Shown here piece after piece: positions 1 to 64,000 of a stretch of 64,000 nt of DNA. The notes beneath the pieces were generated by a model that saw nothing but the letters and a program-made list of their open reading frames with translations, made no database searches and had not been told where the DNA came from. The stretch spans positions 32,001 to 96,000 of the IMG/VR virus record IMGVR_UViG_2974799246_000001. One strand, written 5' to 3'. Positions within the stretch are counted from its first letter, which is position 1. Every line of letters starts with the position of its first letter. A program made the translations under genes and the position numbers. The DNA is from a virus. Its lineage: Duplodnaviria > Caudoviricetes.

Positions 1-1
1 T

Positions 2-505
2 GCTTCAATTAAAGTGAAAGCAAGCGGCAACGAAGACGTGTTTATCTATAACGCGTTGGGTGGATTGCAGGCGCTGCTCAACACGAAGATCTTCACGCAG
101 AAGCCTACGGACGTTGACCTGCTTCCTACGCTGGAGTATCGTCAGGCTGCGCACTGTCTTTATTCGGACACAGGCATTCTGAAACGTCTGGAGAACATCT
201 TCTCCAAAGACGGCGTGACAATCAAACTGGTCGATAAGCAGAAAGACAGTGTGCTGTCCGTTGCCTCCCTGTTCTGGATTGATCGCAAAGACATGGTGGC
301 CTGTCAGGTGCTTGAGACAGACCTGGAGAAGCATGACAAGAAAACGTTAATCGTCACCGAAGACCTCGATGTTGATTACGTTAACTCCCCTGTTGTGATT
401 CCGTACGATGCGGACGCCCAGTGCGTTCATGACACCTATCTGTGTGAGCGTGTGTATACGCTGCATGGCTGGAACGAAACCGTCACCTGCGCTGTAGGTA
501 AATAA
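2..505 (+). CDS. hypothetical phage protein, probably 5'-truncated by the window edge
   Basis: The frame of ORF 14..505 stays open back to base 2. Confidence 0.75.
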   Translation, partial: ASIKVKASGNEDVFIYNALGGLQALLNTKIFTQKPTDVDLLPTLEYRQAAHCLYSDTGILKRLENIFSKDGVTIKLVDKQKDSVLSVASLFWIDRKDMVACQVLETDLEKHDKKTLIVTEDLDVDYVNSPVVIPYDADAQCVHDTYLCERVYTLHGWNETVTCAVGK

Positions 506-506
506 C

Positions 507-674
507 ATGGTACGCTACCCGATAATCTTCTTCGCTACATGGATTCTGGTAGCGTACTCGTTATCGACAGTGGACGTTTCTGTGGAGTGGTGTGAAAAGG
601 TAGGCATGGTGTGCGCTGCGTTCTTCACCCACTTTGAAATGAAATGGCAGCGCTTTATCAAGGAGCAACAATGA
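507..674 (+). CDS. small hydrophobic protein, 55 aa (MVRYPIIFFATWILVAYSLS...)
   Basis: Read manually (below ORF-track cutoff). ATG 1 nt after the previous stop; TGA overlaps the next ATG (ATGA at 671-674). Confidence 0.65.
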   Translation: MVRYPIIFFATWILVAYSLSTVDVSVEWCEKVGMVCAAFFTHFEMKWQRFIKEQQ

Positions 675-1081
675 GTAAGCGCCAAGAAGCAATTGCTGTA
701 CTGAAAGAGTTCTTCTTTGACTTCCAACGAGGTTTCGTTCGCTTCGACTACGAAGAAGGTTTGTCTTCGTTTCAATTTCACGTTGATGAAATCCGTGAAG
801 TCCAGATTCACACAGGCGAAGGTATCAATAAAGCCAATGGCGATATCATCCTGGTGTCTCGCGTAAACATTGATCTCATTGGTGGCGGCTCTGCGCATTC
901 GTGTTCATTGCACCCTGAGAAAGGTCTGGAAAATTTAAAGCGTCTTGCATCGGCCTTGCTTCTGCTGCGAGACTCTGCCTGCGGTCTCTCATACGCTAAC
1001 TATGCGGTGAAGGCTGTAGAGACAAAGTTCTATCTCAATCCGCCTACAGTAAACTGGCAGGTTGAATCTCCCGCCGAGTAA
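671..1081 (+). CDS. hypothetical protein
   Basis: ORF 644..1081; AGGAG RBS precedes ATG 671. Confidence 0.8.
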   Translation: MSKRQEAIAVLKEFFFDFQRGFVRFDYEEGLSSFQFHVDEIREVQIHTGEGINKANGDIILVSRVNIDLIGGGSAHSCSLHPEKGLENLKRLASALLLLRDSACGLSYANYAVKAVETKFYLNPPTVNWQVESPAE

Positions 1082-1139
1082 TCGGCATTCGGTGTGCGAC
1101 ACAAAAGTGATTGCACCCTCTACCTAAAAGGTATGTACT

Positions 1140-1877
1140 ATGACTAAGCAACACACTTCCTACAGCTCTGCATTCGCTATCGGTGAAATGGCTCTGCTGT
1201 CTCTCGATAACTTTGGGCAAAACAAAGTACCTTACGGTGTAGTCGAAGGCTGCATGGCTTACGGTGAACAGCGTCTGTACCGCGTATCGTTGTTTGTGAA
1301 CGATGGTCCTGAATCGAATCCGTCTGCGTTCCTGCATCAAGGTCGTCCTGTCGATGGCTTCATTGCATCGGATCTGAAAGCGGTCAAAGAGCAGTACGTT
1401 GATCATATTGGTCACGTTGGTCGCTTCGAACAGCCTCACCACAAACTCGGTGATTCGCTGTTTATATCCGGCCAGCTGGTGGAAGTTGATATCGACCTTG
1501 AACTGCCTGGTGAGTACGACAAGTTCAACATTCCTGTGCAGATCACTGGCGTCACCTATGTTGAAGGTAAAGTGCTGTACGAAGTGAGCATCCAACGTGC
1601 ATACTATAATGACGGTCGTGTTAACGGTGGTCGTCTGGTGCGTGATACGTTGAGCAATATCGACAGCATCTACATCAAGCCTATTGCTGGTTGGCCTAAG
1701 ACCTGCCTCGAACAAGAAGGCGATGCAACGTTAATCATCAAAGGCGACGGCACGGTGACTATTGATGGCGCGGCCGATGTGGTAATCACTGCGAACAGCA
1801 TCTCACTCGAACCTGTAGTATCAGGCAGAACGTCTGGTCTTGTAGAGAACCAGAGCAACGTCCCGCGTTCTAAGTAA
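1140..1877 (+). CDS. hypothetical protein
   Basis: 245-aa ORF with AAAGG RBS, followed by a terminator. Confidence 0.8.
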   Translation: MTKQHTSYSSAFAIGEMALLSLDNFGQNKVPYGVVEGCMAYGEQRLYRVSLFVNDGPESNPSAFLHQGRPVDGFIASDLKAVKEQYVDHIGHVGRFEQPHHKLGDSLFISGQLVEVDIDLELPGEYDKFNIPVQITGVTYVEGKVLYEVSIQRAYYNDGRVNGGRLVRDTLSNIDSIYIKPIAGWPKTCLEQEGDATLIIKGDGTVTIDGAADVVITANSISLEPVVSGRTSGLVENQSNVPRSK

Positions 1878-1883
1878 GACCTT

Positions 1884-1909
1884 ATGGGTGGCTTCGGTCA
1901 CCCATTTTT
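1884..1909 (+). terminator. intrinsic terminator
   Basis: ATGGGTGGC-TTCG-GTCACCCAT then TTTT; UUCG tetraloop. Confidence 0.85.
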
Positions 1910-1917
1910 GTATCTGG

Positions 1918-1929
1918 AATCTGTAAATA
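1918..1929 (+). promoter_or_regulatory. putative phage promoter motif AATCTGTAAATA
   Basis: Exact 12-mer recurs at 10863 (+), 54509 (-) and 54788 (-); here it lies between a terminator and an RBS. Confidence 0.55.
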
Positions 1930-1946
1930 TATGTCAGGAGGATAGC

Positions 1947-2282
1947 ATGAAAGAGAAAGTAGAAGAATTGAGGCAGTATGTGCTCAAGCGTGTCAATGAG
2001 AACGCACAGCCTGAATTGGGTGTTGGTGAAGAGGCCATTCGTAGTCACGCCCGTGACGTGGTTGAAGGTATCATGAAGTCATTGAAGGAGACTTCTTCTG
2101 GCATTCGCGTTGTATGTGACGAATCAAACAATCCTAAGTACAACATCGACAACAATATCCTTACTCTGGACTTGTTGATCTCAGACCCACATGTAATCAA
2201 AATAATCTTTGAAGGAAACGACAATGCTAAAACGTCTGTTGGCTTTATTCAGCAAGAAGCAATCGTCCCAAAAGACGTTTGA
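1947..2282 (+). CDS. hypothetical protein
   Basis: GGAGGA RBS before ATG 1947 within ORF 1884..2282. Confidence 0.8.
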   Translation: MKEKVEELRQYVLKRVNENAQPELGVGEEAIRSHARDVVEGIMKSLKETSSGIRVVCDESNNPKYNIDNNILTLDLLISDPHVIKIIFEGNDNAKTSVGFIQQEAIVPKDV

Positions 2283-2706
2283 AGAAAAGCTGGAACAACT
2301 GAGTGACTACGATCGGACAGCGCGTGTTGATCGTCAAGGCAATACCCACTTCGCTAAAGATGAACGTGCTGTGCGTATGCACCGAGCGCTGCATCCTGGT
2401 CATCAACCTCGTCCTGACCGTAGGCCACCTGTGACTCAAAGCCGCCACCAGTTTGAAGCGCCTGCCCGTCGCGGCATGACTATCAACCAAGCGTCAGAAC
2501 AGCGTATGCGCAACGATGATGCGTTTCTGCATGGTATGATGGCGCAGTCTATGATTAACAACTCAACGCCATCTCGTCTGCATGATGTTGATACGTGCCA
2601 CACTCCGCACCATACCCCATATCATACGCCGAGCGGTGGGTACGACACAACTCCGTCTGATGGTGGCGGCTCCTACGACGGCGGCGGCGGAGGTTCCTGT
2701 GATTAA
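2224..2706 (+). CDS. hypothetical protein with His/Thr/Pro repeats and a Gly/Ser/Asp-rich tail
   Basis: ORF 2209..2706; ATG 2224 after GAAGGA; ends ...GGGSYDGGGGGSCD. Confidence 0.75.
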   Translation: MLKRLLALFSKKQSSQKTFEEKLEQLSDYDRTARVDRQGNTHFAKDERAVRMHRALHPGHQPRPDRRPPVTQSRHQFEAPARRGMTINQASEQRMRNDDAFLHGMMAQSMINNSTPSRLHDVDTCHTPHHTPYHTPSGGYDTTPSDGGGSYDGGGGGSCD

Positions 2707-2731
2707 ACGTTTAATGAACTGGATAGGCTTG

Positions 2732-3037
2732 ATGCTTATCTCGGACAAAAACAAGCGTAAGCTCCGTCAACACGAAGCGATGCTGCGCGCCTGTACCGAC
2801 GTGTATGATTGGTGTGGTGCTGACTTCCCTCAAGCCGCCGAAGCTGTCGAGTATGTGCGTACTCGCGCACTTGGCTATGAAGGCCGCTTGAACTACAACA
2901 ACAATATCATGAGTCCCTACGACTGCCATTCAGGGATTAGTGATTGGCGAGAAGCGATGCGCCGTAAGTACAAGAACCTGCCTGAGCTTGACTTCGACGG
3001 CAAGGACTTCAAAGTTAAGAGCGTCATTGTTGATTAA
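2732..3037 (+). CDS. hypothetical protein
   Basis: 3' part of ORF 2582..3037; start MLISDK chosen to avoid overlap. Confidence 0.7.
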   Translation: MLISDKNKRKLRQHEAMLRACTDVYDWCGADFPQAAEAVEYVRTRALGYEGRLNYNNNIMSPYDCHSGISDWREAMRRKYKNLPELDFDGKDFKVKSVIVD

Positions 3038-3046
3038 GGAAACAGT

Positions 3047-3232
3047 ATGAGCAAAGAGGGTGATCGCGAGAAACTCCAGGAGTTCCGCGACGAGTTAGAA
3101 CAGGATTGCGATCAGCAAGAGGAAGAAGACTTCGACTTCTCTGATAACGATCCCCTGCTGGACGCTTGCTGCGCTGCACCGCATTGGGATGAAGACGGAG
3201 TGTGTACGCACTGCGGTTCCGACCCACGTTAA
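3047..3232 (+). CDS. small acidic protein with C-terminal Cys/His cluster (possible Zn ribbon)
   Basis: 61 aa, AAGGA RBS, CC..H...CxxC. Confidence 0.7.
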   Translation: MSKEGDREKLQEFRDELEQDCDQQEEEDFDFSDNDPLLDACCAAPHWDEDGVCTHCGSDPR

Positions 3233-3259
3233 TCCACAAACCATATACCGAGAATAAGC

Positions 3260-3727
3260 ATGGAAAAGAATACCGACGAGAAGATTGTTGTGCTAGACAA
3301 GGATGTGTTTGGCCGTCTGTTGAGTTATGCAGAGGTTGGGGAACGTGATTGCGGTGAGAACTTCTTCGGCCAGTCTATCAAGGATATTAAAAAGCATGTA
3401 GCTCGCTTCAATATCCACCAGCGCACGGCTATGGCATCTGACCTGCGTGACGCGAAGCTCTACAAAGCAGCGCGTCGTCGATTCGTGAAGAAGGCCGCGC
3501 GTTTAAGTTCGCAGCGTGATACCGTACGCTACATGGTTGACCATCAGCACAGGGTCATCTACCCCGTGAAGATCATCGGCAAGTCGGCCATAGGACCACA
3601 TCGTTTGAAGTACGAAAGCCTGTGTGATGGTTGGACGAGTGATGCAGTGGTAGACTACATCTTCGAGACACGCGAAGAACTGCCTGCTGATTACCGTGTT
3701 GTTGAAGTAGGAGAACGCATTGAATGA
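3260..3727 (+). CDS. hypothetical protein
   Basis: 155-aa ORF, ATGA-coupled to the next gene. Confidence 0.8.
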   Translation: MEKNTDEKIVVLDKDVFGRLLSYAEVGERDCGENFFGQSIKDIKKHVARFNIHQRTAMASDLRDAKLYKAARRRFVKKAARLSSQRDTVRYMVDHQHRVIYPVKIIGKSAIGPHRLKYESLCDGWTSDAVVDYIFETREELPADYRVVEVGERIE

Positions 3728-3921
3728 AACCGCACGAGATTATATTCGTCACCAGCACATTCGCCTGCATTCTGACGTGGTGTTTATATCAGAACGATCT
3801 GTGGTGTGAGCGCAACATCATGTCCCACCAGCGTTCTAACAAAATACGTTGGTCATTCATTATCAGCGCCTCTGTCTTCTTTGTCAGTCTTTGCTATAAC
3901 GCCTATCTGGAGTGGTATTGA
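3724..3921 (+). CDS. small membrane protein (2 hydrophobic segments)
   Basis: 65-aa ORF coupled at both ends. Confidence 0.7.
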   Translation: MKPHEIIFVTSTFACILTWCLYQNDLWCERNIMSHQRSNKIRWSFIISASVFFVSLCYNAYLEWY

Positions 3922-4325
3922 TGAAAGCACTCTCTATCCGCCAACCGTGGGCGTGGCTGATCGTTCAAGGCCACAAGAAGATTGAGAACCGCACGTGGGA
4001 CACGAAGAAGCGCGGACGTTTTCTCGTTCACGCCTCATCTAAGCGTCCGTCTGATCACGACATGCAGGTAGCGAGAGAAATCTGCGACGGTCTGAATATC
4101 ACGCTGCCTGAAAAGCATGAGTTCGTGCTTGGCTCTATCGTAGGCTACGCTACTGTCTGCGGTACTGTCACGCAGTCCGATGATCCATTTTTCTTCGGGC
4201 CTGTAGGCATTCAGTTGAAAGATTGTCGTGCTGTCGAACCGATTCGCTTCAAAGGTGCTCTCAGTTTCTTCAACACACCGTACTGTGTCGTAGGCGGTAA
4301 GGTAGTTCAGTCACCACGATGCTAA
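3921..4325 (+). CDS. ASCH domain protein (PUA-like nucleic-acid binding)
   Basis: MKALSIRQPWAWLIVQGHKKIENRTW ASCH signature. Confidence 0.9.
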   Translation: MKALSIRQPWAWLIVQGHKKIENRTWDTKKRGRFLVHASSKRPSDHDMQVAREICDGLNITLPEKHEFVLGSIVGYATVCGTVTQSDDPFFFGPVGIQLKDCRAVEPIRFKGALSFFNTPYCVVGGKVVQSPRC

Positions 4326-4534
4326 GACCCATACTCGTACCTCAGCAAGGCAAGCTCGTTCTAGCGCATCTCATCAATGAAGATCGCAACGAAGTTTATT
4401 TCGTGCGTCACCTTAAGGTGAGAGGTGTGGTTGTGTGTCAAGTCGGGATCGTGCCTGTGACAGTCGTAACATTCCTATATGGCTTCTCGCCCACTACGGA
4501 TGATTACGATGTGGTTAGGCAGATGCGCAAATAA
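4319..4534 (+). CDS. hypothetical protein
   Basis: 71-aa ORF ending just before a terminator. Confidence 0.6.
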   Translation: MLRPILVPQQGKLVLAHLINEDRNEVYFVRHLKVRGVVVCQVGIVPVTVVTFLYGFSPTTDDYDVVRQMRK

Positions 4535-4538
4535 TATT

Positions 4539-4563
4539 AGGGTGGCCTCCGGCTGCCCTTTTT
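4539..4563 (+). terminator. intrinsic terminator
   Basis: AGGGTGGCC-TCC-GGCTGCCCT then TTTT. Confidence 0.8.
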
Positions 4564-4566
4564 GCG

Positions 4567-4572
4567 TAATTT
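4567..4572 (+). promoter_or_regulatory. putative late promoter motif TAATTT
   Basis: 27 nt upstream of ATG 4600; similar spacing at seven - strand sites. Confidence 0.6.
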
Positions 4573-4599
4573 CTCCACATTAGCAAGAGGAGAAATACC

Positions 4600-5580
4600 A
4601 TGTTGTTTGCATTAGGTTCCTGCCAAAAACGATTTAACGATCACCAGAATAGCGCGATTAACTTCGGTGCTATCTTCGATGACAACGTAACGAAAGACCA
4701 AGCGCTCTCCGATTGGGCAGGTAACGTTGCTCGCGCTGTTGCCGTATGCAACACAAAATCAGGAAACAGTCTGACGACAGGTCAGGTGCAAGGTCTAAAG
4801 GGCAATCGCCTGTATGCAGCCACAATATTCAGTCCGTCTATCAAACGCAGCTACGGCGATGCCAACTCGGCAATGTCCTTATCTGATTTGCGTCTGATAC
4901 AGCCTGCACCTGTAGCGTTAAACAATGCCGCCCCAACAACAATGGGAGAGCTTGGTTTCATACTGGCCGAACGTAGTGTCATGTATATGTTCAGGTCAGG
5001 AGGAACACCTCAACTGTACAGCACATACAACACTGCGCAAAGCTATAGCGCTCGCGCAGGCAGCGATGTAATCTACACCGTCACTACGGTCAACTCCCTG
5101 CACTACACACGTACAGCACGTATGCCCACAACACCGACAGGTAGTGTGACAACATCTGGCTCCGACATAACAGTGACGTCAGCGATAGGCTACGCGAATG
5201 TTGGTACAGCACAGGCGTCTGGTCAGTTCTTCGGAACGATTGATGGTGGATATCGCTATCAAATAAGCGGGCGTAATGCGCAAGGTCAGTTCTACACCAA
5301 CGACCCTGTTTTCTATAACGGTAATGGGCTATACGGTAACGTTGTACAAAACACTGATCGTAACCTGCGTATATCCATGGCTGTCAGTGGAGCTAACGAA
5401 ACGCCTGTGCCTAAATGGATGGGTAACGTGATTCAGATTGGCCGAGACTACTTCATGATGCGGTATGATATCGGAAGTGGTCTTGATCTGGAGAGCACCG
5501 CAACTCTTGTGCCTGGTGATAATGCTACGTTTACGCTTAACGCAACCAACTTAACATATCCTGACAGAGTATTAATGTAA
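4600..5580 (+). CDS. putative virion protein, paralog of the 23.4-29.4 kb family
   Basis: MLFA... start, G/S/T/N/Y-rich, 'PVPKWMG' motif near the C-terminus; strong GAGGAG RBS. Confidence 0.7.
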   Translation: MLFALGSCQKRFNDHQNSAINFGAIFDDNVTKDQALSDWAGNVARAVAVCNTKSGNSLTTGQVQGLKGNRLYAATIFSPSIKRSYGDANSAMSLSDLRLIQPAPVALNNAAPTTMGELGFILAERSVMYMFRSGGTPQLYSTYNTAQSYSARAGSDVIYTVTTVNSLHYTRTARMPTTPTGSVTTSGSDITVTSAIGYANVGTAQASGQFFGTIDGGYRYQISGRNAQGQFYTNDPVFYNGNGLYGNVVQNTDRNLRISMAVSGANETPVPKWMGNVIQIGRDYFMMRYDIGSGLDLESTATLVPGDNATFTLNATNLTYPDRVLM

Positions 5581-5588
5581 GGACGACT

Positions 5589-6011
5589 ATGCTTCCTCTA
5601 GCACCAGCAACCAGAGTAGTCAGTATGCGCAACGGCAATAAGGACTATGATGTTCGTATTGACCGTGAAACCAAATGGGGCAACAAGTTCTATATGACCC
5701 ACGAGACTGTCGCAGAACGTAATCGTGTATGCGATGAACATGAAACTGACTTGTGGGAGAAGATAGAGAACGGTGAGATATTGTTGCGCCACCTTCTCGA
5801 ACTCTACGGAAAGAAACTTGGTTGTTGGTGCAGTCCAAAGCGTTGTCACGGTGACGCGTTGGTCAGAGCCGCAGAATGGGCATATCAGCTAAACTGTAAA
5901 TACGAGCGTATAAAACGTACTTACAGGAAAAGGCGAAATGCGAAGCGTAAACAAGCAGCGCAAAGTAAAAGCGCAAACACTCGTAACAAGAAGAAAATTC
6001 CTCGGCAGTAG
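5589..6011 (+). CDS. DUF4326 domain protein
   Basis: YDVRIDRETKWGNKF...LYGKKLGCWCSPKRCHGDAL motifs. Confidence 0.85.
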   Translation: MLPLAPATRVVSMRNGNKDYDVRIDRETKWGNKFYMTHETVAERNRVCDEHETDLWEKIENGEILLRHLLELYGKKLGCWCSPKRCHGDALVRAAEWAYQLNCKYERIKRTYRKRRNAKRKQAAQSKSANTRNKKKIPRQ

Positions 6012-6018
6012 CCCTTCA

Positions 6019-6516
6019 ATGAAAGCCCTGAGCTGGGAAGTGTTCCAGAGCACATTCAAAGATGTTGCTTACGGACAGTTTCGCCTAGCTTGGGGCGCCT
6101 CTCTGGTAACAATCCATACGCTCGATCAGACACGCCCTAATTGTGATTACGAGTACCTTGAAAAACTCGATAAGCTGATTGACGCCCTCAAGACGTTTAC
6201 TCCAATCGTAGGCACGACCAACCAAGCAGCATTCCGTGAGTGGCTTAATCCTCTGGACACGTCTGCTACTGGAAGCGTTGCATACCACTACGATGTTGAG
6301 TCAACCGAATCCATCATCTACTTTGAACTGGCCAGTTGCGACGATAAGATTCGAATCTACCCTCATCACTTCCCTGCACCTCAGTTGAAAAACATGGTCC
6401 GTTGTTTGGATAACATCCGTGTGGAACTCGTCAACCATAGGGCGACTTACGTGCGTTTGATGAAGCAAATAGAATCTGTAAAGATCGGCTATACAGAACA
6501 AAAACAGGTGGCTTAA
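6019..6516 (+). CDS. hypothetical protein
   Basis: 3' part of ORF 5938..6516, ATG MKALSW. Confidence 0.7.
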   Translation: MKALSWEVFQSTFKDVAYGQFRLAWGASLVTIHTLDQTRPNCDYEYLEKLDKLIDALKTFTPIVGTTNQAAFREWLNPLDTSATGSVAYHYDVESTESIIYFELASCDDKIRIYPHHFPAPQLKNMVRCLDNIRVELVNHRATYVRLMKQIESVKIGYTEQKQVA

Positions 6517-6519
6517 AAC

Positions 6520-6855
6520 ATGGCTCTAAATCATTTGCAGTATGCCCTTGGTCTGTTGGCCAAGGCAAGCGCACAGGTATCTCAGGCAGCACTTGACTGC
6601 CAGCAGCACGGCTTCGATCACGTAGACCCTAAGAGTCTCGTGGCACTGACAGCGCGTGAGCATTTGATCAGCGGTCTGGACGATGTTGCTGCGGCTGTGC
6701 TGTTCGTCGAGCGTGAAGCTGGACCACACTTCGAGTTCGTGCCTGATACTCGTCGTGCGCTTAACAAGATGGACCAGTTGCGTTCTCAGTTAGGCTTCGC
6801 TATTGAATCAGGTCATGCAGAGGGTTACGAGGACGAGGAGGACGAGGAAGAATGA
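6520..6855 (+). CDS. hypothetical protein with acidic tail
   Basis: 111-aa ORF, ATGA-coupled. Confidence 0.75.
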   Translation: MALNHLQYALGLLAKASAQVSQAALDCQQHGFDHVDPKSLVALTAREHLISGLDDVAAAVLFVEREAGPHFEFVPDTRRALNKMDQLRSQLGFAIESGHAEGYEDEEDEEE

Positions 6856-7361
6856 GCTACACGATGATCGTTCAGCACAACATCAAGCTGAAAACAAATA
6901 CGCCTAAGAAAGTGATCAATAAGATTCGTGCTTGGCATCGTGAACCGTGGGCGTTCGACTATCTTAATCGTCATTTCAAAATCGACGTGTATCGTGCTCT
7001 AGGCCCAGGTTGCGGCCGCTGCTTCAATCTTCGTGCGAAGCAGATCTTCAACGTCGGTAGCGGTGTTGTGCCGCATATCCGCACTACTGCGTTGTTCAGT
7101 CGCGGTAAAGATGGCGTTGAAGCGCTTCAACAATTCTTCGACTGTCTGGCCGAGTACATTGCTAACACCGACGAGGTGATTGCAGTCATTCGCGGTGAAG
7201 ACGGCCTGTTTGACCAAAACGAAGGCATGACCAATATGTTTGAGGACGTGCCTAAAGCCTATGGCTATTATGCAGTGCGCATCGTTAACGATCACGCCAA
7301 AATCGAATGGACGGTTGACGATATCTATGAACAATTACCTTGGGTAACCTATGCTTACTAA
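6852..7361 (+). CDS. hypothetical protein
   Basis: 169-aa ORF, GAGGA RBS. Confidence 0.75.
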   Translation: MSYTMIVQHNIKLKTNTPKKVINKIRAWHREPWAFDYLNRHFKIDVYRALGPGCGRCFNLRAKQIFNVGSGVVPHIRTTALFSRGKDGVEALQQFFDCLAEYIANTDEVIAVIRGEDGLFDQNEGMTNMFEDVPKAYGYYAVRIVNDHAKIEWTVDDIYEQLPWVTYAY

Positions 7362-8025
7362 CATTGCTCGACTTGTCGCTACACAAGCACACGCTGGTCA
7401 GGTACGCAAGTACACTAACGAGCCGTATGTCAATCACCCTGAACGTGTATCTGCCTGGCTTTCCCAGTTTCACGTAGGCGAAGTGATTGAGGCTGCTGCC
7501 CTCTGCCATGATGTGCTGGAAGACTGCGACGTTAGTTACTCTGCGCTCGAAATGACTGTCGGTACTCAGGTTGCAGATCTGGTGCAGGAAGTCACTAACG
7601 GCGTTTATCCTGAAGGTACGCCCCGCATCGAGAAGTATTGGGGAAACATCCTCAAGTTACTGCAAGCCAGTCATCAGGCGCAAACTCTCAAGTGCGGTGA
7701 TATCTACGACAACTGCAAAGACGTGTACGACCGTGACCCGTCTTATGCTGCGCGTTACATCGCAGAGAAGTTCTTCCTCGTGCGTTCGTTCACTCGCGCT
7801 CAGGGTGACGTGCGCGATGCAACGCTAAATCTGCTGTCTGAGATCTATAACGGCATGTCTGACGGCCATAAGATTTACTGTCTGGAGTACATTCAGCACA
7901 TTGGCCGCGAGTGTCCAGACGACATGGTTGTTCGTTTCCACAACATTATGGTTGAAGCCAACACCTACAATGGCTGCACCCTTCGTATCGGGGATAACTA
8001 TGGAACTGCGCCTGCCTCCGTTTAA
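7351..8025 (+). CDS. HD-domain hydrolase, RelA/SpoT/Mesh1-type (small alarmone hydrolase-like)
   Basis: AHAGQVRK..EPYVNHP...AALCHDVLED...VT...K.GD..DN motif order. Confidence 0.85.
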   Translation: MLTNIARLVATQAHAGQVRKYTNEPYVNHPERVSAWLSQFHVGEVIEAAALCHDVLEDCDVSYSALEMTVGTQVADLVQEVTNGVYPEGTPRIEKYWGNILKLLQASHQAQTLKCGDIYDNCKDVYDRDPSYAARYIAEKFFLVRSFTRAQGDVRDATLNLLSEIYNGMSDGHKIYCLEYIQHIGRECPDDMVVRFHNIMVEANTYNGCTLRIGDNYGTAPASV

Positions 8026-8374
8026 AACTCGGTCTGTGCTGGTTGAGCACATGGACGTTAAGCAAAAGCAAGCTGTAGCTATTCTGACAGTCAGTGAGAC
8101 TAGCTGGTGGGGATATAAGAAACGGCATTTGCGTATAGCTATGCAATGCCGTAAGACCACACGCAAAGAACCAGAGTGGTCTGCATTAGTTCGCTGGGAT
8201 GATGGCTACATGGTCACGCCAATCTGCAAGGACAGTGACGTCCTGACAGTAGCAACCAATACACTACGCGATATGCGCAACATGAACATGACACATTATG
8301 ATCAGTTGCTTGCGCACCGCCTATCCATTCATATGAGAAAGCATCATGGCAAAACTCTCGCTGCATCTGTTTGA
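8000..8374 (+). CDS. hypothetical protein
   Basis: ATG 8000 after GGGGA in ORF 7901..8374. Confidence 0.7.
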   Translation: MELRLPPFKTRSVLVEHMDVKQKQAVAILTVSETSWWGYKKRHLRIAMQCRKTTRKEPEWSALVRWDDGYMVTPICKDSDVLTVATNTLRDMRNMNMTHYDQLLAHRLSIHMRKHHGKTLAASV

Positions 8375-8729
8375 AAACGTGGTGAACGAACAGGAGTTCG
8401 CTGAACGTCGCTTCCACAAAAGCATTATGTTCATGCACGGTGTATCGTCCAATAGTCCTTACGCCAAAGACAGTCTTCCTGTGACGTTCGCTGTGTACGA
8501 AGTCGGTGATACCCGCACGTATGCTGCAACTGTTGGACAGAAGCTGTCTGAACGGCTACAGGAAGCGATGAACCTTGAGCCTGTGCGTGTTTGGCAGTTG
8601 GTTCGTCGCGGTAATGATGTGTTCTTTGTTGGCGAAAGCTCCGAAGCAATCGTCGCAGACAACGTGGTACCGTTAGAGATTCGTGTGGAGGGAGGGCAAG
8701 ATGCTGAACGCTGCTGGTCCCGCGCTTGA
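8346..8729 (+). CDS. hypothetical protein
   Basis: 127-aa ORF in an operon-like run. Confidence 0.7.
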   Translation: MAKLSLHLFENVVNEQEFAERRFHKSIMFMHGVSSNSPYAKDSLPVTFAVYEVGDTRTYAATVGQKLSERLQEAMNLEPVRVWQLVRRGNDVFFVGESSEAIVADNVVPLEIRVEGGQDAERCWSRA

Positions 8730-9351
8730 GTTAACAACGAAAGACGTTGAAGCGTACTGGCGTGGTCGTGCGTACATTGAAGCCGCTCGTTTGGCTCATG
8801 ATGCGCACGATGACAAGACAGCCAACACCATGACGTATCAGGCGATTGAGCCTTATCTCGAACAAGGCCGTGCTGCTATTGCTGATGAACGAGCGGCGCA
8901 TACAGGTGATGACTTACCTGACGCCGTGTTTGAAGAAGGGCAGACGCTCGAAGCGCGTTTCGTTGTGCTGCTGGCTTTGATGTTGGACAGTGATCGACAG
9001 GAAGTTGGCGGGAAGACGATTCTTTCCATGGCGCATCTGTCTGCGGCGGCGCGTGATAAGAAAATCGTGTTAGTGCTTAACGGCCACAACACCGATCTCG
9101 CTCGCTCTTTGGCCCTTGAGTCTGGTTATGAGGTACGTGACTCAGGCCTGATCGCGGCTATTAGCGAAAAGATGGCCAGATGTTCACAGAGCACAGGTTT
9201 CTTTGAACTTGATACGCCTCGTATCGCCAAAGAGCCTGATGTTAATCTCAAGGCCGTTAGGCAGAAGCATAATCGTGTTGGACGCCATGCAGGTAATCAG
9301 CGCTTCAACGCGAAGCCTCAGCGTCAGAACTTCAAAGGCCGTGGCCGATGA
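8701..9351 (+). CDS. hypothetical protein with basic C-terminus
   Basis: GGAGG RBS before ATG 8701. Confidence 0.75.
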   Translation: MLNAAGPALELTTKDVEAYWRGRAYIEAARLAHDAHDDKTANTMTYQAIEPYLEQGRAAIADERAAHTGDDLPDAVFEEGQTLEARFVVLLALMLDSDRQEVGGKTILSMAHLSAAARDKKIVLVLNGHNTDLARSLALESGYEVRDSGLIAAISEKMARCSQSTGFFELDTPRIAKEPDVNLKAVRQKHNRVGRHAGNQRFNAKPQRQNFKGRGR

Positions 9352-9716
9352 TTCACGAAATGTATGCGATTGAGTACGCGAATAATGTTCCCACGCGTAT
9401 TCACGTATTTCGTCCAGAGAAAGACACGCAGCAATCTGATTACCGTGCGCTCGTCAGCATGGGCGCTTTCGATAAGCATATGGGTTTGATATGTGCTCGT
9501 GATCTTGCAGCGAAACGCTTCTGGTTGAAACGCAAGTTCGAATGGGAACAACTGGTGGAGAGCGACAGGCGTATGATGCGCCTACGTCATTCTCCTATTT
9601 GGATTAATCTTCCAAAGCAGATACACGATGACCTGTGGTCGTTCTATCGTGCAGTCGGCTGGGACTACAAGAGCAAGCGATTCGTTGACCAAAAATCCAC
9701 TATCTCTGCCGTGTGA
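9348..9716 (+). CDS. hypothetical protein
   Basis: ATGA-coupled 122-aa ORF. Confidence 0.75.
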   Translation: MIHEMYAIEYANNVPTRIHVFRPEKDTQQSDYRALVSMGAFDKHMGLICARDLAAKRFWLKRKFEWEQLVESDRRMMRLRHSPIWINLPKQIHDDLWSFYRAVGWDYKSKRFVDQKSTISAV

Positions 9717-9847
9717 AGTAACTAGCTTACTCGCGGTATCAACGCGCAGCGGGAAATTTCTCGAAGTGCTGAATAGCAACATCATTATACCAGCCGGGCA
9801 AAGTATCAGTCATGTTGTCGATGCCGCCCTTGTTGAGGGGAACATTC

Positions 9848-10195
9848 ATGAGCCTGAAAGACTGGTTGATAACGACGGAGACAGTCATCCATAAGATGGT
9901 TGTCGATCCAAAAGAAGGTACGGCAGCAGGTCTGGTCGAGACTGTCTACTACGGACCTAAACGCACTGGCGGGCAGCGTCTGCACAGCGCAACTCTGTCC
10001 TGCGTCTGCCATGATATCTATCGTCGCCATTTGACGTGGACTGATATTAATGGCATGGCAGACTTGCTGCCTAAGTATAACACCGCGAAGTCATTGAGCC
10101 GTAGACTGCGCACCGAAATAAACAAACTCGTAGCTGAGGGTAAAATCAATGGCGAGTCCATTATCAGAGATGCGTATCGGCAGCCCACTGCCTGA
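9848..10195 (+). CDS. hypothetical protein
   Basis: GAGGGG RBS before ATG 9848. Confidence 0.7.
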   Translation: MSLKDWLITTETVIHKMVVDPKEGTAAGLVETVYYGPKRTGGQRLHSATLSCVCHDIYRRHLTWTDINGMADLLPKYNTAKSLSRRLRTEINKLVAEGKINGESIIRDAYRQPTA

Positions 10196-10871
10196 TTCAA
10201 AAGAACTTATCGCCAAGCAGTTGCGCGACGGTACGATTGAATTCCTGTCGGGCGTGGATGCTCTGGACGCATTAAGCACCGTGACGCTGCGCTCTGCTTC
10301 TGAAATCGGTCTGGATGTATTGAACGGTACTTGGTGCTTCTCGCCTAAGTATATGTACGAAACGCGTCATCCAGTTTCGTACACGTTCGGACACACGCAA
10401 GCGAAAGAGATCGGCGGGTACAGTGACCTGCTGCACACGATGGTGCAGAAAGCCGCGCAAGAGTTCTACTACGGACCTCTTGGTCTTATCCGCAAGTTCC
10501 TCATTCAGCATGAAGCACAGACAGGGAAGACTGACCTGTTGCTGCCTCAGGAGTGGTCTGTTGTTATCGACGACAACCTGAAAATGCAGGACTTCCTGGG
10601 CGTCATCGAAGGCTATGTCCGTGGTAACGCACGACAAGCTGTTGCTGCGGCCGTGTATGAACAGTTCTACTCTGACACGCAGAACCCAACTCGGCCTGTC
10701 CGTCTGGTGTACAAGCGTTCGGGTGTTTGGATTTACCCTGCCGATGATACCAAGATTCGTGGTCGTGGTCAGTTTGATATGACGCCTATTATCCGCTTCA
10801 TTTCGAACCCGAGAGGACACGGCCTCAATCAGGAGATTTTCAAAGCGTATCGTGCGCTCGTAAATCTGTAA
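10149..10871 (+). CDS. hypothetical protein
   Basis: 240-aa ORF, GAGGG RBS. Confidence 0.8.
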   Translation: MASPLSEMRIGSPLPDSKELIAKQLRDGTIEFLSGVDALDALSTVTLRSASEIGLDVLNGTWCFSPKYMYETRHPVSYTFGHTQAKEIGGYSDLLHTMVQKAAQEFYYGPLGLIRKFLIQHEAQTGKTDLLLPQEWSVVIDDNLKMQDFLGVIEGYVRGNARQAVAAAVYEQFYSDTQNPTRPVRLVYKRSGVWIYPADDTKIRGRGQFDMTPIIRFISNPRGHGLNQEIFKAYRALVNL

Positions 10872-10874
10872 ATA
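10863..10874 (+). promoter_or_regulatory. putative phage promoter motif AATCTGTAAATA
   Basis: Exact copy of the 1918 motif, 57 nt upstream of gene 10932. Confidence 0.55.
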
Positions 10875-10931
10875 CTGATTGCTAAAGTTATCCGTTTAAT
10901 CTGACTATCAAATCTCTATAAGGAAAGAATC

Positions 10932-11633
10932 ATGCCTTCTGTTAATGAAGCTCGCTCTCGTTCTGGTGTAGTTGACAACAGCGCCAAGTCGGTCAAAGGT
11001 GCAAACAAAGCAGGTCCTATTAAAGGTGGCGAACGTCCTATGGCGGCCGCTGGTGCTGCTCCTGCGTACCATCAGGTTCAACCGAACGTTCAGCCGGGTA
11101 GTGTTGCCGCTTCTCTGTCAGGCCGCGCTTCAAATATCAGCGTTGCCACTGCTGATCTTGCGACTGTACTGGCCCGTCTGGGCATATATGATGCAGAGCC
11201 TCGTCTGGACCAAACCTCCTGCTCTACCGAAAACGTACTGGCCGTTCTGGACAATCACGTTAACCTCGAAGTGCGTTCTCTCGAAACCTTCCTGACTGCT
11301 GCTATCTACGGCGCCGAAGACAAAGAAGTGTGTGACGAGTGCGATCAGGAAGAAGTGAAGGGCGGCGTTGCTGAAACTAACTACGGCAGCAAGTTCTTCT
11401 ATCACGCCGATGTTATTCACAGCCGTCTGCGCGACATTGATCGCAAGCTGGAGCGTATTCGTGTTTCTCTGCTGGGCGAACGTCCTGCTGTGGCCGAAGC
11501 GAAAACTGCAAACAACGACAGCACCGCCAGCCTGCATCAGTGCGTGTCAGTTCTGATCTCCCGTATTGATACTACGGTTGAGCGTGTGACTGAGCTGACC
11601 TCCGATATCCGTAACGGCCTGCTGGGCGAGTAA
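10932..11633 (+). CDS. hypothetical helical protein
   Basis: 233-aa ORF, AAGGA RBS. Confidence 0.85.
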   Translation: MPSVNEARSRSGVVDNSAKSVKGANKAGPIKGGERPMAAAGAAPAYHQVQPNVQPGSVAASLSGRASNISVATADLATVLARLGIYDAEPRLDQTSCSTENVLAVLDNHVNLEVRSLETFLTAAIYGAEDKEVCDECDQEEVKGGVAETNYGSKFFYHADVIHSRLRDIDRKLERIRVSLLGERPAVAEAKTANNDSTASLHQCVSVLISRIDTTVERVTELTSDIRNGLLGE

Positions 11634-11638
11634 TCGTC

Positions 11639-12598
11639 GTGCCTCGTCTTACACCTTCTTTTGGAGAAATAATCGTGATCGATTTTGACAATACTGTTAT
11701 TCGTTTCGACGAAGAACGGCGCCCGTACTACACCGCTCGCGGCGCTAAAGGTAAGTTCGAACGTGTCTATCTGAGCGATGCAGAACAGCAGTCCTACAAA
11801 GAGCACGAAGTAGAAAAACGCGATCGTCTGAACAGCCAGGCTGTAGCGCCTGCGCGTAGTTTCCATGAAAGCGGTCCTACAGGTCCCGTTGGTCCAGGTC
11901 CATGCCCTGTAGGCGAAATCGCAGAACAAGAGCCAGATGAAGTTGATATGCCTATGCCGTTAGAGCTGACCGAAGTTCCTCAGTCTCCTGCTCGTACTCT
12001 GGCCTGTCGCTCCGTTACGCTGATCAACTCCATGGCTGACTTGTCTGGCGCACTGTACGCGTTCGGTGTTATCGACACCAATCACGTCGGTAATCTGACG
12101 CACTTCATCCACCAGCAGATGAACAACGAAGAATGCGGTGAAGACTCTGACGGCGGCCTGGTATCGGCGTATGCTTTCACCAATCGCATCGCTGCAAACC
12201 TGTACCACACGTATAACGACGAGCGCTCCTACAGTCCTATGTTCGTTGTAGCGGAGCACGTAACGCCTGTTGTTACGCTGCTGCAATATCTGATGGGTAT
12301 TGCATTCCCTAACGGTGACATGGCAGTTCGCGCACAGCAACAGGGTCTGATGTATCGTAAGAACGATGACCTGCGTAGCTTGATCGAAGATCTGCAAACC
12401 GTGTACAACAACATTCAGGCTGATCTCGGCTATGCTGGCGAAACGTTTGTTGGTGAAGTCCCTGCTGAAATCGGCGGTGACTTGGTTCTGACAGAAGGCT
12501 TGTCTAAAATCGGTCTGGTTCGTGCTGCCGACGAAATGGTGCAGTACCTGATCAACCGTGTAGACACTCTGGTAAGTATGCTGAACGCAGAAATGTAA
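11639..12598 (+). CDS. hypothetical protein
   Basis: 319-aa ORF (start possibly GTG 11675 after GGAG). Confidence 0.8.
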   Translation: MPRLTPSFGEIIVIDFDNTVIRFDEERRPYYTARGAKGKFERVYLSDAEQQSYKEHEVEKRDRLNSQAVAPARSFHESGPTGPVGPGPCPVGEIAEQEPDEVDMPMPLELTEVPQSPARTLACRSVTLINSMADLSGALYAFGVIDTNHVGNLTHFIHQQMNNEECGEDSDGGLVSAYAFTNRIAANLYHTYNDERSYSPMFVVAEHVTPVVTLLQYLMGIAFPNGDMAVRAQQQGLMYRKNDDLRSLIEDLQTVYNNIQADLGYAGETFVGEVPAEIGGDLVLTEGLSKIGLVRAADEMVQYLINRVDTLVSMLNAEM

Positions 12599-12616
12599 TT
12601 AGGCGCTGTGGAAATA

Positions 12617-12654
12617 GAAAAGGGCGGCCCTCGTGATGAGAGTCGCCCTTTTTC
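12617..12654. terminator. bidirectional terminator at the convergence of the + and - gene blocks
   Basis: GAAAAGGGCGGC...GTCGCCCTTTTTC, A-run before and T-run after the stem. Confidence 0.85.
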
Positions 12655-12655
12655 G

Positions 12656-13120
12656 TTATAACGCCAAACCAATACCAATGGCTGCTGCGATACGTGTCAT
12701 CCACAGCTGGAAGTTCGCTGCCTTTTGGTCTTCAATGCGAGCCTTACGCTCCGCCACCAAATCCTCAGACAAACCGTTAGCCCTCACTTCTTCTGCTTGG
12801 GCTAAACGCAGTAACTTGTTGCGCTCATCAATCGTAAGGTTGAGAACGTCAATCAACTTGTTGCGCTCTTCGGTACGATCTTGTCCCGCCTTGTACAGGT
12901 TGATCAAATCAACCATGCCCTTATTGTCCAGAACTGCTACCTTCCGCTCATCAATCACTTTGATTTTGACGGCAGGCTTGGCAGGAACCTTCTCTGGCGT
13001 CCACTCAACACGATTAATCTGCTGAATGTCCTGCATGGTCGTTTTCTTCTGCTCGCTAATCCCAGACAGTGAACTGCATCCAGAAACGAGCAACAACAGG
13101 AGTAACGTGATTATTCTCAT
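12656..13120 (-). CDS. lipoprotein, spanin-like (o-spanin or u-spanin candidate)
   Basis: Signal peptide II MRIITLLLLLLVSG-C, coiled coil, hydrophobic C-terminus; ATGA overlap with the upstream TM gene. Confidence 0.65.
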   Translation of the reverse strand: MRIITLLLLLLVSGCSSLSGISEQKKTTMQDIQQINRVEWTPEKVPAKPAVKIKVIDERKVAVLDNKGMVDLINLYKAGQDRTEERNKLIDVLNLTIDERNKLLRLAQAEEVRANGLSEDLVAERKARIEDQKAANFQLWMTRIAAAIGIGLAL

Positions 13121-13413
13121 AGCTTATTGTACCTGTCTACCAGCTCATCCATGCTGTCATCTTCTGACGGAGGCTTAACATCAGTCTCAGGCTTCCGCTC
13201 GTTCAGGTCCTTCACCGCATCGTTGACAGTCTGGCTGTCTTGGACTTGGTTCTTGATTGCCTGTTCGCGCGTATTCTCATCGGCTTTCTGCTCACCTGTC
13301 GTAGTCGAAGCGCTTGTCGCAGGACGGCGAAGTAGCAACGCCGACACGATAAGCACCGCAACAGATGCGAAAACCTTCCAGTATTTTCTCAACAACTCAA
13401 TAGCCTTAGACAT
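13117..13413 (-). CDS. inner-membrane-anchored protein, i-spanin-like
   Basis: Single N-terminal TM then hydrophilic helical domain; directly upstream of the lipoprotein. Confidence 0.6.
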   Translation of the reverse strand: MSKAIELLRKYWKVFASVAVLIVSALLLRRPATSASTTTGEQKADENTREQAIKNQVQDSQTVNDAVKDLNERKPETDVKPPSEDDSMDELVDRYNKL

Positions 13414-13429
13414 AATCAGCACTCCTGCA

Positions 13430-13732
13430 TTATTCTGCGTCTTCTTTCTTTGCTGCCTTAGAAGTCTGCGTGTTAATCAGGTTCTCAACGGTGAATGCCA
13501 AGCTAAAGTAAGTCAGATGGTCAGTCTGTCCTGCTGTCAGCATACCGATGAACATGCCCGTAGACACAAACACTGCGGCGATAGACGAGATTGGATTTGA
13601 CGTCCAATACTCTTTCCAGTTGAGGCCTTCTCGCTTGGTCTTGACCACATAGTTCATCAAGACTCCGCCGACATATGAAAGCAAGAAGGCTACGATTTGA
13701 ATCGGCGCGAGATTCGTTACTACATCACCCAT
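13430..13732 (-). CDS. holin-like membrane protein
   Basis: ~100 aa, 2-3 hydrophobic segments, charged C-terminus, next to spanin-like genes. Confidence 0.55.
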   Translation of the reverse strand: MGDVVTNLAPIQIVAFLLSYVGGVLMNYVVKTKREGLNWKEYWTSNPISSIAAVFVSTGMFIGMLTAGQTDHLTYFSLAFTVENLINTQTSKAAKKEDAE

Positions 13733-13751
13733 TTTCAATACTCCGTATCGA

Positions 13752-13780
13752 CAAAAGAAAGGGAGAGCCGAAGCCCTCCC
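13752..13780 (-). terminator. intrinsic terminator
   Basis: Minus strand GGGAGGGC-TTCG-GCTCTCCC then TTTCTTTT. Confidence 0.8.
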
Positions 13781-13785
13781 TATGG

Positions 13786-14025
13786 TTAAAGCTGATCAGA
13801 GGTAATCTGACCTGCCTTATACAGTTCGCGCTTACGCTCTTTCCATGTGGACGTAAGTTCGGAGAAGAACTCTTTCATGCTGTCATCATCCAGCTCGAAA
13901 GGTTGATTCACTTCGTACTTACTGCACAGGTCGTTGAACGTAGTCGCATATTCCTGCTGTAGGAATGATTTTTCCGCGCTAACACTTAGATACTGCTGCG
14001 CCGAGAGTGCTACAGATACTTGCAT
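13786..14025 (-). CDS. small late protein
   Basis: 79 aa, AGAGG RBS, TAATTT motif 28 nt upstream, followed by a terminator. Confidence 0.75.
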   Translation of the reverse strand: MQVSVALSAQQYLSVSAEKSFLQQEYATTFNDLCSKYEVNQPFELDDDSMKEFFSELTSTWKERKRELYKAGQITSDQL

Positions 14026-14059
14026 GATACCATCCTCTTTGTTTGACTCGCTTAAATTA

Positions 14060-14659
14060 TCAAGCGAATTTCAAAACAAGGTCATTGACGATAACAGCTT
14101 TCGACTGGTCTGTAGGCGTTGTGTTGTTAGCGTACACTTTGCCTCCAACCAATCTCAAGTCTGCGTTGGAGTTTTCGTTACCCACAGAGCACACAGCAAC
14201 GAACGATGCAGGCACAACGGTAACACCAGTCTGAACGTTGATTGTGGCGCTTGCTCCACCAATGACGATGCACCAAGTAGGCGTAGCGTCTTTCGTGAAG
14301 TAAGATGCACGGTAGTCAGAGTAGCTGGCACTGATACGCATGTTAAACGCTGAGGCCAACAGCACTGGAACGTTGTTAGCGTTCGTGGTCATTGCTGCTT
14401 TATTGCCCACTACGCCGCCGACATAATCAGCAAGACGAGAAGCAGTTAACAGGCCTGGGTTTATGTACGCTGCGTTCGTGCCGGTGAGCTGAGTACCGTC
14501 ACCAATCAGACTGTTAAGTTCTGCTTTGGTTGGCATGGCCCCTGTATAAAACAGAATGGCGTTCGCAACGGCAGTGAAGTTCGAAGGCGCAGCAGAGTTC
14601 ACCAGAGAACTGTACGCGTTACGCTGCATTGCGTTTGCAGTTGCAGGAAGCATTTTCAT
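14060..14659 (-). CDS. putative virion protein, short member of paralog family
   Basis: FYTGAMP / TPTW / VGNENSNADL..GG motifs shared with 15580 and 17249. Confidence 0.8.
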   Translation of the reverse strand: MKMLPATANAMQRNAYSSLVNSAAPSNFTAVANAILFYTGAMPTKAELNSLIGDGTQLTGTNAAYINPGLLTASRLADYVGGVVGNKAAMTTNANNVPVLLASAFNMRISASYSDYRASYFTKDATPTWCIVIGGASATINVQTGVTVVPASFVAVCSVGNENSNADLRLVGGKVYANNTTPTDQSKAVIVNDLVLKFA

Positions 14660-15570
14660 TACACGCCCTCCAGGAAGTTATCTGCAATACGAATCGTCAG
14701 ATCTGGGATAGCCATCTGACCGTACTGACCGATCGAAGGTGTGCCTACAGTAACGTCAGTGCCAATATCCAGTACAAGACCGTAATAGTCGTCTTGTACC
14801 TGAGCGAGATATGCTTGAGTGGTTGATGGGTTTGGTAGAGTCAGCGGCACCAGTACAACATGCGTCAAGGCAGCAACAACGAAGTCACTGCCTTTCTCTG
14901 CATACGGAGTGAAGTACATATCGTTGGTGGTTGCTGTTCCATTCAGGGTGATACGCAGCTTACGCGCAACAATGTCCAGACCATCATTGATGCCAGCAAC
15001 AACGTTGATGCGAGTCCACACAAGCGTCGTAGGATCTTGATACTCCAGACGAACGTTGCCTGCGTTAATGCCAGATACAGACGGCACGAAGAACGAACGG
15101 AAACGGAGAGTACGCCCGTAGTCATACTCAACAGCATCGTTCGCACTCCAGCCGCTGCCAATATCGCTTGTGATATCAAAAGCCGCACCCACCATAGACA
15201 TAATCTGCTGTGGTGTTTTGTTTATGCCAGGAGTAAGCGTGAAGCGACTGTACTCTGGATAAACTGCGTAGGTCTGAATGCTCTGGCCGGATGCAGGGTC
15301 GAAGACCTTACGACCTTGACCATAACCGCCGATTGGTTGCAGACTACGGCCGCGAGAGTACACACGACATAAAGTGTTGTTTGCATCAGTGGTTTGTTGC
15401 TGATAGCGATACTCTACGGCACAACGACTCGTAGCTACGAGATCGAGAAATGCTTTAGGCACGCTATTGCTGTTACCGTTGCGAAAGAAGGCCATGAAGC
15501 CGTTCGTGTTCACACCAGTGCCTGCGGTTTGAGTGAGCTGATATAGCGCCACTTTTTCAGAGACTAACAT
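14659..15570 (-). CDS. putative virion protein, long member with F5/8-type C (discoidin)-like insert
   Basis: VEYDYG...LEYQD...W...ARKLRI pattern. Confidence 0.75.
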   Translation of the reverse strand: MLVSEKVALYQLTQTAGTGVNTNGFMAFFRNGNSNSVPKAFLDLVATSRCAVEYRYQQQTTDANNTLCRVYSRGRSLQPIGGYGQGRKVFDPASGQSIQTYAVYPEYSRFTLTPGINKTPQQIMSMVGAAFDITSDIGSGWSANDAVEYDYGRTLRFRSFFVPSVSGINAGNVRLEYQDPTTLVWTRINVVAGINDGLDIVARKLRITLNGTATTNDMYFTPYAEKGSDFVVAALTHVVLVPLTLPNPSTTQAYLAQVQDDYYGLVLDIGTDVTVGTPSIGQYGQMAIPDLTIRIADNFLEGV

Positions 15571-15579
15571 AATGCCTCC

Positions 15580-16113
15580 TTAGTATTTGATACGCAAGTC
15601 AGCGATGCGCAGAGGCTGGTTCAGAGCAACAGTACCACCAACAATTTTCAGGTCAGCGTTAGAGTTTTCATCGCCCACAGTACCAGTGATGATGACGTAG
15701 GCATTCGAACCAGTAGTGAAGCCTGCAAACGTATCAGCCGCAGAGGCAGTCTGAGCAAGACGCATCATGAACCACGTAGGAGTACCGGCCGCCGCAATAG
15801 TCGCTAAGTTAGCCTGAGCGCTAAGTGGAATCTGAATGAGGTTGTTGTCCATGTCCATAGCGATAGGCACCACGCCACACATTACATCGCCAAGGAAATT
15901 CGCAGCTGTGGCAAACGCACTGATAGCTGCGGCAGACCATGGCACAGTCGTAGAAGCAGCGGTGATCATCGCACTCAACTGAGCGTCTGTCGGAGGTGTG
16001 CCTGAGAACAAACCGACGTGAATCGTGTTGACCGCAGTGTTGCTGTTTGGAGGCATACGTTGGTTTAATGCAGCCATAGCCATGAATGAGTTGTATGCTT
16101 TAGATACGCGCAT
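15580..16113 (-). CDS. putative virion protein, short member of paralog family
   Basis: LFSGTPP / GTPTWF / VGDENSNADLKIVGG; start MRVSKAY at 16113. Confidence 0.8.
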   Translation of the reverse strand: MRVSKAYNSFMAMAALNQRMPPNSNTAVNTIHVGLFSGTPPTDAQLSAMITAASTTVPWSAAAISAFATAANFLGDVMCGVVPIAMDMDNNLIQIPLSAQANLATIAAAGTPTWFMMRLAQTASAADTFAGFTTGSNAYVIITGTVGDENSNADLKIVGGTVALNQPLRIADLRIKY

Positions 16114-16114
16114 A

Positions 16115-17179
16115 TTAGTATGTCTCCAGTGAAATAGGCGTATAGGACACGGTGAACGAACCGACAGCTTGTTCCTGCCCTGGGTACGCTGTAGCATCCG
16201 CGATCAGCAGGTCATAGCTTGAAGCCTGTTTCACATCGTCCGTAACGGTCAGACCGTAGTGAGGGAACCAACGACCATAGCTGTTCACGTTCATCGCTTG
16301 CGACATGGCGGGCACACCATAGGCAGTACCGAAACCATGTGGGAACATGACAACGTGCTGCACTTTGCCTAAGGTGCGAGGAGCCGAGCCTGCCGCATAG
16401 TCACCATAGAAGTGCAGAGCAAACGTGCCAACACCGATGAAGAACGGGTTGGTTGCTGCCGCAGACTTAGACACAATGCGGAAGCGACGACCTTGAACAG
16501 TGGCTGGGAGCTGGTAATACTTCTCAACGTTACCCGCTGTCTGGGACAGGTTAGTTACTAGGTTAGTCACATCAACCCATGAACTACCTTGCTGTACCTG
16601 CAAGAATACCATGTTAGCAGGTACGTTAGCGAACAGGTTGTTGTTCGCTGTAGTCTGTGTGATACTGGTCAGAGCGTTAATGACCACATCGGCGCCGAAG
16701 TCATACTCAGCCAAAGTCCACGAACCATCAGCGTTCTTGTTCTTAACGGTAGGAACGGAGGCACCTGACGTTGGTGCAGTACATGGCATCTGAATTGCGG
16801 AGGTTGTTGATGCACAACGATGCCACAAAATAGTAGCGAACAGCATGTCCAGTTGATACTGCGCACTTGCGATCCCGGTATCAACAAGATCTTGATACAC
16901 GGTGCTATACGAGGCGAACGTTACTTTCGGCAGAACACGTTTCCCGCGATAGCCCTGAACAGTTGTCCAAGCAGGAGCAGGAGAAGATTGCAGGCTAGTG
17001 GTGTTAGGAACCAGAGAGTGCTGCCCACCACCAATCTGAGTTTGAATAAACGCACGACCACTGAGCATGTTGTTCAGAACGGTCTGCATGTCGTAGTTCA
17101 AAGGGTTAGGAAGATTCCCTTCCATGAAAGCACCGTACATTACGGTAGGTGTATTTTGATAAATCGGTAGAATTTTCAT
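16115..17179 (-). CDS. putative virion protein, long member with discoidin-like insert
   Basis: AEYDFGA...W.DV...YQLP..VQGRRFRIV...PRTLGK; close paralog of 17773. Confidence 0.8.
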   Translation of the reverse strand: MKILPIYQNTPTVMYGAFMEGNLPNPLNYDMQTVLNNMLSGRAFIQTQIGGGQHSLVPNTTSLQSSPAPAWTTVQGYRGKRVLPKVTFASYSTVYQDLVDTGIASAQYQLDMLFATILWHRCASTTSAIQMPCTAPTSGASVPTVKNKNADGSWTLAEYDFGADVVINALTSITQTTANNNLFANVPANMVFLQVQQGSSWVDVTNLVTNLSQTAGNVEKYYQLPATVQGRRFRIVSKSAAATNPFFIGVGTFALHFYGDYAAGSAPRTLGKVQHVVMFPHGFGTAYGVPAMSQAMNVNSYGRWFPHYGLTVTDDVKQASSYDLLIADATAYPGQEQAVGSFTVSYTPISLETY

Positions 17180-17248
17180 ATCATGCCCTTGGTTTAAAGA
17201 CAGTTCAAATTAATGAAGTGACGCCCACGCTAGGACGTCACTCAAGAA

Positions 17249-17776
17249 CTACAGTTGTAGCGTCAGGTCGAGGAAGCGGTATGCTTGCCCGCTCTTAATC
17301 TGTCCACCAATGAACTGGAGTTCTGCATCAGAGCCTTGATCGCCTACAGTACCCATCCACGCAGGACCTGCAAGCAACGTACCTGTAGAGGATGACAGTA
17401 CGAAGTTAGCCCACGACGCAGCAGCCGCTCCAGCAGTAGCTACGATACGCGCCACATAGTAAGTAGGCGTACCGTCAGCAACACCGGTCAGCGTAGCAGC
17501 ATTTCCGGCAAATGGCAGAGTTACTGTGCGTGGTCCAACGTTAACAACAGGAGTCATTGCAGCGAATGCAATTGAACCTAAGAAGTTAGCTTGTGTCAGA
17601 CCTAATGCAGTCACTGCCTTGAGGTTCCAGCCTGAACCGGGTACTTGCGAGAAGATCTGATTGAAATCAGGCTTGGGTCCTTTGAACAACGCGATGTGAA
17701 GCGTGTTCGCCGCAATCGCTGTAGCAGGGAACCCACCATTGATAGCGGCGAGTGATGCACCTTTGTTGCTAATCAT
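17249..17776 (-). CDS. putative virion protein, short member of paralog family
   Basis: LFKGPKP / GTPTYY / VGDQGSDAEL..GG. Confidence 0.8.
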   Translation of the reverse strand: MISNKGASLAAINGGFPATAIAANTLHIALFKGPKPDFNQIFSQVPGSGWNLKAVTALGLTQANFLGSIAFAAMTPVVNVGPRTVTLPFAGNAATLTGVADGTPTYYVARIVATAGAAAASWANFVLSSSTGTLLAGPAWMGTVGDQGSDAELQFIGGQIKSGQAYRFLDLTLQL

Positions 17777-18852
17777 ACGCCCCTCCCAATAATAGACGCG
17801 AGTTGCACACGGAACGAAGGTACAGGCACTGCACCGAATGACGTATTGTACGTCGTGTCCAGCATGTTGATATCGAAGTTCGCCGCCTGTTTGATATCGT
17901 CAGTGATAGTCAAGTGCATCATCGCACAGTAACGACTCTGTACGGTAGTGACTGCCGCCGGCCAGTTGAAATACCAAGTCGCTGTTGGAGAGTAAGCAGC
18001 AGCGGCCTGCAGGTGCAACACTGTCATGTGCTTGTACTTGCCTAACGTGCGGGGCTTCTGATCTGTGTACGTTGCATAGAACTGCAAGCCGAACGGATAG
18101 TGCCCTGTAGTCGACCAAGGCCACGCAACAGCTTTGTTCACCAGTCTAAACTTCTGCGCTTTGACTTTCGTCGGCAGTTCGTAAGTAACAGCCGTGTTGT
18201 TGGTGGTGGTACGCAGGTTGTCATAGGTGTGTATAACATCAGTCCACGCACCGTTAACGAACGCTTGCACATAGGTCTGTTGAGTACCCATAACCATCTG
18301 ACCCGCAACGGCCGCACCCATCGAGTAGCCAACCAGAGCACCCAGCTCAATCTCCGCGCCGAAGTCATACTCCGCACACAGATACCAGCCTTCATCAGTC
18401 AAGTTATACTGAGGACTCAGGTTGTTCGCTACGTTCGACAGGAAGAAGTCTGTAGATGTAGTCATGCGATGCGCAAGCAGACACGCAGCAACCGCTTCCA
18501 GATACTGGTTAAGCGTAGCGACGAATCGAGGTTCGACGGCAGGCAGCTTAATCTTAGGAATAATGCGACGCTTAATAGTGAACGCACCGCCATATCCATT
18601 CGCAACACCATCCATTTCAATCCACGCAGGAAGAAAACGGCTCGTGTTGAACGAACTGATATCATAAGGCTGATACGACCAACGTGCCGGGTTAGTGCTC
18701 ATAGTAGTTCTTGCGAACAGGCGCATTGCGATAGCGTCATTGATTGCGCTATGCAGAGACTTCTCACCATTCGCTGGAGCGTCTGTATCGTACAGAAGGC
18801 CCAGACAGATGTTTGCAGAAGCACTCAGGGACTGCGTAGGATAGAGTTCCAT
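17773..18852 (-). CDS. putative virion protein, long member with discoidin-like insert
   Basis: AEYDFGA...WTDV...YELP..VKAQKFRLV...PRTLGK; start MELYP. Confidence 0.8.
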   Translation of the reverse strand: MELYPTQSLSASANICLGLLYDTDAPANGEKSLHSAINDAIAMRLFARTTMSTNPARWSYQPYDISSFNTSRFLPAWIEMDGVANGYGGAFTIKRRIIPKIKLPAVEPRFVATLNQYLEAVAACLLAHRMTTSTDFFLSNVANNLSPQYNLTDEGWYLCAEYDFGAEIELGALVGYSMGAAVAGQMVMGTQQTYVQAFVNGAWTDVIHTYDNLRTTTNNTAVTYELPTKVKAQKFRLVNKAVAWPWSTTGHYPFGLQFYATYTDQKPRTLGKYKHMTVLHLQAAAAYSPTATWYFNWPAAVTTVQSRYCAMMHLTITDDIKQAANFDINMLDTTYNTSFGAVPVPSFRVQLASIIGRGV

Positions 18853-18853
18853 A

Positions 18854-19432
18854 TTAGCTCCATGCAATGTTGTTGAGGCTGATGGTTCCGTTGAGAGTAA
18901 ACGTACCATCACCATTGTCCGTCAGCGGAGCGCCCATAGCAATCAGGTCCTGAGGCGTTAGCTCAATCACCGACGCAATAGTGACAGTAGCCGCAGCAAT
19001 GGCCGTCGCTGTAGTGCCAAGCAGAATATACATGCGGTTGAATGCTTTTGCATAGCTGAAACGACCGAGCAGATTCAGCGTATCAAACATACGCTTGCCA
19101 TTACCCAGATTGACGATACGAATATTACCTGTAGAGATTGGAGCAGCGTCCATCACACAACCAGGCAGGTTCGCAGTCAAATATGTGCGTAGCGTGTTCA
19201 GACTGAAAACAGCCAGTAGCTGGTTGTTCCAGATCGTGTCCGTGATGATATCGCCAGTGGAGAATACAACAGCAGCGGGGCGTTCGGTACTGATAGTTGT
19301 GCCCGCACCTTGAAGATTGCCAGCAGTAGCGGAAGCCATTGTGCTGGCCATCCACGGAAGCTCAACGCCCGGGTTAGTCGTAGAGCCAAGCGATTCACCA
19401 CGCATGTTGAGCATAGCTTTTGAGATATACAT
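18854..19432 (-). CDS. putative virion protein (divergent short member)
   Basis: MYISKA start like MRVSKA/MISNKG; VVFSTG motif. Confidence 0.7.
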   Translation of the reverse strand: MYISKAMLNMRGESLGSTTNPGVELPWMASTMASATAGNLQGAGTTISTERPAAVVFSTGDIITDTIWNNQLLAVFSLNTLRTYLTANLPGCVMDAAPISTGNIRIVNLGNGKRMFDTLNLLGRFSYAKAFNRMYILLGTTATAIAAATVTIASVIELTPQDLIAMGAPLTDNGDGTFTLNGTISLNNIAWS

Positions 19433-20337
19433 CAGTTGCTCCTCTGAGTGAAACGCAACTTAGGACAGTACATGATCGTCTTCTGTAGCGGGATGATATC
19501 GCCTACGATCTTGAATGGTCCCTGAGAACCCACAGCGTCCGCACAGTACATGATCTCATCAGAGTAATCAGTATCACCGTGAGTCAGCGTGTTGCAGTGA
19601 GCAAGTGCCGCCCATGTAGGAACAGTTGCCGGGCTGGACGAGGGCACATCGACAGAGGACAGCAAGATACGCATCATACTACCAACAGTAGTGCTGGTGG
19701 ACTTGAAACGATACTTCTTGGACGCTCTCGGCGAAGACAGAGCCAACACAGTTGCATCACCAGTAATAGCGGTTGCAGTGCCTAACGTAGTTTCAGTCAG
19801 GCCGTCATCAGACAACGCGACTAACTGGAATCCATCAGACACGGTGCCATTGAACTTCAAGTGTGTTACTGTCACTGGGTTGTCGAACTCAACGTCAATG
19901 CTCTGGCCGCCAAATCGTGCGGCAGGAACCAGCATACTACCAGAGCCTACAACTAACCCGATGCTACGATCAGTGAAGCCTGAACGAGTAATACGATGAG
20001 GCAGAAGCTGATAAACCACAGTATTAGCGCTGCCAACGGTCCCATAGTATGATGCCCCTTTAGGAATATACTGAGACTGTAGGGCAAGAGTGAGGACGTT
20101 CCCTGATTCAACTCCAGTGACTGGGTTGCGGATCATACCAATAGAGGTATTATACATGTCCGCGAGTGACTTGTTATTGAAGGCGGCATCAAAGCCTTCT
20201 TTCGACGTAGGCAGTTTGCCACTGAATGCGAAGATGTTCCAGCCGGCACCGACATTCGGGTCGTTTACCAGTGCTGCGGTATTCGCGTTAGTGCCCATCA
20301 TTGCCTGCGCCATGATGCGGTTATTAATAATCTTCAT
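19432..20337 (-). CDS. putative virion protein, long member
   Basis: AFSGKLP / VPTW / AVGSQG; central VEFDNPVTV...KYRF. Confidence 0.75.
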   Translation of the reverse strand: MKIINNRIMAQAMMGTNANTAALVNDPNVGAGWNIFAFSGKLPTSKEGFDAAFNNKSLADMYNTSIGMIRNPVTGVESGNVLTLALQSQYIPKGASYYGTVGSANTVVYQLLPHRITRSGFTDRSIGLVVGSGSMLVPAARFGGQSIDVEFDNPVTVTHLKFNGTVSDGFQLVALSDDGLTETTLGTATAITGDATVLALSSPRASKKYRFKSTSTTVGSMMRILLSSVDVPSSSPATVPTWAALAHCNTLTHGDTDYSDEIMYCADAVGSQGPFKIVGDIIPLQKTIMYCPKLRFTQRSN

Positions 20338-20792
20338 TAGCTCACCACCGGCACAGCAGATTTGTTGTTCGCTTTAGTGTCAGACAGGTCAAGCGCTCCA
20401 ACAGTTACACGGAAGACGATGTTATCAAACAGCGGGTCAATCGACTGCGTTGTAGTGAACTGACCGCTAACGAGAGGCACGTCGGTACGAGGTGCAGCCA
20501 GGCTAGACGTGAAGCTACGCGCCATAAACTTACTGACTACCTGACCAACAACGAGGCCCACCAGCGCGATTTGATCGATGCTTGAAATTTGAGTGCGTTG
20601 AATCCAGGACAAGCGGCCTTGCGAGTATGCGACTTGCGCAACGTCTGCAATCTGCTTGGCATTGATAGCCGAGACAGATTCGTTTGTCACACGCTTCTGG
20701 GGCTGCGAGTCAGAACTAACTTCAATCTGAGACATAACGAACACGAAGTCCGCAAACATGTCCGGGTCATACGTTACGACTGGTACGAACAT
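20337..20792 (-). CDS. putative virion protein
   Basis: 151-aa ORF coupled within the structural operon. Confidence 0.7.
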   Translation of the reverse strand: MFVPVVTYDPDMFADFVFVMSQIEVSSDSQPQKRVTNESVSAINAKQIADVAQVAYSQGRLSWIQRTQISSIDQIALVGLVVGQVVSKFMARSFTSSLAAPRTDVPLVSGQFTTTQSIDPLFDNIVFRVTVGALDLSDTKANNKSAVPVVS

Positions 20793-20794
20793 GG

Positions 20795-21886
20795 TTAGGC
20801 TCCTTGGCGGATCGCGTAGTTGTTGATGATAGGAGTGTAAGCAGCATTCGCACCAGCACCGTAACCACCAGCTACCTGAGCAGATACAGCAACAGGTTTG
20901 AGAACAGCATACGTGAATGTATCTACAACGGTACCGTCAATAGACACCTTGTGCGTAGACGTCGAGGCATCGTACTCATATTTAATGTGTACGGTATTGC
21001 CTGACCACAGTGCTGCGTAAGGCGAGATAGGTCGCGTTATTTTTGCTGCGGCAGTACCGCCACCAACGTTGTTCCAGATGAGTAGACCTTTCTCGTTAGA
21101 ACGGTCAAACGCTATGGTGAAACGGTCAGTCAGAGATGCGCCAGTACGGAACAAACACCATTCCGCATAGTCCGCATTACCTGACTGGTGATAGTCACAC
21201 TCAATAGTGAATGACTTGCTAGGGTCAAACGTAGGTACAGACGCCATACTGATTAAGCCAGTAGTGCCTAAGTCAACTCCAGAACCATCCGCAGCAAACT
21301 TCAAGTTACCGCTGGTGGTAGCCGCATTTCCTACGAGGTCTGTGAATGCGCCGGTATTGAAAACACCGATACCGTATGCGATCTTCTCATTGCCTGTAAG
21401 CCACGTAGCAACTGAGTTCTCTGTCCACATTTGAGTCAGGCCGATAGTGAATGCGTTGATCGTTACCTGAGTCTTATATCCATTCGGATCATAGCGGACA
21501 ACAAGGTCAGGGTAGAGCAGCGTAACGTCTGGCCCAACTTGTAAGCACACAGGCAAGATGCCGCCGAGAATAAGGTGAGTAGGAACACCTTCGGCAGTAG
21601 CAGTCAACTGGCAATCAGAGATAGACAGCTTGGTACGATCAATAGTACGGACGCAGTTAGTGCCTTTCGCCAGCACGGTGCAGATACCGCTAGACGCAGC
21701 AAGAGCGGCATCGAACATGTAACCCGCACCAGTCTGAGGCTGATAATTAAGGCACTTGTTCAGATCAGCCTCAACGAATCCGCTATTCAGTTTCACCAGA
21801 TAGCAGGACTTATCGTCTGCCGTTGCCTGAGCGAATAGACGCGTCAACTGAGGCACGACAGAGTTTGCAAATAACTTGTAGTTCAT
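20795..21886 (-). CDS. putative virion protein with C-terminal LamG/ConA-like lectin domain
   Basis: GVPTH family motif; FTIECD...HIKYEYD....KVSIDG pattern. Confidence 0.7.
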   Translation of the reverse strand: MNYKLFANSVVPQLTRLFAQATADDKSCYLVKLNSGFVEADLNKCLNYQPQTGAGYMFDAALAASSGICTVLAKGTNCVRTIDRTKLSISDCQLTATAEGVPTHLILGGILPVCLQVGPDVTLLYPDLVVRYDPNGYKTQVTINAFTIGLTQMWTENSVATWLTGNEKIAYGIGVFNTGAFTDLVGNAATTSGNLKFAADGSGVDLGTTGLISMASVPTFDPSKSFTIECDYHQSGNADYAEWCLFRTGASLTDRFTIAFDRSNEKGLLIWNNVGGGTAAAKITRPISPYAALWSGNTVHIKYEYDASTSTHKVSIDGTVVDTFTYAVLKPVAVSAQVAGGYGAGANAAYTPIINNYAIRQGA

Positions 21887-21887
21887 G

Positions 21888-22844
21888 TTATACCTCGGTG
21901 GACAGACGAAGCTGGGCGACAGAAGCGAACTCACCAGGACCGAGAGCCGTAGCTAACAGTTCGATTGGCTTGCCGCTACCGATAGCCCCTACTTCACAGG
22001 CGAAGTAAGTTGGCACATAGTTGCCGTTTGCCAGAGCACCGTAGTTGGTGTCCTGAATGACAACGATTGCACTGCGCATTGTTTTGTATGCTGCGTTTCT
22101 GCCTACGTCGGATGCAGTTACAGGAAGCACTCGGCGCGTACCAGAAGTTTGAATGAAACGGAAGCGCTTAGACGACTCGGTAGGAGTGGCCAGCACGTTA
22201 CCTTCTTGGTTAGCAGCAAGAGTCCATGCGCGAGCAGTACCCACGACACCAGCACCGTCAATAGGAGCAACAGTACCTGCCGCAGCAGAAGTCATATCAC
22301 CAACGTCAGACAGCACAGCGTCGATGGTGACTTCGTAGTCAAATGTCAGGTCAGTAGTTGACAGATGAATACCCGGCATGAGCGCATCGTGAGGAATGCC
22401 TGCATAGTCCCACGGTCTGTAACCAGCAGCACCGATACCCCACAGCGCTTTGTTGCCTGCGTCATTACTGGTGTTATACGCTGTCTGAATCTGAACCGAA
22501 GCAGCACCGTTATAACCAACAGGAGTTGCCTTAGACGGATAGTGAACAGTCGCGCCGTTCTTAATCTCATACACATGACCAGAACGTGCTTTCCACCCTT
22601 CTTGACGATCCATAAGAGGCAGCAGACCTTCGGTGGTTGGCCACAAAGTCAAACGAGTAACCGCAACAGCATTGTCGAACAGTTTTCTCATGTCCAGCAG
22701 ATGCTGGGAGAAGTCGCCTTGATCAGCAATCGCTGTGTCAAAGAAGAACACGTTAACAGTCTGACCGTTTGCTACGTTCGATGCCCAACCAGAGCCTTGG
22801 CTGAGTACACTGAACGGCAGTAAGTTGTGTCCTAAGATACGCAT
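21888..22844 (-). CDS. putative virion protein, long member
   Basis: VFFFD near N-terminus; CEVGAIGSG near C-terminus; SKRFRF. Confidence 0.75.
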   Translation of the reverse strand: MRILGHNLLPFSVLSQGSGWASNVANGQTVNVFFFDTAIADQGDFSQHLLDMRKLFDNAVAVTRLTLWPTTEGLLPLMDRQEGWKARSGHVYEIKNGATVHYPSKATPVGYNGAASVQIQTAYNTSNDAGNKALWGIGAAGYRPWDYAGIPHDALMPGIHLSTTDLTFDYEVTIDAVLSDVGDMTSAAAGTVAPIDGAGVVGTARAWTLAANQEGNVLATPTESSKRFRFIQTSGTRRVLPVTASDVGRNAAYKTMRSAIVVIQDTNYGALANGNYVPTYFACEVGAIGSGKPIELLATALGPGEFASVAQLRLSTEV

Positions 22845-23341
22845 TAGAACTCCTTAGAATCTTTGACAACGGTAGCGAGGAACTTACCGTTACGCAGGTT
22901 AGCTGAGGTCAGAATCAAATCTGCACCAGAGCCAGCAGCGCCGATAGTTAGAATCAGGAAGCCGCCGTACGGAGTGCTTGCGATATCTTTGTTGAAGACA
23001 ATCACGTTGTACGTGCTCAACAGAGTTGTTATATCACCTGCAAAAGTACCCTGCAGCGTAGCAGACAGACGGAACTTGTACTTGTTATCTTGACCATGAA
23101 TCCAACGCACAGGGTTTGTGCTAACTGAGGTCAAGTCGAGGACAGCAGTTGCACCAATAGCAGTCTGAACTGTAGTACCGTCAGCAACGACGATGTTTGC
23201 AGGGTCAGGTACTTTGGCCAAACAGATTGTCTTCTGCATGTTAGACAGGCCGTACTTCAATGGCGGATCAGAAGCAGGACGTTTTCCCGCATCTGGAATC
23301 GTAATGCCATTGGCAACCAACGGGAAAGAAACTATTTCCAT
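22844..23341 (-). CDS. putative virion protein, short member
   Basis: LTIGAAGSGADLIL C-terminal motif; TAATTT 28 nt upstream. Confidence 0.75.
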   Translation of the reverse strand: MEIVSFPLVANGITIPDAGKRPASDPPLKYGLSNMQKTICLAKVPDPANIVVADGTTVQTAIGATAVLDLTSVSTNPVRWIHGQDNKYKFRLSATLQGTFAGDITTLLSTYNVIVFNKDIASTPYGGFLILTIGAAGSGADLILTSANLRNGKFLATVVKDSKEF

Positions 23342-23400
23342 TATGATATCTCCAGGTTGTTTCGAGAATAAATTACTGACAACAAAGGTTCACGTAGGAC

Positions 23401-24450
23401 TCAACAGCGAACGGTGCGACCTATTGTCAGAGGTGTGTAGTCTCGCAGCGTAGCGACAGGCTTCTCGTTTGGCAGGATGGCTGATGCTACATCGAAGTCA
23501 ATACCAGCTCGCGCAGTCAACACATAGACAGGTGCACCGTAAGCAAACGCTATTGGCATTGCACCCCACGTGATTGAATACGCAGGCGTATCGGCATGAG
23601 TGCCTTGACCATAATAGAAAAGACTTGAAGCAGCAACACTGGCCTGAGCACCGGCATAATACGAAGTGCTATAAGTCCATCCGCCACCAGAGAAATAGTT
23701 CGTGCCATTGACGACAGACCTATATGGCTGGAACAATCGCGGACCACGAGCGAAGTTATACGCAGTGTGATCGTACGGTTGATTGGCTGTTATGTACGGC
23801 ATACTCTGCGAAGACGAAACTAAAAGAGCAGTGTCCGCTTCTCTGTTCACGCCATTGAAACCGATGTGCTGCAAATACGAAGTGGTATTACGCGACCAGT
23901 AGCCTATGCCACTACCGCCTCCTCCGTATATGGTACCAGACTCGGATAGCGCTGGGTTTGCGCTAGATGCAGGCGTTGAGTAGAGTGAGACACTGTATGA
24001 GGTGTTGTCGAAAGAAGGCAACACCATGTCGGAGTATGCAGGGACAGTTGGCGTGCCATTACCGTAAGTGTCAAGCAAACTACCAGAACCATTAAGTGCA
24101 CCGCCACCCGTGTCATCTTTGCCTATAGCGTAGTATCGACAAAAGGCATTGAATGCAGTCAGGTTGCGCTGCTGGTTGGTGTAGTTGAAATCAGATTCCT
24201 TACGAACACCAGGCACATAGTTATAGAACAACTTGTTTCCTGACCAACCGGCGCCACGTACACACTGCATGTTGTTGTCTACATCGACGGCAGCACAAAA
24301 AGAAAGTGACGTGTTTATCTTATCCCACATATCAATGAAGGATGATTTGTCAGTGGGCCGAGAAGTATCGTCCGAAAATAAAAACATACGCTTACGTGCA
24401 AATTCTATCTTCTTCTCCAGCAGTTGTGCTCCGTTCGAAACGAATAGCAT
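23401..24450 (-). CDS. putative virion/receptor-binding protein (divergent paralog)
   Basis: MLFV...MFLFSD start; G/S/Y/N-rich beta composition. Confidence 0.75.
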   Translation of the reverse strand: MLFVSNGAQLLEKKIEFARKRMFLFSDDTSRPTDKSSFIDMWDKINTSLSFCAAVDVDNNMQCVRGAGWSGNKLFYNYVPGVRKESDFNYTNQQRNLTAFNAFCRYYAIGKDDTGGGALNGSGSLLDTYGNGTPTVPAYSDMVLPSFDNTSYSVSLYSTPASSANPALSESGTIYGGGGSGIGYWSRNTTSYLQHIGFNGVNREADTALLVSSSQSMPYITANQPYDHTAYNFARGPRLFQPYRSVVNGTNYFSGGGWTYSTSYYAGAQASVAASSLFYYGQGTHADTPAYSITWGAMPIAFAYGAPVYVLTARAGIDFDVASAILPNEKPVATLRDYTPLTIGRTVRC

Positions 24451-24458
24451 AATCGCCT

Positions 24459-25409
24459 CTATAGCTTGATACTGTCTGTCTTATACAGAACGGGTAATTC
24501 AGGTAACGTAACAGAGAACGTATTCCCTACGTTTGTGTTACGCGAGGTGAAGTCTTCTGGGCCATACTTAACAACACGGACGCGAGTTCCTTCGTTGATG
24601 AATACGGCGAATTTGTCTAACGTGATTGTACCTTCTGCAAGCGCACTCGAACCATATGCCTGGGAACAAGGGGTATACCGTCCGCTATCATAGGCATTAC
24701 GACGAGCAGGAACCGTAGCGCGCCAGTAACCACCATCAGACACTTGAGCAGTGTACGCTCCCATAGAGAAAGCCATAGCGCCAGTCACGCTGGAATTCCA
24801 GTTGGAGTAGTTAGTGCCCGTGAATGTATACGACCAACTATGCGGATATATGCGAATCTCTTGCATACCAGAGGCAGTATATACTCGACGACGATGACTG
24901 TATGAGTCACCTGTCTGCCTAGCTGCTGTCGATACAGTTACTTGCGTGTCAGGGAACGATACCTGATTGGCGGTTGGACCTGCCTGCTGTCCTATCTTAG
25001 TAGGAATCAAACAGAAAGGCGTAGCCCACCACGTATCAGTATTTCCCGGAAAAGGCGTACTGCCCGAGAAGTTATCGTTCATTGTCATTTGACTGCTCTT
25101 GCGGCCAGACCCATCTTTCAGTCCGGTCACAAGTAACGTTCGGAAGATGCCGTCATCGGATGTAAAGTCCGGCGCCTCCGATATCATGGTCAATTTGGAG
25201 TAATAGACTCTTGCCTGAGTGCCATAAGCAGCGATGCCCATAACAGGATGGGCACCAAAGCTGTTACCGCTCTGAGAGGCAATTGAGCATCGACTATTTC
25301 GTATCAGATCTCGTAGCTCACTCACTGAACTGAAATCTATAGTCTGACCTGAGTCGAAAAAGAATCCGTACTTGCGCACATCATCCTGTTTAGGAAGTAC
25401 GAGTTGCAT
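24459..25409 (-). CDS. putative virion/receptor-binding protein (divergent paralog)
   Basis: GFFFDS near N-terminus; same composition. Confidence 0.75.
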   Translation of the reverse strand: MQLVLPKQDDVRKYGFFFDSGQTIDFSSVSELRDLIRNSRCSIASQSGNSFGAHPVMGIAAYGTQARVYYSKLTMISEAPDFTSDDGIFRTLLVTGLKDGSGRKSSQMTMNDNFSGSTPFPGNTDTWWATPFCLIPTKIGQQAGPTANQVSFPDTQVTVSTAARQTGDSYSHRRRVYTASGMQEIRIYPHSWSYTFTGTNYSNWNSSVTGAMAFSMGAYTAQVSDGGYWRATVPARRNAYDSGRYTPCSQAYGSSALAEGTITLDKFAVFINEGTRVRVVKYGPEDFTSRNTNVGNTFSVTLPELPVLYKTDSIKL

Positions 25410-25418
25410 AGCCTTTCC

Positions 25419-26471
25419 TTACATCTGGGTGAGAGATTTGTCGGGGAAGAATTGCGTGTTAACCAAAGACAAAGTGGCTGTTGCAGCTACAGGTATTGCA
25501 GCACTTTGCGACATATCTTTGTCTTGGCCGATAGCACAACGCATTAGGTATTTCAGGCCGTTGACTTGAAACGCCATCATACAGGCAGTCAGAACCGCAT
25601 CTGCTGTGTTCGCTTTGCCTGAGATAGGAACTCTCGGCGGGAACGCGTCAGGACTTGTGCGATCATATCCTGATACACCATTGCCGTTTTGCGGGGTACT
25701 GGTGCTACTAAACTGATTTAATCCGTTGGCCGAATATGTCATGCCCACTGTACGCACAAATGCAATGTGGTCTATTGCTGCATACGAGTTATGTAGCGGC
25801 GCAGTCTGCATAGGCGTGGTCGTCTGGCTTATGTATGAATATCCGTAAGGACCTGATTCATTCCACGAGACAAGACTTAGCGTGGCGGTGTTGAAGCCTG
25901 CATCGTACCCGCTATACGTTCCCCAGAAAGGGTCAGTGTTACGCGCATACTGGTTACCTACTTTAGAGCTATAAGTTTGCAGATGCGTATTAACGTTACG
26001 CATACCCTCAGGGAAGATGAGCATACAGTTAGACGGCCAGTAATACGATTCAGAACTATCAGCAGACCTACCAAAACGCCCATCGAACACAGGCATGCCC
26101 GCAGACCATTGATATCCAGGAGTGTCTGCATCGTACACAGTAAAGTAACGAGCAAGAATAGCATCGGGAGTTTGTGCGGCACTGTAGGCAGCATACCCTC
26201 CAGACACAGCACTATTGTTTACGAGGCGAGCACTTCGCGCAGGATAGAAGAAGTTGTCTTTGATGCCACTCATAGGGCTTAACGTGACTTCGCTTCCTAC
26301 ACCAGACGCCGAGTTGCCCCAAGCGCGAGCACCTTTAATCTTCGACAGATAACTGGACACGCTGACATGGGCATCAGAGATATCTGTCTGACTATCGAAA
26401 TAGAGCGCTCGGTGTGCAGCCAACAGCGCAACCTTGTTGGCCTTTATTGGATGAGATGTTGCAAATAACAT
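25419..26471 (-). CDS. putative virion/receptor-binding protein (divergent paralog)
   Basis: ALYFDS...RAWG....SGIKDN shared with 26483. Confidence 0.75.
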   Translation of the reverse strand: MLFATSHPIKANKVALLAAHRALYFDSQTDISDAHVSVSSYLSKIKGARAWGNSASGVGSEVTLSPMSGIKDNFFYPARSARLVNNSAVSGGYAAYSAAQTPDAILARYFTVYDADTPGYQWSAGMPVFDGRFGRSADSSESYYWPSNCMLIFPEGMRNVNTHLQTYSSKVGNQYARNTDPFWGTYSGYDAGFNTATLSLVSWNESGPYGYSYISQTTTPMQTAPLHNSYAAIDHIAFVRTVGMTYSANGLNQFSSTSTPQNGNGVSGYDRTSPDAFPPRVPISGKANTADAVLTACMMAFQVNGLKYLMRCAIGQDKDMSQSAAIPVAATATLSLVNTQFFPDKSLTQM

Positions 26472-26482
26472 AGGGCCTCTCC

Positions 26483-27577
26483 CTATAATAAATATGTGGC
26501 CGCAGCATTTGCGTAGGCAACAACGTCAACAGAGAAATTCAAAGAGGCCATCTCTGCTATGTTGGTTCCTGTCTGTCTTGCATCGTCCGCTTCACCATCC
26601 CCAATAGAAAGAACAATCAGTCCTTTGTCTAACGGGTATTCATACGCAATCGCACCAAACGACAATACACAAGGAGGGCTATCGTTTGCTGCAACGTTTA
26701 ACGGTACATACAAGGGTTCAGCCAGACCGCAGTTTGGGAAGTCTGTCAGTGTAGGCGAGTAAGAGAAGCGGGTGTAGCCTCCACCTATAGGCCAGCTTTG
26801 CGTTTCTTCCTCAATCGCAATGAACATGATGCAAGGGGCATTCGCCGCATACATAGATGGACTCACTACAGGCAGTGTGTTGCCTTGACCGTATTGCTTC
26901 GACGTATCGGTAGTGGTCAGGTTTGTTTGCGTCTGCAACGTGTTAGTCTGCGTAAGATATGCAGCACTTGACCAATACAATGTATACTGATAGTTCCATC
27001 CTAGCCACGAGTTTGACTCGGACTTGGTGATGCTTATCGTCTGGCCTTTGAATGTCAAGTTGGCTCGAATGCCGCCGGTGGCTGCCACGCGCATCGAAGC
27101 AACTATAGTCTCAGGAACAAAGTACATTCGGTTGCTGATCAGACCTGACGCAGGATCATACGTTTTGCCTGCACCAGCACCCAAGAAGTTAGTCTTCAAG
27201 TCACTCATGCTTCCTTTGGCTGTAACGGGAGTCACAGTCACATAGCGATAGGCCTGTGTATCAACTGTCTGACCGTCAGACGTAGCTCCATAGTAGTACC
27301 AGTCCTTGTTGCCTCCATTCGAATTGAATCCCAACATGTCCGCCGTGTGTGCGACATAGTGCTTGTTGTTCTTAACGCCAGACAGTGCGGTTGTCTTTCC
27401 ATTAGAGCCTGAGATCCCCCATGAAGCACCACGGCAGTATGGAATACTCTTTAGCAGGTTAGCACGAGATTGCTTTACGGTTGCTTTGTCTACTGACGAA
27501 TCAAAGAGAAACAGTGCAGACAACGCGTCCTTGCGTATCTTATTAACCTTAACAGCTCCGACAGAATGAAACTGCAT
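26483..27577 (-). CDS. putative virion/receptor-binding protein (divergent paralog)
   Basis: LFLFDS...ASWG....SGVKNN; LSIGDG.ADDA near C-terminus. Confidence 0.75.
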   Translation of the reverse strand: MQFHSVGAVKVNKIRKDALSALFLFDSSVDKATVKQSRANLLKSIPYCRGASWGISGSNGKTTALSGVKNNKHYVAHTADMLGFNSNGGNKDWYYYGATSDGQTVDTQAYRYVTVTPVTAKGSMSDLKTNFLGAGAGKTYDPASGLISNRMYFVPETIVASMRVAATGGIRANLTFKGQTISITKSESNSWLGWNYQYTLYWSSAAYLTQTNTLQTQTNLTTTDTSKQYGQGNTLPVVSPSMYAANAPCIMFIAIEEETQSWPIGGGYTRFSYSPTLTDFPNCGLAEPLYVPLNVAANDSPPCVLSFGAIAYEYPLDKGLIVLSIGDGEADDARQTGTNIAEMASLNFSVDVVAYANAAATYLL

Positions 27578-27613
27578 ACACGTACCTTTATGTCAAAATT
27601 TTCGATATAAGGT

Positions 27614-27645
27614 AAAAAGGGCCCGTACCATTACGATACAGGCCA
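27614..27645 (-). terminator. intrinsic terminator
   Basis: Minus strand GGCCTGTATC-GTAAT-GGTACGGGCC then CTTTTT. Confidence 0.7.
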
Positions 27646-27651
27646 TTTCTG

Positions 27652-28233
27652 TTACACCAGCAGACGACCTGCGATGGTAATAGCAACGCCGTTGAGCGTA
27701 GTGTCGGCAGTGTCTGGTGCAATGACACGCAACTGGTCACCAGATACAAGAATGATCTCTTGATCTTGATACGCAACCAGAGGAGCAAACACGCCTGTCT
27801 TCGACCCAGCAGCGAACGACACTGTACCAAGCTGAATAACAGTCTGGGTAGCAGAATCATACGCACTGATTTTGAAAACAGATGCAGCAGTGGCCGCAAT
27901 GTCCGCAGCAGCCATAGAGCCAGCAAAGTTTTTAACGATTGCAGTTGTGCGAACAGACAGGTAACGTGCAATCTCCTGACCACCAGCATAACGCTTGAGG
28001 ACAGACAGACCTACGTCATATGGATTTACAGACTGTAACTGATTAACCCACTTGTTACGTACCTGACTGAACACGTACAGGCCAGGCTGGTTCTGACCCG
28101 ATACAGCAGTCAGGTTCCACACACGCCCGTTAGTAGGAGATGAGGGGAAGGTAGGTCCGGAGGAATTTGGATCGCCTGGTGCACGAACGATTTGAGCCTG
28201 CTCACCTGCGAGCTGTAGACCATAAGTTAACAT
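27652..28233 (-). CDS. putative virion structural protein
   Basis: 193-aa ORF, FPSSPTNG..W fibre-type motif, GGAG RBS. Confidence 0.75.
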   Translation of the reverse strand: MLTYGLQLAGEQAQIVRAPGDPNSSGPTFPSSPTNGRVWNLTAVSGQNQPGLYVFSQVRNKWVNQLQSVNPYDVGLSVLKRYAGGQEIARYLSVRTTAIVKNFAGSMAAADIAATAASVFKISAYDSATQTVIQLGTVSFAAGSKTGVFAPLVAYQDQEIILVSGDQLRVIAPDTADTTLNGVAITIAGRLLV

Positions 28234-28244
28234 TGTTTCTCTCC

Positions 28245-28463
28245 TTAGGCGATTCGCACTTCACCCGTAACTGGGTACGGGAAAGTCACTTTGACTGTAT
28301 TGTTATCCACAATGATAACGTCGAGCGGCAGTACCTGATGGAGTTTACCATCGGGCTGCATCGTACACGTAGTCACTGCGACCATACGACCGAAGTTGTG
28401 CGTAATCGTCCATTCAGCAGCAGGCGTTTCTTGTTTGAAAGAGCGCCCCATCGAATAGTTCAT
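28245..28463 (-). CDS. small virion protein, single HNLG-type domain
   Basis: WTITHNFG..V.V...P..G motif shared with 29385, 30055 and 34205; GAGG RBS before ATG 28463. Confidence 0.7.
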   Translation of the reverse strand: MNYSMGRSFKQETPAAEWTITHNFGRMVAVTTCTMQPDGKLHQVLPLDVIIVDNNTVKVTFPYPVTGEVRIA

Positions 28464-28470
28464 AAGTTCC

Positions 28471-29373
28471 TCACAATTCATATGTGTATTGTGGTGTAGG
28501 CAAGTTGATTTGTACCGTACCGTTTCCATTCATCACAGGAACAGCTTGCACAATTTCTGACTCGGCAAGCAGGGCAATATGCAGCGTCTTCTTCTCGTCA
28601 ACGATTGCAGCCATTCCCCATGTAGGAACAGAGACACCCGGTGTTCCACCTGTTATAGCGTGATAAAGATTTGGCACACCCCAGTACAAGGAAAAGTAGT
28701 TCCCTCCAGAGTTGTTGTAATTCACAACCCTTGCGACCGCAGAATAAGACATTGCAGCAGCAGAGATCGCGTTACCGACAACAACTTGATATCCGTTACT
28801 GTTCCATGAAAAGCCATTACCGGCAATCGTAGGAACTGCATCCAGAGTAGGAGGGTACGTGTACAGCATCATACTTGTGCCGTACATCGTATTACCCTGT
28901 TGTGCGTTCAGCAGATCCGTTGACATGATAGGCAAGGTCTTATTTATACCATGCGCGGCCAAAGCCATAGGCCCGGACGACGGACTACCACTCAACATCA
29001 TACCCAAATCATCAATCAGATTGAGAGCGAACTGACGCTCCATATATCGGTAGCTTGGGGTGGTGGGTGCATTCACAGGTGCAAGTGATCCTGTGACAAC
29101 ACCTCGGTTACTCATCCATGTATGATAGATATACCGCGTATGCAGCCACTGTTTCGTACCATCAGCGCTAATACCAGCCGCAGGGTTTAGAGATATCGTA
29201 CCGTTAACGGCGAAATCCTTTGCGCTCGTAACGGACTTCTCGGCACACAATTTTACGAAGTCTGTCCAAGTAAGAATGCTCAGGTCCGGTTTTGGCGTAG
29301 ACGCACCAAACAGGAACAGACCTCGCTCTATCATATGCTTTTTAACACTACGGTAGTTTTGTGCGAAAAGCAT
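28471..29373 (-). CDS. putative virion protein (paralog family)
   Basis: MLFA...LFLFG; VPTWG motif. Confidence 0.75.
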   Translation of the reverse strand: MLFAQNYRSVKKHMIERGLFLFGASTPKPDLSILTWTDFVKLCAEKSVTSAKDFAVNGTISLNPAAGISADGTKQWLHTRYIYHTWMSNRGVVTGSLAPVNAPTTPSYRYMERQFALNLIDDLGMMLSGSPSSGPMALAAHGINKTLPIMSTDLLNAQQGNTMYGTSMMLYTYPPTLDAVPTIAGNGFSWNSNGYQVVVGNAISAAAMSYSAVARVVNYNNSGGNYFSLYWGVPNLYHAITGGTPGVSVPTWGMAAIVDEKKTLHIALLAESEIVQAVPVMNGNGTVQINLPTPQYTYEL

Positions 29374-29384
29374 ATGATTACCCC

Positions 29385-29981
29385 TTAGTACAGAACGACT
29401 GTACCAGTTTCAGGGTTTTCGAAGGTAATCGTAAGCTGACTGGTGCTGTCATGAACGATAGACTTCGGTTGGACTTCTTTAGCGCCCTGATAGATACGCA
29501 CTGCTGGGTTATACCCCAGGTTATGAGTAACTACCCACACAGTTTCGTCAGTGAATGAGGCAGTGAACGCTACGGTAGGAGCAGGCAGACCGCTCTCAAT
29601 ACCAGACAGCAGCACAGCCGTACCAGCGACAGGCTCAGGGAACATAACGATAGTCGTGTTTGCATCCTGAGTGTGGATTGAGGAAGGCATAACAACGTCA
29701 CCGTTTGAATCGTAGCACTGAACGATAGGCGTACCCGTGTTCATGTTGTGCGCGATCTCCCAGCGGCTTGAAGCAGACGCCTGAGAATAACGGTACATCG
29801 TCATCTGTTGAGTTAACGGTACCCAGATAGGCAGGTCAGCGATCTCAACACAGAACATCAGTCGCTTATCCATGAAAATTGCCATGCCCGGCTGAGGGTT
29901 GTCTGGCCAGTCTTGCACTTCTTCGAATTTGAAGTTCTTGATCGAGCCAAACTCTAAGTCTAAAGTCCCAACGACTTTCAT
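29385..29981 (-). CDS. virion protein with two HNLG-type domains
   Basis: WEIAHNM..P.V..YD and WVVTHNLG..P.V..Y repeats. Confidence 0.8.
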   Translation of the reverse strand: MKVVGTLDLEFGSIKNFKFEEVQDWPDNPQPGMAIFMDKRLMFCVEIADLPIWVPLTQQMTMYRYSQASASSRWEIAHNMNTGTPIVQCYDSNGDVVMPSSIHTQDANTTIVMFPEPVAGTAVLLSGIESGLPAPTVAFTASFTDETVWVVTHNLGYNPAVRIYQGAKEVQPKSIVHDSTSQLTITFENPETGTVVLY

Positions 29982-30000
29982 AAATCATCTCCTGAAAGGT

Positions 30001-30029
30001 AAAAAGGGTAGGCAGATGCCCACCCCTTT
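30001..30029 (-). terminator. intrinsic terminator
   Basis: Minus strand GGGGTGGGCA-TC-TGCCTACCC then TTTTT. Confidence 0.75.
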
Positions 30030-30054
30030 ATTATGTTACGGCTGTCGTTGTCGC

Positions 30055-31680
30055 TTAGGCTTCTGGTTCAACGTAGGTGTTGGTACCAGTTACGAATGCG
30101 ATTGCAACTTTCTTCGCGGTGGTCAGCTCTACACGCAGGCTGTTCGCGTCGATGAACACAACTTCGTCAGGGATGATCTGGTAGCCAGTATCATCAACAA
30201 CGGTGACGGTACCGAACTTGTGGCCAGCGTTGTGGGTGAAGGTGTGTGCAGTAGCTGCAACGTCACCGCTCGCAGTTTTGTCGTACTGATAAACTTTAGC
30301 AGCAGAACCGCTAGAGCCAGCAGCGATTGCATCAGTAACGAACTTCTTGCTCACCGCAGAGTTGTCGGTGTAGTCAGCGCTGTCACCAGACAGGGTGATC
30401 TGAGTAACTTCACCACCAGCAGCGTCGATGAAACCACCAGCAGTTTTAACAGCAGCAACATCGACAATGATTTTGCTGTTATCAACGTCCTGTTTCAGGC
30501 CGGTACCCAGTGCAGCAGCAGCGATCTGGCCGTAGCCAACACCGCCGTCAGCGATTGCGATACCGTCAACAGAGCGAGACAGAGTAGCGCCGTCCAGTTT
30601 AACGCGAGTGCTGCCTGCGTTATCTTCCAGACCGCCGTTGGCGTCCAGTTTAGCAGTCACGGCATTGCTGGTGATCTGAATACCAGCGCCGACTTTAACG
30701 TTGACAACGTTACCAGCTTTTTCCAGACCGTCACCAGCGTTGAACTCGGAAGCGCCGCCGAATGTAGTCCACTCAGTACCATCGAAACGACGATACTCTT
30801 TGATATCTTTAACCCAGGTAACCGCACCACCAGCTTCGCTGTCAGTTGGGTCGAACACGATAACGAACGCAGTGCCGTTATAGCGAACGATCATGTTGTC
30901 AGCCAGACCAGTGATAGAACCGAAGTTCGGGTTGATGGTGTCAGCAGACAGGATGATGTACTGCTTACCGTTCTCCAGAACAGGGTCCAGAGTGCCGTCA
31001 GCCTGAATACCGTCAGAGTCTTTCAGCCAGTCGATGCCAGCGATAGCGTTGTCGATATCGATCTTACGAGCAGCGTCGTTCGGGTTAGCAGGAGCGGCCA
31101 GGTTAGCAACGGTATTACCGTTAGCATCCAGGTCGCCAGTCAGTTGGCCGTTAGCCGCATCAACTTTACCCGCCAGCGCAGTTTCGTTCGCGTTAGCTTT
31201 GTTGCTAACAGCAGTGATCTGAGACTGGATGTTAGAGCTTGCGCCAGACAGATAGCCCAGCTCGGCAGCAGTGATGGAGGAGCTTTGCAGTTCAGAGTCG
31301 GCGCCAGCGATAACAACCGCGTTCTCGGTCAGGCCGCTGATTTTGTCTTGCTTGGTAGCAACAACGGTTTCAACGTGTTTCTTAGAAACAGCCGCGTTGT
31401 CAGCAGAAGCAGACTGGTCAGGACCAGACAGTTCGAGGTCAGCAGTCATTGCCACAGAACCGTCAGCCAGGATAGCGCCTTCTACAGAACCACCACCAGT
31501 GCCCAGCTCTTTGATTGCAGTACCGTCGAAGTATTTGTACTTCTTATCGGTGCTGTTGTACCACATGCGGGCTTCTTGTGCCGCGACCAGATCACCAACT
31601 ACAGGGTCGGCTGCAAGAACTTCTGGGCGGAAGTTCTTAATAGAAGCGCCGAGCATTAAATCAAGATTACCAGTACGCAT
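30055..31680 (-). CDS. fibre/whisker shaft-like structural protein
   Basis: DAA.K / AVSKK.V and AGDGL fibre repeats; C-terminal HNAG domain. Confidence 0.8.
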   Translation of the reverse strand: MRTGNLDLMLGASIKNFRPEVLAADPVVGDLVAAQEARMWYNSTDKKYKYFDGTAIKELGTGGGSVEGAILADGSVAMTADLELSGPDQSASADNAAVSKKHVETVVATKQDKISGLTENAVVIAGADSELQSSSITAAELGYLSGASSNIQSQITAVSNKANANETALAGKVDAANGQLTGDLDANGNTVANLAAPANPNDAARKIDIDNAIAGIDWLKDSDGIQADGTLDPVLENGKQYIILSADTINPNFGSITGLADNMIVRYNGTAFVIVFDPTDSEAGGAVTWVKDIKEYRRFDGTEWTTFGGASEFNAGDGLEKAGNVVNVKVGAGIQITSNAVTAKLDANGGLEDNAGSTRVKLDGATLSRSVDGIAIADGGVGYGQIAAAALGTGLKQDVDNSKIIVDVAAVKTAGGFIDAAGGEVTQITLSGDSADYTDNSAVSKKFVTDAIAAGSSGSAAKVYQYDKTASGDVAATAHTFTHNAGHKFGTVTVVDDTGYQIIPDEVVFIDANSLRVELTTAKKVAIAFVTGTNTYVEPEA

Positions 31681-31703
31681 TGTAAATCTCCTGTTGCGTG
31701 GGA

Positions 31704-32447
31704 TTAGAAGAACTGACTGTCACAACCATCAAGGCTACAGCGTAACGCTTGATATGCAGTGGCACGTTCTTCCGTTAGATTGATATACTTATCGTCAATA
31801 TTGTACTTCACTCTAACAGGCACGTCGTACCCATCGAGCAGGCCGTGTCGCTTATAAGCATTCAGGCGTAGCACAGGTGAACTGACCTTAGCATGTTCCA
31901 TGATGTTCAGGTCAATCTTGTCGGCGTAAATGAATGGACGCTCTCGCTTACACATGATGTAATCAATCTCATGCAAATTAAAGAGTGTGAAATTCATATA
32001 GCCAATAATGAACTCCGCAATCAGCCTGAATGAATCAAACATATCAGGCCTAAATTGTTGTGTGAGAATATGATCAACGTACGGTCTGATCTCGGTACGC
32101 ATCTCATACCAACTCTCACAGAACAATGCAGGGAAGTCTTCAGGGTGATGGGCCATAAGGCCCAACACTTCTTTCTCTGTATCTGCAAAGGAACTTAAAA
32201 TGTCTGAGGCATCGTCAGACGCCTCGACACCACGACCGGTCGAAATAAAACGACGCTCAATGTCTCTCAACCAAGATTCCGAAGCAGATAGGTATTGGAG
32301 CAGTGTTTCTCTCGCGGCAGCCGAGAACTCATGCCTGTCGGAGTCAAGAACCTCACCGAGCATGAAGGCTTTCGCTTTGTAGAAATCAATATAGCGCTCG
32401 GCGGTAAATCGTCGAAACCCTATGTTATTCCTCAAATAGCCCATCAT
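31704..32447 (-). CDS. hypothetical helical protein
   Basis: 247-aa ORF, ATGA-coupled to the upstream membrane protein. Confidence 0.8.
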   Translation of the reverse strand: MMGYLRNNIGFRRFTAERYIDFYKAKAFMLGEVLDSDRHEFSAAARETLLQYLSASESWLRDIERRFISTGRGVEASDDASDILSSFADTEKEVLGLMAHHPEDFPALFCESWYEMRTEIRPYVDHILTQQFRPDMFDSFRLIAEFIIGYMNFTLFNLHEIDYIMCKRERPFIYADKIDLNIMEHAKVSSPVLRLNAYKRHGLLDGYDVPVRVKYNIDDKYINLTEERATAYQALRCSLDGCDSQFF

Positions 32448-32959
32448 CGCAATGCCCTCAGATCATTCAACTCCGTGTTGCCTTGAGCGTTTGGAGTTGT
32501 GTAGAGAGAACTGGAGATGCTCTGCAATCTCAGCCCGAGCTTCTCAAGTTCTTGCTGGTTGCCACCTAACTTCTCAAGGACTTCACGCATAAGTTCAACG
32601 GAGCCTTGATGGTCACGGGATTGCTGGGAAATGATTCGTTCGAAGCGCTGCATAGCACGGAGAACAGAGTTCAATCCCTCTTTCATATCCAAATTATCGA
32701 CTGGCGCAGAATCAGAAATTGACTGAATCATTCGCATCATCTGCGCCAAGTCGGCTTGCAATTCATCGCTATCTGTATTGATAGGACGACCTGCTTCTAG
32801 CTCTGCGTTACGCGCTTTCAATTGCTCCAGTTCTTCAAGCTGAGGCAGTAGCTTCAACCAAACGTATGCACCACCTGCGATTAGCAGAACTACAGAGAAG
32901 ACAGTCGCGTAGTTGGACGCAAGCAACTTGTCTAAAATTTCCGCCCACATTATATTCAA
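32444..32959 (-). CDS. single-TM coiled-coil membrane protein
   Basis: TM at ~aa 17-38 then heptad-rich segment. Confidence 0.75.
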   Translation of the reverse strand: MNIMWAEILDKLLASNYATVFSVVLLIAGGAYVWLKLLPQLEELEQLKARNAELEAGRPINTDSDELQADLAQMMRMIQSISDSAPVDNLDMKEGLNSVLRAMQRFERIISQQSRDHQGSVELMREVLEKLGGNQQELEKLGLRLQSISSSLYTTPNAQGNTELNDLRALR

Positions 32960-33240
32960 CCCTTACAGGTGTTATCGTTCAGATCAACAATGACCCTCTC
33001 GGCACCTGGTTCGTTTACGTCAGTGGTTTTGTACGTGTGCGCCATCCTAGGCTTGAACTCTAAGCAGCTCTGACCGTAACGTCCATCGACAACACAGATG
33101 GCGGACAGGCAACTCACATCTTCCTTGAGAATTAAATTTTCAGGAGACTGGTTGACACTCCTAACGGCAGTGATTACAAACCCAACCACAGCGATAGCAA
33201 TGACAACCACAATGGCAATCCTAATTCGCTTGGCTTGCAT
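32956..33240 (-). CDS. small N-anchored protein with 4 Cys
   Basis: Basic N-terminus, TM, Cys-containing domain; TAATTT 35 nt upstream. Confidence 0.7.
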   Translation of the reverse strand: MQAKRIRIAIVVVIAIAVVGFVITAVRSVNQSPENLILKEDVSCLSAICVVDGRYGQSCLEFKPRMAHTYKTTDVNEPGAERVIVDLNDNTCKG

Positions 33241-33305
33241 TTTTGGTTCTACCTCACAGTCCTTTTATCTGACTGAAATTAGCGAACCACACGCCCTGCG
33301 AGGAT

Positions 33306-34334
33306 TTATTCCTCCAATACGCCACTAATCTCCGCAAACATATTTTTGTACACTAAACTCCCACCAAGTTTGTCCAATCTGTCCACCAGCACATATAGCT
33401 TCGGTGTCGTGCGCATGTTAGCCCACGTCTTCTCGTTCGGGTCGAGTCCGCCTACAGTAGGCACAATCACCAGACTGAGGTTTTTATTGGCTCGAACGAA
33501 ACCGATATCCAGATGCGTCCTGTTTATAGTCCTGATAAGCCTATTGATTGCGTCCAAACCAACAGGCTTGTTGAATTCCGTATCATTGACAGTGTTGACC
33601 AAACTAATGAGAATTCCTTTGTCTTTCGTGTCGATATCAAACAGGTCTGCTTTCAGATCTGCCACAGTCGATGCCGAGAAGTATGACACGTCGTGGTTAA
33701 GATCTTTCAGGCAGGAACCTAAGGCACGCGCCGATTCGATGTGAGCCACGTTGTCATCCCGAAGAATATACACAGGCGCATCTGGCTGGTGGGTGCGTTT
33801 CGATATCAAATCAATAAGCTCGCAAGAGGGTCGACCAACAGTAGCCAGCCCCTTGTTAGCAATATAGAATTTGTCACGATACACGTCATATATGTTAGGA
33901 GGCATATACTTCATGTAGTCATCGTCCAGACTAAGAATCATTCGGGGCTTAGTTAATTGAACGACCAACTGCATACTACGGAGCGAAGCCTTGTACTCTG
34001 TATCGGAAAGCACACGGCTAATCGGCAGATACTGCACAACCACAAAGCGTTCGTCGATTGAGTCAACGACAGACCGTATGAGTGTGCTGCCTAATGTAGG
34101 TCCAGCAGAGAACTGGGTAACGATCATCAAACTGCCTGCGACCAAGCTACGTGTCTTAGCTACCGTCTGACCGCTACCCAGCTCGACTACGGAGGACTCC
34201 CACGTTAAGGCTGGATCGTCTCGTCCGCTATCGGCATGTACATAAGCTGCGCTACACCAGAGACAGGCTCCAAGAATGTAAGCAGCAATACGTTGTCCGG
34301 ATCGGCCTCTGCTGGATTGACCGTTTCGGGCCAT
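33306..34334 (-). CDS. exported protein, possibly periplasmic-binding-protein-like
   Basis: AGAGGAG RBS; signal peptide ending AYVHA; alpha/beta alternation. Fold assignment is a guess. Confidence 0.65.
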   Translation of the reverse strand: MARNGQSSRGRSGQRIAAYILGACLWCSAAYVHADSGRDDPALTWESSVVELGSGQTVAKTRSLVAGSLMIVTQFSAGPTLGSTLIRSVVDSIDERFVVVQYLPISRVLSDTEYKASLRSMQLVVQLTKPRMILSLDDDYMKYMPPNIYDVYRDKFYIANKGLATVGRPSCELIDLISKRTHQPDAPVYILRDDNVAHIESARALGSCLKDLNHDVSYFSASTVADLKADLFDIDTKDKGILISLVNTVNDTEFNKPVGLDAINRLIRTINRTHLDIGFVRANKNLSLVIVPTVGGLDPNEKTWANMRTTPKLYVLVDRLDKLGGSLVYKNMFAEISGVLEE

Positions 34335-35032
34335 AGCACTTCTCCTCTCTCGTCAGTGACGTAAGGAATGCCGGCGCCTTTACCCAATCCGTGTCGTAAA
34401 GCCCAAACAGTGTCGGCATTCTCCTGCACGAACACTAACCCTTTGACTTGCACATCGGACGTTGCATTCTCCAGTACCTCAACACGCTTCTCAAGAAGCT
34501 CGGCATCGGATTGCAGCACACGAATAGCAGACAGGTTAGAGTTAACGCGCTGGTTCATGTTGTTGAACATGGTGAAGAACGAGTTGTTCATCGCCGTGCG
34601 AACGCCGTCCGTATAGGACTTTGGAATTAGTTCATCGTTGTCAAACGTTGTTACGCCTGTACGCGCGAGAACTTTACCGGTAAGACGTCCACCACTTGCG
34701 CTGATAATCTGAGGAGCAGGCAAATCAGCCTCATCCCAGATTTGAACAGTGGTCATCACCGTATTGTAGTCGGTCTCTTCCTGCCACGTATTCTTATACG
34801 GTGCAGTAGCCGTTTTGGACTTACGACGCATGACTTTCTTATAGCCAGCGTTCGATCCATCGGCGATGATCCAGAGACCGTTCAGTGGAAATACGTGAGT
34901 AATAGGTTCGGCGAACGAAAGAATAATCGTAACGTCGGCGCCTACCTTGTACGCAATATCGTTCGACGCAGAAAGCCCTTGCTGTTGAGCAAGAGCAATC
35001 AGCGTGTCCACGTAGTTAGTCAACTGGCTCAT
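34205..35032 (-). CDS. virion protein with coiled coil and C-terminal HNLG-type domain
   Basis: VWALRHGLG..PYV.D...F.EPVSG. Confidence 0.75.
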   Translation of the reverse strand: MSQLTNYVDTLIALAQQQGLSASNDIAYKVGADVTIILSFAEPITHVFPLNGLWIIADGSNAGYKKVMRRKSKTATAPYKNTWQEETDYNTVMTTVQIWDEADLPAPQIISASGGRLTGKVLARTGVTTFDNDELIPKSYTDGVRTAMNNSFFTMFNNMNQRVNSNLSAIRVLQSDAELLEKRVEVLENATSDVQVKGLVFVQENADTVWALRHGLGKGAGIPYVTDERGEVLWPETVNPAEADPDNVLLLTFLEPVSGVAQLMYMPIADETIQP

Positions 35033-35492
35033 CCGAAACTCCTAACGATTTTAAAATTGAAGAACTTGTATCGGAGAAGGCCTTAGCTATTGCTTTAGCG
35101 GCAACCTTATCGACAACGAGAGTGCTGATTCGGCCTTTGGTGTTGCATACAACTGTTTGCGGTGCATACTGTGCAAGCGCCAAAGCGAATAGCAGATGGT
35201 TGCCTAGATCACCAGAGATAGAAACCTCCACGTCAAGTTCAGGCACGTAGATGTTCTGGTTGATTTCGGCAACAAACTGCGCCAGCGCAACGGGGTCGAA
35301 CTCGGGAAGCGCTGTATCATAGTCCTCAACAAGATCAATCTGTCCTGTTTCCGGATAGTAACGAAATGCAGCAGGGTCCGAGATGATGCGACCGAATAGA
35401 TCGTCGCTCACCTCGATGCAATACTCATCCGTCTTTTCACGCACACGACCAACAATGCTGTTGTTCGCTGGGTTGATTCTGATAATAGGCAT
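35016..35492 (-). CDS. hypothetical protein (possible fibre assembly protein)
   Basis: 158-aa ORF following a collagen fibre gene. Confidence 0.7.
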   Translation of the reverse strand: MPIIRINPANNSIVGRVREKTDEYCIEVSDDLFGRIISDPAAFRYYPETGQIDLVEDYDTALPEFDPVALAQFVAEINQNIYVPELDVEVSISGDLGNHLLFALALAQYAPQTVVCNTKGRISTLVVDKVAAKAIAKAFSDTSSSILKSLGVSDEPVD

Positions 35493-35494
35493 AG

Positions 35495-36316
35495 TTAATC
35501 TCCCTTAGCCTCGAACCAGAAGTCCCAGCCTACAGTATTGGTGCCGCTGGACTTAATGGTAAAGCCACCTAACAAGGCGTTCTCGTTCACTGCACTAGTA
35601 CCATCAAGGTTGTAGAGCGTAAACGTCTTAGCCTGGTTCGTTGCCGCATTCAAGAACGTAATCTGAATGCTTAGGCAGCGGTTGATGAATGGGCTGTTGA
35701 AGATAACGTGAATGGTGTCAGTAGTTGATTTGTTCACGATGCGACCCATGTTCTGGGTAAAGCCCGTGTTCATATCGCGGTTGCTACCAATCCATGCGTT
35801 TGGAATCACAGCACCTGTTACAGGGTCAAGTGCTTGCGCTGTTCGATACTCGTCGATAGCAGCATCACGCCCCGGGTTACCAGTAGGACCCGTCGCACCA
35901 GTAGGGCCGACTGCGCCCGTGTTACCAGTAGCGCCGACAGGGCCCGTGTTACCAGTAGGACCGTTACGGCCTCTTGGGCCACGAGGGCCAGGACAACCGT
36001 CTTCACCATCACGTCCGTCACGACCATCAGCACCAGGAAGACCGCGTAAGCCGTCTTTACCCTGCTTGCCTTCACGTCCTGACTTGAGCTGGTCGGCAGT
36101 AGGCAAACCAATAACGTTCGTCTGACTGCCGTCCGGCCAAATGAGTGTTAACGTACCTGTTGTCGTATCGAACTGAGCACCCTGAGCACCTGGAATCTTC
36201 GCAGCTTCTTGCGGACTGATAAACGCGACCGCAGTAGAAGTCTTCTTACCTAGCACTTTACCGACGGGGTCGGTGCCACCGTCGATGAGTGAAGGATTAA
36301 TGCGTGTTAAAGACAT
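35495..36316 (-). CDS. collagen-like fibre protein with C-terminal beta domain
   Basis: Gly-X-Y repeats; FD..TG.L.L...GLPT motif. Confidence 0.85.
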   Translation of the reverse strand: MSLTRINPSLIDGGTDPVGKVLGKKTSTAVAFISPQEAAKIPGAQGAQFDTTTGTLTLIWPDGSQTNVIGLPTADQLKSGREGKQGKDGLRGLPGADGRDGRDGEDGCPGPRGPRGRNGPTGNTGPVGATGNTGAVGPTGATGPTGNPGRDAAIDEYRTAQALDPVTGAVIPNAWIGSNRDMNTGFTQNMGRIVNKSTTDTIHVIFNSPFINRCLSIQITFLNAATNQAKTFTLYNLDGTSAVNENALLGGFTIKSSGTNTVGWDFWFEAKGD

Positions 36317-36326
36317 GGGTGAACTC

Positions 36327-36530
36327 CTAACCAGTCAGTGTTGTCCAATCAGGTTGGCCCGATTGCCCGGCTTCTGGGTTTTTGACTTTCGTGTTATTGA
36401 TCGTCATACGAACCCAACGGACAGTACCGTCCGCATCTTGCCACCGAACCTTCGTGCCACCGTATGCTAAATTAGCTACCCATCTGTCTCTGCTTGGGTC
36501 TTTGAATGCTAAACGTGCATATGCAGGCAT
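36327..36530 (-). CDS. small protein resembling the N-terminus of 39460..41478
   Basis: Trp/Arg-spaced pattern, GGAG RBS. Confidence 0.65.
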   Translation of the reverse strand: MPAYARLAFKDPSRDRWVANLAYGGTKVRWQDADGTVRWVRMTINNTKVKNPEAGQSGQPDWTTLTG

Positions 36531-36539
36531 AAGTTCTCC

Positions 36540-39416
36540 TTACTCGATCTCACTCGGTTCCCAGCACAGAATTGGGCGGCGCCATACTTGGAACACACCG
36601 ATAGGCGAAGCACGGCCAGAATCAATGAAGCAGTCCATAGTTGTACCACCAGAGTTACCGCTCTGCATAAGAGTTTGCAGGTTAGCAATCCAAGAAGCAC
36701 GTCCACCAGAGTCTGCCTCAAACAGTCCTTCCCACACCATATCAAAAGCACCGTTCCATGCGTTGAAGTGGTGAGAAGAATACGCACCATCACCGACTGA
36801 ACAAAGAACCATGTACTGGTAATCTTTGACGCAAGGAATAGCGTAGTTATTGCCGCGCGGAACTGCTGTACCGTTGTTATTAAAGATACACTCCCAGCCA
36901 GTACGATCAGCAGCACCAGTAGTTAAGAACAGAGGACGACGAATGATCATCATAATCCCGTTCTCACCGCCATTGTTGCTGGACTTCTCGCAGTACGCAT
37001 TACAACGTAAGGAACGGTCCACAGTGAATGTGGTTGAGTTTGAGAAGTCACGGCAGTAGTAGTTCGATCCCCACTTAGGCAGATATTCTGCTGGTGGTAC
37101 AAAGAAGTGACGCTCCGCAAGTTCGATCTCACCGTAACGGTCGTAAGCAAATACAATGTACTCGTAGCCCGCCTCAATCTGAATGTTGTGGCCTTGACTG
37201 CCGATACCATTCCACTTCCATACAACCTGCCAATCGTTCGTATCACGTTCAGGCATTTCGGTAATCAACTGATAAGGACGCTCATATACGTGCCACACCT
37301 TCCCTTCTTCTGTCGTGTTGATATACAACGAAGAAGGGTCATTGATGTTGCCGTTAGACGTACCACAATAAACTTTATGCGATGCACCAGCAGAGTTGTA
37401 GATAGTGCCTGAGCTTACAGACTGGAACATGTCCCAGTTCATCATCAGGTGCGAGGTACACATTTCATTCTGGCCACTACCATCAGAGGTTGTGAGCAGG
37501 TACTCGTTGAGGTCTTTGAACGCATAGCGCACATAGTTAGAGCCAGCACGGTTAACGCGGTGTACCCAGTCATGCGATTGAACTTTCGGCACAGGGAAGC
37601 AAGGGTTAGTGACAGACACGACGAAGTTTTTAGTTTCGTACATCGGCAGTTTCTTGAAGCGGTTATCACGAATCGTTACCGTGTGCTTCATGCCATATGT
37701 CTGCGCACCATCCATACCGCCCAGCACTTTGTAGTACGACTCATGCGCACTCTTGGTGTTTTCGTACAGACTAGTGATGCCAAGCCCAACGTTGCCGTCA
37801 CGGTCAGTGCCGCAGCAGAAGGGCACGTTACCTGAATCAAAGTCAAAGCCAACAGAGTAATAGCTGTCAGGTGAACTTGATTTAGGGCCCCAGTAGAGTT
37901 CGGTGTAAGCAGAACCTTCACCGATACCCGGCTCACCGAACACGCAGTATGCAGCACGATACACGTACTGACTGCCCTGGAACACACGGCGCGATGCACC
38001 AATGCGATACATAGCAGCAGGAAGGCCACCCTGAACACGGTTAACGTCAGCCGTATCATACGACACAACGAAGACATAACAGTCGGTGCCGATTGAGTTG
38101 AGGAACGCAGCACAGGCAGCAGCGTTAGTTGTACCTGGAGCTGTACCTTCGGCCGATGCGTGAATGTCAAACGAGCGGCGCTCAAGCAACGCAAGGTCAG
38201 ACTTACGAATCTTATAGACGTTCAGGCCACGCGTATCTCGGTACGTCACACCATTATAGACAGTGTAGCCATAGTCACCAGTGTCTAGGTAACGCTGATA
38301 ACCAACTACGTGCGAGAACAGTTTACTACGTGCTTGCAGCGACTGACCATTCTGATTCGACCAACTGACCGACACATCACCAGCAGCCATACGTGCTGCC
38401 CAGTCATCAGGCTTGTATGGGTATGTGGTAACATCGAAGTTCACACCGTACGCGGAGCCTGGCTCTACGCAGCATGGATTGCGATAGATGATTGGTGGAT
38501 CAATCACTATGTCATCAGGAATATCGACTTGACCGCAGTACAGTTGCTTCCACGTACCAGGCTGACCTCCGAGCGAACTAGGTCCCGCAGCAGGTGTTGT
38601 GTTGAACTGATAGATAGCAGACGTGCGATAGTTAATCTGATTGTGAAGCTGAGGAACGTTCGTCCACGCAATGTGATTACCGAACGAGTTAATGCTTTTG
38701 TCGTGTGCTGCAGGAGTCGAGACAACATAAGCCTGACCGTTACTGCGAATGCCGAGTGGGTTGAAGATAGCGTTGAAGTTAACGTTACCCTCGTAGGCAT
38801 TCTTCTGCAATACAATCAGGTGGACTCCGTTGCGGTGAGCTTCACGTAAAGCAGTGAGCATCGCTGTAGGCATACTCTGGTTAGTCGCAGACAACAGCAG
38901 CATGACACAACTGAACTGTTTGAAGTAACGGTAGTCGCCGTTGTACCCGTAAGCGCCTGCGTTAATCTCCTGCCAGCTATGCGCTAACATATCGAGAGGC
39001 ATACGCTGCATGTAACCAACGAGCTGGCCCCATGATTCCATTGCTGTGTCGTCGTTGACAGGAGCAAGGTCGGAGATGACCAACATCGTACTGCCGTTTG
39101 TAATGTTTGCGTTGAAGCCACGCTGGGTCAGCAAATGGCGGAACACACCCATGTTGTTGATAGACTTGTTACGGTAGTTGCCCATCCAGCCGTAGTTTGA
39201 ATCCACAAGAGGGCTACCGTCTCGAACAAATCGACCATTCATATAAACAGAGGCAAAGCCGCAGACGTATGCTTGCGCGTGTCCGTCCACTACGAACGAA
39301 GTAAAGCGGGAAGCATCTACCGCCATCGCATTAACAGCAGCCTCAGAGCCATTGCCGGGACTACCACTAAACACAGGAGTGATGCCTCGTGCGTACAGGC
39401 AACTTTGTTGCAGCAT
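36540..39416 (-). CDS. large tail/fibre tip protein with ILEI/PANDER (GG-type lectin) domain
   Basis: RGLNV...FD.....FLNSI....VFVVSYD......IGA......YR.AY...G at ~37900-38260. Confidence 0.75.
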   Translation of the reverse strand: MLQQSCLYARGITPVFSGSPGNGSEAAVNAMAVDASRFTSFVVDGHAQAYVCGFASVYMNGRFVRDGSPLVDSNYGWMGNYRNKSINNMGVFRHLLTQRGFNANITNGSTMLVISDLAPVNDDTAMESWGQLVGYMQRMPLDMLAHSWQEINAGAYGYNGDYRYFKQFSCVMLLLSATNQSMPTAMLTALREAHRNGVHLIVLQKNAYEGNVNFNAIFNPLGIRSNGQAYVVSTPAAHDKSINSFGNHIAWTNVPQLHNQINYRTSAIYQFNTTPAAGPSSLGGQPGTWKQLYCGQVDIPDDIVIDPPIIYRNPCCVEPGSAYGVNFDVTTYPYKPDDWAARMAAGDVSVSWSNQNGQSLQARSKLFSHVVGYQRYLDTGDYGYTVYNGVTYRDTRGLNVYKIRKSDLALLERRSFDIHASAEGTAPGTTNAAACAAFLNSIGTDCYVFVVSYDTADVNRVQGGLPAAMYRIGASRRVFQGSQYVYRAAYCVFGEPGIGEGSAYTELYWGPKSSSPDSYYSVGFDFDSGNVPFCCGTDRDGNVGLGITSLYENTKSAHESYYKVLGGMDGAQTYGMKHTVTIRDNRFKKLPMYETKNFVVSVTNPCFPVPKVQSHDWVHRVNRAGSNYVRYAFKDLNEYLLTTSDGSGQNEMCTSHLMMNWDMFQSVSSGTIYNSAGASHKVYCGTSNGNINDPSSLYINTTEEGKVWHVYERPYQLITEMPERDTNDWQVVWKWNGIGSQGHNIQIEAGYEYIVFAYDRYGEIELAERHFFVPPAEYLPKWGSNYYCRDFSNSTTFTVDRSLRCNAYCEKSSNNGGENGIMMIIRRPLFLTTGAADRTGWECIFNNNGTAVPRGNNYAIPCVKDYQYMVLCSVGDGAYSSHHFNAWNGAFDMVWEGLFEADSGGRASWIANLQTLMQSGNSGGTTMDCFIDSGRASPIGVFQVWRRPILCWEPSEIE

Positions 39417-39436
39417 GTTATGTCCTTAAGATCGGC

Positions 39437-39462
39437 AAGAGGGGCCGAAGCCCCTTCTTTTA
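39437..39462 (-). terminator. UUCG hairpin (terminator or stabilising element)
   Basis: Minus strand AAGAAGGGGC-TTCG-GCCCCTCTT. Confidence 0.6.
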
Positions 39463-41478
39463 GTCGAATACTACGTTTGTGATTGCGATGTAGTCCATGT
39501 TGATACCATCACCCCTATCCCAACCAGACGACACGTACAGCCAAATCTCTTGACCGACAGGTACGTCTACGTTTATCGTGTAGGTCTGGATCGCGGTGTT
39601 GTTCAGTGGATGGAAGACATTGTTCGGCGCACTGCGCTCGTACCAATCAAGGCCGCTATGCCATGAACCCTGTCTACCTGAGTAGCGAATATCAACAGTG
39701 ATTTGAGTAATGCGGCGCGTGAAGAAGTTGTTCCATTTGAACCAACCTTTCGAGCCACCCCAAAGAACACCGTAGTCACCGTCAGGCGAACGTACCTGCG
39801 ACCAGAAGTCACCAAAGCCACGACCACCAGTATGTTCAATCTGATAGCAGTACCAAGGGAAACTATCTGCAACAGGAGGCTGTGCGTTGTCACCTTCAAT
39901 CGTCACACAACGATAAGGAACCGTGAAGTCACTAACGTTGATATGCGGCGGCTGAATAGGACAGTACACATAGTACGACCAATCACATCCGATAGGTGCT
40001 GTCACGCGTACAGTGATGTTAGCGCGAAGCACATGCTCAGGGTATTTCCAAAATTCGAGTGTACCAGTTTTCCCAGCTACAACGATTGACGTATCAAGCA
40101 GGTTCATGTTCTGGTCAAACACTTCAAACTTCGTATCAAACGAATTGGCCACACAAACAATAAGCTGTGCGCGAATGTCCGTTTGAGTTCCTAATGCAAA
40201 ATTATCTTCTGTAGTTGGATGCCCGGCAGAGTACACGCTGTAACTCTGACATGGGTGCATAAACTCACGCGCACCACGTTCACCAGGACAGTACAGGCTG
40301 TAGAAGCAACTGGCAAGCGATGCAGCGTTACCGAAGTCCTTGCTAACCACACGCACCATGATATCACACGCAACACCTTTCGGGTCGAAGTAGAAGTACA
40401 GGTAACCTTCTCCCGTCTGTGCGTCAAGTGTTGTTGCGATACGTCTGCCTGATTGATAGACCTCGATGAAGTCGAAGGTTTCCCATGACGTGTAATCGAG
40501 ATACATCCAGCCAGCTACCCAACCTATGAAGTGATAATACTCAAACGCGTTCGAGTTCTGAATGCGTTCTGTAATCGGCCAGACAGTTGCATGACAAGGT
40601 GCCGGGAAGATAGGGCTACCGATATAATCTGGATGAATGACGTCAGGGAAGTTGATAACGTCATACGCTGCCTGACTATCGAGAGCTAATCCACCACGAT
40701 CCGAAGGTGCTGCAAGACGAGGCGGATAGACTTCTAAGCTCCAGCTATAGCCCTGCGTAGTACGCACACGCACCATGATACGCATATCAGCAGCGTCAGG
40801 GTCAAACTGGAACTTGATACGCGAACGACCAACAACCTTACCGCATGTCGAAGCAACACGCACACCCATGTGGTACACGTCAACGCTTGCACCCGCAGGA
40901 GCATACGATGCAATCATCAGCTCCACGTAGCCTTCAACAGCAGGCATTGCGTAGATTGTTTCAGTGATTGTTGCACCACGACCATGAGTGGACGCATACG
41001 GAACGTTAGGGTTAGCATATGTGCCAAGCCCTGAACGCGAGGCCACGCCGACAGGGTCGTAGGTCTCAATAGTCTTAATACCAGGGCGATTGATAGATCG
41101 TCCAGTAGGTGGAGCAAATGAGTTAACAAGGCCGAAGCCAGTACGCCCAGCATCAGGCAAATCAAAGCCAGCAGGATAGCCTTTAAGAATATCATACTTC
41201 TCACGACCACCTGAGCCGATGCCATTACCAGAGCCTTTAGTTGTCGATGTAGGACCGCCGCCACACGCACCAGTTTCGAGATTCGAACAAGGGTCATCGT
41301 AAGTGGGATCGAACGAGTCATCAATTAGATGCCAGCGTTGACCCCACTGATTTCTGACGCTGAACTTCTCAGGAGTAAGAGGAGTCCAGTCACCTTCTTG
41401 TGTGCGTATGAACATAGGCGTGTCAACACAATCGTGCCAACCGTTATTCGCAGCATTACGAACGCGAAAACGTGCCAC
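39460..41478 (-). CDS. virion protein with three tandem beta-sandwich repeats
   Basis: Repeated VY..G.R.A.T...G...F.FDP....IMVRV....Y.P. Confidence 0.8.
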   Translation of the reverse strand: MARFRVRNAANNGWHDCVDTPMFIRTQEGDWTPLTPEKFSVRNQWGQRWHLIDDSFDPTYDDPCSNLETGACGGGPTSTTKGSGNGIGSGGREKYDILKGYPAGFDLPDAGRTGFGLVNSFAPPTGRSINRPGIKTIETYDPVGVASRSGLGTYANPNVPYASTHGRGATITETIYAMPAVEGYVELMIASYAPAGASVDVYHMGVRVASTCGKVVGRSRIKFQFDPDAADMRIMVRVRTTQGYSWSLEVYPPRLAAPSDRGGLALDSQAAYDVINFPDVIHPDYIGSPIFPAPCHATVWPITERIQNSNAFEYYHFIGWVAGWMYLDYTSWETFDFIEVYQSGRRIATTLDAQTGEGYLYFYFDPKGVACDIMVRVVSKDFGNAASLASCFYSLYCPGERGAREFMHPCQSYSVYSAGHPTTEDNFALGTQTDIRAQLIVCVANSFDTKFEVFDQNMNLLDTSIVVAGKTGTLEFWKYPEHVLRANITVRVTAPIGCDWSYYVYCPIQPPHINVSDFTVPYRCVTIEGDNAQPPVADSFPWYCYQIEHTGGRGFGDFWSQVRSPDGDYGVLWGGSKGWFKWNNFFTRRITQITVDIRYSGRQGSWHSGLDWYERSAPNNVFHPLNNTAIQTYTINVDVPVGQEIWLYVSSGWDRGDGINMDYIAITNVVFD

Positions 41479-41487
41479 ATGTTCTCC

Positions 41488-41979
41488 TTATGGGCGAACC
41501 CAGATTGCGCCAGGTGCGATCTCATTATCAATGGCAGGGTCAGTGTCTTGAACAAACACCTGTACTGCACCAGGATTACCGGGAGCACCTGTTGCGCCAG
41601 TAGGACCAGTTGGACCGGCAGGACCACGATTACCCACATAGCCCTGTTTACCCATCTGACCATCAGAGCCACGAGGGCCTGGGCAGCCGTCAGTACCGCG
41701 ACGACCATCGTTACCCATGAGACCGTCGATACCGTCACGACCAGAAGGACCAACACCACCAGCAGGGCCATAGCCTATGCTGTGAATGGTAGGCAGTCCA
41801 GCAATCTGCAACTTACCAATCGACGGGATATTCAGAGCAAGCACACCCGTAAGAGCATCAAACGAACCGTTGAGTGTGCTGTCATCTTCGGCAGTGTCTA
41901 CTGTCAGACCGCCTTGAGTCGCTACGACAGGACCAGATGCGTTGGTCTTGACTAGCGCTATATCAACTTTTTCTACCAT
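41488..41979 (-). CDS. short collagen-like fibre protein
   Basis: Gly-X-Y run, GCPG, C-terminal GAIWV.P. Confidence 0.85.
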   Translation of the reverse strand: MVEKVDIALVKTNASGPVVATQGGLTVDTAEDDSTLNGSFDALTGVLALNIPSIGKLQIAGLPTIHSIGYGPAGGVGPSGRDGIDGLMGNDGRRGTDGCPGPRGSDGQMGKQGYVGNRGPAGPTGPTGATGAPGNPGAVQVFVQDTDPAIDNEIAPGAIWVRP

Positions 41980-41988
41980 GATTACTCC

Positions 41989-42621
41989 TTACGGCCAGGT
42001 AGTGCCTTGATCTTTTGTCGGGTCAACCCAGATTGTTCCAGCGGCAACTGCGCCCGGCTGGGTAGCACTCACGATGATAGACAGACGGCCAGCAGGACCC
42101 GCTGCACCAGTAGGACCAGTAGGACCTGTAGCGCCAGTCTTACCAGTAGGGCCTGTGCCACCACGAGGACCAGTAGGCCCTGTAGGCCCCATAGGACCTG
42201 TGCGACCGTCTGGGCCAGTAGGACCAACAGGTCCAGGCAGACCATCACGGCCATCAGGACCGGGAATACCCTGCTCACCGTCAGGGCCTATCTCACCGTC
42301 ACAGCCCTGTTCACCAGGATTACCGTCACGCCCATCACGACCGTCTTTGCCGTCTGCACCAGTTTCACCACGACCACCCTGACGACCTTCTGGTATGTCA
42401 GCAGCAGTAGGGAAACCATTGACCTTAACAGTCTGTCCGTTAGCAAACTTGAGCGTCAGAATACCGCTGGTGGCATCGAACGACGAGTCGGCAGTAAGCT
42501 CGGACGGCACGTCTGCATCAGAAGGATTGATAGTCAGCGTACCGCGCGAAGCTCTGATTGGAGTGGGCGTAGAAGACGAACCCGCTTGAATGAGGCCCGT
42601 GTTTACTTTAATCAGACCCAT
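41989..42621 (-). CDS. collagen-like fibre protein
   Basis: Gly-X-Y run, GCDG, C-terminal GTIWVDP. Confidence 0.85.
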
Positions 42622-44063
42622 TACGTTTTCTCCGCTTTAGCAACGATATCCGTATTGTGCACCAGCACATCTCCTACGAAGTAACAGTCAAACGGGTCAA
42701 CATCTATATCAACCGTCTGCACTTGCTCATCAACGCGAACAAATTCAGATACAGCGATAGGTCCTTTACGACCTAAGACAGTTTGACCAATACGAACGTC
42801 ACGCGCAGGAACATAGCGCCATACGGACTCATCATAAATCAATACTGGGTGTTCGTGAGTGAACTTTTGACCGTTGATCACATAGTAATGATCTTCTTGG
42901 CCGAGCTTCAACGCTTTCACCGCAGCGTACACGGTGTTGCCTTTGAGACTAGGCGAAGACCAATTACGAAACTCCTTAGGCTGGTTCGAGTAGCCAAGCA
43001 GCGCATCGCCGACACGCAAGTTCTCTACAGCTTTAGGACCAACGATAGTGTTCACGGTACTGCCAAACACGATACAGCCAGATGTTGCAGTGTTGATAGG
43101 GTTACGCGCCACGACAGTCAGAGCAGAACGCACCGTAACAGTCGGACGTGATGGTTGACCCATATCAGTTACGAGACAGCTAATGGTGCCTTTGATCGAA
43201 CGATCAGCACCTAAGCCTAAACGCAGATAGAAGTTGACAATGCAGGTATTTGTCTCGACAGCATCAAGAGTCACACCCTCTGTGGTCGTGATAGTCCATT
43301 TGTACTTATACGGACCAACGCCACCACGCGCATTGACAGGCAGATACGCCAACGAAGTAAACACATCAGAGCCTTGCACTGTACGTTGACCTACCATGTA
43401 CAGATTAGACACTGACGCAGCAAGAGGTGTGATTGTAGGCAGAGGCGGCGCAGGAGTAACGTTGGCTGTAGGGTACAACCAGACGAACACTTTACCGTCT
43501 GTAGGCTGTGTGCTCGATAGCACTGCTGTAGTGATAGGCGCTGGCCCAGTAGCACCCGTAGCACCAGCAATACAGCTAGGACCATCGTTACCACGAGGAC
43601 CGATAGGCCCTGTAGGACCCGTTGCGCCGTCAGGACCAGTAGGACCGTCAGGACCTTGACGCCCAGTGTCTCCTGGAGGACCGTCTTCACCGTCACGTCC
43701 AGGGTCACCTACAGGACCAGTCTTACCTCTATTGCCTACACCGCCCGGACAACCTTGTTTGCCGGTCTCACCATCACGCCCGTCACGTCCATCTCGACCA
43801 GGAGAACCTGGAGCGCCTCGACGCCCAGGTTTACCTTCGCCAAACATCGCAACAGTGGGCAATCCAGGGATGTTCACCACATCCCCGTTCTGCTTGATGA
43901 ATACCAACACACCTGTCTTGCTGTTAAATCTTACGCTGGCGAGCTGTGTTAATGTTGCCACATCGGAGTTTTCAAACTTAGCCACTCCGTCAACACCGAT
44001 CAATGATTTACCTTCATCGTTCGGTGTTGTTTCGACTTGCGAAAGTTTTAACTGTGTTGTCAT
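42621..44063 (-). CDS. collagen-like fibre protein with Ig-like domain and C-terminal Hint (intein-like) domain
   Basis: Gly-X-Y run; G/CIVFGS...LRVGD...THEHP...[11 protein letters not shown]. Confidence 0.85.
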
Positions 44064-46399
44064 TTCGGTTCAACCTTAATGCACAAGTTACCAGTCAGCT
44101 TCGAACCATAGCTAGTGATCTGCGAATCAACGATACGCACCTTAGCGACGATATCAATGAAGCCTTGTGGTTGGTTCTCTTTCAGCACCGTGAACATCTG
44201 CGTCAGGCTCACGTTCGAATACGCAATCACTTCTGTCAGACTCGTATCAGAGGTAACTACGTTGAAGCCTGCGCTACCAGTACCTTTGAGGCCACGGCCA
44301 TATTCAGCTTCGGACACGCCAGGCATCTTAAACGACAGGACGTATTCGATATGCTCTTTGCCACTTGTAGCAGCAAAGCCTGGACCAAGTTGACACTGGA
44401 AGTCAGCGATGCACGTCAGGAACACACCCTTAGAGAAGTCGATACGTTGAACGATGGTCAGTTCTTCGGAGTCTTCGACGTTCTGTTGGATGTTGTACAT
44501 GTTCTTCGGGTCGGCTTCTTCGGCGAGCGCCTGTGTATTGCTGATCGTAATCTCTGGCCATGTGCCTTTGATAACGATACCTTCACCCTGAATGATTGAA
44601 GGAGCAGCGATTGGCACGTCGATTGGAGGCAGACCTTGACGCTTGAACATGTAACCTGTTGGCGTAGGAATAGCGTCGATGATAACACCATCAACTGAGC
44701 TATCTTTTGAACCTACAGCCATGACGTTCTCGAAGATTGTTATCTCAACGAGTGTATCGGCAGGTACCTGCGAAGTTGTTTTCAGTACGTTGCCAGCTAC
44801 CGTGAAGTCAAGCGGATGAACGGTCAGACCGCCCATTGCCATTACGCAGTGCGCTTTATTCAGTGGTGTAGTTGGCAGAACAAATGTATCAGCATCATAA
44901 GGCAGGCGATACTGAGCAACACGAATACGAGTAGACCAGTTGGCGCGTTCTTCATAGCGAGCCACGTAGAATGAATACTTCTGACCAGATGGAATTGCTT
45001 CGGTCAGCGTTACCTTGTTACCAGCATTGAGCTTGTAGACCGTCGTTGGCTGCCAAGTAGAACCGACAACGCAGAAGATCATGTCAACGCTATCAATCGG
45101 CTTGTTGCCGAGAGTGAACGTAGTAGTCTGGCCGTCACCTGTGCCTTCGTATGTATCGAACAACACCACATGGCCCTGCGACGGTTCAATACGGAACTGT
45201 CTTAGGTCAAGCGTCATACGCTGTTCAGGATAGGACGAAAGCAGAAGCTGGTCATCAACAACGCTGTACGCAACACGAGGCTGCAAGACACCTGATGTAC
45301 CTACAAGAAGGTCAGTAGAGCTATCAAGGATCTCGGACAGCGTGTAGCGCATCTTATCAGGAGTTGCTGTAGTCACGACGGAGCTAAACAGCATCTTGCC
45401 TGGAGGTACGAACAACGTCGCCATTGTCTGACGAGAGCTACCACCAACAGGCGCCCAATAAGGCTTCGCGTCTTTACCGCGCATCAATGCCCAGGATTCA
45501 GGCACTTCATTGTTATCAGGCCAAGGTAGACCAGCAGTAGGCGTAGTCGGGTTAGTGATTCGACGCCATACAGCAATCGTCGTCTGGGCAGATACGAATG
45601 GAATCGCACCGTCTTGGTTAACAAGCTGTCCGCCTGTGAACTTGAAGTGACGACACGCACCAGCACCTGTACCTGAGATTGTTTGAATAAGCACAATCTC
45701 ATTCGCTTTCAACACGGTAGACAGCGAAGCAATCTTGAACGTGTTAGCGTTAATGAATCCAGACGAGGTAATCTGACCACTGAACACACGGTCATGCTCG
45801 CTGAATGCCCAGTAGTAGGAGCCTGCTCCATAACGATACGCAGTGCCTGGAGAGCGCGAGCCATCAGAGTTAACGTGCATGTCGAGTACAGACACGGCAT
45901 TGAACACGTTGTCGCTCAAGCTCGGCAGATTTTCAAGCGTGGCCACACTCGGAATAGAAGTGTAGTCGGCCATCTTAACAGCAAGAATCTTTTGAATGTC
46001 CTGCTGAATATGAACGAGTAAGCTCACACGACTGATACTGTTAGGTACAGCGATGATAGGCTCTTGCAGGACAATGTGACCAAACGGTCTATTGTCAGAA
46101 AGCATAATCAGTATTTCACCGACACGCTTCAACTGCTCCCCAGCGGTGTAGCTGAGTTTTATGTCAAAGATAAAGCGAGCGCTGTTCTCGGTAAGAACCT
46201 GAACATATGACAATGCGCCCGACGCAAGCTCGTTGCCAAGTAACTGCTCTGGAACCACTGCTGGGTTAGAGCCTACAAAGTCACCTGCTTTAAACGACAC
46301 TGGCTGGACAGCGAGTCCGCCAGAATTAGCGTTCGCAACGGCCTGTTCTCCCTGAGGCGTTAGACGCAGAACGTCAACGTAGATAGATTCAGTGGCCAT
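44060..46399 (-). CDS. baseplate-attached fibre platform/tail fibre protein
   Basis: N-terminal LT..G...(tail-collar-like) region; repeated T.F.L...V..GV.Q.P..Y modules. Confidence 0.7.
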   Translation of the reverse strand: MATESIYVDVLRLTPQGEQAVANANSGGLAVQPVSFKAGDFVGSNPAVVPEQLLGNELASGALSYVQVLTENSARFIFDIKLSYTAGEQLKRVGEILIMLSDNRPFGHIVLQEPIIAVPNSISRVSLLVHIQQDIQKILAVKMADYTSIPSVATLENLPSLSDNVFNAVSVLDMHVNSDGSRSPGTAYRYGAGSYYWAFSEHDRVFSGQITSSGFINANTFKIASLSTVLKANEIVLIQTISGTGAGACRHFKFTGGQLVNQDGAIPFVSAQTTIAVWRRITNPTTPTAGLPWPDNNEVPESWALMRGKDAKPYWAPVGGSSRQTMATLFVPPGKMLFSSVVTTATPDKMRYTLSEILDSSTDLLVGTSGVLQPRVAYSVVDDQLLLSSYPEQRMTLDLRQFRIEPSQGHVVLFDTYEGTGDGQTTTFTLGNKPIDSVDMIFCVVGSTWQPTTVYKLNAGNKVTLTEAIPSGQKYSFYVARYEERANWSTRIRVAQYRLPYDADTFVLPTTPLNKAHCVMAMGGLTVHPLDFTVAGNVLKTTSQVPADTLVEITIFENVMAVGSKDSSVDGVIIDAIPTPTGYMFKRQGLPPIDVPIAAPSIIQGEGIVIKGTWPEITISNTQALAEEADPKNMYNIQQNVEDSEELTIVQRIDFSKGVFLTCIADFQCQLGPGFAATSGKEHIEYVLSFKMPGVSEAEYGRGLKGTGSAGFNVVTSDTSLTEVIAYSNVSLTQMFTVLKENQPQGFIDIVAKVRIVDSQITSYGSKLTGNLCIKVEPK

Positions 46400-46443
46400 C
46401 AAAGAACTCCTTGGGTTTTAACTCATCTAAATTAGCGTAAATG

Positions 46444-46481
46444 AAAAAGGGAGCCGGAACATGTGCTCCAGACTCCCTTTA
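46444..46481 (-). terminator. intrinsic terminator
   Basis: Minus strand AAAAGGGAGTCTGGAGC...GTTCCGGCTCCCTTTTT. Confidence 0.8.
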
Positions 46482-46483
46482 TT

Positions 46484-49400
46484 TTACTGATAGCGCACTG
46501 TGATTACTGCGGTTCCGAACGCACGAGCGTTTGTGCGATAGATCAAGACGTTCTCTGTCAAGTTATCATACACAACCTTTCCTACGATTGGTCCCTTCTT
46601 ACCGTTATCTCCAGTGACAGGCCATTGAGCACCATCGAACCCAAGCCACCCTTTGTTTACTGCGCCTGTGCTGTCTGCGGCTGCTGCGAAAACAGCTTGA
46701 CCGTATGACTGCCTAACAACAAAGTAACCGTATTCATCTGTCTTGGTAGACAACACGAACTGACCACCGTTGTTAGAACGCAAGCGCGTAGGCAATTGAG
46801 CGAGCGCAATGCTAACGCCTGTTATACCGAATGGCGCAATGCCGAAGCGTGGATAGGACGACATAGCTTTCATGAAGTGCGTCTGTGTTAAGCGCTGCTG
46901 ACCTTCGGTATACAGTGCTTTCACACCGAAATCAGTATCGTTCAATAACAGGCCGATGGTTAGGCGTCCAGTCTGCGCGTTGATTGATATGCCTTGCACG
47001 TCAACCACGTCACCCTTACTGTTCGTTATCTGCCACAAGCATTTCGCACTAACATCATCTTTGACGAACGTACCAGTGCGGCCTAACAGCGCATTCATCT
47101 GCATAGAGCTATCATCACGAACGTTGGTGTAACCGCCGACTGTAAGGTCTTGCGGGAAACCTACGCCAGGACAAGTAATCTCTTGCACCAGACTGATTTC
47201 AGTACGCTGCTCGGTAATGATACATTCCACCTTCACTGTCTGTGGGTCTTTCGAGGCAGGGAAACGGAACGTGCCGTCTTGAGCCAAGCTGAATCCACTT
47301 ACAGAGTTGATGACGTTCCATTTAAATTTAACCGAGTTCGCATCTGGAATCGCGGACGAACCACCAGCACCAGAACGACGCTGATAGTAAGCGATAAAGC
47401 GATAGTCAGTGTTCGGGTTAATATTGCCTGCAGGATTCTCGATGTAGCCGTTAAGAATCGTGTTCTGCGTCTGCAACTGAATGGTACGAGTACCTGTGAT
47501 TGTCTCGTCTGCTAACGACTGAGGGTTTTGTTTGGTGAATACCGCACGTAGCCCAATCTGACCGTCAGAGAGTTGTGACTGACCGATAAACAGGTGACCA
47601 TTGAGTGGGTCAATAGACACACCGTCCACGTTAGTCTCATCACCAATAGACCAGATAGCATCAGTAGACAGGAACTCATCGTCAGGGTCAATGATGACAC
47701 GCAGCGAGTAAGGGACATACCAGCGACCGTTCTCATAACCAATAGTTGGGTTACGATCAGACACATCCCAAACAACGTCTGGGCCTACGATACCAATCTG
47801 ACGGAGATACGTGTTTGCCTGTACGAGGAATACAAGCAGCGTCTTCTCAATCTGATATTGATCACAGGTGTAACGAGCACGAAGCATCACAGCACCATTG
47901 ACGTTCTGGCTTGGCGTGAGAGTACCTTCCGCATCAATCTCCGCAACCACGTCAGTCGTAGGAATCAGGACTTGCGTGTTGTTCGGACCATCTTGCGTGT
48001 AGTAGTTCTGCACAACAGACCATTCAGAATCAACTTCGAGGTCAAACGTTCGAGGAGTTTCTTCTGCATACGAACCATCGAGAGTACGCATTACACCACC
48101 GGTCTTATATGTGTTAACCAGAGTGTAGGACTCGTTCAACACACCAGCAGAGATTTGCGTGGCACCTTCGATGCGGCTGTTAATGATGTTGTTTATGCTT
48201 TGCTTAGGTGCAGGCGAAACAATCAGGTCGATCTTATTGCTCACACGGAAGAATGAAGCAATGACCTGCGTGTACGTGTCGTAATCAGTCAGGCTCTTAC
48301 CTGTTTGGAGAATCGCACCATCGTAATACGCTTTATCCAGATCTGCCAGACTACCGATAGCGTTGAACATAGGCAGTTTGCTTACGTCCATACTACGGAA
48401 GTCTTTGTAATCAACAGGCGCACGTCCTTCGATGATCTCAACCACAGCAGAACCAGAGTAACGACCAGGCGAGAACTGCAAGAACTTGTACTCGTCTTCG
48501 TTTTTCTCAGGCCAGTTGCCTGTCCACTCTGCGGCTGTCACGTATTCCTGTGAGCCATCAACATAAGTTGCGAGCAAACGGACGAACGTGCGAGACTTCT
48601 CATACATCGTGTCTGGGCATTCAATCGTGATACTATCTACCAGCGAACGCACAGGGATAAGCTGTAGGTCACGATAGTTGGTGAGCGTTGTACCTTCGAA
48701 CTCGTAGGTCAGGTGCACACGCGCAGAACCATGCAGGTCACCCTGATAGTAAAGCACATACTCTTTGACGCTACGTTTCATCACAGGGTCATAAACATCA
48801 ATCGTGGAGAAACTGATATTCAACGTCACCCAGCGAGCGTAGTCAGGATTGTCTGGGTCAAATTGACTTGGGTCCTGTCCTTGTTCGACTGCCTGTTGTT
48901 GTAGCCTGATAGTACGAGCGCGAGCTTCTTCACGCGCACTATCTGACGGAAGATACTCAACCGTCGCAGCAGCCGCAGCAGCGTAGGACAGGCCGTTATT
49001 CCACAGGCACATAATCGGCAGCATGAGCGTAGAGCCGCTACTGATTGTTGGTGAGCTACGCAGGTCAACCGATTTAGGAATCATGATCGTATCGTTAATC
49101 ATGATGATGCGATTGAACGTCTGCACACCAGAACCTTCGATGTACGAGAAGTTAAGCGCATACGGCAGAGCGTTCCCATCAACCAATGGAGCTTCGAACT
49201 CACCTGTCTGCTGGTCAACACGAGGCAGAGCGTTAACGCCAGTAGCAGAGTCTTCGCTACTAAACCAGATGCCAAACACTTCGGTGTATGCAACCACAAT
49301 TGTAGGGTCACGCGCAGCAATCTGTTCAGCAGTAGCAGAAGCCAGCACATACAACGCCATTGCTTTTGGGCGAATGATATCACGTTCAACCACAGTATCA

Positions 49401-51019
49401 AGAACAACAATGTCGATTGTCGCAAGATTAATCTCTGGCGCTTTCAACACAACCTGCTTAACTGCTTCGACAGGCACAACGTTACCGAATGCTGCATAGA
49501 TGGACGTCATGTAGTCTTGGCGCATCACCTTAGATTTGAGAACGTTCTCCACAATCTCGGTGTGCTCGCTGGTGGTACGTGCTTGAGCCACGCCCAGCTT
49601 AGACGTTCCATCGTTGTACGTAACGGCGTAACGCAGACTGAACTCCTCGCCTTGAGGAATCTCATCATCAACAATGATACGCAGCTCGGTCGGCACCAAA
49701 TCTTTCACGCTACGATTAACGTCAAACTCTTTGGTCTGGGACATATCAAACTGTCCCTGATACTTGACGTTGATATCAATCTTCGTATCGGCGTCCACGC
49801 TAGGCAAATTGAGAGTTGTACCATTGAATGTGCCGAGGGAAGAGGACAGAGCGATCATGCCACTATCGGTCAGTTCTTTGGTCGAGCCTGTTGCAAGGTA
49901 CTTACCATACACCCGCACCTTAGCGCTGGCGTTACCGTACAGCGTTGGGCATTCGATTGTCAGTTCATCAGGGTCAGGCTCAACACCCATAGGATAGATG
50001 CGAGACTCAAGAGGCTGACTGGTTCCGTTGTACGTTAGAGTCAGATTGATAACAGAGATGGCCAGAGGCTCATTGAAGCGCACTGCATTACCGTCGCGTT
50101 CTGCAATCCAATCAGAGTCTTCTACCCACACCTCTACCGTTTCTTCCGTACTGTCACTGTAGCTGATAACAGCGCCAAACGTAGTCCACTCGCCACCGCG
50201 AATGAACTCAGGCTGGATGAATGCGATTGAGGACTGGATAGGTCTACCAACGTTGAAACGACGTATTGGTTCGACAACGACGTGAGCACCGAGATACAAC
50301 TTCGCACCGATATTAATCGCGGCATAGACACCCTCCAATACTTCTTCGATAGGCGCCCACTGATAGAACAGGTCTGCAATACGGCGCTGGAACATTGCGC
50401 TTCGTGCCGTGTACTGTTCAACATCGTTATTCACAGGTTCAAAGCCGATATGGTTGTTGAACCAATCTTCCGCTTCTTGCTGCGTCATGCCCACTTCTTG
50501 CAGAGCGTTAACAACATCCTGTTCTGCATCTTTCGTGATCGTCAGGTCAAGGCCACCGTCAATTAGATGTGCATCGACTTCGAGATTCACCTTGTTCGTT
50601 TTGTACCACGTACCTCCGTCTTGAATGAGAGTACCAAGAGGTGTGGGCACGAATGTCTGATAGTCCGCCGTATATAAGCGCGTAGAATCAAACTGACCAC
50701 CGAGAAGCATACCAACGAACTTAGGCCATTGAGTAGTACCAGACACCTGCTGCCAATCAGGCAAACAGTCAATGACGCGTTTCAGCGAAGGCAAACGATA
50801 CTGCATCAGGTCGCGTGTGATGTTGATGCCAAGCTGGCGAATAGCAGCTTCGGCCAGCTCGTCGTTTGTGTCTGCGGTGATACGACGAAGGTCCAACAGT
50901 TGTTGAATGACTGTCAGGTTCTGTTCGTCGTTGTGCGCGTCAAGCATCTCGAACAACTCTGCCCATGCTGGATTGCTTTCAATGAAGTCAATGTTGAAGG
51001 CTAGAGTGTTTGTCTTCAC
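46484..51019 (-). CDS. large baseplate wedge/tail protein with Ig-like repeats
   Basis: 1511 aa, ATGA-coupled to the gp6-like gene; repeated I.GP...Y.DG....W..I..G.L motifs. Confidence 0.75.
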   Translation of the reverse strand: MKTNTLAFNIDFIESNPAWAELFEMLDAHNDEQNLTVIQQLLDLRRITADTNDELAEAAIRQLGINITRDLMQYRLPSLKRVIDCLPDWQQVSGTTQWPKFVGMLLGGQFDSTRLYTADYQTFVPTPLGTLIQDGGTWYKTNKVNLEVDAHLIDGGLDLTITKDAEQDVVNALQEVGMTQQEAEDWFNNHIGFEPVNNDVEQYTARSAMFQRRIADLFYQWAPIEEVLEGVYAAINIGAKLYLGAHVVVEPIRRFNVGRPIQSSIAFIQPEFIRGGEWTTFGAVISYSDSTEETVEVWVEDSDWIAERDGNAVRFNEPLAISVINLTLTYNGTSQPLESRIYPMGVEPDPDELTIECPTLYGNASAKVRVYGKYLATGSTKELTDSGMIALSSSLGTFNGTTLNLPSVDADTKIDINVKYQGQFDMSQTKEFDVNRSVKDLVPTELRIIVDDEIPQGEEFSLRYAVTYNDGTSKLGVAQARTTSEHTEIVENVLKSKVMRQDYMTSIYAAFGNVVPVEAVKQVVLKAPEINLATIDIVVLDTVVERDIIRPKAMALYVLASATAEQIAARDPTIVVAYTEVFGIWFSSEDSATGVNALPRVDQQTGEFEAPLVDGNALPYALNFSYIEGSGVQTFNRIIMINDTIMIPKSVDLRSSPTISSGSTLMLPIMCLWNNGLSYAAAAAATVEYLPSDSAREEARARTIRLQQQAVEQGQDPSQFDPDNPDYARWVTLNISFSTIDVYDPVMKRSVKEYVLYYQGDLHGSARVHLTYEFEGTTLTNYRDLQLIPVRSLVDSITIECPDTMYEKSRTFVRLLATYVDGSQEYVTAAEWTGNWPEKNEDEYKFLQFSPGRYSGSAVVEIIEGRAPVDYKDFRSMDVSKLPMFNAIGSLADLDKAYYDGAILQTGKSLTDYDTYTQVIASFFRVSNKIDLIVSPAPKQSINNIINSRIEGATQISAGVLNESYTLVNTYKTGGVMRTLDGSYAEETPRTFDLEVDSEWSVVQNYYTQDGPNNTQVLIPTTDVVAEIDAEGTLTPSQNVNGAVMLRARYTCDQYQIEKTLLVFLVQANTYLRQIGIVGPDVVWDVSDRNPTIGYENGRWYVPYSLRVIIDPDDEFLSTDAIWSIGDETNVDGVSIDPLNGHLFIGQSQLSDGQIGLRAVFTKQNPQSLADETITGTRTIQLQTQNTILNGYIENPAGNINPNTDYRFIAYYQRRSGAGGSSAIPDANSVKFKWNVINSVSGFSLAQDGTFRFPASKDPQTVKVECIITEQRTEISLVQEITCPGVGFPQDLTVGGYTNVRDDSSMQMNALLGRTGTFVKDDVSAKCLWQITNSKGDVVDVQGISINAQTGRLTIGLLLNDTDFGVKALYTEGQQRLTQTHFMKAMSSYPRFGIAPFGITGVSIALAQLPTRLRSNNGGQFVLSTKTDEYGYFVVRQSYGQAVFAAAADSTGAVNKGWLGFDGAQWPVTGDNGKKGPIVGKVVYDNLTENVLIYRTNARAFGTAVITVRYQ

Positions 51020-52479
51020 TGGTTCATCTTCCTTTCGCTGTAGGTGATGTTAATGCGAAGGTTACGCAGCGCCACATACTCAAGCATCGTGTTAGGAATG
51101 ATATCCTGGACAGGGCTTTCGATGTTGCAGTAGTCCACTACAGGTCTACGCTTAGGCTGGTCTACATCAGTCCAGTCATACAACACACGGTCTGTAATGT
51201 CAGACAGAGCAAGGCGTTTACCCAGCATACCAGGACGGCGCTCAAACAGTTTAAGCACGGACGCTTCGAGTGTAGCCTGATTTGATTCACGCGTACCAGG
51301 TGCGTCAGCGTACAGAGCCACATTCAAGATGCAGTCAATCTGGAGTTTATCAGGGTTCCACGATTGCACATCGAGAGGACTGTGGTACTGTGCAAGCCAG
51401 TTCAAGAACTTCGTCCATTGCGCAGAAGTAGGATTAGGATTAATGCCTCCCCACGTGCTGGTGTTACGAGGCAGAATGCAGCAGCGCACAACGCCTTGCC
51501 ACTCACGATCATTTGGTGCAATCTCCGCCTGACCTTGAACGACAACATCAGCAACGTCTGGATAGAGTGCGATGGCCGCTTTCCATTCGTCTCGGCGAAT
51601 CAGCTTCTTACGACTGCGACCGACGATGGGGCTGTAGTTGCGGTAGTAGTCCACAGGTGTTTCATCAGAACCACCGAGACACGCACTAACAGTCTTGCCT
51701 TGCAGTTGTGAGTTAGACAGGCACTGCACTTTCAGACCGATACTGTCTGTGTTGCTCGACGCACCGAGTGCTTTGATGCCCTGCACTTTCATCGTATAAC
51801 CAACAGGAGGTTGTGCTCCCCACTGCTCACCGCCGAATTGAATCTCAACGTCGCCCTCATCGGTTGTCACGTCGAGGAAGATTTGCTGGTCAGCATATGC
51901 TTCAAACAAACACTTGTCGAAACGCTGGAACTCAATCTTCGTGCCAGTGGGATGTTCGAACCACACACGCAGTTCATCGGTCAACTGGAAGTTCTCGGTG
52001 CCGAGTCGAATCGACATGTAATCGACAGCGTTAGGCACTACCTGACTGAACGTGAATGTTTCGGCAATGATGAAGTCCACGTTTTTAACTTCGCCTGGTT
52101 CCCACTGCGTAACTTCCGCCAACAGGGCGTTGAAGGTACCGATAGTGAACGGCGTGTACTTATCGTATGACTGTTTGATAGACGACAGGTTAGCAACCGA
52201 CGCTGTTACTGTAGATACGGATTTGCGTCCAATATCAACGCCGAGATAGCGGGCGTTAGCGAGGATTGAAGTGTTACGTCTGGCCAGACGACTGAACGCT
52301 TCACGCGCTGCAATCAGGTTAGCATATGAGTTCGTTACACCGATATCGCCGAGCGCATCCGCAAGCAATGACGTCAGGGAACTTACCTGCGCATCCGTCC
52401 AGTAACTCGATTTGTTGATACGCGAAAGGAAGTCTTGTGCAAACTCCTCGTGCGTGGTGTAGGTGTTAAGCATGGACAT
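51016..52479 (-). CDS. baseplate wedge protein (T4 gp6 / baseplate J-like)
   Basis: REAF..A....SI...A..LG; IQFG; GGSDET...R motifs. Confidence 0.85.
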   Translation of the reverse strand: MSMLNTYTTHEEFAQDFLSRINKSSYWTDAQVSSLTSLLADALGDIGVTNSYANLIAAREAFSRLARRNTSILANARYLGVDIGRKSVSTVTASVANLSSIKQSYDKYTPFTIGTFNALLAEVTQWEPGEVKNVDFIIAETFTFSQVVPNAVDYMSIRLGTENFQLTDELRVWFEHPTGTKIEFQRFDKCLFEAYADQQIFLDVTTDEGDVEIQFGGEQWGAQPPVGYTMKVQGIKALGASSNTDSIGLKVQCLSNSQLQGKTVSACLGGSDETPVDYYRNYSPIVGRSRKKLIRRDEWKAAIALYPDVADVVVQGQAEIAPNDREWQGVVRCCILPRNTSTWGGINPNPTSAQWTKFLNWLAQYHSPLDVQSWNPDKLQIDCILNVALYADAPGTRESNQATLEASVLKLFERRPGMLGKRLALSDITDRVLYDWTDVDQPKRRPVVDYCNIESPVQDIIPNTMLEYVALRNLRINITYSERKMNQ

Positions 52480-52481
52480 GG

Positions 52482-52904
52482 TTACTGGGACCTCATGGCA
52501 AACGTAACGGATTCTTTCGATTCGAGCTTAGGACAGCGCCACGTAACGATACACACGTAGGTCTGTTCGTATTGCTCGCTCATTGTACACGCTGTCTGCA
52601 CGTTGGTCACATCATTCGTAAGACCATTAGCTGGGTCTTCGAGCGCAAGGCGCATGTACGTTGCAATCCAGTCGGCTGTAGTCTGGTCGAAAGGTTCAAA
52701 TAGGTATTGATACACGTCAGCACCAAACGACTCACGCCATTTGCGAGACTTTTTGCGAGTACCAATGACCATTAAAATCTTCTGGACAATGCTGTCCATG
52801 TTCTGCACGTTATCGCGCGGTTCAAGTTGAATCCACGCATTGATATCACAATAGACTCGCTCGCTGATAGGAACGTCTATTAGTCTGACTCCGATTCCTG
52901 CCAT
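52482..52904 (-). CDS. baseplate wedge protein, gp25-like
   Basis: SI.Q.I..V.GT.K.SR.....FG.D...YLFEP. Confidence 0.85.
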   Translation of the reverse strand: MAGIGVRLIDVPISERVYCDINAWIQLEPRDNVQNMDSIVQKILMVIGTRKKSRKWRESFGADVYQYLFEPFDQTTADWIATYMRLALEDPANGLTNDVTNVQTACTMSEQYEQTYVCIVTWRCPKLESKESVTFAMRSQ

Positions 52905-53194
52905 TAGCCAAATCTCACGTTAGAGCTACCGTTAGAAGCTGTGTCACCACAACTGTTTCCATCACCAGCACGTTGAGCGGGCTTGCCGTTAACACGCACA
53001 CTGGAGCTTGATGTTGCTTTACCAACATGCGGAGGTTTCTTAGGCTTCCAGTGTGGTTTATAGGCGTCACCGCTGCGAACGCTTCCCTTGCCGTTGACAA
53101 GCACATTCGTTGATGCCTGTGCTGGGACGACAGGGAAATAACCGCTGTGACCTGTAGACAGATCTGCGCCAAGTCGAATAGCTTTCTGACCCAT
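52904..53194 (-). CDS. PAAR-repeat spike tip protein (gp5.4-like)
   Basis: GH...P....S.NV.VNGK...R.GD...H...VNGKPAQR.GD..CG. Confidence 0.9.
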   Translation of the reverse strand: MGQKAIRLGADLSTGHSGYFPVVPAQASTNVLVNGKGSVRSGDAYKPHWKPKKPPHVGKATSSSSVRVNGKPAQRAGDGNSCGDTASNGSSNVRFG

Positions 53195-53217
53195 GATTAT
53201 TCTCCTCTGTTAGACAC

Positions 53218-53223
53218 AAATTA
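53218..53223 (-). promoter_or_regulatory. putative late promoter motif TAATTT
   Basis: GCTAATTT 23 nt upstream of the PAAR ATG, right after a terminator. Confidence 0.6.
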
Positions 53224-53243
53224 GCTTGTTAGGCCGCAGAAAC

Positions 53244-53270
53244 AAAAACGGGCAGCCTCATGGCCACCCA
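53244..53270 (-). terminator. intrinsic terminator closing the putative ncRNA
   Basis: Minus strand GGGTGGCC-ATGA-GGCTGCCC-G-TTTTT. Confidence 0.8.
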
Positions 53271-53521
53271 GTTTCTGTGCTTGGATTTGTGTCGCCCATT
53301 CCCTCACACCCGAAGCGAGTGCCCGACGGCTTTAGCCGATGAGCCGGAATGAATGTCCGAGAGTGACGATACACCTGGTATCGACAGCATGTGACTCTCG
53401 GGCCATGATAGCAATAGACCAAGCATCGCTATTGCCACCAGCGACACTAAGAACAAAAGCATGTTTCGCTCCTCGTGTCTTACTTTAAATAACTACGTTT
53501 GATCAACTGGTACTTTGTTCT

Positions 53522-53549
53522 GCTCGTCGCCCAACATCACTTGAGTATC
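53522..53549. repeat. 28-bp direct repeat, copy 1 (GCTCGTCGCCCAACATCACTTGAGTATC)
   Basis: Exact match to 53911-53938. Confidence 0.95.
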
Positions 53550-53910
53550 AGAACGTTTCTCTGTCTTTACCGCCTACGTTGCGGTTATACCGCGCACGAC
53601 ACTCACATATCAAGGGCACTCGGCGGAAAAGGTAAGTTCCGAATGTCCTAACAACATGAGTGAAGCGAAGGAGGTCCCGTATCGGTGATCTGCAGGGGTT
53701 CACGCACTTTTAACATTCGCTTCTTTGTGCATTAAATCTTTCGTGGACTCGAATGCCCTGCTAATCATTCCACTAAGATATTTCACACCCTATTGTGAAC
53801 GGGTCAAGCTATGGCAGCACGTCAGCACGGCAGGCAGCGGACACACTCCATTAAGCATTGTTAAGGGCAATGCTCAACAGGCTGTGAACAGCTTGGTCGG
53901 AATAGGTTTC

Positions 53911-53938
53911 GCTCGTCGCCCAACATCACTTGAGTATC
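53911..53938. repeat. 28-bp direct repeat, copy 2
   Basis: Exact match to 53522-53549. Confidence 0.95.
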
Positions 53939-54508
53939 TCGACCTAAACTTTTACTCTCCACACGACTACAAGGAAGAATCGCGTTTCTGTGACCTGCGG
54001 ATGTTTATCACTCTCAGACTCTTGAGCCACTATCTGGAAGCTAACACGTTGAGTCGTCCGCTGGATGACGTGTTAGCTCTCCTCTCCTCGTCGTGCGAAG
54101 GCCAGAGTGGTAGCTGATGGATTGTCATGAAGTCCTGACAGGAGTCATCGCTTCCCAATGCACACAGGGTGAAAGCCTATGCACATCAGGCAGCGTCTGC
54201 TGCGATACTGCTATCCCCTTGAGAGTGGCCATAGCGTTGAGTTTGCGCTTCGCCAGTCTACGTGCCTGGAAGGTATCTGCCGTGCCTATGTCTGCATTCA
54301 GCATGGTTCCTTTGCTGGGCCTTTTGGGCGTCAGCGACAGAGCAGATATTCATCACGTGGGTGCCGGGGTTGTCCTCACGATTACAGAGCGAACTCAAAC
54401 CGGCTGGAGGCCCGTATGCTCAGGAATGCACATACGAGTTTACCAGAAGAACGGCCCCGCTATGGTAGCGTTCTTCCGAGACATACTGATATTACTATCT
54501 GCAATTTT

Positions 54509-54520
54509 TATTTACAGATT
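54509..54520 (-). promoter_or_regulatory. putative phage promoter motif AATCTGTAAATA pointing into the non-coding interval
   Basis: Exact reverse complement of the 1918/10863 motif; another copy at 54788-54799. Confidence 0.55.
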
Positions 54521-54596
54521 TTTCTTAACCTTCGCCCCAACCACAAGAAGCAGGTTTACCGTCACCGTAACCGATTTTAAACAGCATAGTTAGTCC

Positions 54597-56357
54597 TTAG
54601 AACGCTTTACGTTCGATGTTGGAGTAGTACGTGTCATATGGTTCGCTATACAGCTCAGGGCCGCGCTGCGCACGAATGGTCACGTAACCAGTGTGTCGGT
54701 TGAACGCGATGATTTCGACTGTAGGCTGTTTCGGCTTGATGGTCGAATAAATCGGAGCGTTCATGGTTGGTTCGTCTGTCTGAATCTTATTTACAGATTG
54801 CAGAGCAGCACCAGACAGCGTAGGCAGATTGAATCTGATTTCCGCACGTTTCTGGCCGAACGCGATTTTGATTACACCAGCAGGAAGCTCAACGCCGTTC
54901 TGTTTCAGATACGCACCAATGCGACGAGCGATACCAGTCAACTGATCGCGTGTGCGAGGGTCGAATGTACCTTCGAAGCTGATTGCTTCTGCTGGCTGGC
55001 GCACGGACAGATGCAGACCTGTGTTGAAATAGCCTTCGGTCAGCAGGCGCAGCACTTCCTTCACGACTTCTTTCGTGTTGGATTTGATAGCAGCGATTTT
55101 GAGTTCAGGCACGTCAACCTTAATCGGGTCACGCAGTTCGGTCTGGTTGTCCATGTAGCCGAGTGATACGTGTTTCGCTTTGGTGTACGTGTGCTGCAAC
55201 ACACCAGTAGCGCGAATCAATACAGAGCCAGACTTCGATTGATCATACAGTTCGTCGCTGGTGGTTGTGCTAAACAGGTAATAGTCTGTAGGCACTGCCA
55301 TACGATTAACCGCTTCAACTGCTTTCGTCTGTACTTCTTTTACAGTTTTACCGAAGACAACACGACTACGGTTAGGCTGTGCTGCCGAGACAGGGAAGAA
55401 GGCGCCGTATACAACCTGCACGTTCTTCTGAATAGGCTTGGAAGAGTTTACCTTGATACCGCCTTGCAGCGGAGGTAGCTTCACGCCCACCAGCTTACCG
55501 TTAACGATAGCTTTGTTTGCTACAACAGGCTTGAGGCCAGACAGCAGTTTCTGCAACTCAGCGCCATCAAGAATCTTCTCAAGCGGAACAGCAAGGTTCT
55601 GCGGCAGATAGTGTTTCTTGCGGAACGAGTAGATAACTGTGTCTTTCTTGATCTGCAAAGGCGTAGCCATGTTGCGACCAATCTGACCTACAGGCTGGAA
55701 CGTGTTCTTCTTGTCATCCGCAATGGTACCGAATGCTTTCGTGAACTCAGACTGTCCGATGATGTTAGCCACACGCTGGTGACCACGAACGATAAACACG
55801 ATCTTCGGTTCGTCTTTCAGGCGCAGTTCGTAACGGTCACGGTTCAGATAAACCATGCTGTACTTATCGCCTTTCTCCAGCTCAAGGTCATACTCATCGT
55901 TGGCGTCATCAACCACGACTTTCTTACCTTGATACGTTGCGTACTGACGAGCAGCAGACTCGGAGGCAATCTCCATAGCCTTACCAGTATTCGACAGCGC
56001 AACAGCAAAGTCAGTTACAGCAGGCATCAGATCAACAGACGATGCAACCGCGTAGCTGTTACGGCGTTCACCGAGATGCAGATGCACGGCACTTGAAGCA
56101 GACATGAATACAGTGTTACCTGTGTCTTCATGCTTACCTGCAAAGTTCATACCGCTAATGCGTTCGATGATGTTGGCGCTTAACGCAGGAAACGCGATAT
56201 CGCTACCAGCAGTGAAGTCAAAAATCTCACCGTGACGCCATGCGTATGCCACGTTGTTCGAGCTAAGACCGACAAACGCATCGCCGATCTGCTTAACAGT
56301 CATCGGCATGATACTCAAGTCACGAATGACCGAGTTTTGCTTTTGAATAAGATTCAT
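54597..56357 (-). CDS. hypothetical protein (possibly virion)
   Basis: 586-aa ORF. Confidence 0.85.
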   Translation of the reverse strand: MNLIQKQNSVIRDLSIMPMTVKQIGDAFVGLSSNNVAYAWRHGEIFDFTAGSDIAFPALSANIIERISGMNFAGKHEDTGNTVFMSASSAVHLHLGERRNSYAVASSVDLMPAVTDFAVALSNTGKAMEIASESAARQYATYQGKKVVVDDANDEYDLELEKGDKYSMVYLNRDRYELRLKDEPKIVFIVRGHQRVANIIGQSEFTKAFGTIADDKKNTFQPVGQIGRNMATPLQIKKDTVIYSFRKKHYLPQNLAVPLEKILDGAELQKLLSGLKPVVANKAIVNGKLVGVKLPPLQGGIKVNSSKPIQKNVQVVYGAFFPVSAAQPNRSRVVFGKTVKEVQTKAVEAVNRMAVPTDYYLFSTTTSDELYDQSKSGSVLIRATGVLQHTYTKAKHVSLGYMDNQTELRDPIKVDVPELKIAAIKSNTKEVVKEVLRLLTEGYFNTGLHLSVRQPAEAISFEGTFDPRTRDQLTGIARRIGAYLKQNGVELPAGVIKIAFGQKRAEIRFNLPTLSGAALQSVNKIQTDEPTMNAPIYSTIKPKQPTVEIIAFNRHTGYVTIRAQRGPELYSEPYDTYYSNIERKAF

Positions 56358-56365
56358 ATAAATCC

Positions 56366-56800
56366 CTAATACGAAACAAGGCGGAAGGCGTTCTGCTTGA
56401 GCAGATTGAGATTGCCCAGCATCAGGCTGTAGGCCAGAGTGCCGTGCTGCGCGATCAGACTATCAGGAACGATAGACCCGAAGTAAATCGAGTTGTCTGG
56501 TCGCGTGTTAATCTCCTCACCAATAGACTTCATTGCGTCAGGGACAACGAAGCACCACGGTTCAGCAACGTACTTACCGCGCACGTACTGAACTCTATAG
56601 CCAACAGCCATGTGCTGGCCTTTGGTAGGGCGGCACGAAAAAACATCCGCGTTCTGGTTGCGTGACTTACGAACCGCAAACAGAGCCATAGTCAGAAAGC
56701 GCTGTTCGAACTGCGGCATGAATGCGTTATCTTCGCAAATCTTTTTCAGAACCGCCTCTTGTCGAGCTTTAGGCATCGACGAGAACAAGTTTAAGTTCAT
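56366..56800 (-). CDS. hypothetical protein
   Basis: 144-aa ORF, ATGA-coupled to tmk. Confidence 0.75.
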   Translation of the reverse strand: MNLNLFSSMPKARQEAVLKKICEDNAFMPQFEQRFLTMALFAVRKSRNQNADVFSCRPTKGQHMAVGYRVQYVRGKYVAEPWCFVVPDAMKSIGEEINTRPDNSIYFGSIVPDSLIAQHGTLAYSLMLGNLNLLKQNAFRLVSY

Positions 56801-57411
56801 GACAGTTGCGCGAGAATCTGGCGTACAACGTCAGACACCGAATTGACCTCAGTATCAATAACTAAATCAAAGCCGCCCGGCACTTCAAGGTAGCGCTGAT
56901 TGTATTGCTCGAACACTTCTTTGGTCTGACGCTTTTCAATGCGGTCTTCACCACCGATGCGAATCTTACGACGCTCAACGGAAGTTTCATAACCACAGGT
57001 CAGCAGCACGGTCAGTCGGTTCTCAGGAGCAAGCGCTTCCCAAGTGTGCTGATAGATGTGTGCGTTAACATCTGACTCACCCGCCTGATAGACGTATGTT
57101 GATGGGTACCCACGGTCAGCAATGATAACGGTATCTGGTTCGTTTTCCAGAATACGTTCATAGGCTGTCATCGTGGAGGAACGTGCAGCAAGGAAAAGCA
57201 GCAGTTCCGTACGCGGGTCCATACCTTCGTTAAGAGGGTTTGAATTGGACAGCAGAACATCACGAATGTGTTCGGCCAGAGGCGTACCACCAGGCTCGCG
57301 CAAACGCAAAGTCTTTGCGCCGCGTTGTGTGAGAATCTCAGACAGAGCAGTACATACAGTAGACTTACCGCTACCCTCTGGGCCTTCGACTAAGAGATAG
57401 ATTGAGTTCAT
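56797..57411 (-). CDS. tmk: thymidylate (dTMP) kinase
   Basis: EGPEGSGKST P-loop, REPGGT, ELLLFLAAR, DR..PS..YQ. Confidence 0.92.
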   Translation of the reverse strand: MNSIYLLVEGPEGSGKSTVCTALSEILTQRGAKTLRLREPGGTPLAEHIRDVLLSNSNPLNEGMDPRTELLLFLAARSSTMTAYERILENEPDTVIIADRGYPSTYVYQAGESDVNAHIYQHTWEALAPENRLTVLLTCGYETSVERRKIRIGGEDRIEKRQTKEVFEQYNQRYLEVPGGFDLVIDTEVNSVSDVVRQILAQLS

Positions 57412-57420
57412 AATGAGTCC

Positions 57421-57909
57421 TTAGGCAAATCGCCCACCTCGCCATGCGGCCTTGATGAGCAATTTCGCCACGATTTCGTTCTTCATTGTCTTTCGCTTGG
57501 CGTTGCTTCTGACAAATGCAGAGCCGAACTTATTCACGACGATTAGGCCGCAGCCTAACTCTTTTATGCGACCAATTATTTTGTCGCCGTGAGTTTCAAA
57601 CAGTTGTTCGTCAATGATGAAGTACATGCGCATACAGAAAGGCAAATACTTGTGCCACTTCTTATCGGTATTGAAGTCAGCCCAGCAACTCTTAACCTCA
57701 GTGATAATCATATCACACTTGGTATTCAGGCAGAACACGTCGGCCCTTAAGTTACCGTGCTTTATCAATCCGAGTTCAACGTGACAGGAATAGCGTTTGT
57801 CAATCCAGTAGCGCTGCGCGGCTTCGGTGAGAAAGGCCGTCTTATCAGGACGGCTCATTGATTTGAATACTGCTTGAATGGGTTCAGCCTTGCGCCGCTT
57901 ATAGGCCAT
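57421..57909 (-). CDS. MmcB-family PD-(D/E)XK nuclease-like protein
   Basis: RADV......I.I.EVKS..ADF..D.KW..Y..FC..MYF. Confidence 0.8.
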   Translation of the reverse strand: MAYKRRKAEPIQAVFKSMSRPDKTAFLTEAAQRYWIDKRYSCHVELGLIKHGNLRADVFCLNTKCDMIITEVKSCWADFNTDKKWHKYLPFCMRMYFIIDEQLFETHGDKIIGRIKELGCGLIVVNKFGSAFVRSNAKRKTMKNEIVAKLLIKAAWRGGRFA

Positions 57910-58357
57910 ACGATTCGATAATGTCCAGGGCTTGCTCTACAATTGGACGGAGTTTCCTGTCCAGTTTACGCAGAGCCTTATCCGCTTTGAACCATTTGCG
58001 TTCACGCGTCAGGGCTTCATCATACTCGGTCAGCATAGTCTTGACCTTCATGACGTACCATTCAACGTGTTGCTCACGGCCGGTTTTGCCTTTGACGTAA
58101 CGCATGATATCTACGAAGTCTTTCGGCTTACCGAGAACACCAGCTTCTTCCATAGCTTCTTTAAGCGCACTGTCGAGTGCAGTCATTCCCTTCTCCACGC
58201 CGCCTTTTGGGAGACCCCAATTGCCTGCATGGGTTGTACGAATGAGCAAGAGTTCAATCGTACCATCCTTTTTCTTGCGATATGGGATAACGCCAGACTG
58301 CTTACGAGGTTTCTTCTCGCTTGGCAGCTTGGCTGACAATGACACGTTGATCATCAT
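57899..58357 (-). CDS. Nudix hydrolase
   Basis: Nudix box GGVEKGMTALDSALKEAMEEAG; WGLPKG. Confidence 0.9.
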   Translation of the reverse strand: MMINVSLSAKLPSEKKPRKQSGVIPYRKKKDGTIELLLIRTTHAGNWGLPKGGVEKGMTALDSALKEAMEEAGVLGKPKDFVDIMRYVKGKTGREQHVEWYVMKVKTMLTEYDEALTRERKWFKADKALRKLDRKLRPIVEQALDIIESYGL

Positions 58358-58857
58358 AATGAATCAAGTCCTCTCGGGAGGTCAACATCCCACGAGCCAG
58401 CGTTGTCTTTCCACAGACCTTGGTTCTGTAACTCTTTATAAGCGTCATAAAGAGAAACACGAGCCTGTACCGAGACTTCGTTGGTACCCGCAGCACCTAA
58501 GCTGTAGCAATACGTGCAGCCTGGGAAGTATTGTGTACGGGTCGCCTCATATGTGTCAAACACAATTTGGCCTTCGCTATTAGAGATAACAGCGTGTGAC
58601 GCCATACCACCTTGACCGAGAATGACGATATCATAATCGGGATGCTGTTTATAGCAGCGTTGAATGAACTCGGCGCAGTCTGCAAATGGTCGAGCTACGG
58701 CAGCAGCGCGATTGCAGTTAAACTGGGCGGCAGACTCAGAAAGAGAACGCGCACCAGTAAGATTCATAGCCGAGGCAAAGATAAGAGTTGCGAGCGATTC
58801 AGGCTCAACGGCAGTGGGGAAAAACTTTGTGCCCCACGCTTGTGATAGCGAAAGCAT
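58354..58857 (-). CDS. hypothetical late protein
   Basis: 167 aa, GGAG RBS, TAATTT 29 nt upstream. Confidence 0.75.
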   Translation of the reverse strand: MLSLSQAWGTKFFPTAVEPESLATLIFASAMNLTGARSLSESAAQFNCNRAAAVARPFADCAEFIQRCYKQHPDYDIVILGQGGMASHAVISNSEGQIVFDTYEATRTQYFPGCTYCYSLGAAGTNEVSVQARVSLYDAYKELQNQGLWKDNAGSWDVDLPRGLDSL

Positions 58858-58898
58858 GGACGTCTCCTTATACGATAGTCTCAGCTAAATTAGTGTGC

Positions 58899-59186
58899 TT
58901 AGTCTTCTGGGCAGATAAGCACCTGACGACCCTGTTGATAATAAGAGTCTGGTGCTCGCCCTATTACGATAGCGCGTTTGCACATAAATGCAGGCTTGCG
59001 CAGAGCAACGTTACAACCGCCGTGCGAGAGTACAGCCATAGCTTCTGCTTTAGCTGGCCCAGTCAGGCACAACGTATGCGAGTAAAACGGCTTTTGTGCT
59101 TTCTTCATCGTGCGTGACATTAAAGCGCGGATGCGTTCGGCCTGGCCTGATGTAGGTACATGATCGCAGTACACGGCGATATTCAT
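58899..59186 (-). CDS. hypothetical protein
   Basis: 95-aa ORF, ATGA-coupled, GGAG RBS. Confidence 0.7.
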   Translation of the reverse strand: MNIAVYCDHVPTSGQAERIRALMSRTMKKAQKPFYSHTLCLTGPAKAEAMAVLSHGGCNVALRKPAFMCKRAIVIGRAPDSYYQQGRQVLICPED

Positions 59187-59908
59187 TTGCCAGCTCCTTT
59201 GATGTTCAGAATGCCGTTGAAAACAGTGAACTTATCAGAGAAATGGCCGACCACGTTACCGAGACTATGCACATCGCCATGGCCACCGTAAGGATTAAAA
59301 TCTGCGAGGTCGATTTGCAGATGCGATGCACTGATGGGATTGAATCCTGTTTCTTTAATGAAGATGGTATGGCCATCATAACGAGGCTTATCAGTAAAGA
59401 GCACACCCATGTTAGACCACGTATTGGAGCTGGACTCCAGCACGAAGACAGACGCCTGGTAAAACTTCGCTCCCAGGTCTGGTGCCGTGTCTTGGACGTA
59501 GTGGTAATCTTCATGATCAGCAACGATAACGTCCACAGTAATGAGTTCCGCTTCATTTCTACGGTTGCGCAACCAGCTCTGCATACAGCGCGTAAAGTAG
59601 TCCGCCATTGCGCAACAAATGCAGCTACGGTTCGTCGGGTCTTTTTCGGCGCGAGGGATTGCAGTGACATTGCGGTCGGAGAATTTCCATGTGACATGAT
59701 CGGTTACCAGATTACCAGATTGAAACTCAAACTCCTCGTCATTGATAACGAAGATGTTTTTACGCTGCATTACGATGTTCGACAATACATGGGCCGCGCT
59801 GTTTTGCAGGCCCAGAGGATATTGAAGCAATACGCGAGCAGTGACGACACGAGGAACCCCGTTTTCGAGATAAGCGAAGTTCATTGTGCGATGCGCTACA
59901 GAAAGCAT
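59183..59908 (-). CDS. hypothetical protein
   Basis: 241-aa ORF, AAGGA RBS. Confidence 0.75.
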   Translation of the reverse strand: MLSVAHRTMNFAYLENGVPRVVTARVLLQYPLGLQNSAAHVLSNIVMQRKNIFVINDEEFEFQSGNLVTDHVTWKFSDRNVTAIPRAEKDPTNRSCICCAMADYFTRCMQSWLRNRRNEAELITVDVIVADHEDYHYVQDTAPDLGAKFYQASVFVLESSSNTWSNMGVLFTDKPRYDGHTIFIKETGFNPISASHLQIDLADFNPYGGHGDVHSLGNVVGHFSDKFTVFNGILNIKGAGK

Positions 59909-59918
59909 GGTACGTCCT

Positions 59919-60707
59919 TTAGTTCAGGTTGATTGTCTGTCCATTTACAGTTACATCCTGACCTGCCTCGATATTAACAGCGCCCCTTACATCCAACACG
60001 TCATCGCCCTTAACAGTAACTTTACGACTCCCACCAATCTCAACAGTCTGGTTGCCTGTGATCTTAGTGTACTGGTTGCCTGCATCGTTCTTCTGCGTAC
60101 CTTTGAACTTGATACGCTTCTTCGGGTCAGGCTTCAAGGACTTAGGCGTCATCACAGGGTCATTCAAGATATAGTCTGGAATGTCGTTCTTACTGCCTGT
60201 GATAATCAGTTGCTGATTGCCTACGATAGTCTGGTTAACGTCACCCATGATTGTCATGTTGAAGTCCCCCGACGTCACAAGGAAGTGCTCGTTGGTCAGG
60301 CGGTCAATGATGAGCTGGGTGCCAGTAGACAGACGCACACCCACGCGATGCGGATAGTTCACGAGGAACTCAGGCAGTTGGTCAGCCTCTGTCATGCGCA
60401 CGTTGGTGCTATACATACCTTCGTGCAATTGACCAGTAGGGAACTTCACATTGACCTTAGCACCACGCGTAGGAATGAATGACGCGCCAAACGTCACACC
60501 CTGTGAGCCGCCTTTAAGCCCTTCGAGATGACCAACAGCAGGGCGAATCCAGGGTATCATGTCGTCGGCAATGTCGTCAGTCAGACCCATGATACGTGCT
60601 CGAATCTGACCGATGCGTCGAGGGTCGTTGTTGTCGATTACGATTGCCTCATAATCCATTTGAGGGTCGATGCCTTTCTTGGCGTTCACACTATTCAGAG
60701 GAATCAT
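59919..60707 (-). CDS. baseplate central spike (gp5/gpV-like, OB-fold plus beta-helix, no lysozyme)
   Basis: VIDNNDP..IGQIRARI....PW; C-terminal I.G....V.G repeats. Confidence 0.85.
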   Translation of the reverse strand: MIPLNSVNAKKGIDPQMDYEAIVIDNNDPRRIGQIRARIMGLTDDIADDMIPWIRPAVGHLEGLKGGSQGVTFGASFIPTRGAKVNVKFPTGQLHEGMYSTNVRMTEADQLPEFLVNYPHRVGVRLSTGTQLIIDRLTNEHFLVTSGDFNMTIMGDVNQTIVGNQQLIITGSKNDIPDYILNDPVMTPKSLKPDPKKRIKFKGTQKNDAGNQYTKITGNQTVEIGGSRKVTVKGDDVLDVRGAVNIEAGQDVTVNGQTINLN

Positions 60708-62599
60708 TTATTCACCCGTGGCATATACATTTCAAGACGCTCACCGTCAGGCGTGCCGTGCGTACTTGAACCATCAACAGTACCGTCACCAAGAGAGCAC
60801 AGGAAGTTACGCAGGTTCTCTTCCTGCTGGCGAATGAGCTGGCTCAGGTTCGTACTTGGACCAAGCAGCTTGCTGATAGACAGAGCATCGAGACACTTAT
60901 CAGGCAGAGCATCGCTCATCATACGGTTCATATCGTCCAGCTTGTTGCTTACGCAGCGCTGGTTGATTTGAGGACCGTCGAGATACTCAGCAGGGATATC
61001 GCCGTTAGCAATCAGACCGTTCACGTCATTGGTGAAGCCACCAAGCATGTTCTCCATGCTATCAAGACGTGAGGCGAGGCCGTCGAGTATGCCACCCTTG
61101 TAATTGATCGCAAGGTTGACACTCAACTTCTCCAGACTGTTCAGTGCGCTACAAATACCAGTCAGATACTTCGCCATATTGAACTCTTGCATCAGAGCAT
61201 TCAGGTAGTCAACACCTTCACCATACTTAGCAGCCAGCTCAGGGAATTTGAACGCTTCTGATTCTGTCTGGAACTGGTCAAGCATAACGTCCAGCTGGAG
61301 ATTGTGTTGCTGCGAAAGCCAGTCGATAGGATTTGAGCCATCAAGCGCCTGTTTGATGTTCGCGTTAATCTGGAACGGACGCAGAACGTTAGCAACCGTA
61401 GACAGCGGAGTCTGGATGATGTTCGAGCCACCACCAATGTTCGACGTACCCTCAACAGGAGTGAAGTTACGCGACAGCAAGAACGCTTCGCTATACATGC
61501 CACCAGAGAAGACGCGAGTACGGCCGATGACCAGCCACTTGCCTGATACCTTGATATCAGTTTCGACTTCACGATGACCGTTAATCACACCAGCAGATAC
61601 ATCGACAATATCAAAGATATCGACTTCTGGACAGCCGCCTAAGATGAGAGCGCGAGCAGTCTCGGTGTAAGCCATAGACTGGCGTTTGTTGTTGTAGTAC
61701 GCCTGCATGTACTTATCGTGAATGTTGATATCGTTCGTTGGTCGAGCGTAGGCCTTACGAGCACCAGCAATATCACCACGCGTGTCGCTGTTAATGTTCA
61801 GCGGGTCACGACCTTTGACAGTCACTGAGGACAGTTCGTTCGTCTTGCCCTTGCTATCGGCCCACAGCAGCTTCTCGCCATAGTTCGACATGCCGTTGAA
61901 GATACCACTCATGGACTTCGGCCGGAACTCATGCAGGTTATAGAGCGGCGTGTCGCCTGTAGGCTTATGGTTGAATAACCAGTACGCCTTAGGGTCTTCG
62001 TCAAACAGTTTGTTGATATCGCGCACTACCATACGCTTGTCGGCAGTGATGAACATCTTAGGCAGCGCTTCTTCACTTACCCACATGTGCTGTTCGATTT
62101 CGTGAGCGAACTTCTTAGGCGAACACGTTGCAGATACCCAGCTCATGATATCTGACGTTTGAATGTCACCGAAGTCAGGCGTCAAGCCGCCGAAAGAGGC
62201 AACTTGTTTTAAAGCATCAATGGAGGTTCCGCGAATGGAGAAGCTACGCGTATCAAAGAGAAAAGCAGGTGCGTCGAGAGCACACAGCACATTAAGCATT
62301 GGTGCGCCACCCTCACCGTATTCGCGCACAGCAAACACAGAGAACGTGAACGTAGACGCCGATTCCTGATCAGGCCCCATCATCAATGTTATTTTCGTAC
62401 CGTCCACAATCGCGTGGGTAGAGCGTAGTACGTTCGTCTGGTCAGAGAATTTGATCAGAGCGCAGGGCACAGCGAAGGTGTTTTCAAACACTTGGACGGA
62501 ATTGATTAGGTTCGGCATAGACGGCGGTGCTTTGCCGTCTAACAAAAGACCAAAGAAGCCTTGGTCTTTTACGCCGCCAGATGTTGCTTGGTCAGCCAT
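60704..62599 (-). CDS. baseplate hub protein (gp27/VgrG-like) with C-terminal helical extension
   Basis: Directly upstream of the spike; SGKWLV....H/R motif. Confidence 0.65.
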   Translation of the reverse strand: MADQATSGGVKDQGFFGLLLDGKAPPSMPNLINSVQVFENTFAVPCALIKFSDQTNVLRSTHAIVDGTKITLMMGPDQESASTFTFSVFAVREYGEGGAPMLNVLCALDAPAFLFDTRSFSIRGTSIDALKQVASFGGLTPDFGDIQTSDIMSWVSATCSPKKFAHEIEQHMWVSEEALPKMFITADKRMVVRDINKLFDEDPKAYWLFNHKPTGDTPLYNLHEFRPKSMSGIFNGMSNYGEKLLWADSKGKTNELSSVTVKGRDPLNINSDTRGDIAGARKAYARPTNDINIHDKYMQAYYNNKRQSMAYTETARALILGGCPEVDIFDIVDVSAGVINGHREVETDIKVSGKWLVIGRTRVFSGGMYSEAFLLSRNFTPVEGTSNIGGGSNIIQTPLSTVANVLRPFQINANIKQALDGSNPIDWLSQQHNLQLDVMLDQFQTESEAFKFPELAAKYGEGVDYLNALMQEFNMAKYLTGICSALNSLEKLSVNLAINYKGGILDGLASRLDSMENMLGGFTNDVNGLIANGDIPAEYLDGPQINQRCVSNKLDDMNRMMSDALPDKCLDALSISKLLGPSTNLSQLIRQQEENLRNFLCSLGDGTVDGSSTHGTPDGERLEMYMPRVNK

Positions 62600-62601
62600 G
62601 A

Positions 62602-63045
62602 TTAGCCCTCAGCGTCAAGCTCAATCGCAATGGCTTTCAACTTCGCTGCAAGTAACTTTATCTCGGAAGACTTGGGTTGAATGTTGAAGCCACCGCGACC
62701 TGGCTTGATCTCAGAATCGTTTTTGGTGTTGTACCACTTACGCACTGCAACGACACGGTTACCGGCATCATCGCCTACGAGGTCAACAGACAGGAAGCTA
62801 TGTTCACCAATCTGAATACGGAAGACTTCAGGCTCAGAAGTCTCTTTGCGAGTCTCCTTTACCTTCTTCTGCTTGGGACGCTTGAGTTCAGTGTTCTTTC
62901 CAGCAGGCTTCTCAGACTTCTTGGCTTTCTTAGCCTTGACGCGCTTGAGTTCTTCTGCCTGTTCGGCAAGAGGCTTATCACGCTTCAATGTCCGCTTGAT
63001 CTTCTTCGCTTTCTCGCCTACGATTTTGCCGTTAACCATTGCCAT
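62602..63045 (-). CDS. PC4/Sub1-like ssDNA-binding protein with Lys-rich N-terminus
   Basis: VAVRKWY......KPGRGG.. pattern. Confidence 0.7.
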   Translation of the reverse strand: MAMVNGKIVGEKAKKIKRTLKRDKPLAEQAEELKRVKAKKAKKSEKPAGKNTELKRPKQKKVKETRKETSEPEVFRIQIGEHSFLSVDLVGDDAGNRVVAVRKWYNTKNDSEIKPGRGGFNIQPKSSEIKLLAAKLKAIAIELDAEG

Positions 63046-63338
63046 TAGATTTGCGTCCTCTTAACTTTCTTAATAGCAGCACTAGGCCGCTTTTGTGGGA
63101 ACACGACTAGCATCCCCGCTTTAAGTTCAGAGGGATGCAGCAGTGCGTTTGCGATCAGTATGAAATTCCAGTAACCGTTAGAGCCGTATTTGTTCACGGA
63201 CAACAGCTGCGGGTTACCCTCAAGTGCGGCATCAATACGCTCGGACGTTCCCGTCTGGGCAGCATCAACATCATCAAAGATCTTCATGGTCAGAGGATCA
63301 ATGCCCCACTTGTCGATTACGCCGATTGTTTCAGCCAT
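63045..63338 (-). CDS. baseplate protein, gp53/tail-X (LysM-like)
   Basis: P.LLS...YG....W..IL.AN....P..L..G.....P. Confidence 0.75.
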   Translation of the reverse strand: MAETIGVIDKWGIDPLTMKIFDDVDAAQTGTSERIDAALEGNPQLLSVNKYGSNGYWNFILIANALLHPSELKAGMLVVFPQKRPSAAIKKVKRTQI

Positions 63339-64000
63339 TTACGAAGGTCCTCACGCGTCACAGCGAAGTAGCTACTCACCTGCAGGATGAAGTCAACGCT
63401 GATAGGGTTACCTGTCCCGTCTTCCCACACGTTGTCGAAGTTCGCGCTAACGTTATCGACTACGCAAGGACTCATCGAGAAGAAATTACCAATATCAACA
63501 AAGAACGCTTCACTGTCTTCCAGAATACCGCCCATTGCAGCATTCGCCGCGTCAGCAGTACCGCCACTGGCTGCAAGTGTCATCGCTTCCATACTAACGG
63601 ACTTCAATGGACTTGGGCCAGGTGGAAGCAGCAAGCCTCCATTCTCAGAAGGAGCACAGAGCGACAACAGGTTGATTGTTGTATCTACCACTTCGCTTTT
63701 CGTATCAGAGTAAGCATCGACAAAGATAGGCAGGTCGACCTGCATATAGCTAGGACCGCCCCACACGCGAGCACTCGCCAGCTTGTGCATAGAACTTGCA
63801 CCAGCGAACTTGAGCGCCTTATCCATCATGCCTGCGCTATTCCCAATGAAACCACCAAGAGCACCAGTTCTACCACCTACGCCAGCTAACGCATTACCTG
63901 CGTTACCAACAACGTCTGCAACTGATGTATTCATGAACGGTGATTCCCAGGAAGAACCTAAGCTGAACGTGAAGTCAGGAGGAATGAACCCCGTGAACTT
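63317..64000 (-). CDS. putative tail tube initiator / baseplate-tube junction protein, 5'-truncated
   Basis: Frame is open to base 64000 (KFTGFIPPDFTFSLGSSWESPFM...); C-terminal CVVDNVSANF...P...F.L tube-like pattern. Confidence 0.6.
   Translation of the reverse strand, partial: KFTGFIPPDFTFSLGSSWESPFMNTSVADVVGNAGNALAGVGGRTGALGGFIGNSAGMMDKALKFAGASSMHKLASARVWGGPSYMQVDLPIFVDAYSDTKSEVVDTTINLLSLCAPSENGGLLLPPGPSPLKSVSMEAMTLAASGGTADAANAAMGGILEDSEAFFVDIGNFFSMSPCVVDNVSANFDNVWEDGTGNPISVDFILQVSSYFAVTREDLRKWLKQSA

Follow-up and report, generated by a model that had tools for sequence, protein, structure and literature searches.

A conserved, heavily base-paired RNA with a predicted membrane-peptide reading frame in a clade of Erwinia and Dickeya jumbo phages

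The stretch of DNA analysed here (the window: 64,000 nucleotides, positions 32,001 to 96,000 of the IMG/VR record IMGVR_UViG_2974799246_000001) comes from an Erwinia jumbo phage and holds, at about 53240-54502 on the minus strand, what by its sequence is one conserved unit between two protein genes. No partner protein of the RNA was identified. The neighbouring protein of 586 aa, considered for that role, matches only KMPT-N in Pfam; its AlphaFold model has a pLDDT of 82 and found no match at E ≤ 0.001 in a Foldseek comparison with the PDB, and its most distant homolog (31% identical) has no RNA adjacent. The G+C content of the unit is 51%, against 49.6% for the genome. A sequence-only reading of the window had proposed that a large structured RNA lies here in its own minus-strand transcription unit, bounded by a recurrent motif and a U-tract terminator, and on both boundaries it was right. 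The motif, AATCTGTAAATA, stands at the 5' edge of the unit and again at 54788-54799 (minus strand). Allowing up to one mismatch, it occurs six times in the window, where 0.18 copies are expected, all six in the orientation of the genes, and 26 times in the 265-kb genome, nearly always 17-60 nt upstream of a start codon. The genes preceded by this class include those for DNA pol A, a DnaG-type primase, the clamp loader and the Dam methylase. The copy at the unit is followed by an invariant leader (...UUGCAGAUAGUAAUAUC), and transcription would start near 54502, a few bases 3' of the motif.

At the other end, the terminator scan found a G+C-rich hairpin of 9 bp followed by a U-tract (53270-53249, minus strand). 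In the consensus this helix extends to 13 bp, is 100% paired and alternates between G-U and G-C; the terminator is kept even in the Dickeya phages JA11 and JA29. It ends 45 nt before the start of the PAAR gene, which has a different upstream motif, AAGCTAATTTG, common to at least one predicted head-protein gene. No internal copy of the promoter motif or of a terminator was found within the unit, either in the window or in close relatives. We infer a single RNA of about 1.26 kb, 53240..54502 on the minus strand, from the putative start to the end of the terminator U-tract; the CTGTAAATA promoter class, which also serves the phage replication genes, would drive it, and transcription would stop at the intrinsic terminator before the PAAR/baseplate genes.

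A syntenic unit of 1.1-1.4 kb is present in all Alexandravirus genomes, in Y3 (Sasquatchvirus), in the SNUABM_34 group and in five metagenomic lineages, and the RNA is confined to a clade of Erwinia/Dickeya jumbo phages. Within Alexandravirus the non-coding body is 72-88% identical, as are the flanking genes. Lineage L181 has cleanly lost 231 nt, exactly 53893-54123, inside domain II (Table 1), while SNU3 and JACCDR carry a different gene after the terminator. In the more distant Yoloswag a structured region still follows the first promoter, and the part encoding the peptide described below has its own promoter directly upstream and is set apart by protein genes, so that the two parts can work apart; JA11, like Yoloswag, has its parts in a rearranged order and a second promoter. 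Two candidate extensions of the family were rejected: the IMG/VR pattern GCAGATCACCGATNNG was too unspecific, with at least 119 chance matches, and L034, a match of a better pattern, proved to be a chance hit in high-G+C coding DNA. In 12 related genomes the annotators put either no CDS or inconsistent CDSs at the locus.

The case for a structured RNA comes from comparison between genomes. The consensus fold has 252 pairs in 42 helices, with 95.9% of cells paired. Compensated (double-sided) changes occur at 111 of these pairs, against 59.1±4.1 in shuffled alignments (none of 500 reached the observed count) and 21-33 when the pairing partners were slid; in an alignment of 18 sequences, 139 of 236 pairs are compensated. 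This covariation is drawn from 14-18 sequences only. The strand is also indicated: on the minus strand the pairs include 459 G-U against 33 A-C combinations, which means that the RNA is the minus strand, and the consensus energy is -203.7 there against -119.5 on the plus strand. Variable sites are spread evenly over the codon positions (196/203/197), with no codon periodicity and no long ORF conserved. The earlier description of the interval as packed with helices is to be taken in a restricted sense, as the excess appears between genomes and is not exceptional in the single sequence, where folding z-scores are -0.5 to -1.7 over the 5' three quarters and reach -4.5 only for 53244-53480. Most long-range helices, together with the GCUUGG/CCAAGC contact and the GUGUCGC switch described below, are near-invariant in sequence, with 0-1 compensatory changes.

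Seven of the eight helices proposed from the single sequence are kept across relatives with compensatory changes (53289-95/53441-47, 53297-302/53346-51, 53357-64/53394-401 with its inner stem, 53411-17/53429-35, 53854-60/53868-74, 54039-49/54068-78 and 54446-53/54469-76). For the eighth, GAAGCGAA/UUCGCUUC (53662-69/53716-23), no compensatory change was seen, and the pairing breaks down in Y3, SNUABM_34, UViG13825 and JACCDR; an alternative, 53659-53667 with 53595-53603, has four compensated pairs. The absence of a known family also held up. Rfam 15 gave no match at the gathering threshold anywhere in the window (GOLLD, ROOL, OLE, HEARO, raiA, group I and II introns, RNase P, tmRNA, 6S and riboswitches included), the only match at E ≤ 10 in 53100-54700 was a chance one to the sR17 C/D-box model (15.7 bits where 36 are required, E=1), and ARAGORN found no tRNA or tmRNA gene in the window. 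Together, these comparisons show a large, heavily base-paired RNA of at least 40 predicted helices that matches no described RNA family. As a descriptive kind rather than a homology family, it belongs with the large ornate structured RNAs, having a non-coding body of about 1.0 kb with covarying helices, and its length of about 1.26 kb would rank it with the largest structured RNAs known in phages.

Table 1. Features of the unit, from 5' to 3' (window coordinates; RNA structures as predicted from the consensus).
Feature	Coordinates	Strand	Support and remarks
Promoter-type motif AATCTGTAAATA	54509..54520	-	Invariant here in all homologs
P1 hairpin, variable stem, conserved apical loop (..UAGCGGG)	54441..54480	-	Contains the earlier-proposed helix 54446-53/54469-76
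P2 hairpin	54412..54437	-	8/8 pairs compensated
Domain I, most conserved core	54216..54410	-	Helices 4-10: 21 pairs with double-sided changes
Domain I, invariant GCCUCCAGC junction		-	
Domain I, P3	54363-54404	-	
Domain I, long bent arm	54260-54358	-	
Domain I, hairpin	54222-54259	-	
Domain II	53888..54214	-	Closing long-range helix AUAGC (54210-54214)/GCUGU (53888-53892)
Hairpin B (CUGAUG...CAUUGG), invariant base, covarying tip	54155..54189	-	12 bp, 4-5 compensated
Hairpin C, invariant inner element CAUCCAGCGGACGACUCAA	54038..54079	-	10/10 outer pairs compensated; the earlier-proposed 11-bp helix
Module copy 1 on its own closing stem	53902..53947	-	Closing stem: 7-8 compensated pairs
Long hairpin, conserved UGCCCUUAACA loop	53842..53886	-	16 bp, 9 compensated; contains the earlier-proposed 53854-60/53868-74
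Domain IV, closing helix ACCG.UACG/CGUA.GGCGGU around hairpins and single-stranded ACCUCCUU	53569..53686	-	Helices 29-31: 10 compensated pairs
Module copy 2, different closing stem	53517..53554	-	Closing stem: 5/6 pairs compensated
Start-site hairpin, GACAC/GUGUC	53443..53479	-	Encloses Shine-Dalgarno GAGGAG (53469-53474) and AUG (53460-53462)
Small ORF, 52 aa	53304..53462	-	Shine-Dalgarno sequence upstream; conserved
Hairpin inside coding region	53407..53439	-	10 bp, 6 compensated; the earlier-proposed GCAAUAG/CUAUUGC
Variable-length hairpin	53357..53401	-	5/7 outer, 4/4 inner pairs compensated; the earlier-proposed CCGAGAGU/ACUCUCGG and inner stem
Three-way junction	53298..53350	-	Helices 38-40: 10 compensated pairs; the earlier-proposed CAUUCC/GGAAUG closing two hairpins
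GCGACAC, alternative partner of GUGUCGC (53441-53447)	53289..53295	-	The earlier-proposed closing helix
Intrinsic terminator, G+C-rich hairpin and U-tract	53244..53275	-	Terminator scan; helix 41 of the consensus

The non-coding body is built of several domains (Table 1). P1 folds alone as a hairpin in 15 of 15 lineages although its stem sequences are unrelated, and the single-stranded blocks flanking domain I are invariant in 14-18 sequences. The helix predicted, though unproven, to close domain II is 98.5% paired but nearly invariant; hairpin B, within this domain, has a weak counterpart in Yoloswag, and the UGCCCUUAACA loop is retained in the Dickeya phages JA11 and JA29. In domain IV, ACCUCCUU (53668-53675) is predicted to be single-stranded, and GAUCACC (53684-53690) lies at the 5' edge, with its ACC inside the closing helix; both are found unchanged in 16 of 17 lineages, while Y3 has neither. 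An A/U-rich variable linker (53480-53516) lies 5' of the ORF domain.

Two of the stems carry the same hairpin module, CUC-AAGUGAUGUUGGGCGAC-GAG (copy 1 at 53912-53935). The 24-mer of the module that was tested occurs exactly twice in the genome, the full direct repeat being about 33 nt, and its own 3-bp stem covaries (CUC/GAG, CCC/GGG, CCA/UGG, CCU/AGG). Related modules occur twice each in Yoloswag and JA29; SNUABM_5 has one in the alignment and a related one in an nhmmer match. We lean against a candidate pseudoknot of the module loop UGUUGGGC with CGCCCAA/GCCCAGCA at 54313-54330, since the first site is not conserved and, at the second, the apparent compensation in SNUABM_34 is equally explained by a local hairpin, GCUG...CAGC, with four compensated pairs.

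The sequence-only reading had also described the interval as being without a credible gene. This stands for the plus-strand ORFs, which are not conserved, and fails on the minus strand, where the last ~220 nt, which include the multibranch domain of that reading, also carry a conserved ORF for a predicted single-pass membrane peptide of 47-57 aa. No other ORF is kept in every lineage. This one stays open and in frame in 17 of 17 complete lineages across indels of 3 and 15 nt, with no stops and a synonymous share of 29-32% in frame against 11-28% out of frame. In the window its product has an N-terminal predicted membrane helix, MLLFLVSLVAIAMLGLLL, followed by a tail of about 30 aa ending in HSLRV. 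Homologs are found in Yoloswag, SNUABM_5 and JA11; Pfam and PHROG gave no match, and the only database relatives are two clusters from the same phage group. Because the 3' part encodes this conserved peptide, the unit is probably not a purely non-coding RNA but a dual-function one.

The coding region is itself structured. In folds of the isolated 3' part, the probability predicted for the Shine-Dalgarno stretch to be unpaired is 0.11-0.51 in 14 of 15 lineages, and the AUG lies in the hairpin loop in many. The start-site pairing GACAC/GUGUC becomes GACAU/AUGUC in UViG13825 and GGCAU/AUGUC in Y3. The pairing GCGACAC/GUGUCGC is mutually exclusive with it, with one compensated position each; every lineage has its complementary CGACA core apart from UViG13825, in which the alignment is ambiguous, and its compensated position is a U-A pair in SNU3. 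The loop of the coding-region hairpin presents a near-invariant GCUUGG (53419-53424) that could pair with CCAAGC at 53279-53284; both segments are near-invariant, third codon positions included, and this candidate pairing has no covariation and one mismatch, in L181. The hairpin at 53357-53401 is 15 nt shorter in six lineages with the reading frame kept. The three-way junction is recognisable in Yoloswag, and its second hairpin holds the stop codon of the ORF, which alternates between UGA and UAA together with its pairing partner.

These features suggest how the parts might work together. The ~1.0-kb body would be a folded RNA scaffold, on which the two identical 24-nt modules on different stems and the invariant single-stranded junctions could offer docking sites to a phage or host partner. 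The 3' domain would act as a structure-gated mRNA, its Shine-Dalgarno sequence held in the local hairpin; GUGUCGC could pair either upstream, with the GACAC of the start-site hairpin, or downstream, with GCGACAC, closing the coding-region domain, and its refolding would decide the timing of peptide synthesis. The peptide, predicted to lie N-out/C-in with a His/Arg/Ser tail, may tether the RNA to the inner membrane, in much the way that OapA tethers OLE RNA.

Large ornate RNAs such as GOLLD and ROOL are often found in phages and prophages, and recent cryo-EM work has reportedly revealed that RNAs of this kind build unexpected RNA-only assemblies. The phage RNA resembles GOLLD and ROOL in being a very large, many-helix RNA in a stand-alone phage unit, with conserved junctions between covarying stems. 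It differs from them in matching neither Rfam model, in its length (~1.26 kb against roughly 800 and 580 nt), in belonging to lytic jumbo phages of Enterobacterales, and in its conserved peptide ORF and duplicated module. GOLLD and ROOL form multimeric cages (PMC12286853). OLE RNA is genetically coupled to the membrane protein OapA (PMC3413148), and the phage RNA is likewise linked genetically to a small protein of the membrane, here a predicted one, a likeness that might suggest a membrane-tethered ribonucleoprotein. However, no OLE model matches, neither OLE nor OapA has homology to the parts of this unit, the peptide is encoded within the RNA instead of by a neighbouring gene, and host and lifestyle differ.

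Staphylococcus RNAIII (hld) and SgrS/SgrT are structured regulatory RNAs that also encode a short peptide. The phage RNA shares this combination but exceeds them 2-5 times in size, comes from a phage, has no known base-pairing targets, and carries its ORF at the 3' end, heavily structured. Hok/sok-type mRNAs have a hydrophobic peptide of about 50 aa (here 47-57 aa, below the 60 aa of that type, with an N-terminal hydrophobic helix in all lineages), an occluded Shine-Dalgarno sequence and mutually exclusive 5'/3' pairings at the start region; in the phage RNA the Shine-Dalgarno sequence is predicted to be paired in most lineages, and the alternative pairings are candidates. In contrast to them, the phage RNA has a structured extension of about 1 kb upstream, and no conserved promoter for an antisense RNA was found over the start region: the sole plus-strand sigma-70-like site, 53381-53409, comes from a scan that found 2 where 4.2 are expected in shuffles, and several lineages have lost the segment that contains it. 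The phi29 pRNA is also a phage-encoded structured RNA, with a structural or assembly role and no coding one; it has 174 nt and works in the packaging motor, whereas the only virion link of the present RNA is its position beside baseplate genes, its promoter class matching that of replication genes.

The resemblance to hok raises the alternative that the whole unit is the mRNA of the small membrane peptide, with a giant cis-acting leader of ~1 kb that delays or gates a membrane-damaging, hok-like or holin-like product and has no function in trans. The peptide ORF is indeed the sole element recognisably common to the most distant relatives, the occluded Shine-Dalgarno sequence and the 5'/central/3' alternative pairing recall the fold-back control of type I toxin mRNAs, and the only strong folding z-score falls in the 3' domain. 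However, known translational gates need far less than 1 kb of leader with over 30 covarying helices, two duplicated modules and invariant junctions; moreover, in Yoloswag the first promoter is still followed by a structured region and the peptide is served by a promoter of its own, SNU3 and SNUABM_34 keep the whole RNA without a good Shine-Dalgarno sequence, and a conserved antisense promoter is missing. We consider this explanation unlikely. That a 5' core RNA, a central module-bearing RNA and a peptide mRNA at the 3' end are made or processed from the unit as two or three separate molecules seems slightly less likely: the lack of an internal promoter motif or terminator speaks against it, as does the predicted, unproven long-range helix 54210-14/53888-92 tying the parts together, whereas the domain-sized natural deletion in L181, the rearranged order and second promoter in Yoloswag and JA11, and the variable linker before the ORF domain speak for it.

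Other roles would be tied to the neighbourhood or to single motifs. The short distance from the terminator to the PAAR start, and an RNAalifold pairing of the invariant CUCC (54406-54409) with the PAAR Shine-Dalgarno sequence GGAG (53202-53205), could point to a leader or antitermination element for the PAAR/baseplate operon, acting by read-through of its own terminator or by pairing with the PAAR ribosome-binding site; yet this pairing is invariant, hence open to no covariation test, a conserved motif of its own precedes the PAAR gene, the terminator is both conserved and strong, and a different gene follows it in SNU3 and JACCDR, which leaves this role very unlikely. A structured, R-loop-forming transcript that primes replication at an origin, as ColE1 RNA II and the T4 origin transcripts do, would suit a non-coding body and a promoter class common to the DNA polymerase, primase and clamp-loader genes, but is barely plausible where the cumulative GC skew has its turning points at ~57.9 and 191.7 kb of the genome instead of at 85-86 kb, where the G+C content indicates no A+T-rich unwinding element, and where a primer would not be expected to have an intrinsic terminator or a peptide ORF embedded in it. 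The 3' end of 16S rRNA reads ...GAUCACCUCCUUA, and the near-universal conservation of the exposed ACCUCCUU and GAUCACC, with a second CCUCC (54406-54410), might suggest a mimic of that end or an anti-Shine-Dalgarno sponge, titrating the ribosome-binding sites of mRNAs or factors that bind the 16S 3' end; Y3 lacks both motifs, SSU rRNA models give no match even at E ≤ 10, and the resemblance was spotted post hoc, so that the idea is hardly credible. Finally, that the interval is ordinary protein-coding DNA, read as the plus-strand ORFs 53725-54117 and 54117-54593 or as unrecognised genes, is next to impossible. ORFs of 130 and 158 aa do exist and one is annotated in near-identical records, but they are not conserved in relatives 72-88% identical, have no third-position bias or Pfam or PHROG match, and a plus-strand reading would turn the G-U pairs of the covarying helices into A-C mismatches, in addition to the inconsistent annotation noted above; as genes, these two ORFs are effectively refuted.

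We therefore hold it likely that the locus as a whole is best explained as a scaffold RNA and structure-gated peptide mRNA, transcribed from a replication-class promoter and tethered to the membrane by its peptide, the scaffold and tether roles being our best guess by analogy. A bolder version, which we advance only tentatively and think improbable, sees in it a giant phage RNA of a new class, larger than any other ornate RNA except rRNA. It would be produced alongside the replication genes, form a defined particle or multimer anchored to the inner membrane by its own 3'-encoded peptide, and serve to organise or protect one step in the infection by a jumbo phage.

This analysis corrects the annotation of some 40 deposited genomes, where the locus is either blank or given over to inconsistent hypothetical proteins. 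Cultivable carriers include the Erwinia amylovora phages Alexandra, Y3 and the pEa_SNUABM series as well as the Dickeya phage AD1, and with so tractable a host, deletion, probing, pull-down and cryo-EM are directly feasible. Large ornate RNAs such as GOLLD, ROOL and OLE are rare and their functions a long-standing open question. The phage RNA is longer than all three, its covariation is unusually dense for 14-18 sequences, and its built-in ORF for a predicted membrane peptide, together with the duplicated module, offers concrete handles on mechanism.

Our comparison of related phages shows that the ~1.26-kb minus-strand unit encodes a conserved folded RNA in which a conserved ORF for a small peptide is embedded. 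In the 265-kb virus record the unit lies between a PAAR-type spike gene and a 586-aa gene, whose product has KMPT-N as its sole recognisable domain and is an uninformative route to an RNA partner. The interval is 98.6-98.9% identical to that of the Erwinia phages pEa_SNUABM_28, 16 and 18 (Alexandravirus), and an interval of 1.1-1.4 kb occupies the equivalent position in every related genome examined: eleven distinct Alexandravirus sequences (Dickeya phage AD1 among them), Y3 (Sasquatchvirus), the SNUABM_34 group and five metagenomic lineages, namely UViG 3300013825 (its copy spread across two overlapping contigs), JACCDR010962302 and contigs from ERZ15185841, ERZ23499452 and DRR494324. Within Alexandravirus, identity to the window is 72-88% for the non-coding body and 77-88% for the flanking protein genes. 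Existing annotation of the interval in relatives has either no CDS or short, mutually inconsistent ones.

Between the 586-aa gene stop and the RNA promoter, an insertion of 76 nt, not present in most other lineages examined, is found in the window phage and in relatives nearly identical to it (54525-54587, minus; L028:4759-4810); it contains a 20-codon ORF, MLFKIGYGDGKPASCGWGEG. At the insertion spot the divergent UViG 3300013825 has an 8-codon ORF, MYIGYGEG, whose GEG-stop directly precedes the promoter as in the window. In pEa_SNUABM_3 (L027) and the JACCDR contig (L164), a different ORF (MCRSTDW...) begins after the RNA terminator, replacing the usual PAAR start.

The consensus fold, obtained with RNAalifold on a 14-sequence MAFFT alignment (A1), comprises 252 pairs in 42 helices, with 95.9% of cells paired (86.6±0.3 in shuffles). 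A sequence-only reading had looked to covariation among homologs, and 111 of the 252 pairs have double-sided changes, where shuffles give 59.1±4.1; for all five pair measures, the observed values were attained in 0 of 500 shuffles. With partners slid by 1-3 columns, 21-33 double-sided pairs and 35-42% paired were left, and an 18-sequence set has compensation at 139 of its 236 consensus pairs. Alignment was by sequence, and the fold was scored on the very sequences from which it had been drawn; the slid and shuffled controls remedy this only partly. The consensus energy is -203.7 kcal/mol on the minus strand and much poorer (-119.5) on the plus strand; because the minus-strand helices hold 459 G-U cells against 33 A-C cells, they are full of mismatches when read on the plus strand. 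In the regions that the alignment does not resolve, every lineage has a hairpin, with unrelated stem sequences; one example, P1, includes the previously proposed helix 54446-53/54469-76. All the helices of the sequence-only reading lie where it placed them, and seven of the eight are supported across relatives, the exception being GAAGCGAA/UUCGCUUC. Single-sequence thermodynamics does not place these helices above chance: the folding z-score against dinucleotide shuffles is strong only at 53244-53480 (-4.5), the three 5' segments of the minus strand giving -1.4, -1.7 and -0.5. That this is not a known RNA agrees with our searches: Rfam gave no family match, even at E<=10, no tRNA or tmRNA was found, and literature searches covering these phages and large RNAs of phages turned up no description of the unit.

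The claim that the interval holds no credible gene stands for long ORFs, since none of at least 60 aa is common to the relatives, and fails for a 52-aa minus-strand ORF with GAGGAG six bases upstream. Variable sites over the three codon phases number 196/203/197. The small ORF is open and in frame, at 47-57 aa, in 17 of 17 complete lineages despite 3- and 15-nt indels, and its N-terminal hydrophobic helix (MLLFLVSLVAIAMLGLLL in the window) shows only conservative replacements elsewhere. Synonymous changes make up 29-32% of codon differences in this frame, with no stops; in the remaining frames they make up 11-28%, with many stops in three of four comparisons. Both strands were scanned and no other ORF is kept in every lineage. 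Neither Pfam nor PHROG has a match to the peptide, and relatives were found in this phage group only. The plus-strand ORFs 53725-54117 and 54117-54593, restricted to this genome group, were rejected as genes: they are unconserved, the locus has no codon-phase bias, and neither has a Pfam or PHROG match.

Features of the RNA unit and its surroundings, in minus-strand order (5' to 3'; window coordinates)
Feature	Position	Strand	Remark
586-aa gene	54597-56357	minus	flank of RNA unit
Promoter motif AATCTGTAAATA	54509-54520	minus	
RNA unit	~53240-54502	minus	
Leader	5' end, after promoter motif	minus	invariant, single-stranded
P1, P2	3' of leader	minus	two variable hairpins
Domain I	54216-54410	minus	highly conserved core
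Domain II	53888-54214	minus	hairpin B, hairpin C (invariant inner element), first module copy
Long hairpin	between domains II and IV	minus	conserved UGCCCUUAACA loop
Domain IV	53569-53686	minus	single-stranded ACCUCCUU; GAUCACC at 5' edge
Second module copy	3' of domain IV	minus	
Linker	between second module and 3' domain	minus	variable, A/U-rich
3' domain	53244-53480	minus	small ORF and terminator
Small ORF	53304-53462	minus	52 aa, conserved
Hairpin	53407-53439	minus	covarying, in coding region
Hairpin	53357-53401	minus	covarying, in coding region
Three-way junction	53298-53350	minus	covarying, in coding region
Terminator	53270-53249	minus	9-bp G+C-rich hairpin, then U-tract
AAGCTAATTTG	53217-53226	minus	conserved, directly upstream of PAAR gene
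PAAR-type spike gene	52904-53194	minus	other flank of RNA unit
AAnCTGTAAATA sites	1918, 5891, 6473, 10863, 54520, 54799		

The small ORF overlaps the multibranch domain of the sequence-only reading. Its SD and AUG lie inside a predicted hairpin closed by GACAC/GUGUC and, with the 3' part folded in isolation, the SD stretch is predicted to be unpaired with a probability of 0.11-0.51 in 14 of the 15 lineages folded. GUGUCGC (53441-53447) has an alternative partner, GCGACAC (53289-53295), which gives the closing helix of that multibranch domain; each alternative pairing has one compensated position. At the ORF stop, a UGA/UAA exchange is accompanied by a change in the pairing partner. The loop GCUUGG and the downstream CCAAGC, with zero covariation and a mismatch in one lineage, suggest a tertiary contact because both are near-invariant even at third codon positions; most predicted long-range and tertiary contacts are putative in this way, being drawn between invariant sequences.

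In the body of the RNA, the 24-nt core of the module is part of a ~33-nt direct repeat and has exactly two copies in the whole 265-kb genome. Its own 3-bp stem covaries (CUC/GAG, CCC/GGG, CCA/UGG, CCU/AGG), and the two copies are carried by different covarying stems. The ERZ23499452 lineage (L181) has cleanly lost exactly 53893-54123 (231 nt), the block with hairpin C, the AACAUCCGC element and the first copy of the module, and retains the rest; it is a natural domain-deletion variant.

Both motif copies reported earlier, at 54509-54520 and 54788-54799 (minus), are present; the window has six copies at <=1 mismatch (0.18 expected), all oriented like local genes. AAnCTGTAAATA has 26 copies in the genome, typically 17-60 nt 5' of start codons, and precedes genes for DNA polymerase A, a DnaG-type primase, a clamp-loader subunit, D12 adenine methylase (Dam) and a phosphoesterase. 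We take the motif to resemble the T4 late promoter -10 element, TATAAATA; the T4-late-like motif is here used before replication genes. Transcription presumably starts near 54502. The proposed U-tract terminator was recovered together with its hairpin, the sole minus-strand terminator-like site in the interval, and the PAAR gene lies 45 nt beyond it. AAGCTAATTTG (genome sites 5368, 119591, 170367) also precedes at least one predicted head-protein gene, and may mark a second class of promoters that serves structural genes and differs from CTGTAAATA. Because the motif precedes replication genes and PAAR follows AAGCTAATTTG, we infer that the RNA is made together with replication (early or middle) genes rather than with the structural genes next to it. 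The second exact motif copy falls within the 586-aa gene, at its 3' end; an in-frame Met 23 nt downstream would yield a separate C-terminal 55-residue product (54597-54764). Cumulative GC skew of the genome peaks near 57.9 kb and is lowest at 191,685, <100 nt from the promoter copy of the primase gene (191,615).

The unit probably yields one transcript from the replication-class promoter, with the non-coding body as a scaffold that holds partners through its duplicated modules and invariant junctions, and with the 3' domain as a structure-gated mRNA. By analogy with OLE/OapA, the peptide may tether the RNA to the membrane. That the RNA instead acts purely in cis, as the leader of a hok-like peptide, seems unlikely, and that the unit gives rise to several separate RNAs seems rather unlikely too.

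Other roles are far less probable. It would be surprising if the RNA were the leader of the baseplate operon, and an origin primer, which GC skew does not support, is hardly to be expected. GAUCACC...ACCUCCUU (53668-53690, minus), invariant in 16 of 17 lineages, resembles the 16S rRNA 3' end, which is GAUCACCUCCUUA; mimicry of the anti-SD or 16S end is nevertheless very improbable, being weakened because Y3 lacks both GAUCACC and ACCUCCUU.

Parts of the unit can be followed into more distant phages. Of the homologs of the 586-aa protein, the most remote one (31% identity) has no comparable region alongside. Those of Yoloswag, pEa_SNUABM_5, JA11 and JA29 share 42-50% identity with the protein of the window, and in these phages a CTGTAAATA motif right after the gene is followed by 600-1000 nt without a convincing gene. 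Profile search and inspection recovered the terminator, hairpin B, the AGUGNNNAACAUCCGCAG element, the UGCCCUUAACA loop and the three-way junction in distant relatives; related modules occur twice each in Yoloswag and JA29, and for SNUABM_5 the alignment contains one and the nhmmer match a related one. Yoloswag (L166:5902-6340) and JA11 (L168:5590-6085) have a peptide unit with its own CTGTAAATA-type promoter and ~200-250 nt of extra sequence ahead of the conserved terminator; the structured part may there lie downstream of the ORF. Yoloswag retains the peptide as gp109 (MLVFFWMLVVVCLLG...AHVRGMWERRA), which has a CTGTAAATA promoter to itself and is set apart by intervening protein genes. Since its parts are recovered in distant relatives, where the peptide stands under its own promoter, the parts of the RNA unit are old and separable.

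What the first reader, a model, noticed from the sequence alone, without database searches (positions are those of the whole stretch)
53517..53945. Exact 28-nt module duplicated within the putative RNA and closed by different stems
Seen: GCTCGTCGCCCAACATCACTTGAGTATC occurs at 53522 and 53911. On the minus strand the copies read GTTCTG-ATA-CTC-AAGTGATGTTGGGCGAC-GAG-CAGAAC and AGGTCG-AGATA-CTC-(same loop)-GAG-CGA-AACCT. The core is identical while the flanking closing stems differ in sequence yet still pair. Inference: a selected RNA module displayed twice, such as a protein-binding site, antisense/guide seed or decoy. Phage RNA decoys are known (pseudo-ToxI in phiTE, Racr RNAs), but this sequence does not match those repeats as I recall them. 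A DNA-level operator or origin iteron is an alternative.
Basis: partly seen in the sequence, partly recalled or inferred. Interest (0 to 1): 0.75.

Follow-up and report, generated by a model that had tools for sequence, protein, structure and literature searches.

The report
Twin hairpin in giant phage RNA
The 28-letter repeat is a small, conserved RNA hairpin displayed twice on an undescribed 1.25-kb folded RNA of Erwinia/Dickeya jumbo phages, probably as two landing sites for one still unknown partner.

Summary
The 28-mer occurs exactly twice in the window and in the whole 265-kb phage genome.

- **Location.** Both copies lie in a 1.4-kb gene-free gap between a 586-aa gene and the PAAR/baseplate genes of an Alexandravirus jumbo phage.
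- **The gap is a folded RNA.** It is a minus-strand unit of about 1.25 kb, running from a phage-type promoter to an intrinsic terminator, and no Rfam family matches it. Across 19 relatives, 142 of 280 predicted pairs show compensatory changes, and 81.7% of changed cells still pair (shuffles reach at most 50.1%).
- **The module.** It has a G-C closing pair, a 3-nt A-N-A bulge, a 3-4 bp stem and a 15-nt conserved loop. Three of the four stem pairs covary. The module caps two different arms whose outer stems also covary.
- **Conservation.** Copy B is nearly invariant while the rest of the RNA diverges to about 72%. Copy A drifts, but it is the copy kept in the most distant relative.
- **What was not found.** There is no covarying partner within the RNA, no antisense target, and no copy in bacterial genomes.

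My best reading is a twin docking site for one trans-acting partner, most likely a protein. The function remains untested.

The parts
53522..53549 (-). Module copy A, 28-nt core: G-C closing pair, AUA bulge, CUC(A)/(C)GAG stem and the 15-nt loop AGUGAUGUUGGGCGA
   Evidence: Exact match. Model R1 hit at E 8.5e-9. Stem covariation.
53517..53554 (-). Copy A whole hairpin, including the 6-bp outer stem GUUCUG/CAGAAC. It is a free-standing arm about 55 nt upstream of the small ORF.
   Evidence: Five of the six outer-stem pairs change on both sides and stay paired. In the most distant relative the stem is GACAGC/GCAGUC.
53911..53938 (-). Module copy B, 28-nt core, the more conserved copy. It is unchanged in 15 of 20 relatives except for U/A at loop position 6 and U/C at position 9.
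   Evidence: It is the 7th most conserved non-overlapping 28-nt block of the RNA.
53900..53949 (-). Copy B whole arm, with a long outer stem (about 7-11 bp) that differs between clades
   Evidence: Eight of eleven outer pairs are compensatory. In one search, columns 683-689 pair with 725-731, and each of these pairs has 3-7 sequences changed on both sides.
53239..54502 (-). Parent transcript: a structured RNA of about 1.25 kb. The 5' end is inferred to lie a few nt downstream of the promoter motif; the 3' end is at the terminator U-tract.
   Evidence: No Rfam match. Minus-sense G-U 838 versus A-C 90. 280 pairs, 142 of them compensatory. 81.7% of changed cells still pair. No 3-nt periodicity over RNA positions 1-1040.
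54509..54518 (-). Promoter-like motif TCTGTAAATA, inside a 32-nt block that is invariant in relatives
   Evidence: The 8-mer core occurs 34 times in the genome against about 8 expected, mostly 20-60 nt upstream of start codons. The block is invariant in alignment A1.
53239..53270 (-). Intrinsic terminator: a 9-bp G+C-rich stem with a tetraloop, followed by a U-tract
   Evidence: Terminator scan. The stem's G-U pairs switch to G-C in relatives (columns 1413-1434).
53304..53462 (-). Small ORF of 52 aa inside the 3' part of the RNA. It has a Shine-Dalgarno sequence (AGGAGC) and a hydrophobic N-terminus. The codons also form covarying RNA helices.
   Evidence: The ORF is open in frame to a stop at the same alignment column in all 18 relatives aligned, and is also present in MG13825. 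Codon position 2 is conserved in codons 1-20 (entropy 0.23, against 0.56 and 0.62). No Pfam or PHROG family.

Best explanation
Shown: the repeat is an RNA-level element. It is a short hairpin with a G-C closing pair, an A-N-A bulge on the 5' side, a 3-4 bp stem whose sequence is free to change provided it pairs, and a 15-nt loop whose sequence is fixed. It sits at the tip of two different arms of a minus-strand, highly structured transcript of about 1.25 kb, which runs from a promoter to a terminator. Alexandravirus-type jumbo phages carry this transcript between a 586-aa gene and the baseplate genes. Inferred: because only the loop and bulge letters are held constant and no partner sequence within the RNA covaries with them, the two hairpins are recognition sites for one trans-acting partner. 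That partner is most likely a sequence-specific RNA-binding protein, perhaps a dimer or two copies. Such binding could clamp two distant arms of the RNA together, or load the partner onto the RNA. The loop could present itself either through two extra pairs (G10-C21, U11-G/A20) that leave an 8-nt apical loop, or as a kink-turn-like bend (3-nt AGU, then tandem G.A/A.G). The data do not decide between these. The confidence given (0.5) is for the inferred part, a protein or other trans-factor docking site. The shown part, a selected RNA hairpin displayed twice in a structured RNA, I put at about 0.9.
For: - **Copy number.** Exactly two copies in the genome.
- **Conservation.** Both copies are kept in 11 Alexandravirus lineages, the SNUABM_34 group and metagenome contig L054.
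- **Inner stem.** 91.9% of cells are paired. Three of four pairs change on both sides (U-A/C-G; C-G/A-U/U-A; U-A/A-U). 0 of 500 shuffles reach the covariation score, and slid controls give 20.7-49.2% paired.
- **Outer stems.** Both arms covary.
- **Strand.** G-U pairs in the outer stems occur only on the minus strand. Across the whole RNA the minus-sense fold has G-U 838 versus A-C 90.
- **Parent RNA.** The fold is strongly supported: 142 of 280 pairs are compensatory. 81.7% of 1177 changed cells still pair, against a shuffle maximum of 50.1%.
- **Sequence constraint.** Copy B is 100% identical in phages whose RNA is only 73-83% identical.
- **No partner within the RNA.** No complementary segment keeps pairing without relying mostly on G-U wobble.
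- **Specificity.** The module occurs nowhere else in viral, metagenome or bacterial-genome collections, apart from chance-level hits; those checked have no stem.
Against: - No partner protein has been identified. The phage has no L7Ae-family protein, and the neighbouring genes give no RNA-binding signal.
- Two copies are not universal. The most distant relative, MG13825, has a canonical copy A but other hairpins at the copy B site. In Y3 both copies are diverged.
- The fourth stem pair is an A.C mismatch in every copy B.
- Single-sequence folding of the window's own copies prefers a different pairing (CUCAA/UUGGG). That pairing has no covariation support.
Confidence: 0.5

Rival explanations
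1. The loops and A-rich bulges make RNA-RNA contacts. These would be either tertiary contacts within one molecule or bridges between molecules in a homo-oligomer, as in the kissing-loop and A-minor bridges of the GOLLD and ROOL nanocages.
For: The parent is a large ornate phage RNA. In GOLLD and ROOL, conserved loops turned out to be intermolecular bridges (PMC12286853). The bulge adenines at positions 2 and 4 of the module are invariant, as A-minor donors would be. Both modules cap peripheral arms.
Against: No complementary segment in the RNA covaries with the loop. The best candidates (RNA 328-336 and 1095-1102) pair mostly through G-U, and the first is already part of a well-supported helix. 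The loop is not self-complementary.
Confidence: 0.2
2. The two identical hairpins are processing signals for an endoribonuclease. Cleavage at both would release the conserved segment of about 390 nt between them, much as repeat hairpins bound CRISPR or ToxI units.
For: Identical signals lie 389 nt apart on one transcript. The segment between them contains several of the most conserved blocks of the RNA, including an invariant CCUCCUU stretch.
Against: There are only two copies and they are not a tandem array. No Cas6-like or ToxN-like nuclease was found (ToxN search). In MG13825 only one copy exists. There are no end-mapping data.
Confidence: 0.07
3. The loop is an antisense or guide seed that pairs with a phage or host RNA.
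For: The loop is long, exposed and sequence-constrained, and it is presented twice.
Against: The whole phage genome has no complementary site above chance. There is one 15-mer site with 2 mismatches, against about 0.5 expected and 1 in the reversed control. 9- to 11-mers occur at or near expectation. Resemblance or complementarity to E. coli rRNA is at chance level (178 of 300 shuffles score as high). Host (Erwinia) transcripts could not be searched specifically.
Confidence: 0.05
4. The repeat acts at the DNA level, as iterons of an origin or as operators for a DNA-binding protein.
For: Two identical 28-bp sites lie in a non-coding region.
Against: The stems change by compensatory substitutions, and the outer stems have G-U pairs only on the minus strand. 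A protein reading double-stranded DNA would not select for this. The surrounding 1.25 kb shows strand-specific RNA covariation throughout. The sites are not clustered as iterons usually are.
Confidence: 0.03

Closest known systems
GOLLD (RF01998) and ROOL (RF03087), the large ornate RNAs of phages and prophages
   Same: All are phage-borne, very large, intricately folded RNAs supported by covariation, with unknown function. All have conserved terminal loops that lack an obvious intramolecular partner.
   Different: There is no sequence or structure homology: no Rfam hit even at E up to 10. The genomic setting differs, being next to baseplate genes rather than tRNA islands; no tRNA was found in the window. 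This RNA is longer (about 1.25 kb), its 3' part carries a small conserved ORF, and multimerisation is untested.
Repeated protein-binding hairpins on one transcript: the PyrR binding loops of the pyr operon, the twin anticodon-like hairpins of the thrS operator bound by dimeric ThrRS, and the lambda boxB hairpins of nutL/nutR (recalled from established literature)
   Same: In each case a hairpin with a fixed loop and a freely covarying stem is presented more than once to a single protein.
   Different: Those elements sit next to terminators or ribosome-binding sites that they control. Here the copies are 389 nt apart inside a giant folded RNA, no partner protein is known, and there is no sequence similarity.
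Kink-turn hairpins such as the U4 snRNA 5' stem-loop and box C/D motifs (recalled from literature)
   Same: The order of elements fits: a canonical stem, a 3-nt bulge (AGU), then G-A facing G-A next to the stem, with the far side closed by a short loop. The 5' loop half, GUGAUG, resembles box C (RUGAUGA).
   Different: The positions after the G.A pairs would be U.C and G.G rather than pairs. Two relatives have A in place of the second G. Neither the phage nor, to my knowledge, enterobacteria encode an L7Ae-type binder. An alternative with two Watson-Crick/wobble pairs fits the variation equally well. The only Rfam hint is a sub-threshold C/D hit (15.7 bits against a 36-bit cut-off, E 0.96).
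Phage RNA decoys: pseudo-ToxI of phiTE and Racr RNA anti-CRISPRs
   Same: These too are phage non-coding RNAs that carry repeated structured units.
   Different: ToxI and pseudo-ToxI are tandem 36-nt repeats cut by ToxN. Here the two units are dispersed, the phage has no ToxN, and no homologous unit was found in bacterial genomes. Racr RNAs mimic the host's CRISPR repeats. No copy of the module exists in 185,579 bacterial species genomes beyond 3 chance-level hits in unrelated soil MAGs.

Membership tests
GOLLD / ROOL / OLE / any Rfam family | Match to the family covariance model at or near its gathering score | tested here: not met
   cmscan of the whole window at gathering thresholds gave 0 hits. 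The region at E up to 10 gave only two sub-threshold chance hits, sR17 at 15.7 bits and BTnc231 at 14.9 bits.
Structured non-coding RNA (general) | Base pairs maintained by compensatory substitutions, strand-specific G-U pairs and no coding signal | tested here: met
   142 of 280 pairs are compensatory. 81.7% of changed cells still pair, against a shuffle maximum of 50.1% and slid controls of 10-19%. G-U 838 versus A-C 90 on the minus strand. No 3-nt periodicity outside the small ORF.
Kink-turn | Canonical stem, 3-nt bulge, then tandem sheared G.A and A.G pairs | tested here: inconclusive
   The sequence order fits in both copies. G12, U11 and G10 are invariant, and A13 and A23 are at least 90% conserved. 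Non-Watson-Crick pairs cannot be tested by covariation. G22 is A in two relatives, and a rival two-pair model fits.
Kink-turn | An L7Ae/15.5K-type binding protein is available (usual but not obligatory) | tested here: not met
   A PF01248 search of the whole phage genome found no match at E up to 1.
ToxI / pseudo-ToxI antitoxin RNA | Tandem array of about 36-nt repeats processed by a ToxN endoribonuclease | tested here: not met
   There are two copies 389 nt apart with no tandem array. No ToxN (PF13958) in the phage.
Racr (RNA anti-CRISPR) | The unit mimics the host's CRISPR repeat in sequence and hairpin | tested here: inconclusive
   A module pattern scan of one genome per bacterial species gave no enterobacterial hit. 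A direct comparison with Erwinia amylovora CRISPR repeats could not be run, because no tool supplied those repeats.
DNA iterons / operators | Sequence conserved as double-stranded DNA, with no requirement for intrastrand pairing | tested here: not met
   The stems change sequence while keeping pairing, and the outer stems have strand-specific G-U pairs.

The most novel reading that the evidence does not exclude
The 1.25-kb RNA is a new class of large 'ornate' phage RNA that works through its three-dimensional fold. The twin hairpins would be its functional interface. One option is that they act as bridges that assemble several RNA molecules into a higher-order particle. The other is that they form a two-site trap that captures a host or phage protein, for example a defence or translation factor, during late infection.
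Probability: 0.2. Interest if true: 0.85.

Novelty: new variant of a known kind. Interest (0 to 1): 0.62.

Why it matters
Very few large structured RNAs are known in bacteria and phages, and none of GOLLD, ROOL or OLE has an assigned mechanism. This one is longer than those, has unusually clean covariation support, and belongs to cultivable phages of a tractable host, so it can be mutated and purified. The twin hairpin gives a concrete handle. It is a 28-38-nt element with fixed loop letters that can be used directly as bait for a partner and as a target for loop-swap mutations. The RNA also overlaps a small conserved membrane-peptide ORF, which raises the possibility of a dual-function RNA or a giant regulatory leader.

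Tried and rejected
1. **Alternative inner pairing.** CUCAA/UUGGG was proposed by RNAalifold for copy B and by single-sequence folding of the window. It has no pair changed on both sides, and shuffles equal the observed values, so I rejected it.
2. **Loop receptors at 54313-54330.** The CGCCCAA site is not conserved in relatives whose loops are unchanged, and a systematic scan for conserved complementary segments found only G-U-rich matches. Rejected.
3. **Mimicry of 16S rRNA.** I recalled a resemblance to 16S positions around 1076-1110. Against the real E. coli rrn operon, the best local alignment scores no better than 178 of 300 shuffles. Rejected.
4. **Antisense targets in the phage genome.** Matches are at chance level.
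5. **Protein-coding reading of the gap.** No open frame is shared by all relatives except the 52-aa ORF. The + strand ORFs annotated in pEa_SNUABM_28 are not annotated in other relatives, and there is no codon periodicity.
6. **L7Ae and ToxN in the phage.** Both are absent.
7. **Homology in more distant genera.** Yoloswagvirus, Rivsvirus and Salmondvirus have no module and no detectable RNA homology. Only the promoter motif in all four, and the terminator in the two Salmondvirus phages, recur at the same locus.
9. **Hits to the module pattern in soil metagenomes and MAGs.** The metagenome hits are one conserved stretch, probably part of a gene, with no stem complementarity, which is chance level. 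The three MAG hits were not inspected.

Full report
**Observation.** The 28-mer is present exactly twice, at 53522-53549 and 53911-53938 on the + strand. There are no near-matches elsewhere in the window, and none appeared in 100 shuffles. It is the only substantial internal repeat of the region. A covariance model built from the module (R1) finds exactly these two places in the complete 265,146-bp phage genome. Each scores E 8.5e-9, and the next best hit scores E 2.4.

**Context.** The window comes from an Erwinia jumbo phage of the genus Alexandravirus, 98.9% identical over this region to pEa_SNUABM_28/16 and 98.6% to pEa_SNUABM_18. The repeat lies in a 1.4-kb stretch without genes (53195-54596).

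- On one side is a 586-aa gene with only a KMPT-N domain. On the other are the PAAR spike, gp25-like and baseplate wedge genes. All are on the minus strand.
- Every relative keeps a gap of 1.27-1.46 kb at this position. Annotators either left it empty or filled it with small ORFs that differ from record to record.
- Rfam has no match at gathering thresholds, and nothing meaningful at E up to 10. There are no tRNAs in the window.

**The gap is one structured minus-strand RNA.**

- **Alignment.** I collected 20 distinct versions from GenBank phages, IMG/VR and metagenome contigs. They range from 57% to 99% identity to the window.
- **Strand.** Folding the alignment in the minus sense gives 838 G-U cells against 90 A-C cells. 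The plus sense gives 407 against 256, so the RNA strand is the minus strand.
- **Covariation.** RNAalifold on 19 sequences predicts 280 pairs, and 142 of them have at least one sequence changed on both sides that still pairs.
- **Fold test.** 95.9% of cells are standard pairs. Of 1177 cells that differ from the commonest pair, 81.7% still pair. Shuffles give a mean of 48.1% and a maximum of 50.1%, and sliding the 3' partner by 1-3 columns gives 10-19%.
- **5' boundary.** The unit begins at an invariant block containing TCTGTAAATA. The 8-mer core of this motif occurs 34 times in the genome against about 8 expected, typically 20-60 nt upstream of start codons. I read it as a phage promoter that resembles the T4 late TATAAATA element. 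That comparison is from memory.
- **3' boundary.** The unit ends at an intrinsic terminator at 53270-53249 followed by a U-tract. The G-U pairs of the terminator stem switch to G-C in relatives.
- **Downstream operon.** The PAAR operon that follows has its own recurrent motif, GCTAATTT.
- **Coding signal.** Positions 1-1040 of the RNA show no 3-nt periodicity of substitution.
- **Small ORF.** The last 220 nt or so contain a 52-aa ORF (53462-53304) with a Shine-Dalgarno sequence and a hydrophobic N-terminus. It stays open in frame to a stop at the same alignment column in all 18 relatives aligned at that stage, and it is also present in MG13825. Codon position 2 is conserved in its first 20 codons. 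Its second half evolves through RNA-helix compensation rather than amino-acid conservation.

**Anatomy of the module.** Alignment of 20 copies (A2) gives the following order of elements:

- an invariant G paired to an invariant C;
- a 3-nt bulge, A-(U/A)-A;
- a stem whose first pair is always C-G;
- a 15-nt loop, AGUGAUGUUGGGCGA.

The next three stem pairs covary: U-A/C-G, then C-G/A-U/U-A, then U-A/A-U (or A.C). On this structure 91.9% of cells pair, three of four stem pairs change on both sides, no shuffle out of 500 reaches the observed covariation score, and slid controls fall to 20.7-49.2%. The alternative pairing CUCAA/UUGGG has no covariation support, although single-sequence folding of the window's own copies prefers it.

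- **Copy A (53554-53517)** is a free-standing hairpin with a 6-bp outer stem. Five of those six pairs are replaced by other pairs in relatives, for example GAAUUG/CAAUUC, GAGUUG/CAACUC and GACAGC/GCAGUC.
- **Copy B (53949-53900)** caps a longer arm whose 7-11 bp outer stem also differs between clades.
- **Register of copy B.** In pEa_SNUABM_34 and in contig L054 the pairing next to the module shows the same layout as copy A, a G-C closing pair followed by an AUA bulge.
- **Within the loop,** positions 1-5 (AGUGA), 10-11 (GG), 13 (C) and 15 (A) are essentially fixed. Positions 6-9, 12 and 14 vary in a limited way.
- **Two internal arrangements fit the loop.** One has two further pairs, G10-C21 and U11-G20. 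G20 becomes A in four sequences, which gives U-A. The other is a kink-turn-like motif, with AGU as the 3-nt bulge followed by G.A and A.G. I cannot decide between them.

**Distribution and constraint.**

- Copy B is 100% identical in Alexandra, AD1 and pEa_SNUABM_1, while the RNA as a whole is 83%, 78% and 73% identical to the window's in those phages.
- Copy B is the 7th most conserved non-overlapping 28-nt block of the RNA.
- Copy A drifts more. Its loop is degenerate in Alexandra and has one or two substitutions in several others.
- Copy A is nevertheless the copy retained, with the canonical loop, in the most distant relative that still has the RNA. That relative is MG13825 (loci L045 plus L050), whose 586-aa protein is 62% identical. 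Its copy B site holds different hairpins.
- In Y3 (Sasquatchvirus) copy A is recognisable (E 0.0015) and copy B keeps only the architecture.
- Yoloswagvirus, Rivsvirus and Salmondvirus phages keep a TCTGTAAATA promoter and gaps at the same locus, and the two Salmondvirus phages also keep a matching terminator. None has the module or detectable RNA homology.
- Exact identity of A and B is therefore a feature of this lineage. The conserved features are the loop, the bulge and the architecture.

**Partners.**

- **Within the RNA.** No segment stays complementary to the loop across relatives except through runs of G-U pairs, and one of the two candidates is already part of a well-supported helix. 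The receptors suggested at 54313-54330 are not conserved.
- **In the phage genome.** There is no excess of complementary sites.
- **rRNA.** A resemblance to 16S rRNA that I recalled proved to be at chance level against the real sequence.
- **Other collections.** A pattern for the module, scanned over IMG/VR, JGI metagenomes and one genome for each of 185,579 bacterial species, finds it only in this phage RNA family. The remaining hits are a few chance-level matches; the metagenome ones lack a stem and the three MAG hits were not inspected.
- **Phage proteins.** The phage encodes no L7Ae-family protein and no ToxN.
- **Literature.** I found no paper that describes this RNA.

**Interpretation.** It is shown that the repeat is a selected RNA hairpin presented twice on different, covarying arms of a large structured phage RNA. 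It is inferred that the fixed loop and bulge letters, together with the freely changing stems and the lack of a partner within the RNA, mark a recognition site for a trans-acting factor.

- I favour a protein, about 50%. The thrS operator, the PyrR loops and boxB are precedents for repeated protein-binding hairpins.
- RNA-RNA tertiary or quaternary bridging of the GOLLD/ROOL type comes next, about 20% (PMC12286853).
- Processing signals, an antisense seed and a DNA-level role are less likely.

**Verdict.** The function remains open. The element belongs to an undescribed family of large phage RNAs. It is related in kind, but not in sequence, to GOLLD and ROOL. It is unusual in carrying a twin hairpin and an embedded small ORF.

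Noticed in passing
window 53304-53462 (-): A conserved 52-aa small ORF (47-52 aa in relatives) with a Shine-Dalgarno sequence and a hydrophobic N-terminal helix lies inside the 3' part of the structured RNA. Its Shine-Dalgarno sequence and start codon sit in a hairpin, and its C-terminal half changes through RNA-helix compensation. It may be a dual-function RNA, or a small membrane peptide with a giant leader. No Pfam or PHROG family matches.
   Followed up: partly
window 54509-54518 (-) and 33 other genome sites: The motif (aa)TCTGTAAA(ta) recurs 34 times in the 265-kb genome against about 8 expected, mostly 20-60 nt upstream of start codons. It is probably a phage-specific promoter class resembling the T4 late TATAAATA element.
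   Followed up: partly
window 53218-53225 (-) and about 17 other genome sites: A second recurrent upstream motif, (A/G)CTAATTT, lies 25-45 nt before many start codons of structural genes, including the PAAR/baseplate operon just after the RNA's terminator. It is probably another promoter class.
   Followed up: partly
window 53665-53686 (-): The invariant stretch GCAGAUCACCGAU...CCUCCUUCGC resembles the 3' end of 16S rRNA, with an anti-Shine-Dalgarno-like CCUCCUU at 53668-53674. The CCUCCUU is predicted to be unpaired and lies between the two module copies. It could pair with Shine-Dalgarno sequences, including that of the small ORF.
   Followed up: no
window 54520-54596: A 77-nt segment between the stop codon of the 586-aa gene and the RNA promoter block is present only in the window's lineage. 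In other relatives the promoter block abuts the gene.
   Followed up: no
L003:3270-3300 region and equivalents; window 53499-53506: Between copy A and the small ORF, most relatives carry a perfect 14-nt palindrome, ACATTTGCAAATGT. The window's clade has TTGATCAA instead. This could be an operator or a hairpin upstream of the small ORF.
   Followed up: no
L059-L062 (Yoloswag, pEa_SNUABM_5, JA13, JA29), downstream of the 586-aa homologue: More distant genera keep a TCTGTAAATA promoter directly after the 586-aa gene and 0.6-1.0-kb unannotated gaps. In JA13 and JA29 there is also a terminator matching the window's, before the PAAR gene. None has detectable homology to this RNA. The locus may hold diverged or replaced RNAs.
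   Followed up: partly
L045 and L050 (IMG/VR UViG 3300013825 contigs 9 and 7): Two metagenomic viral contigs overlap by about 100 nt inside the RNA gene. They appear to be neighbouring pieces of one phage genome that was broken within this locus during assembly.
   Followed up: yes
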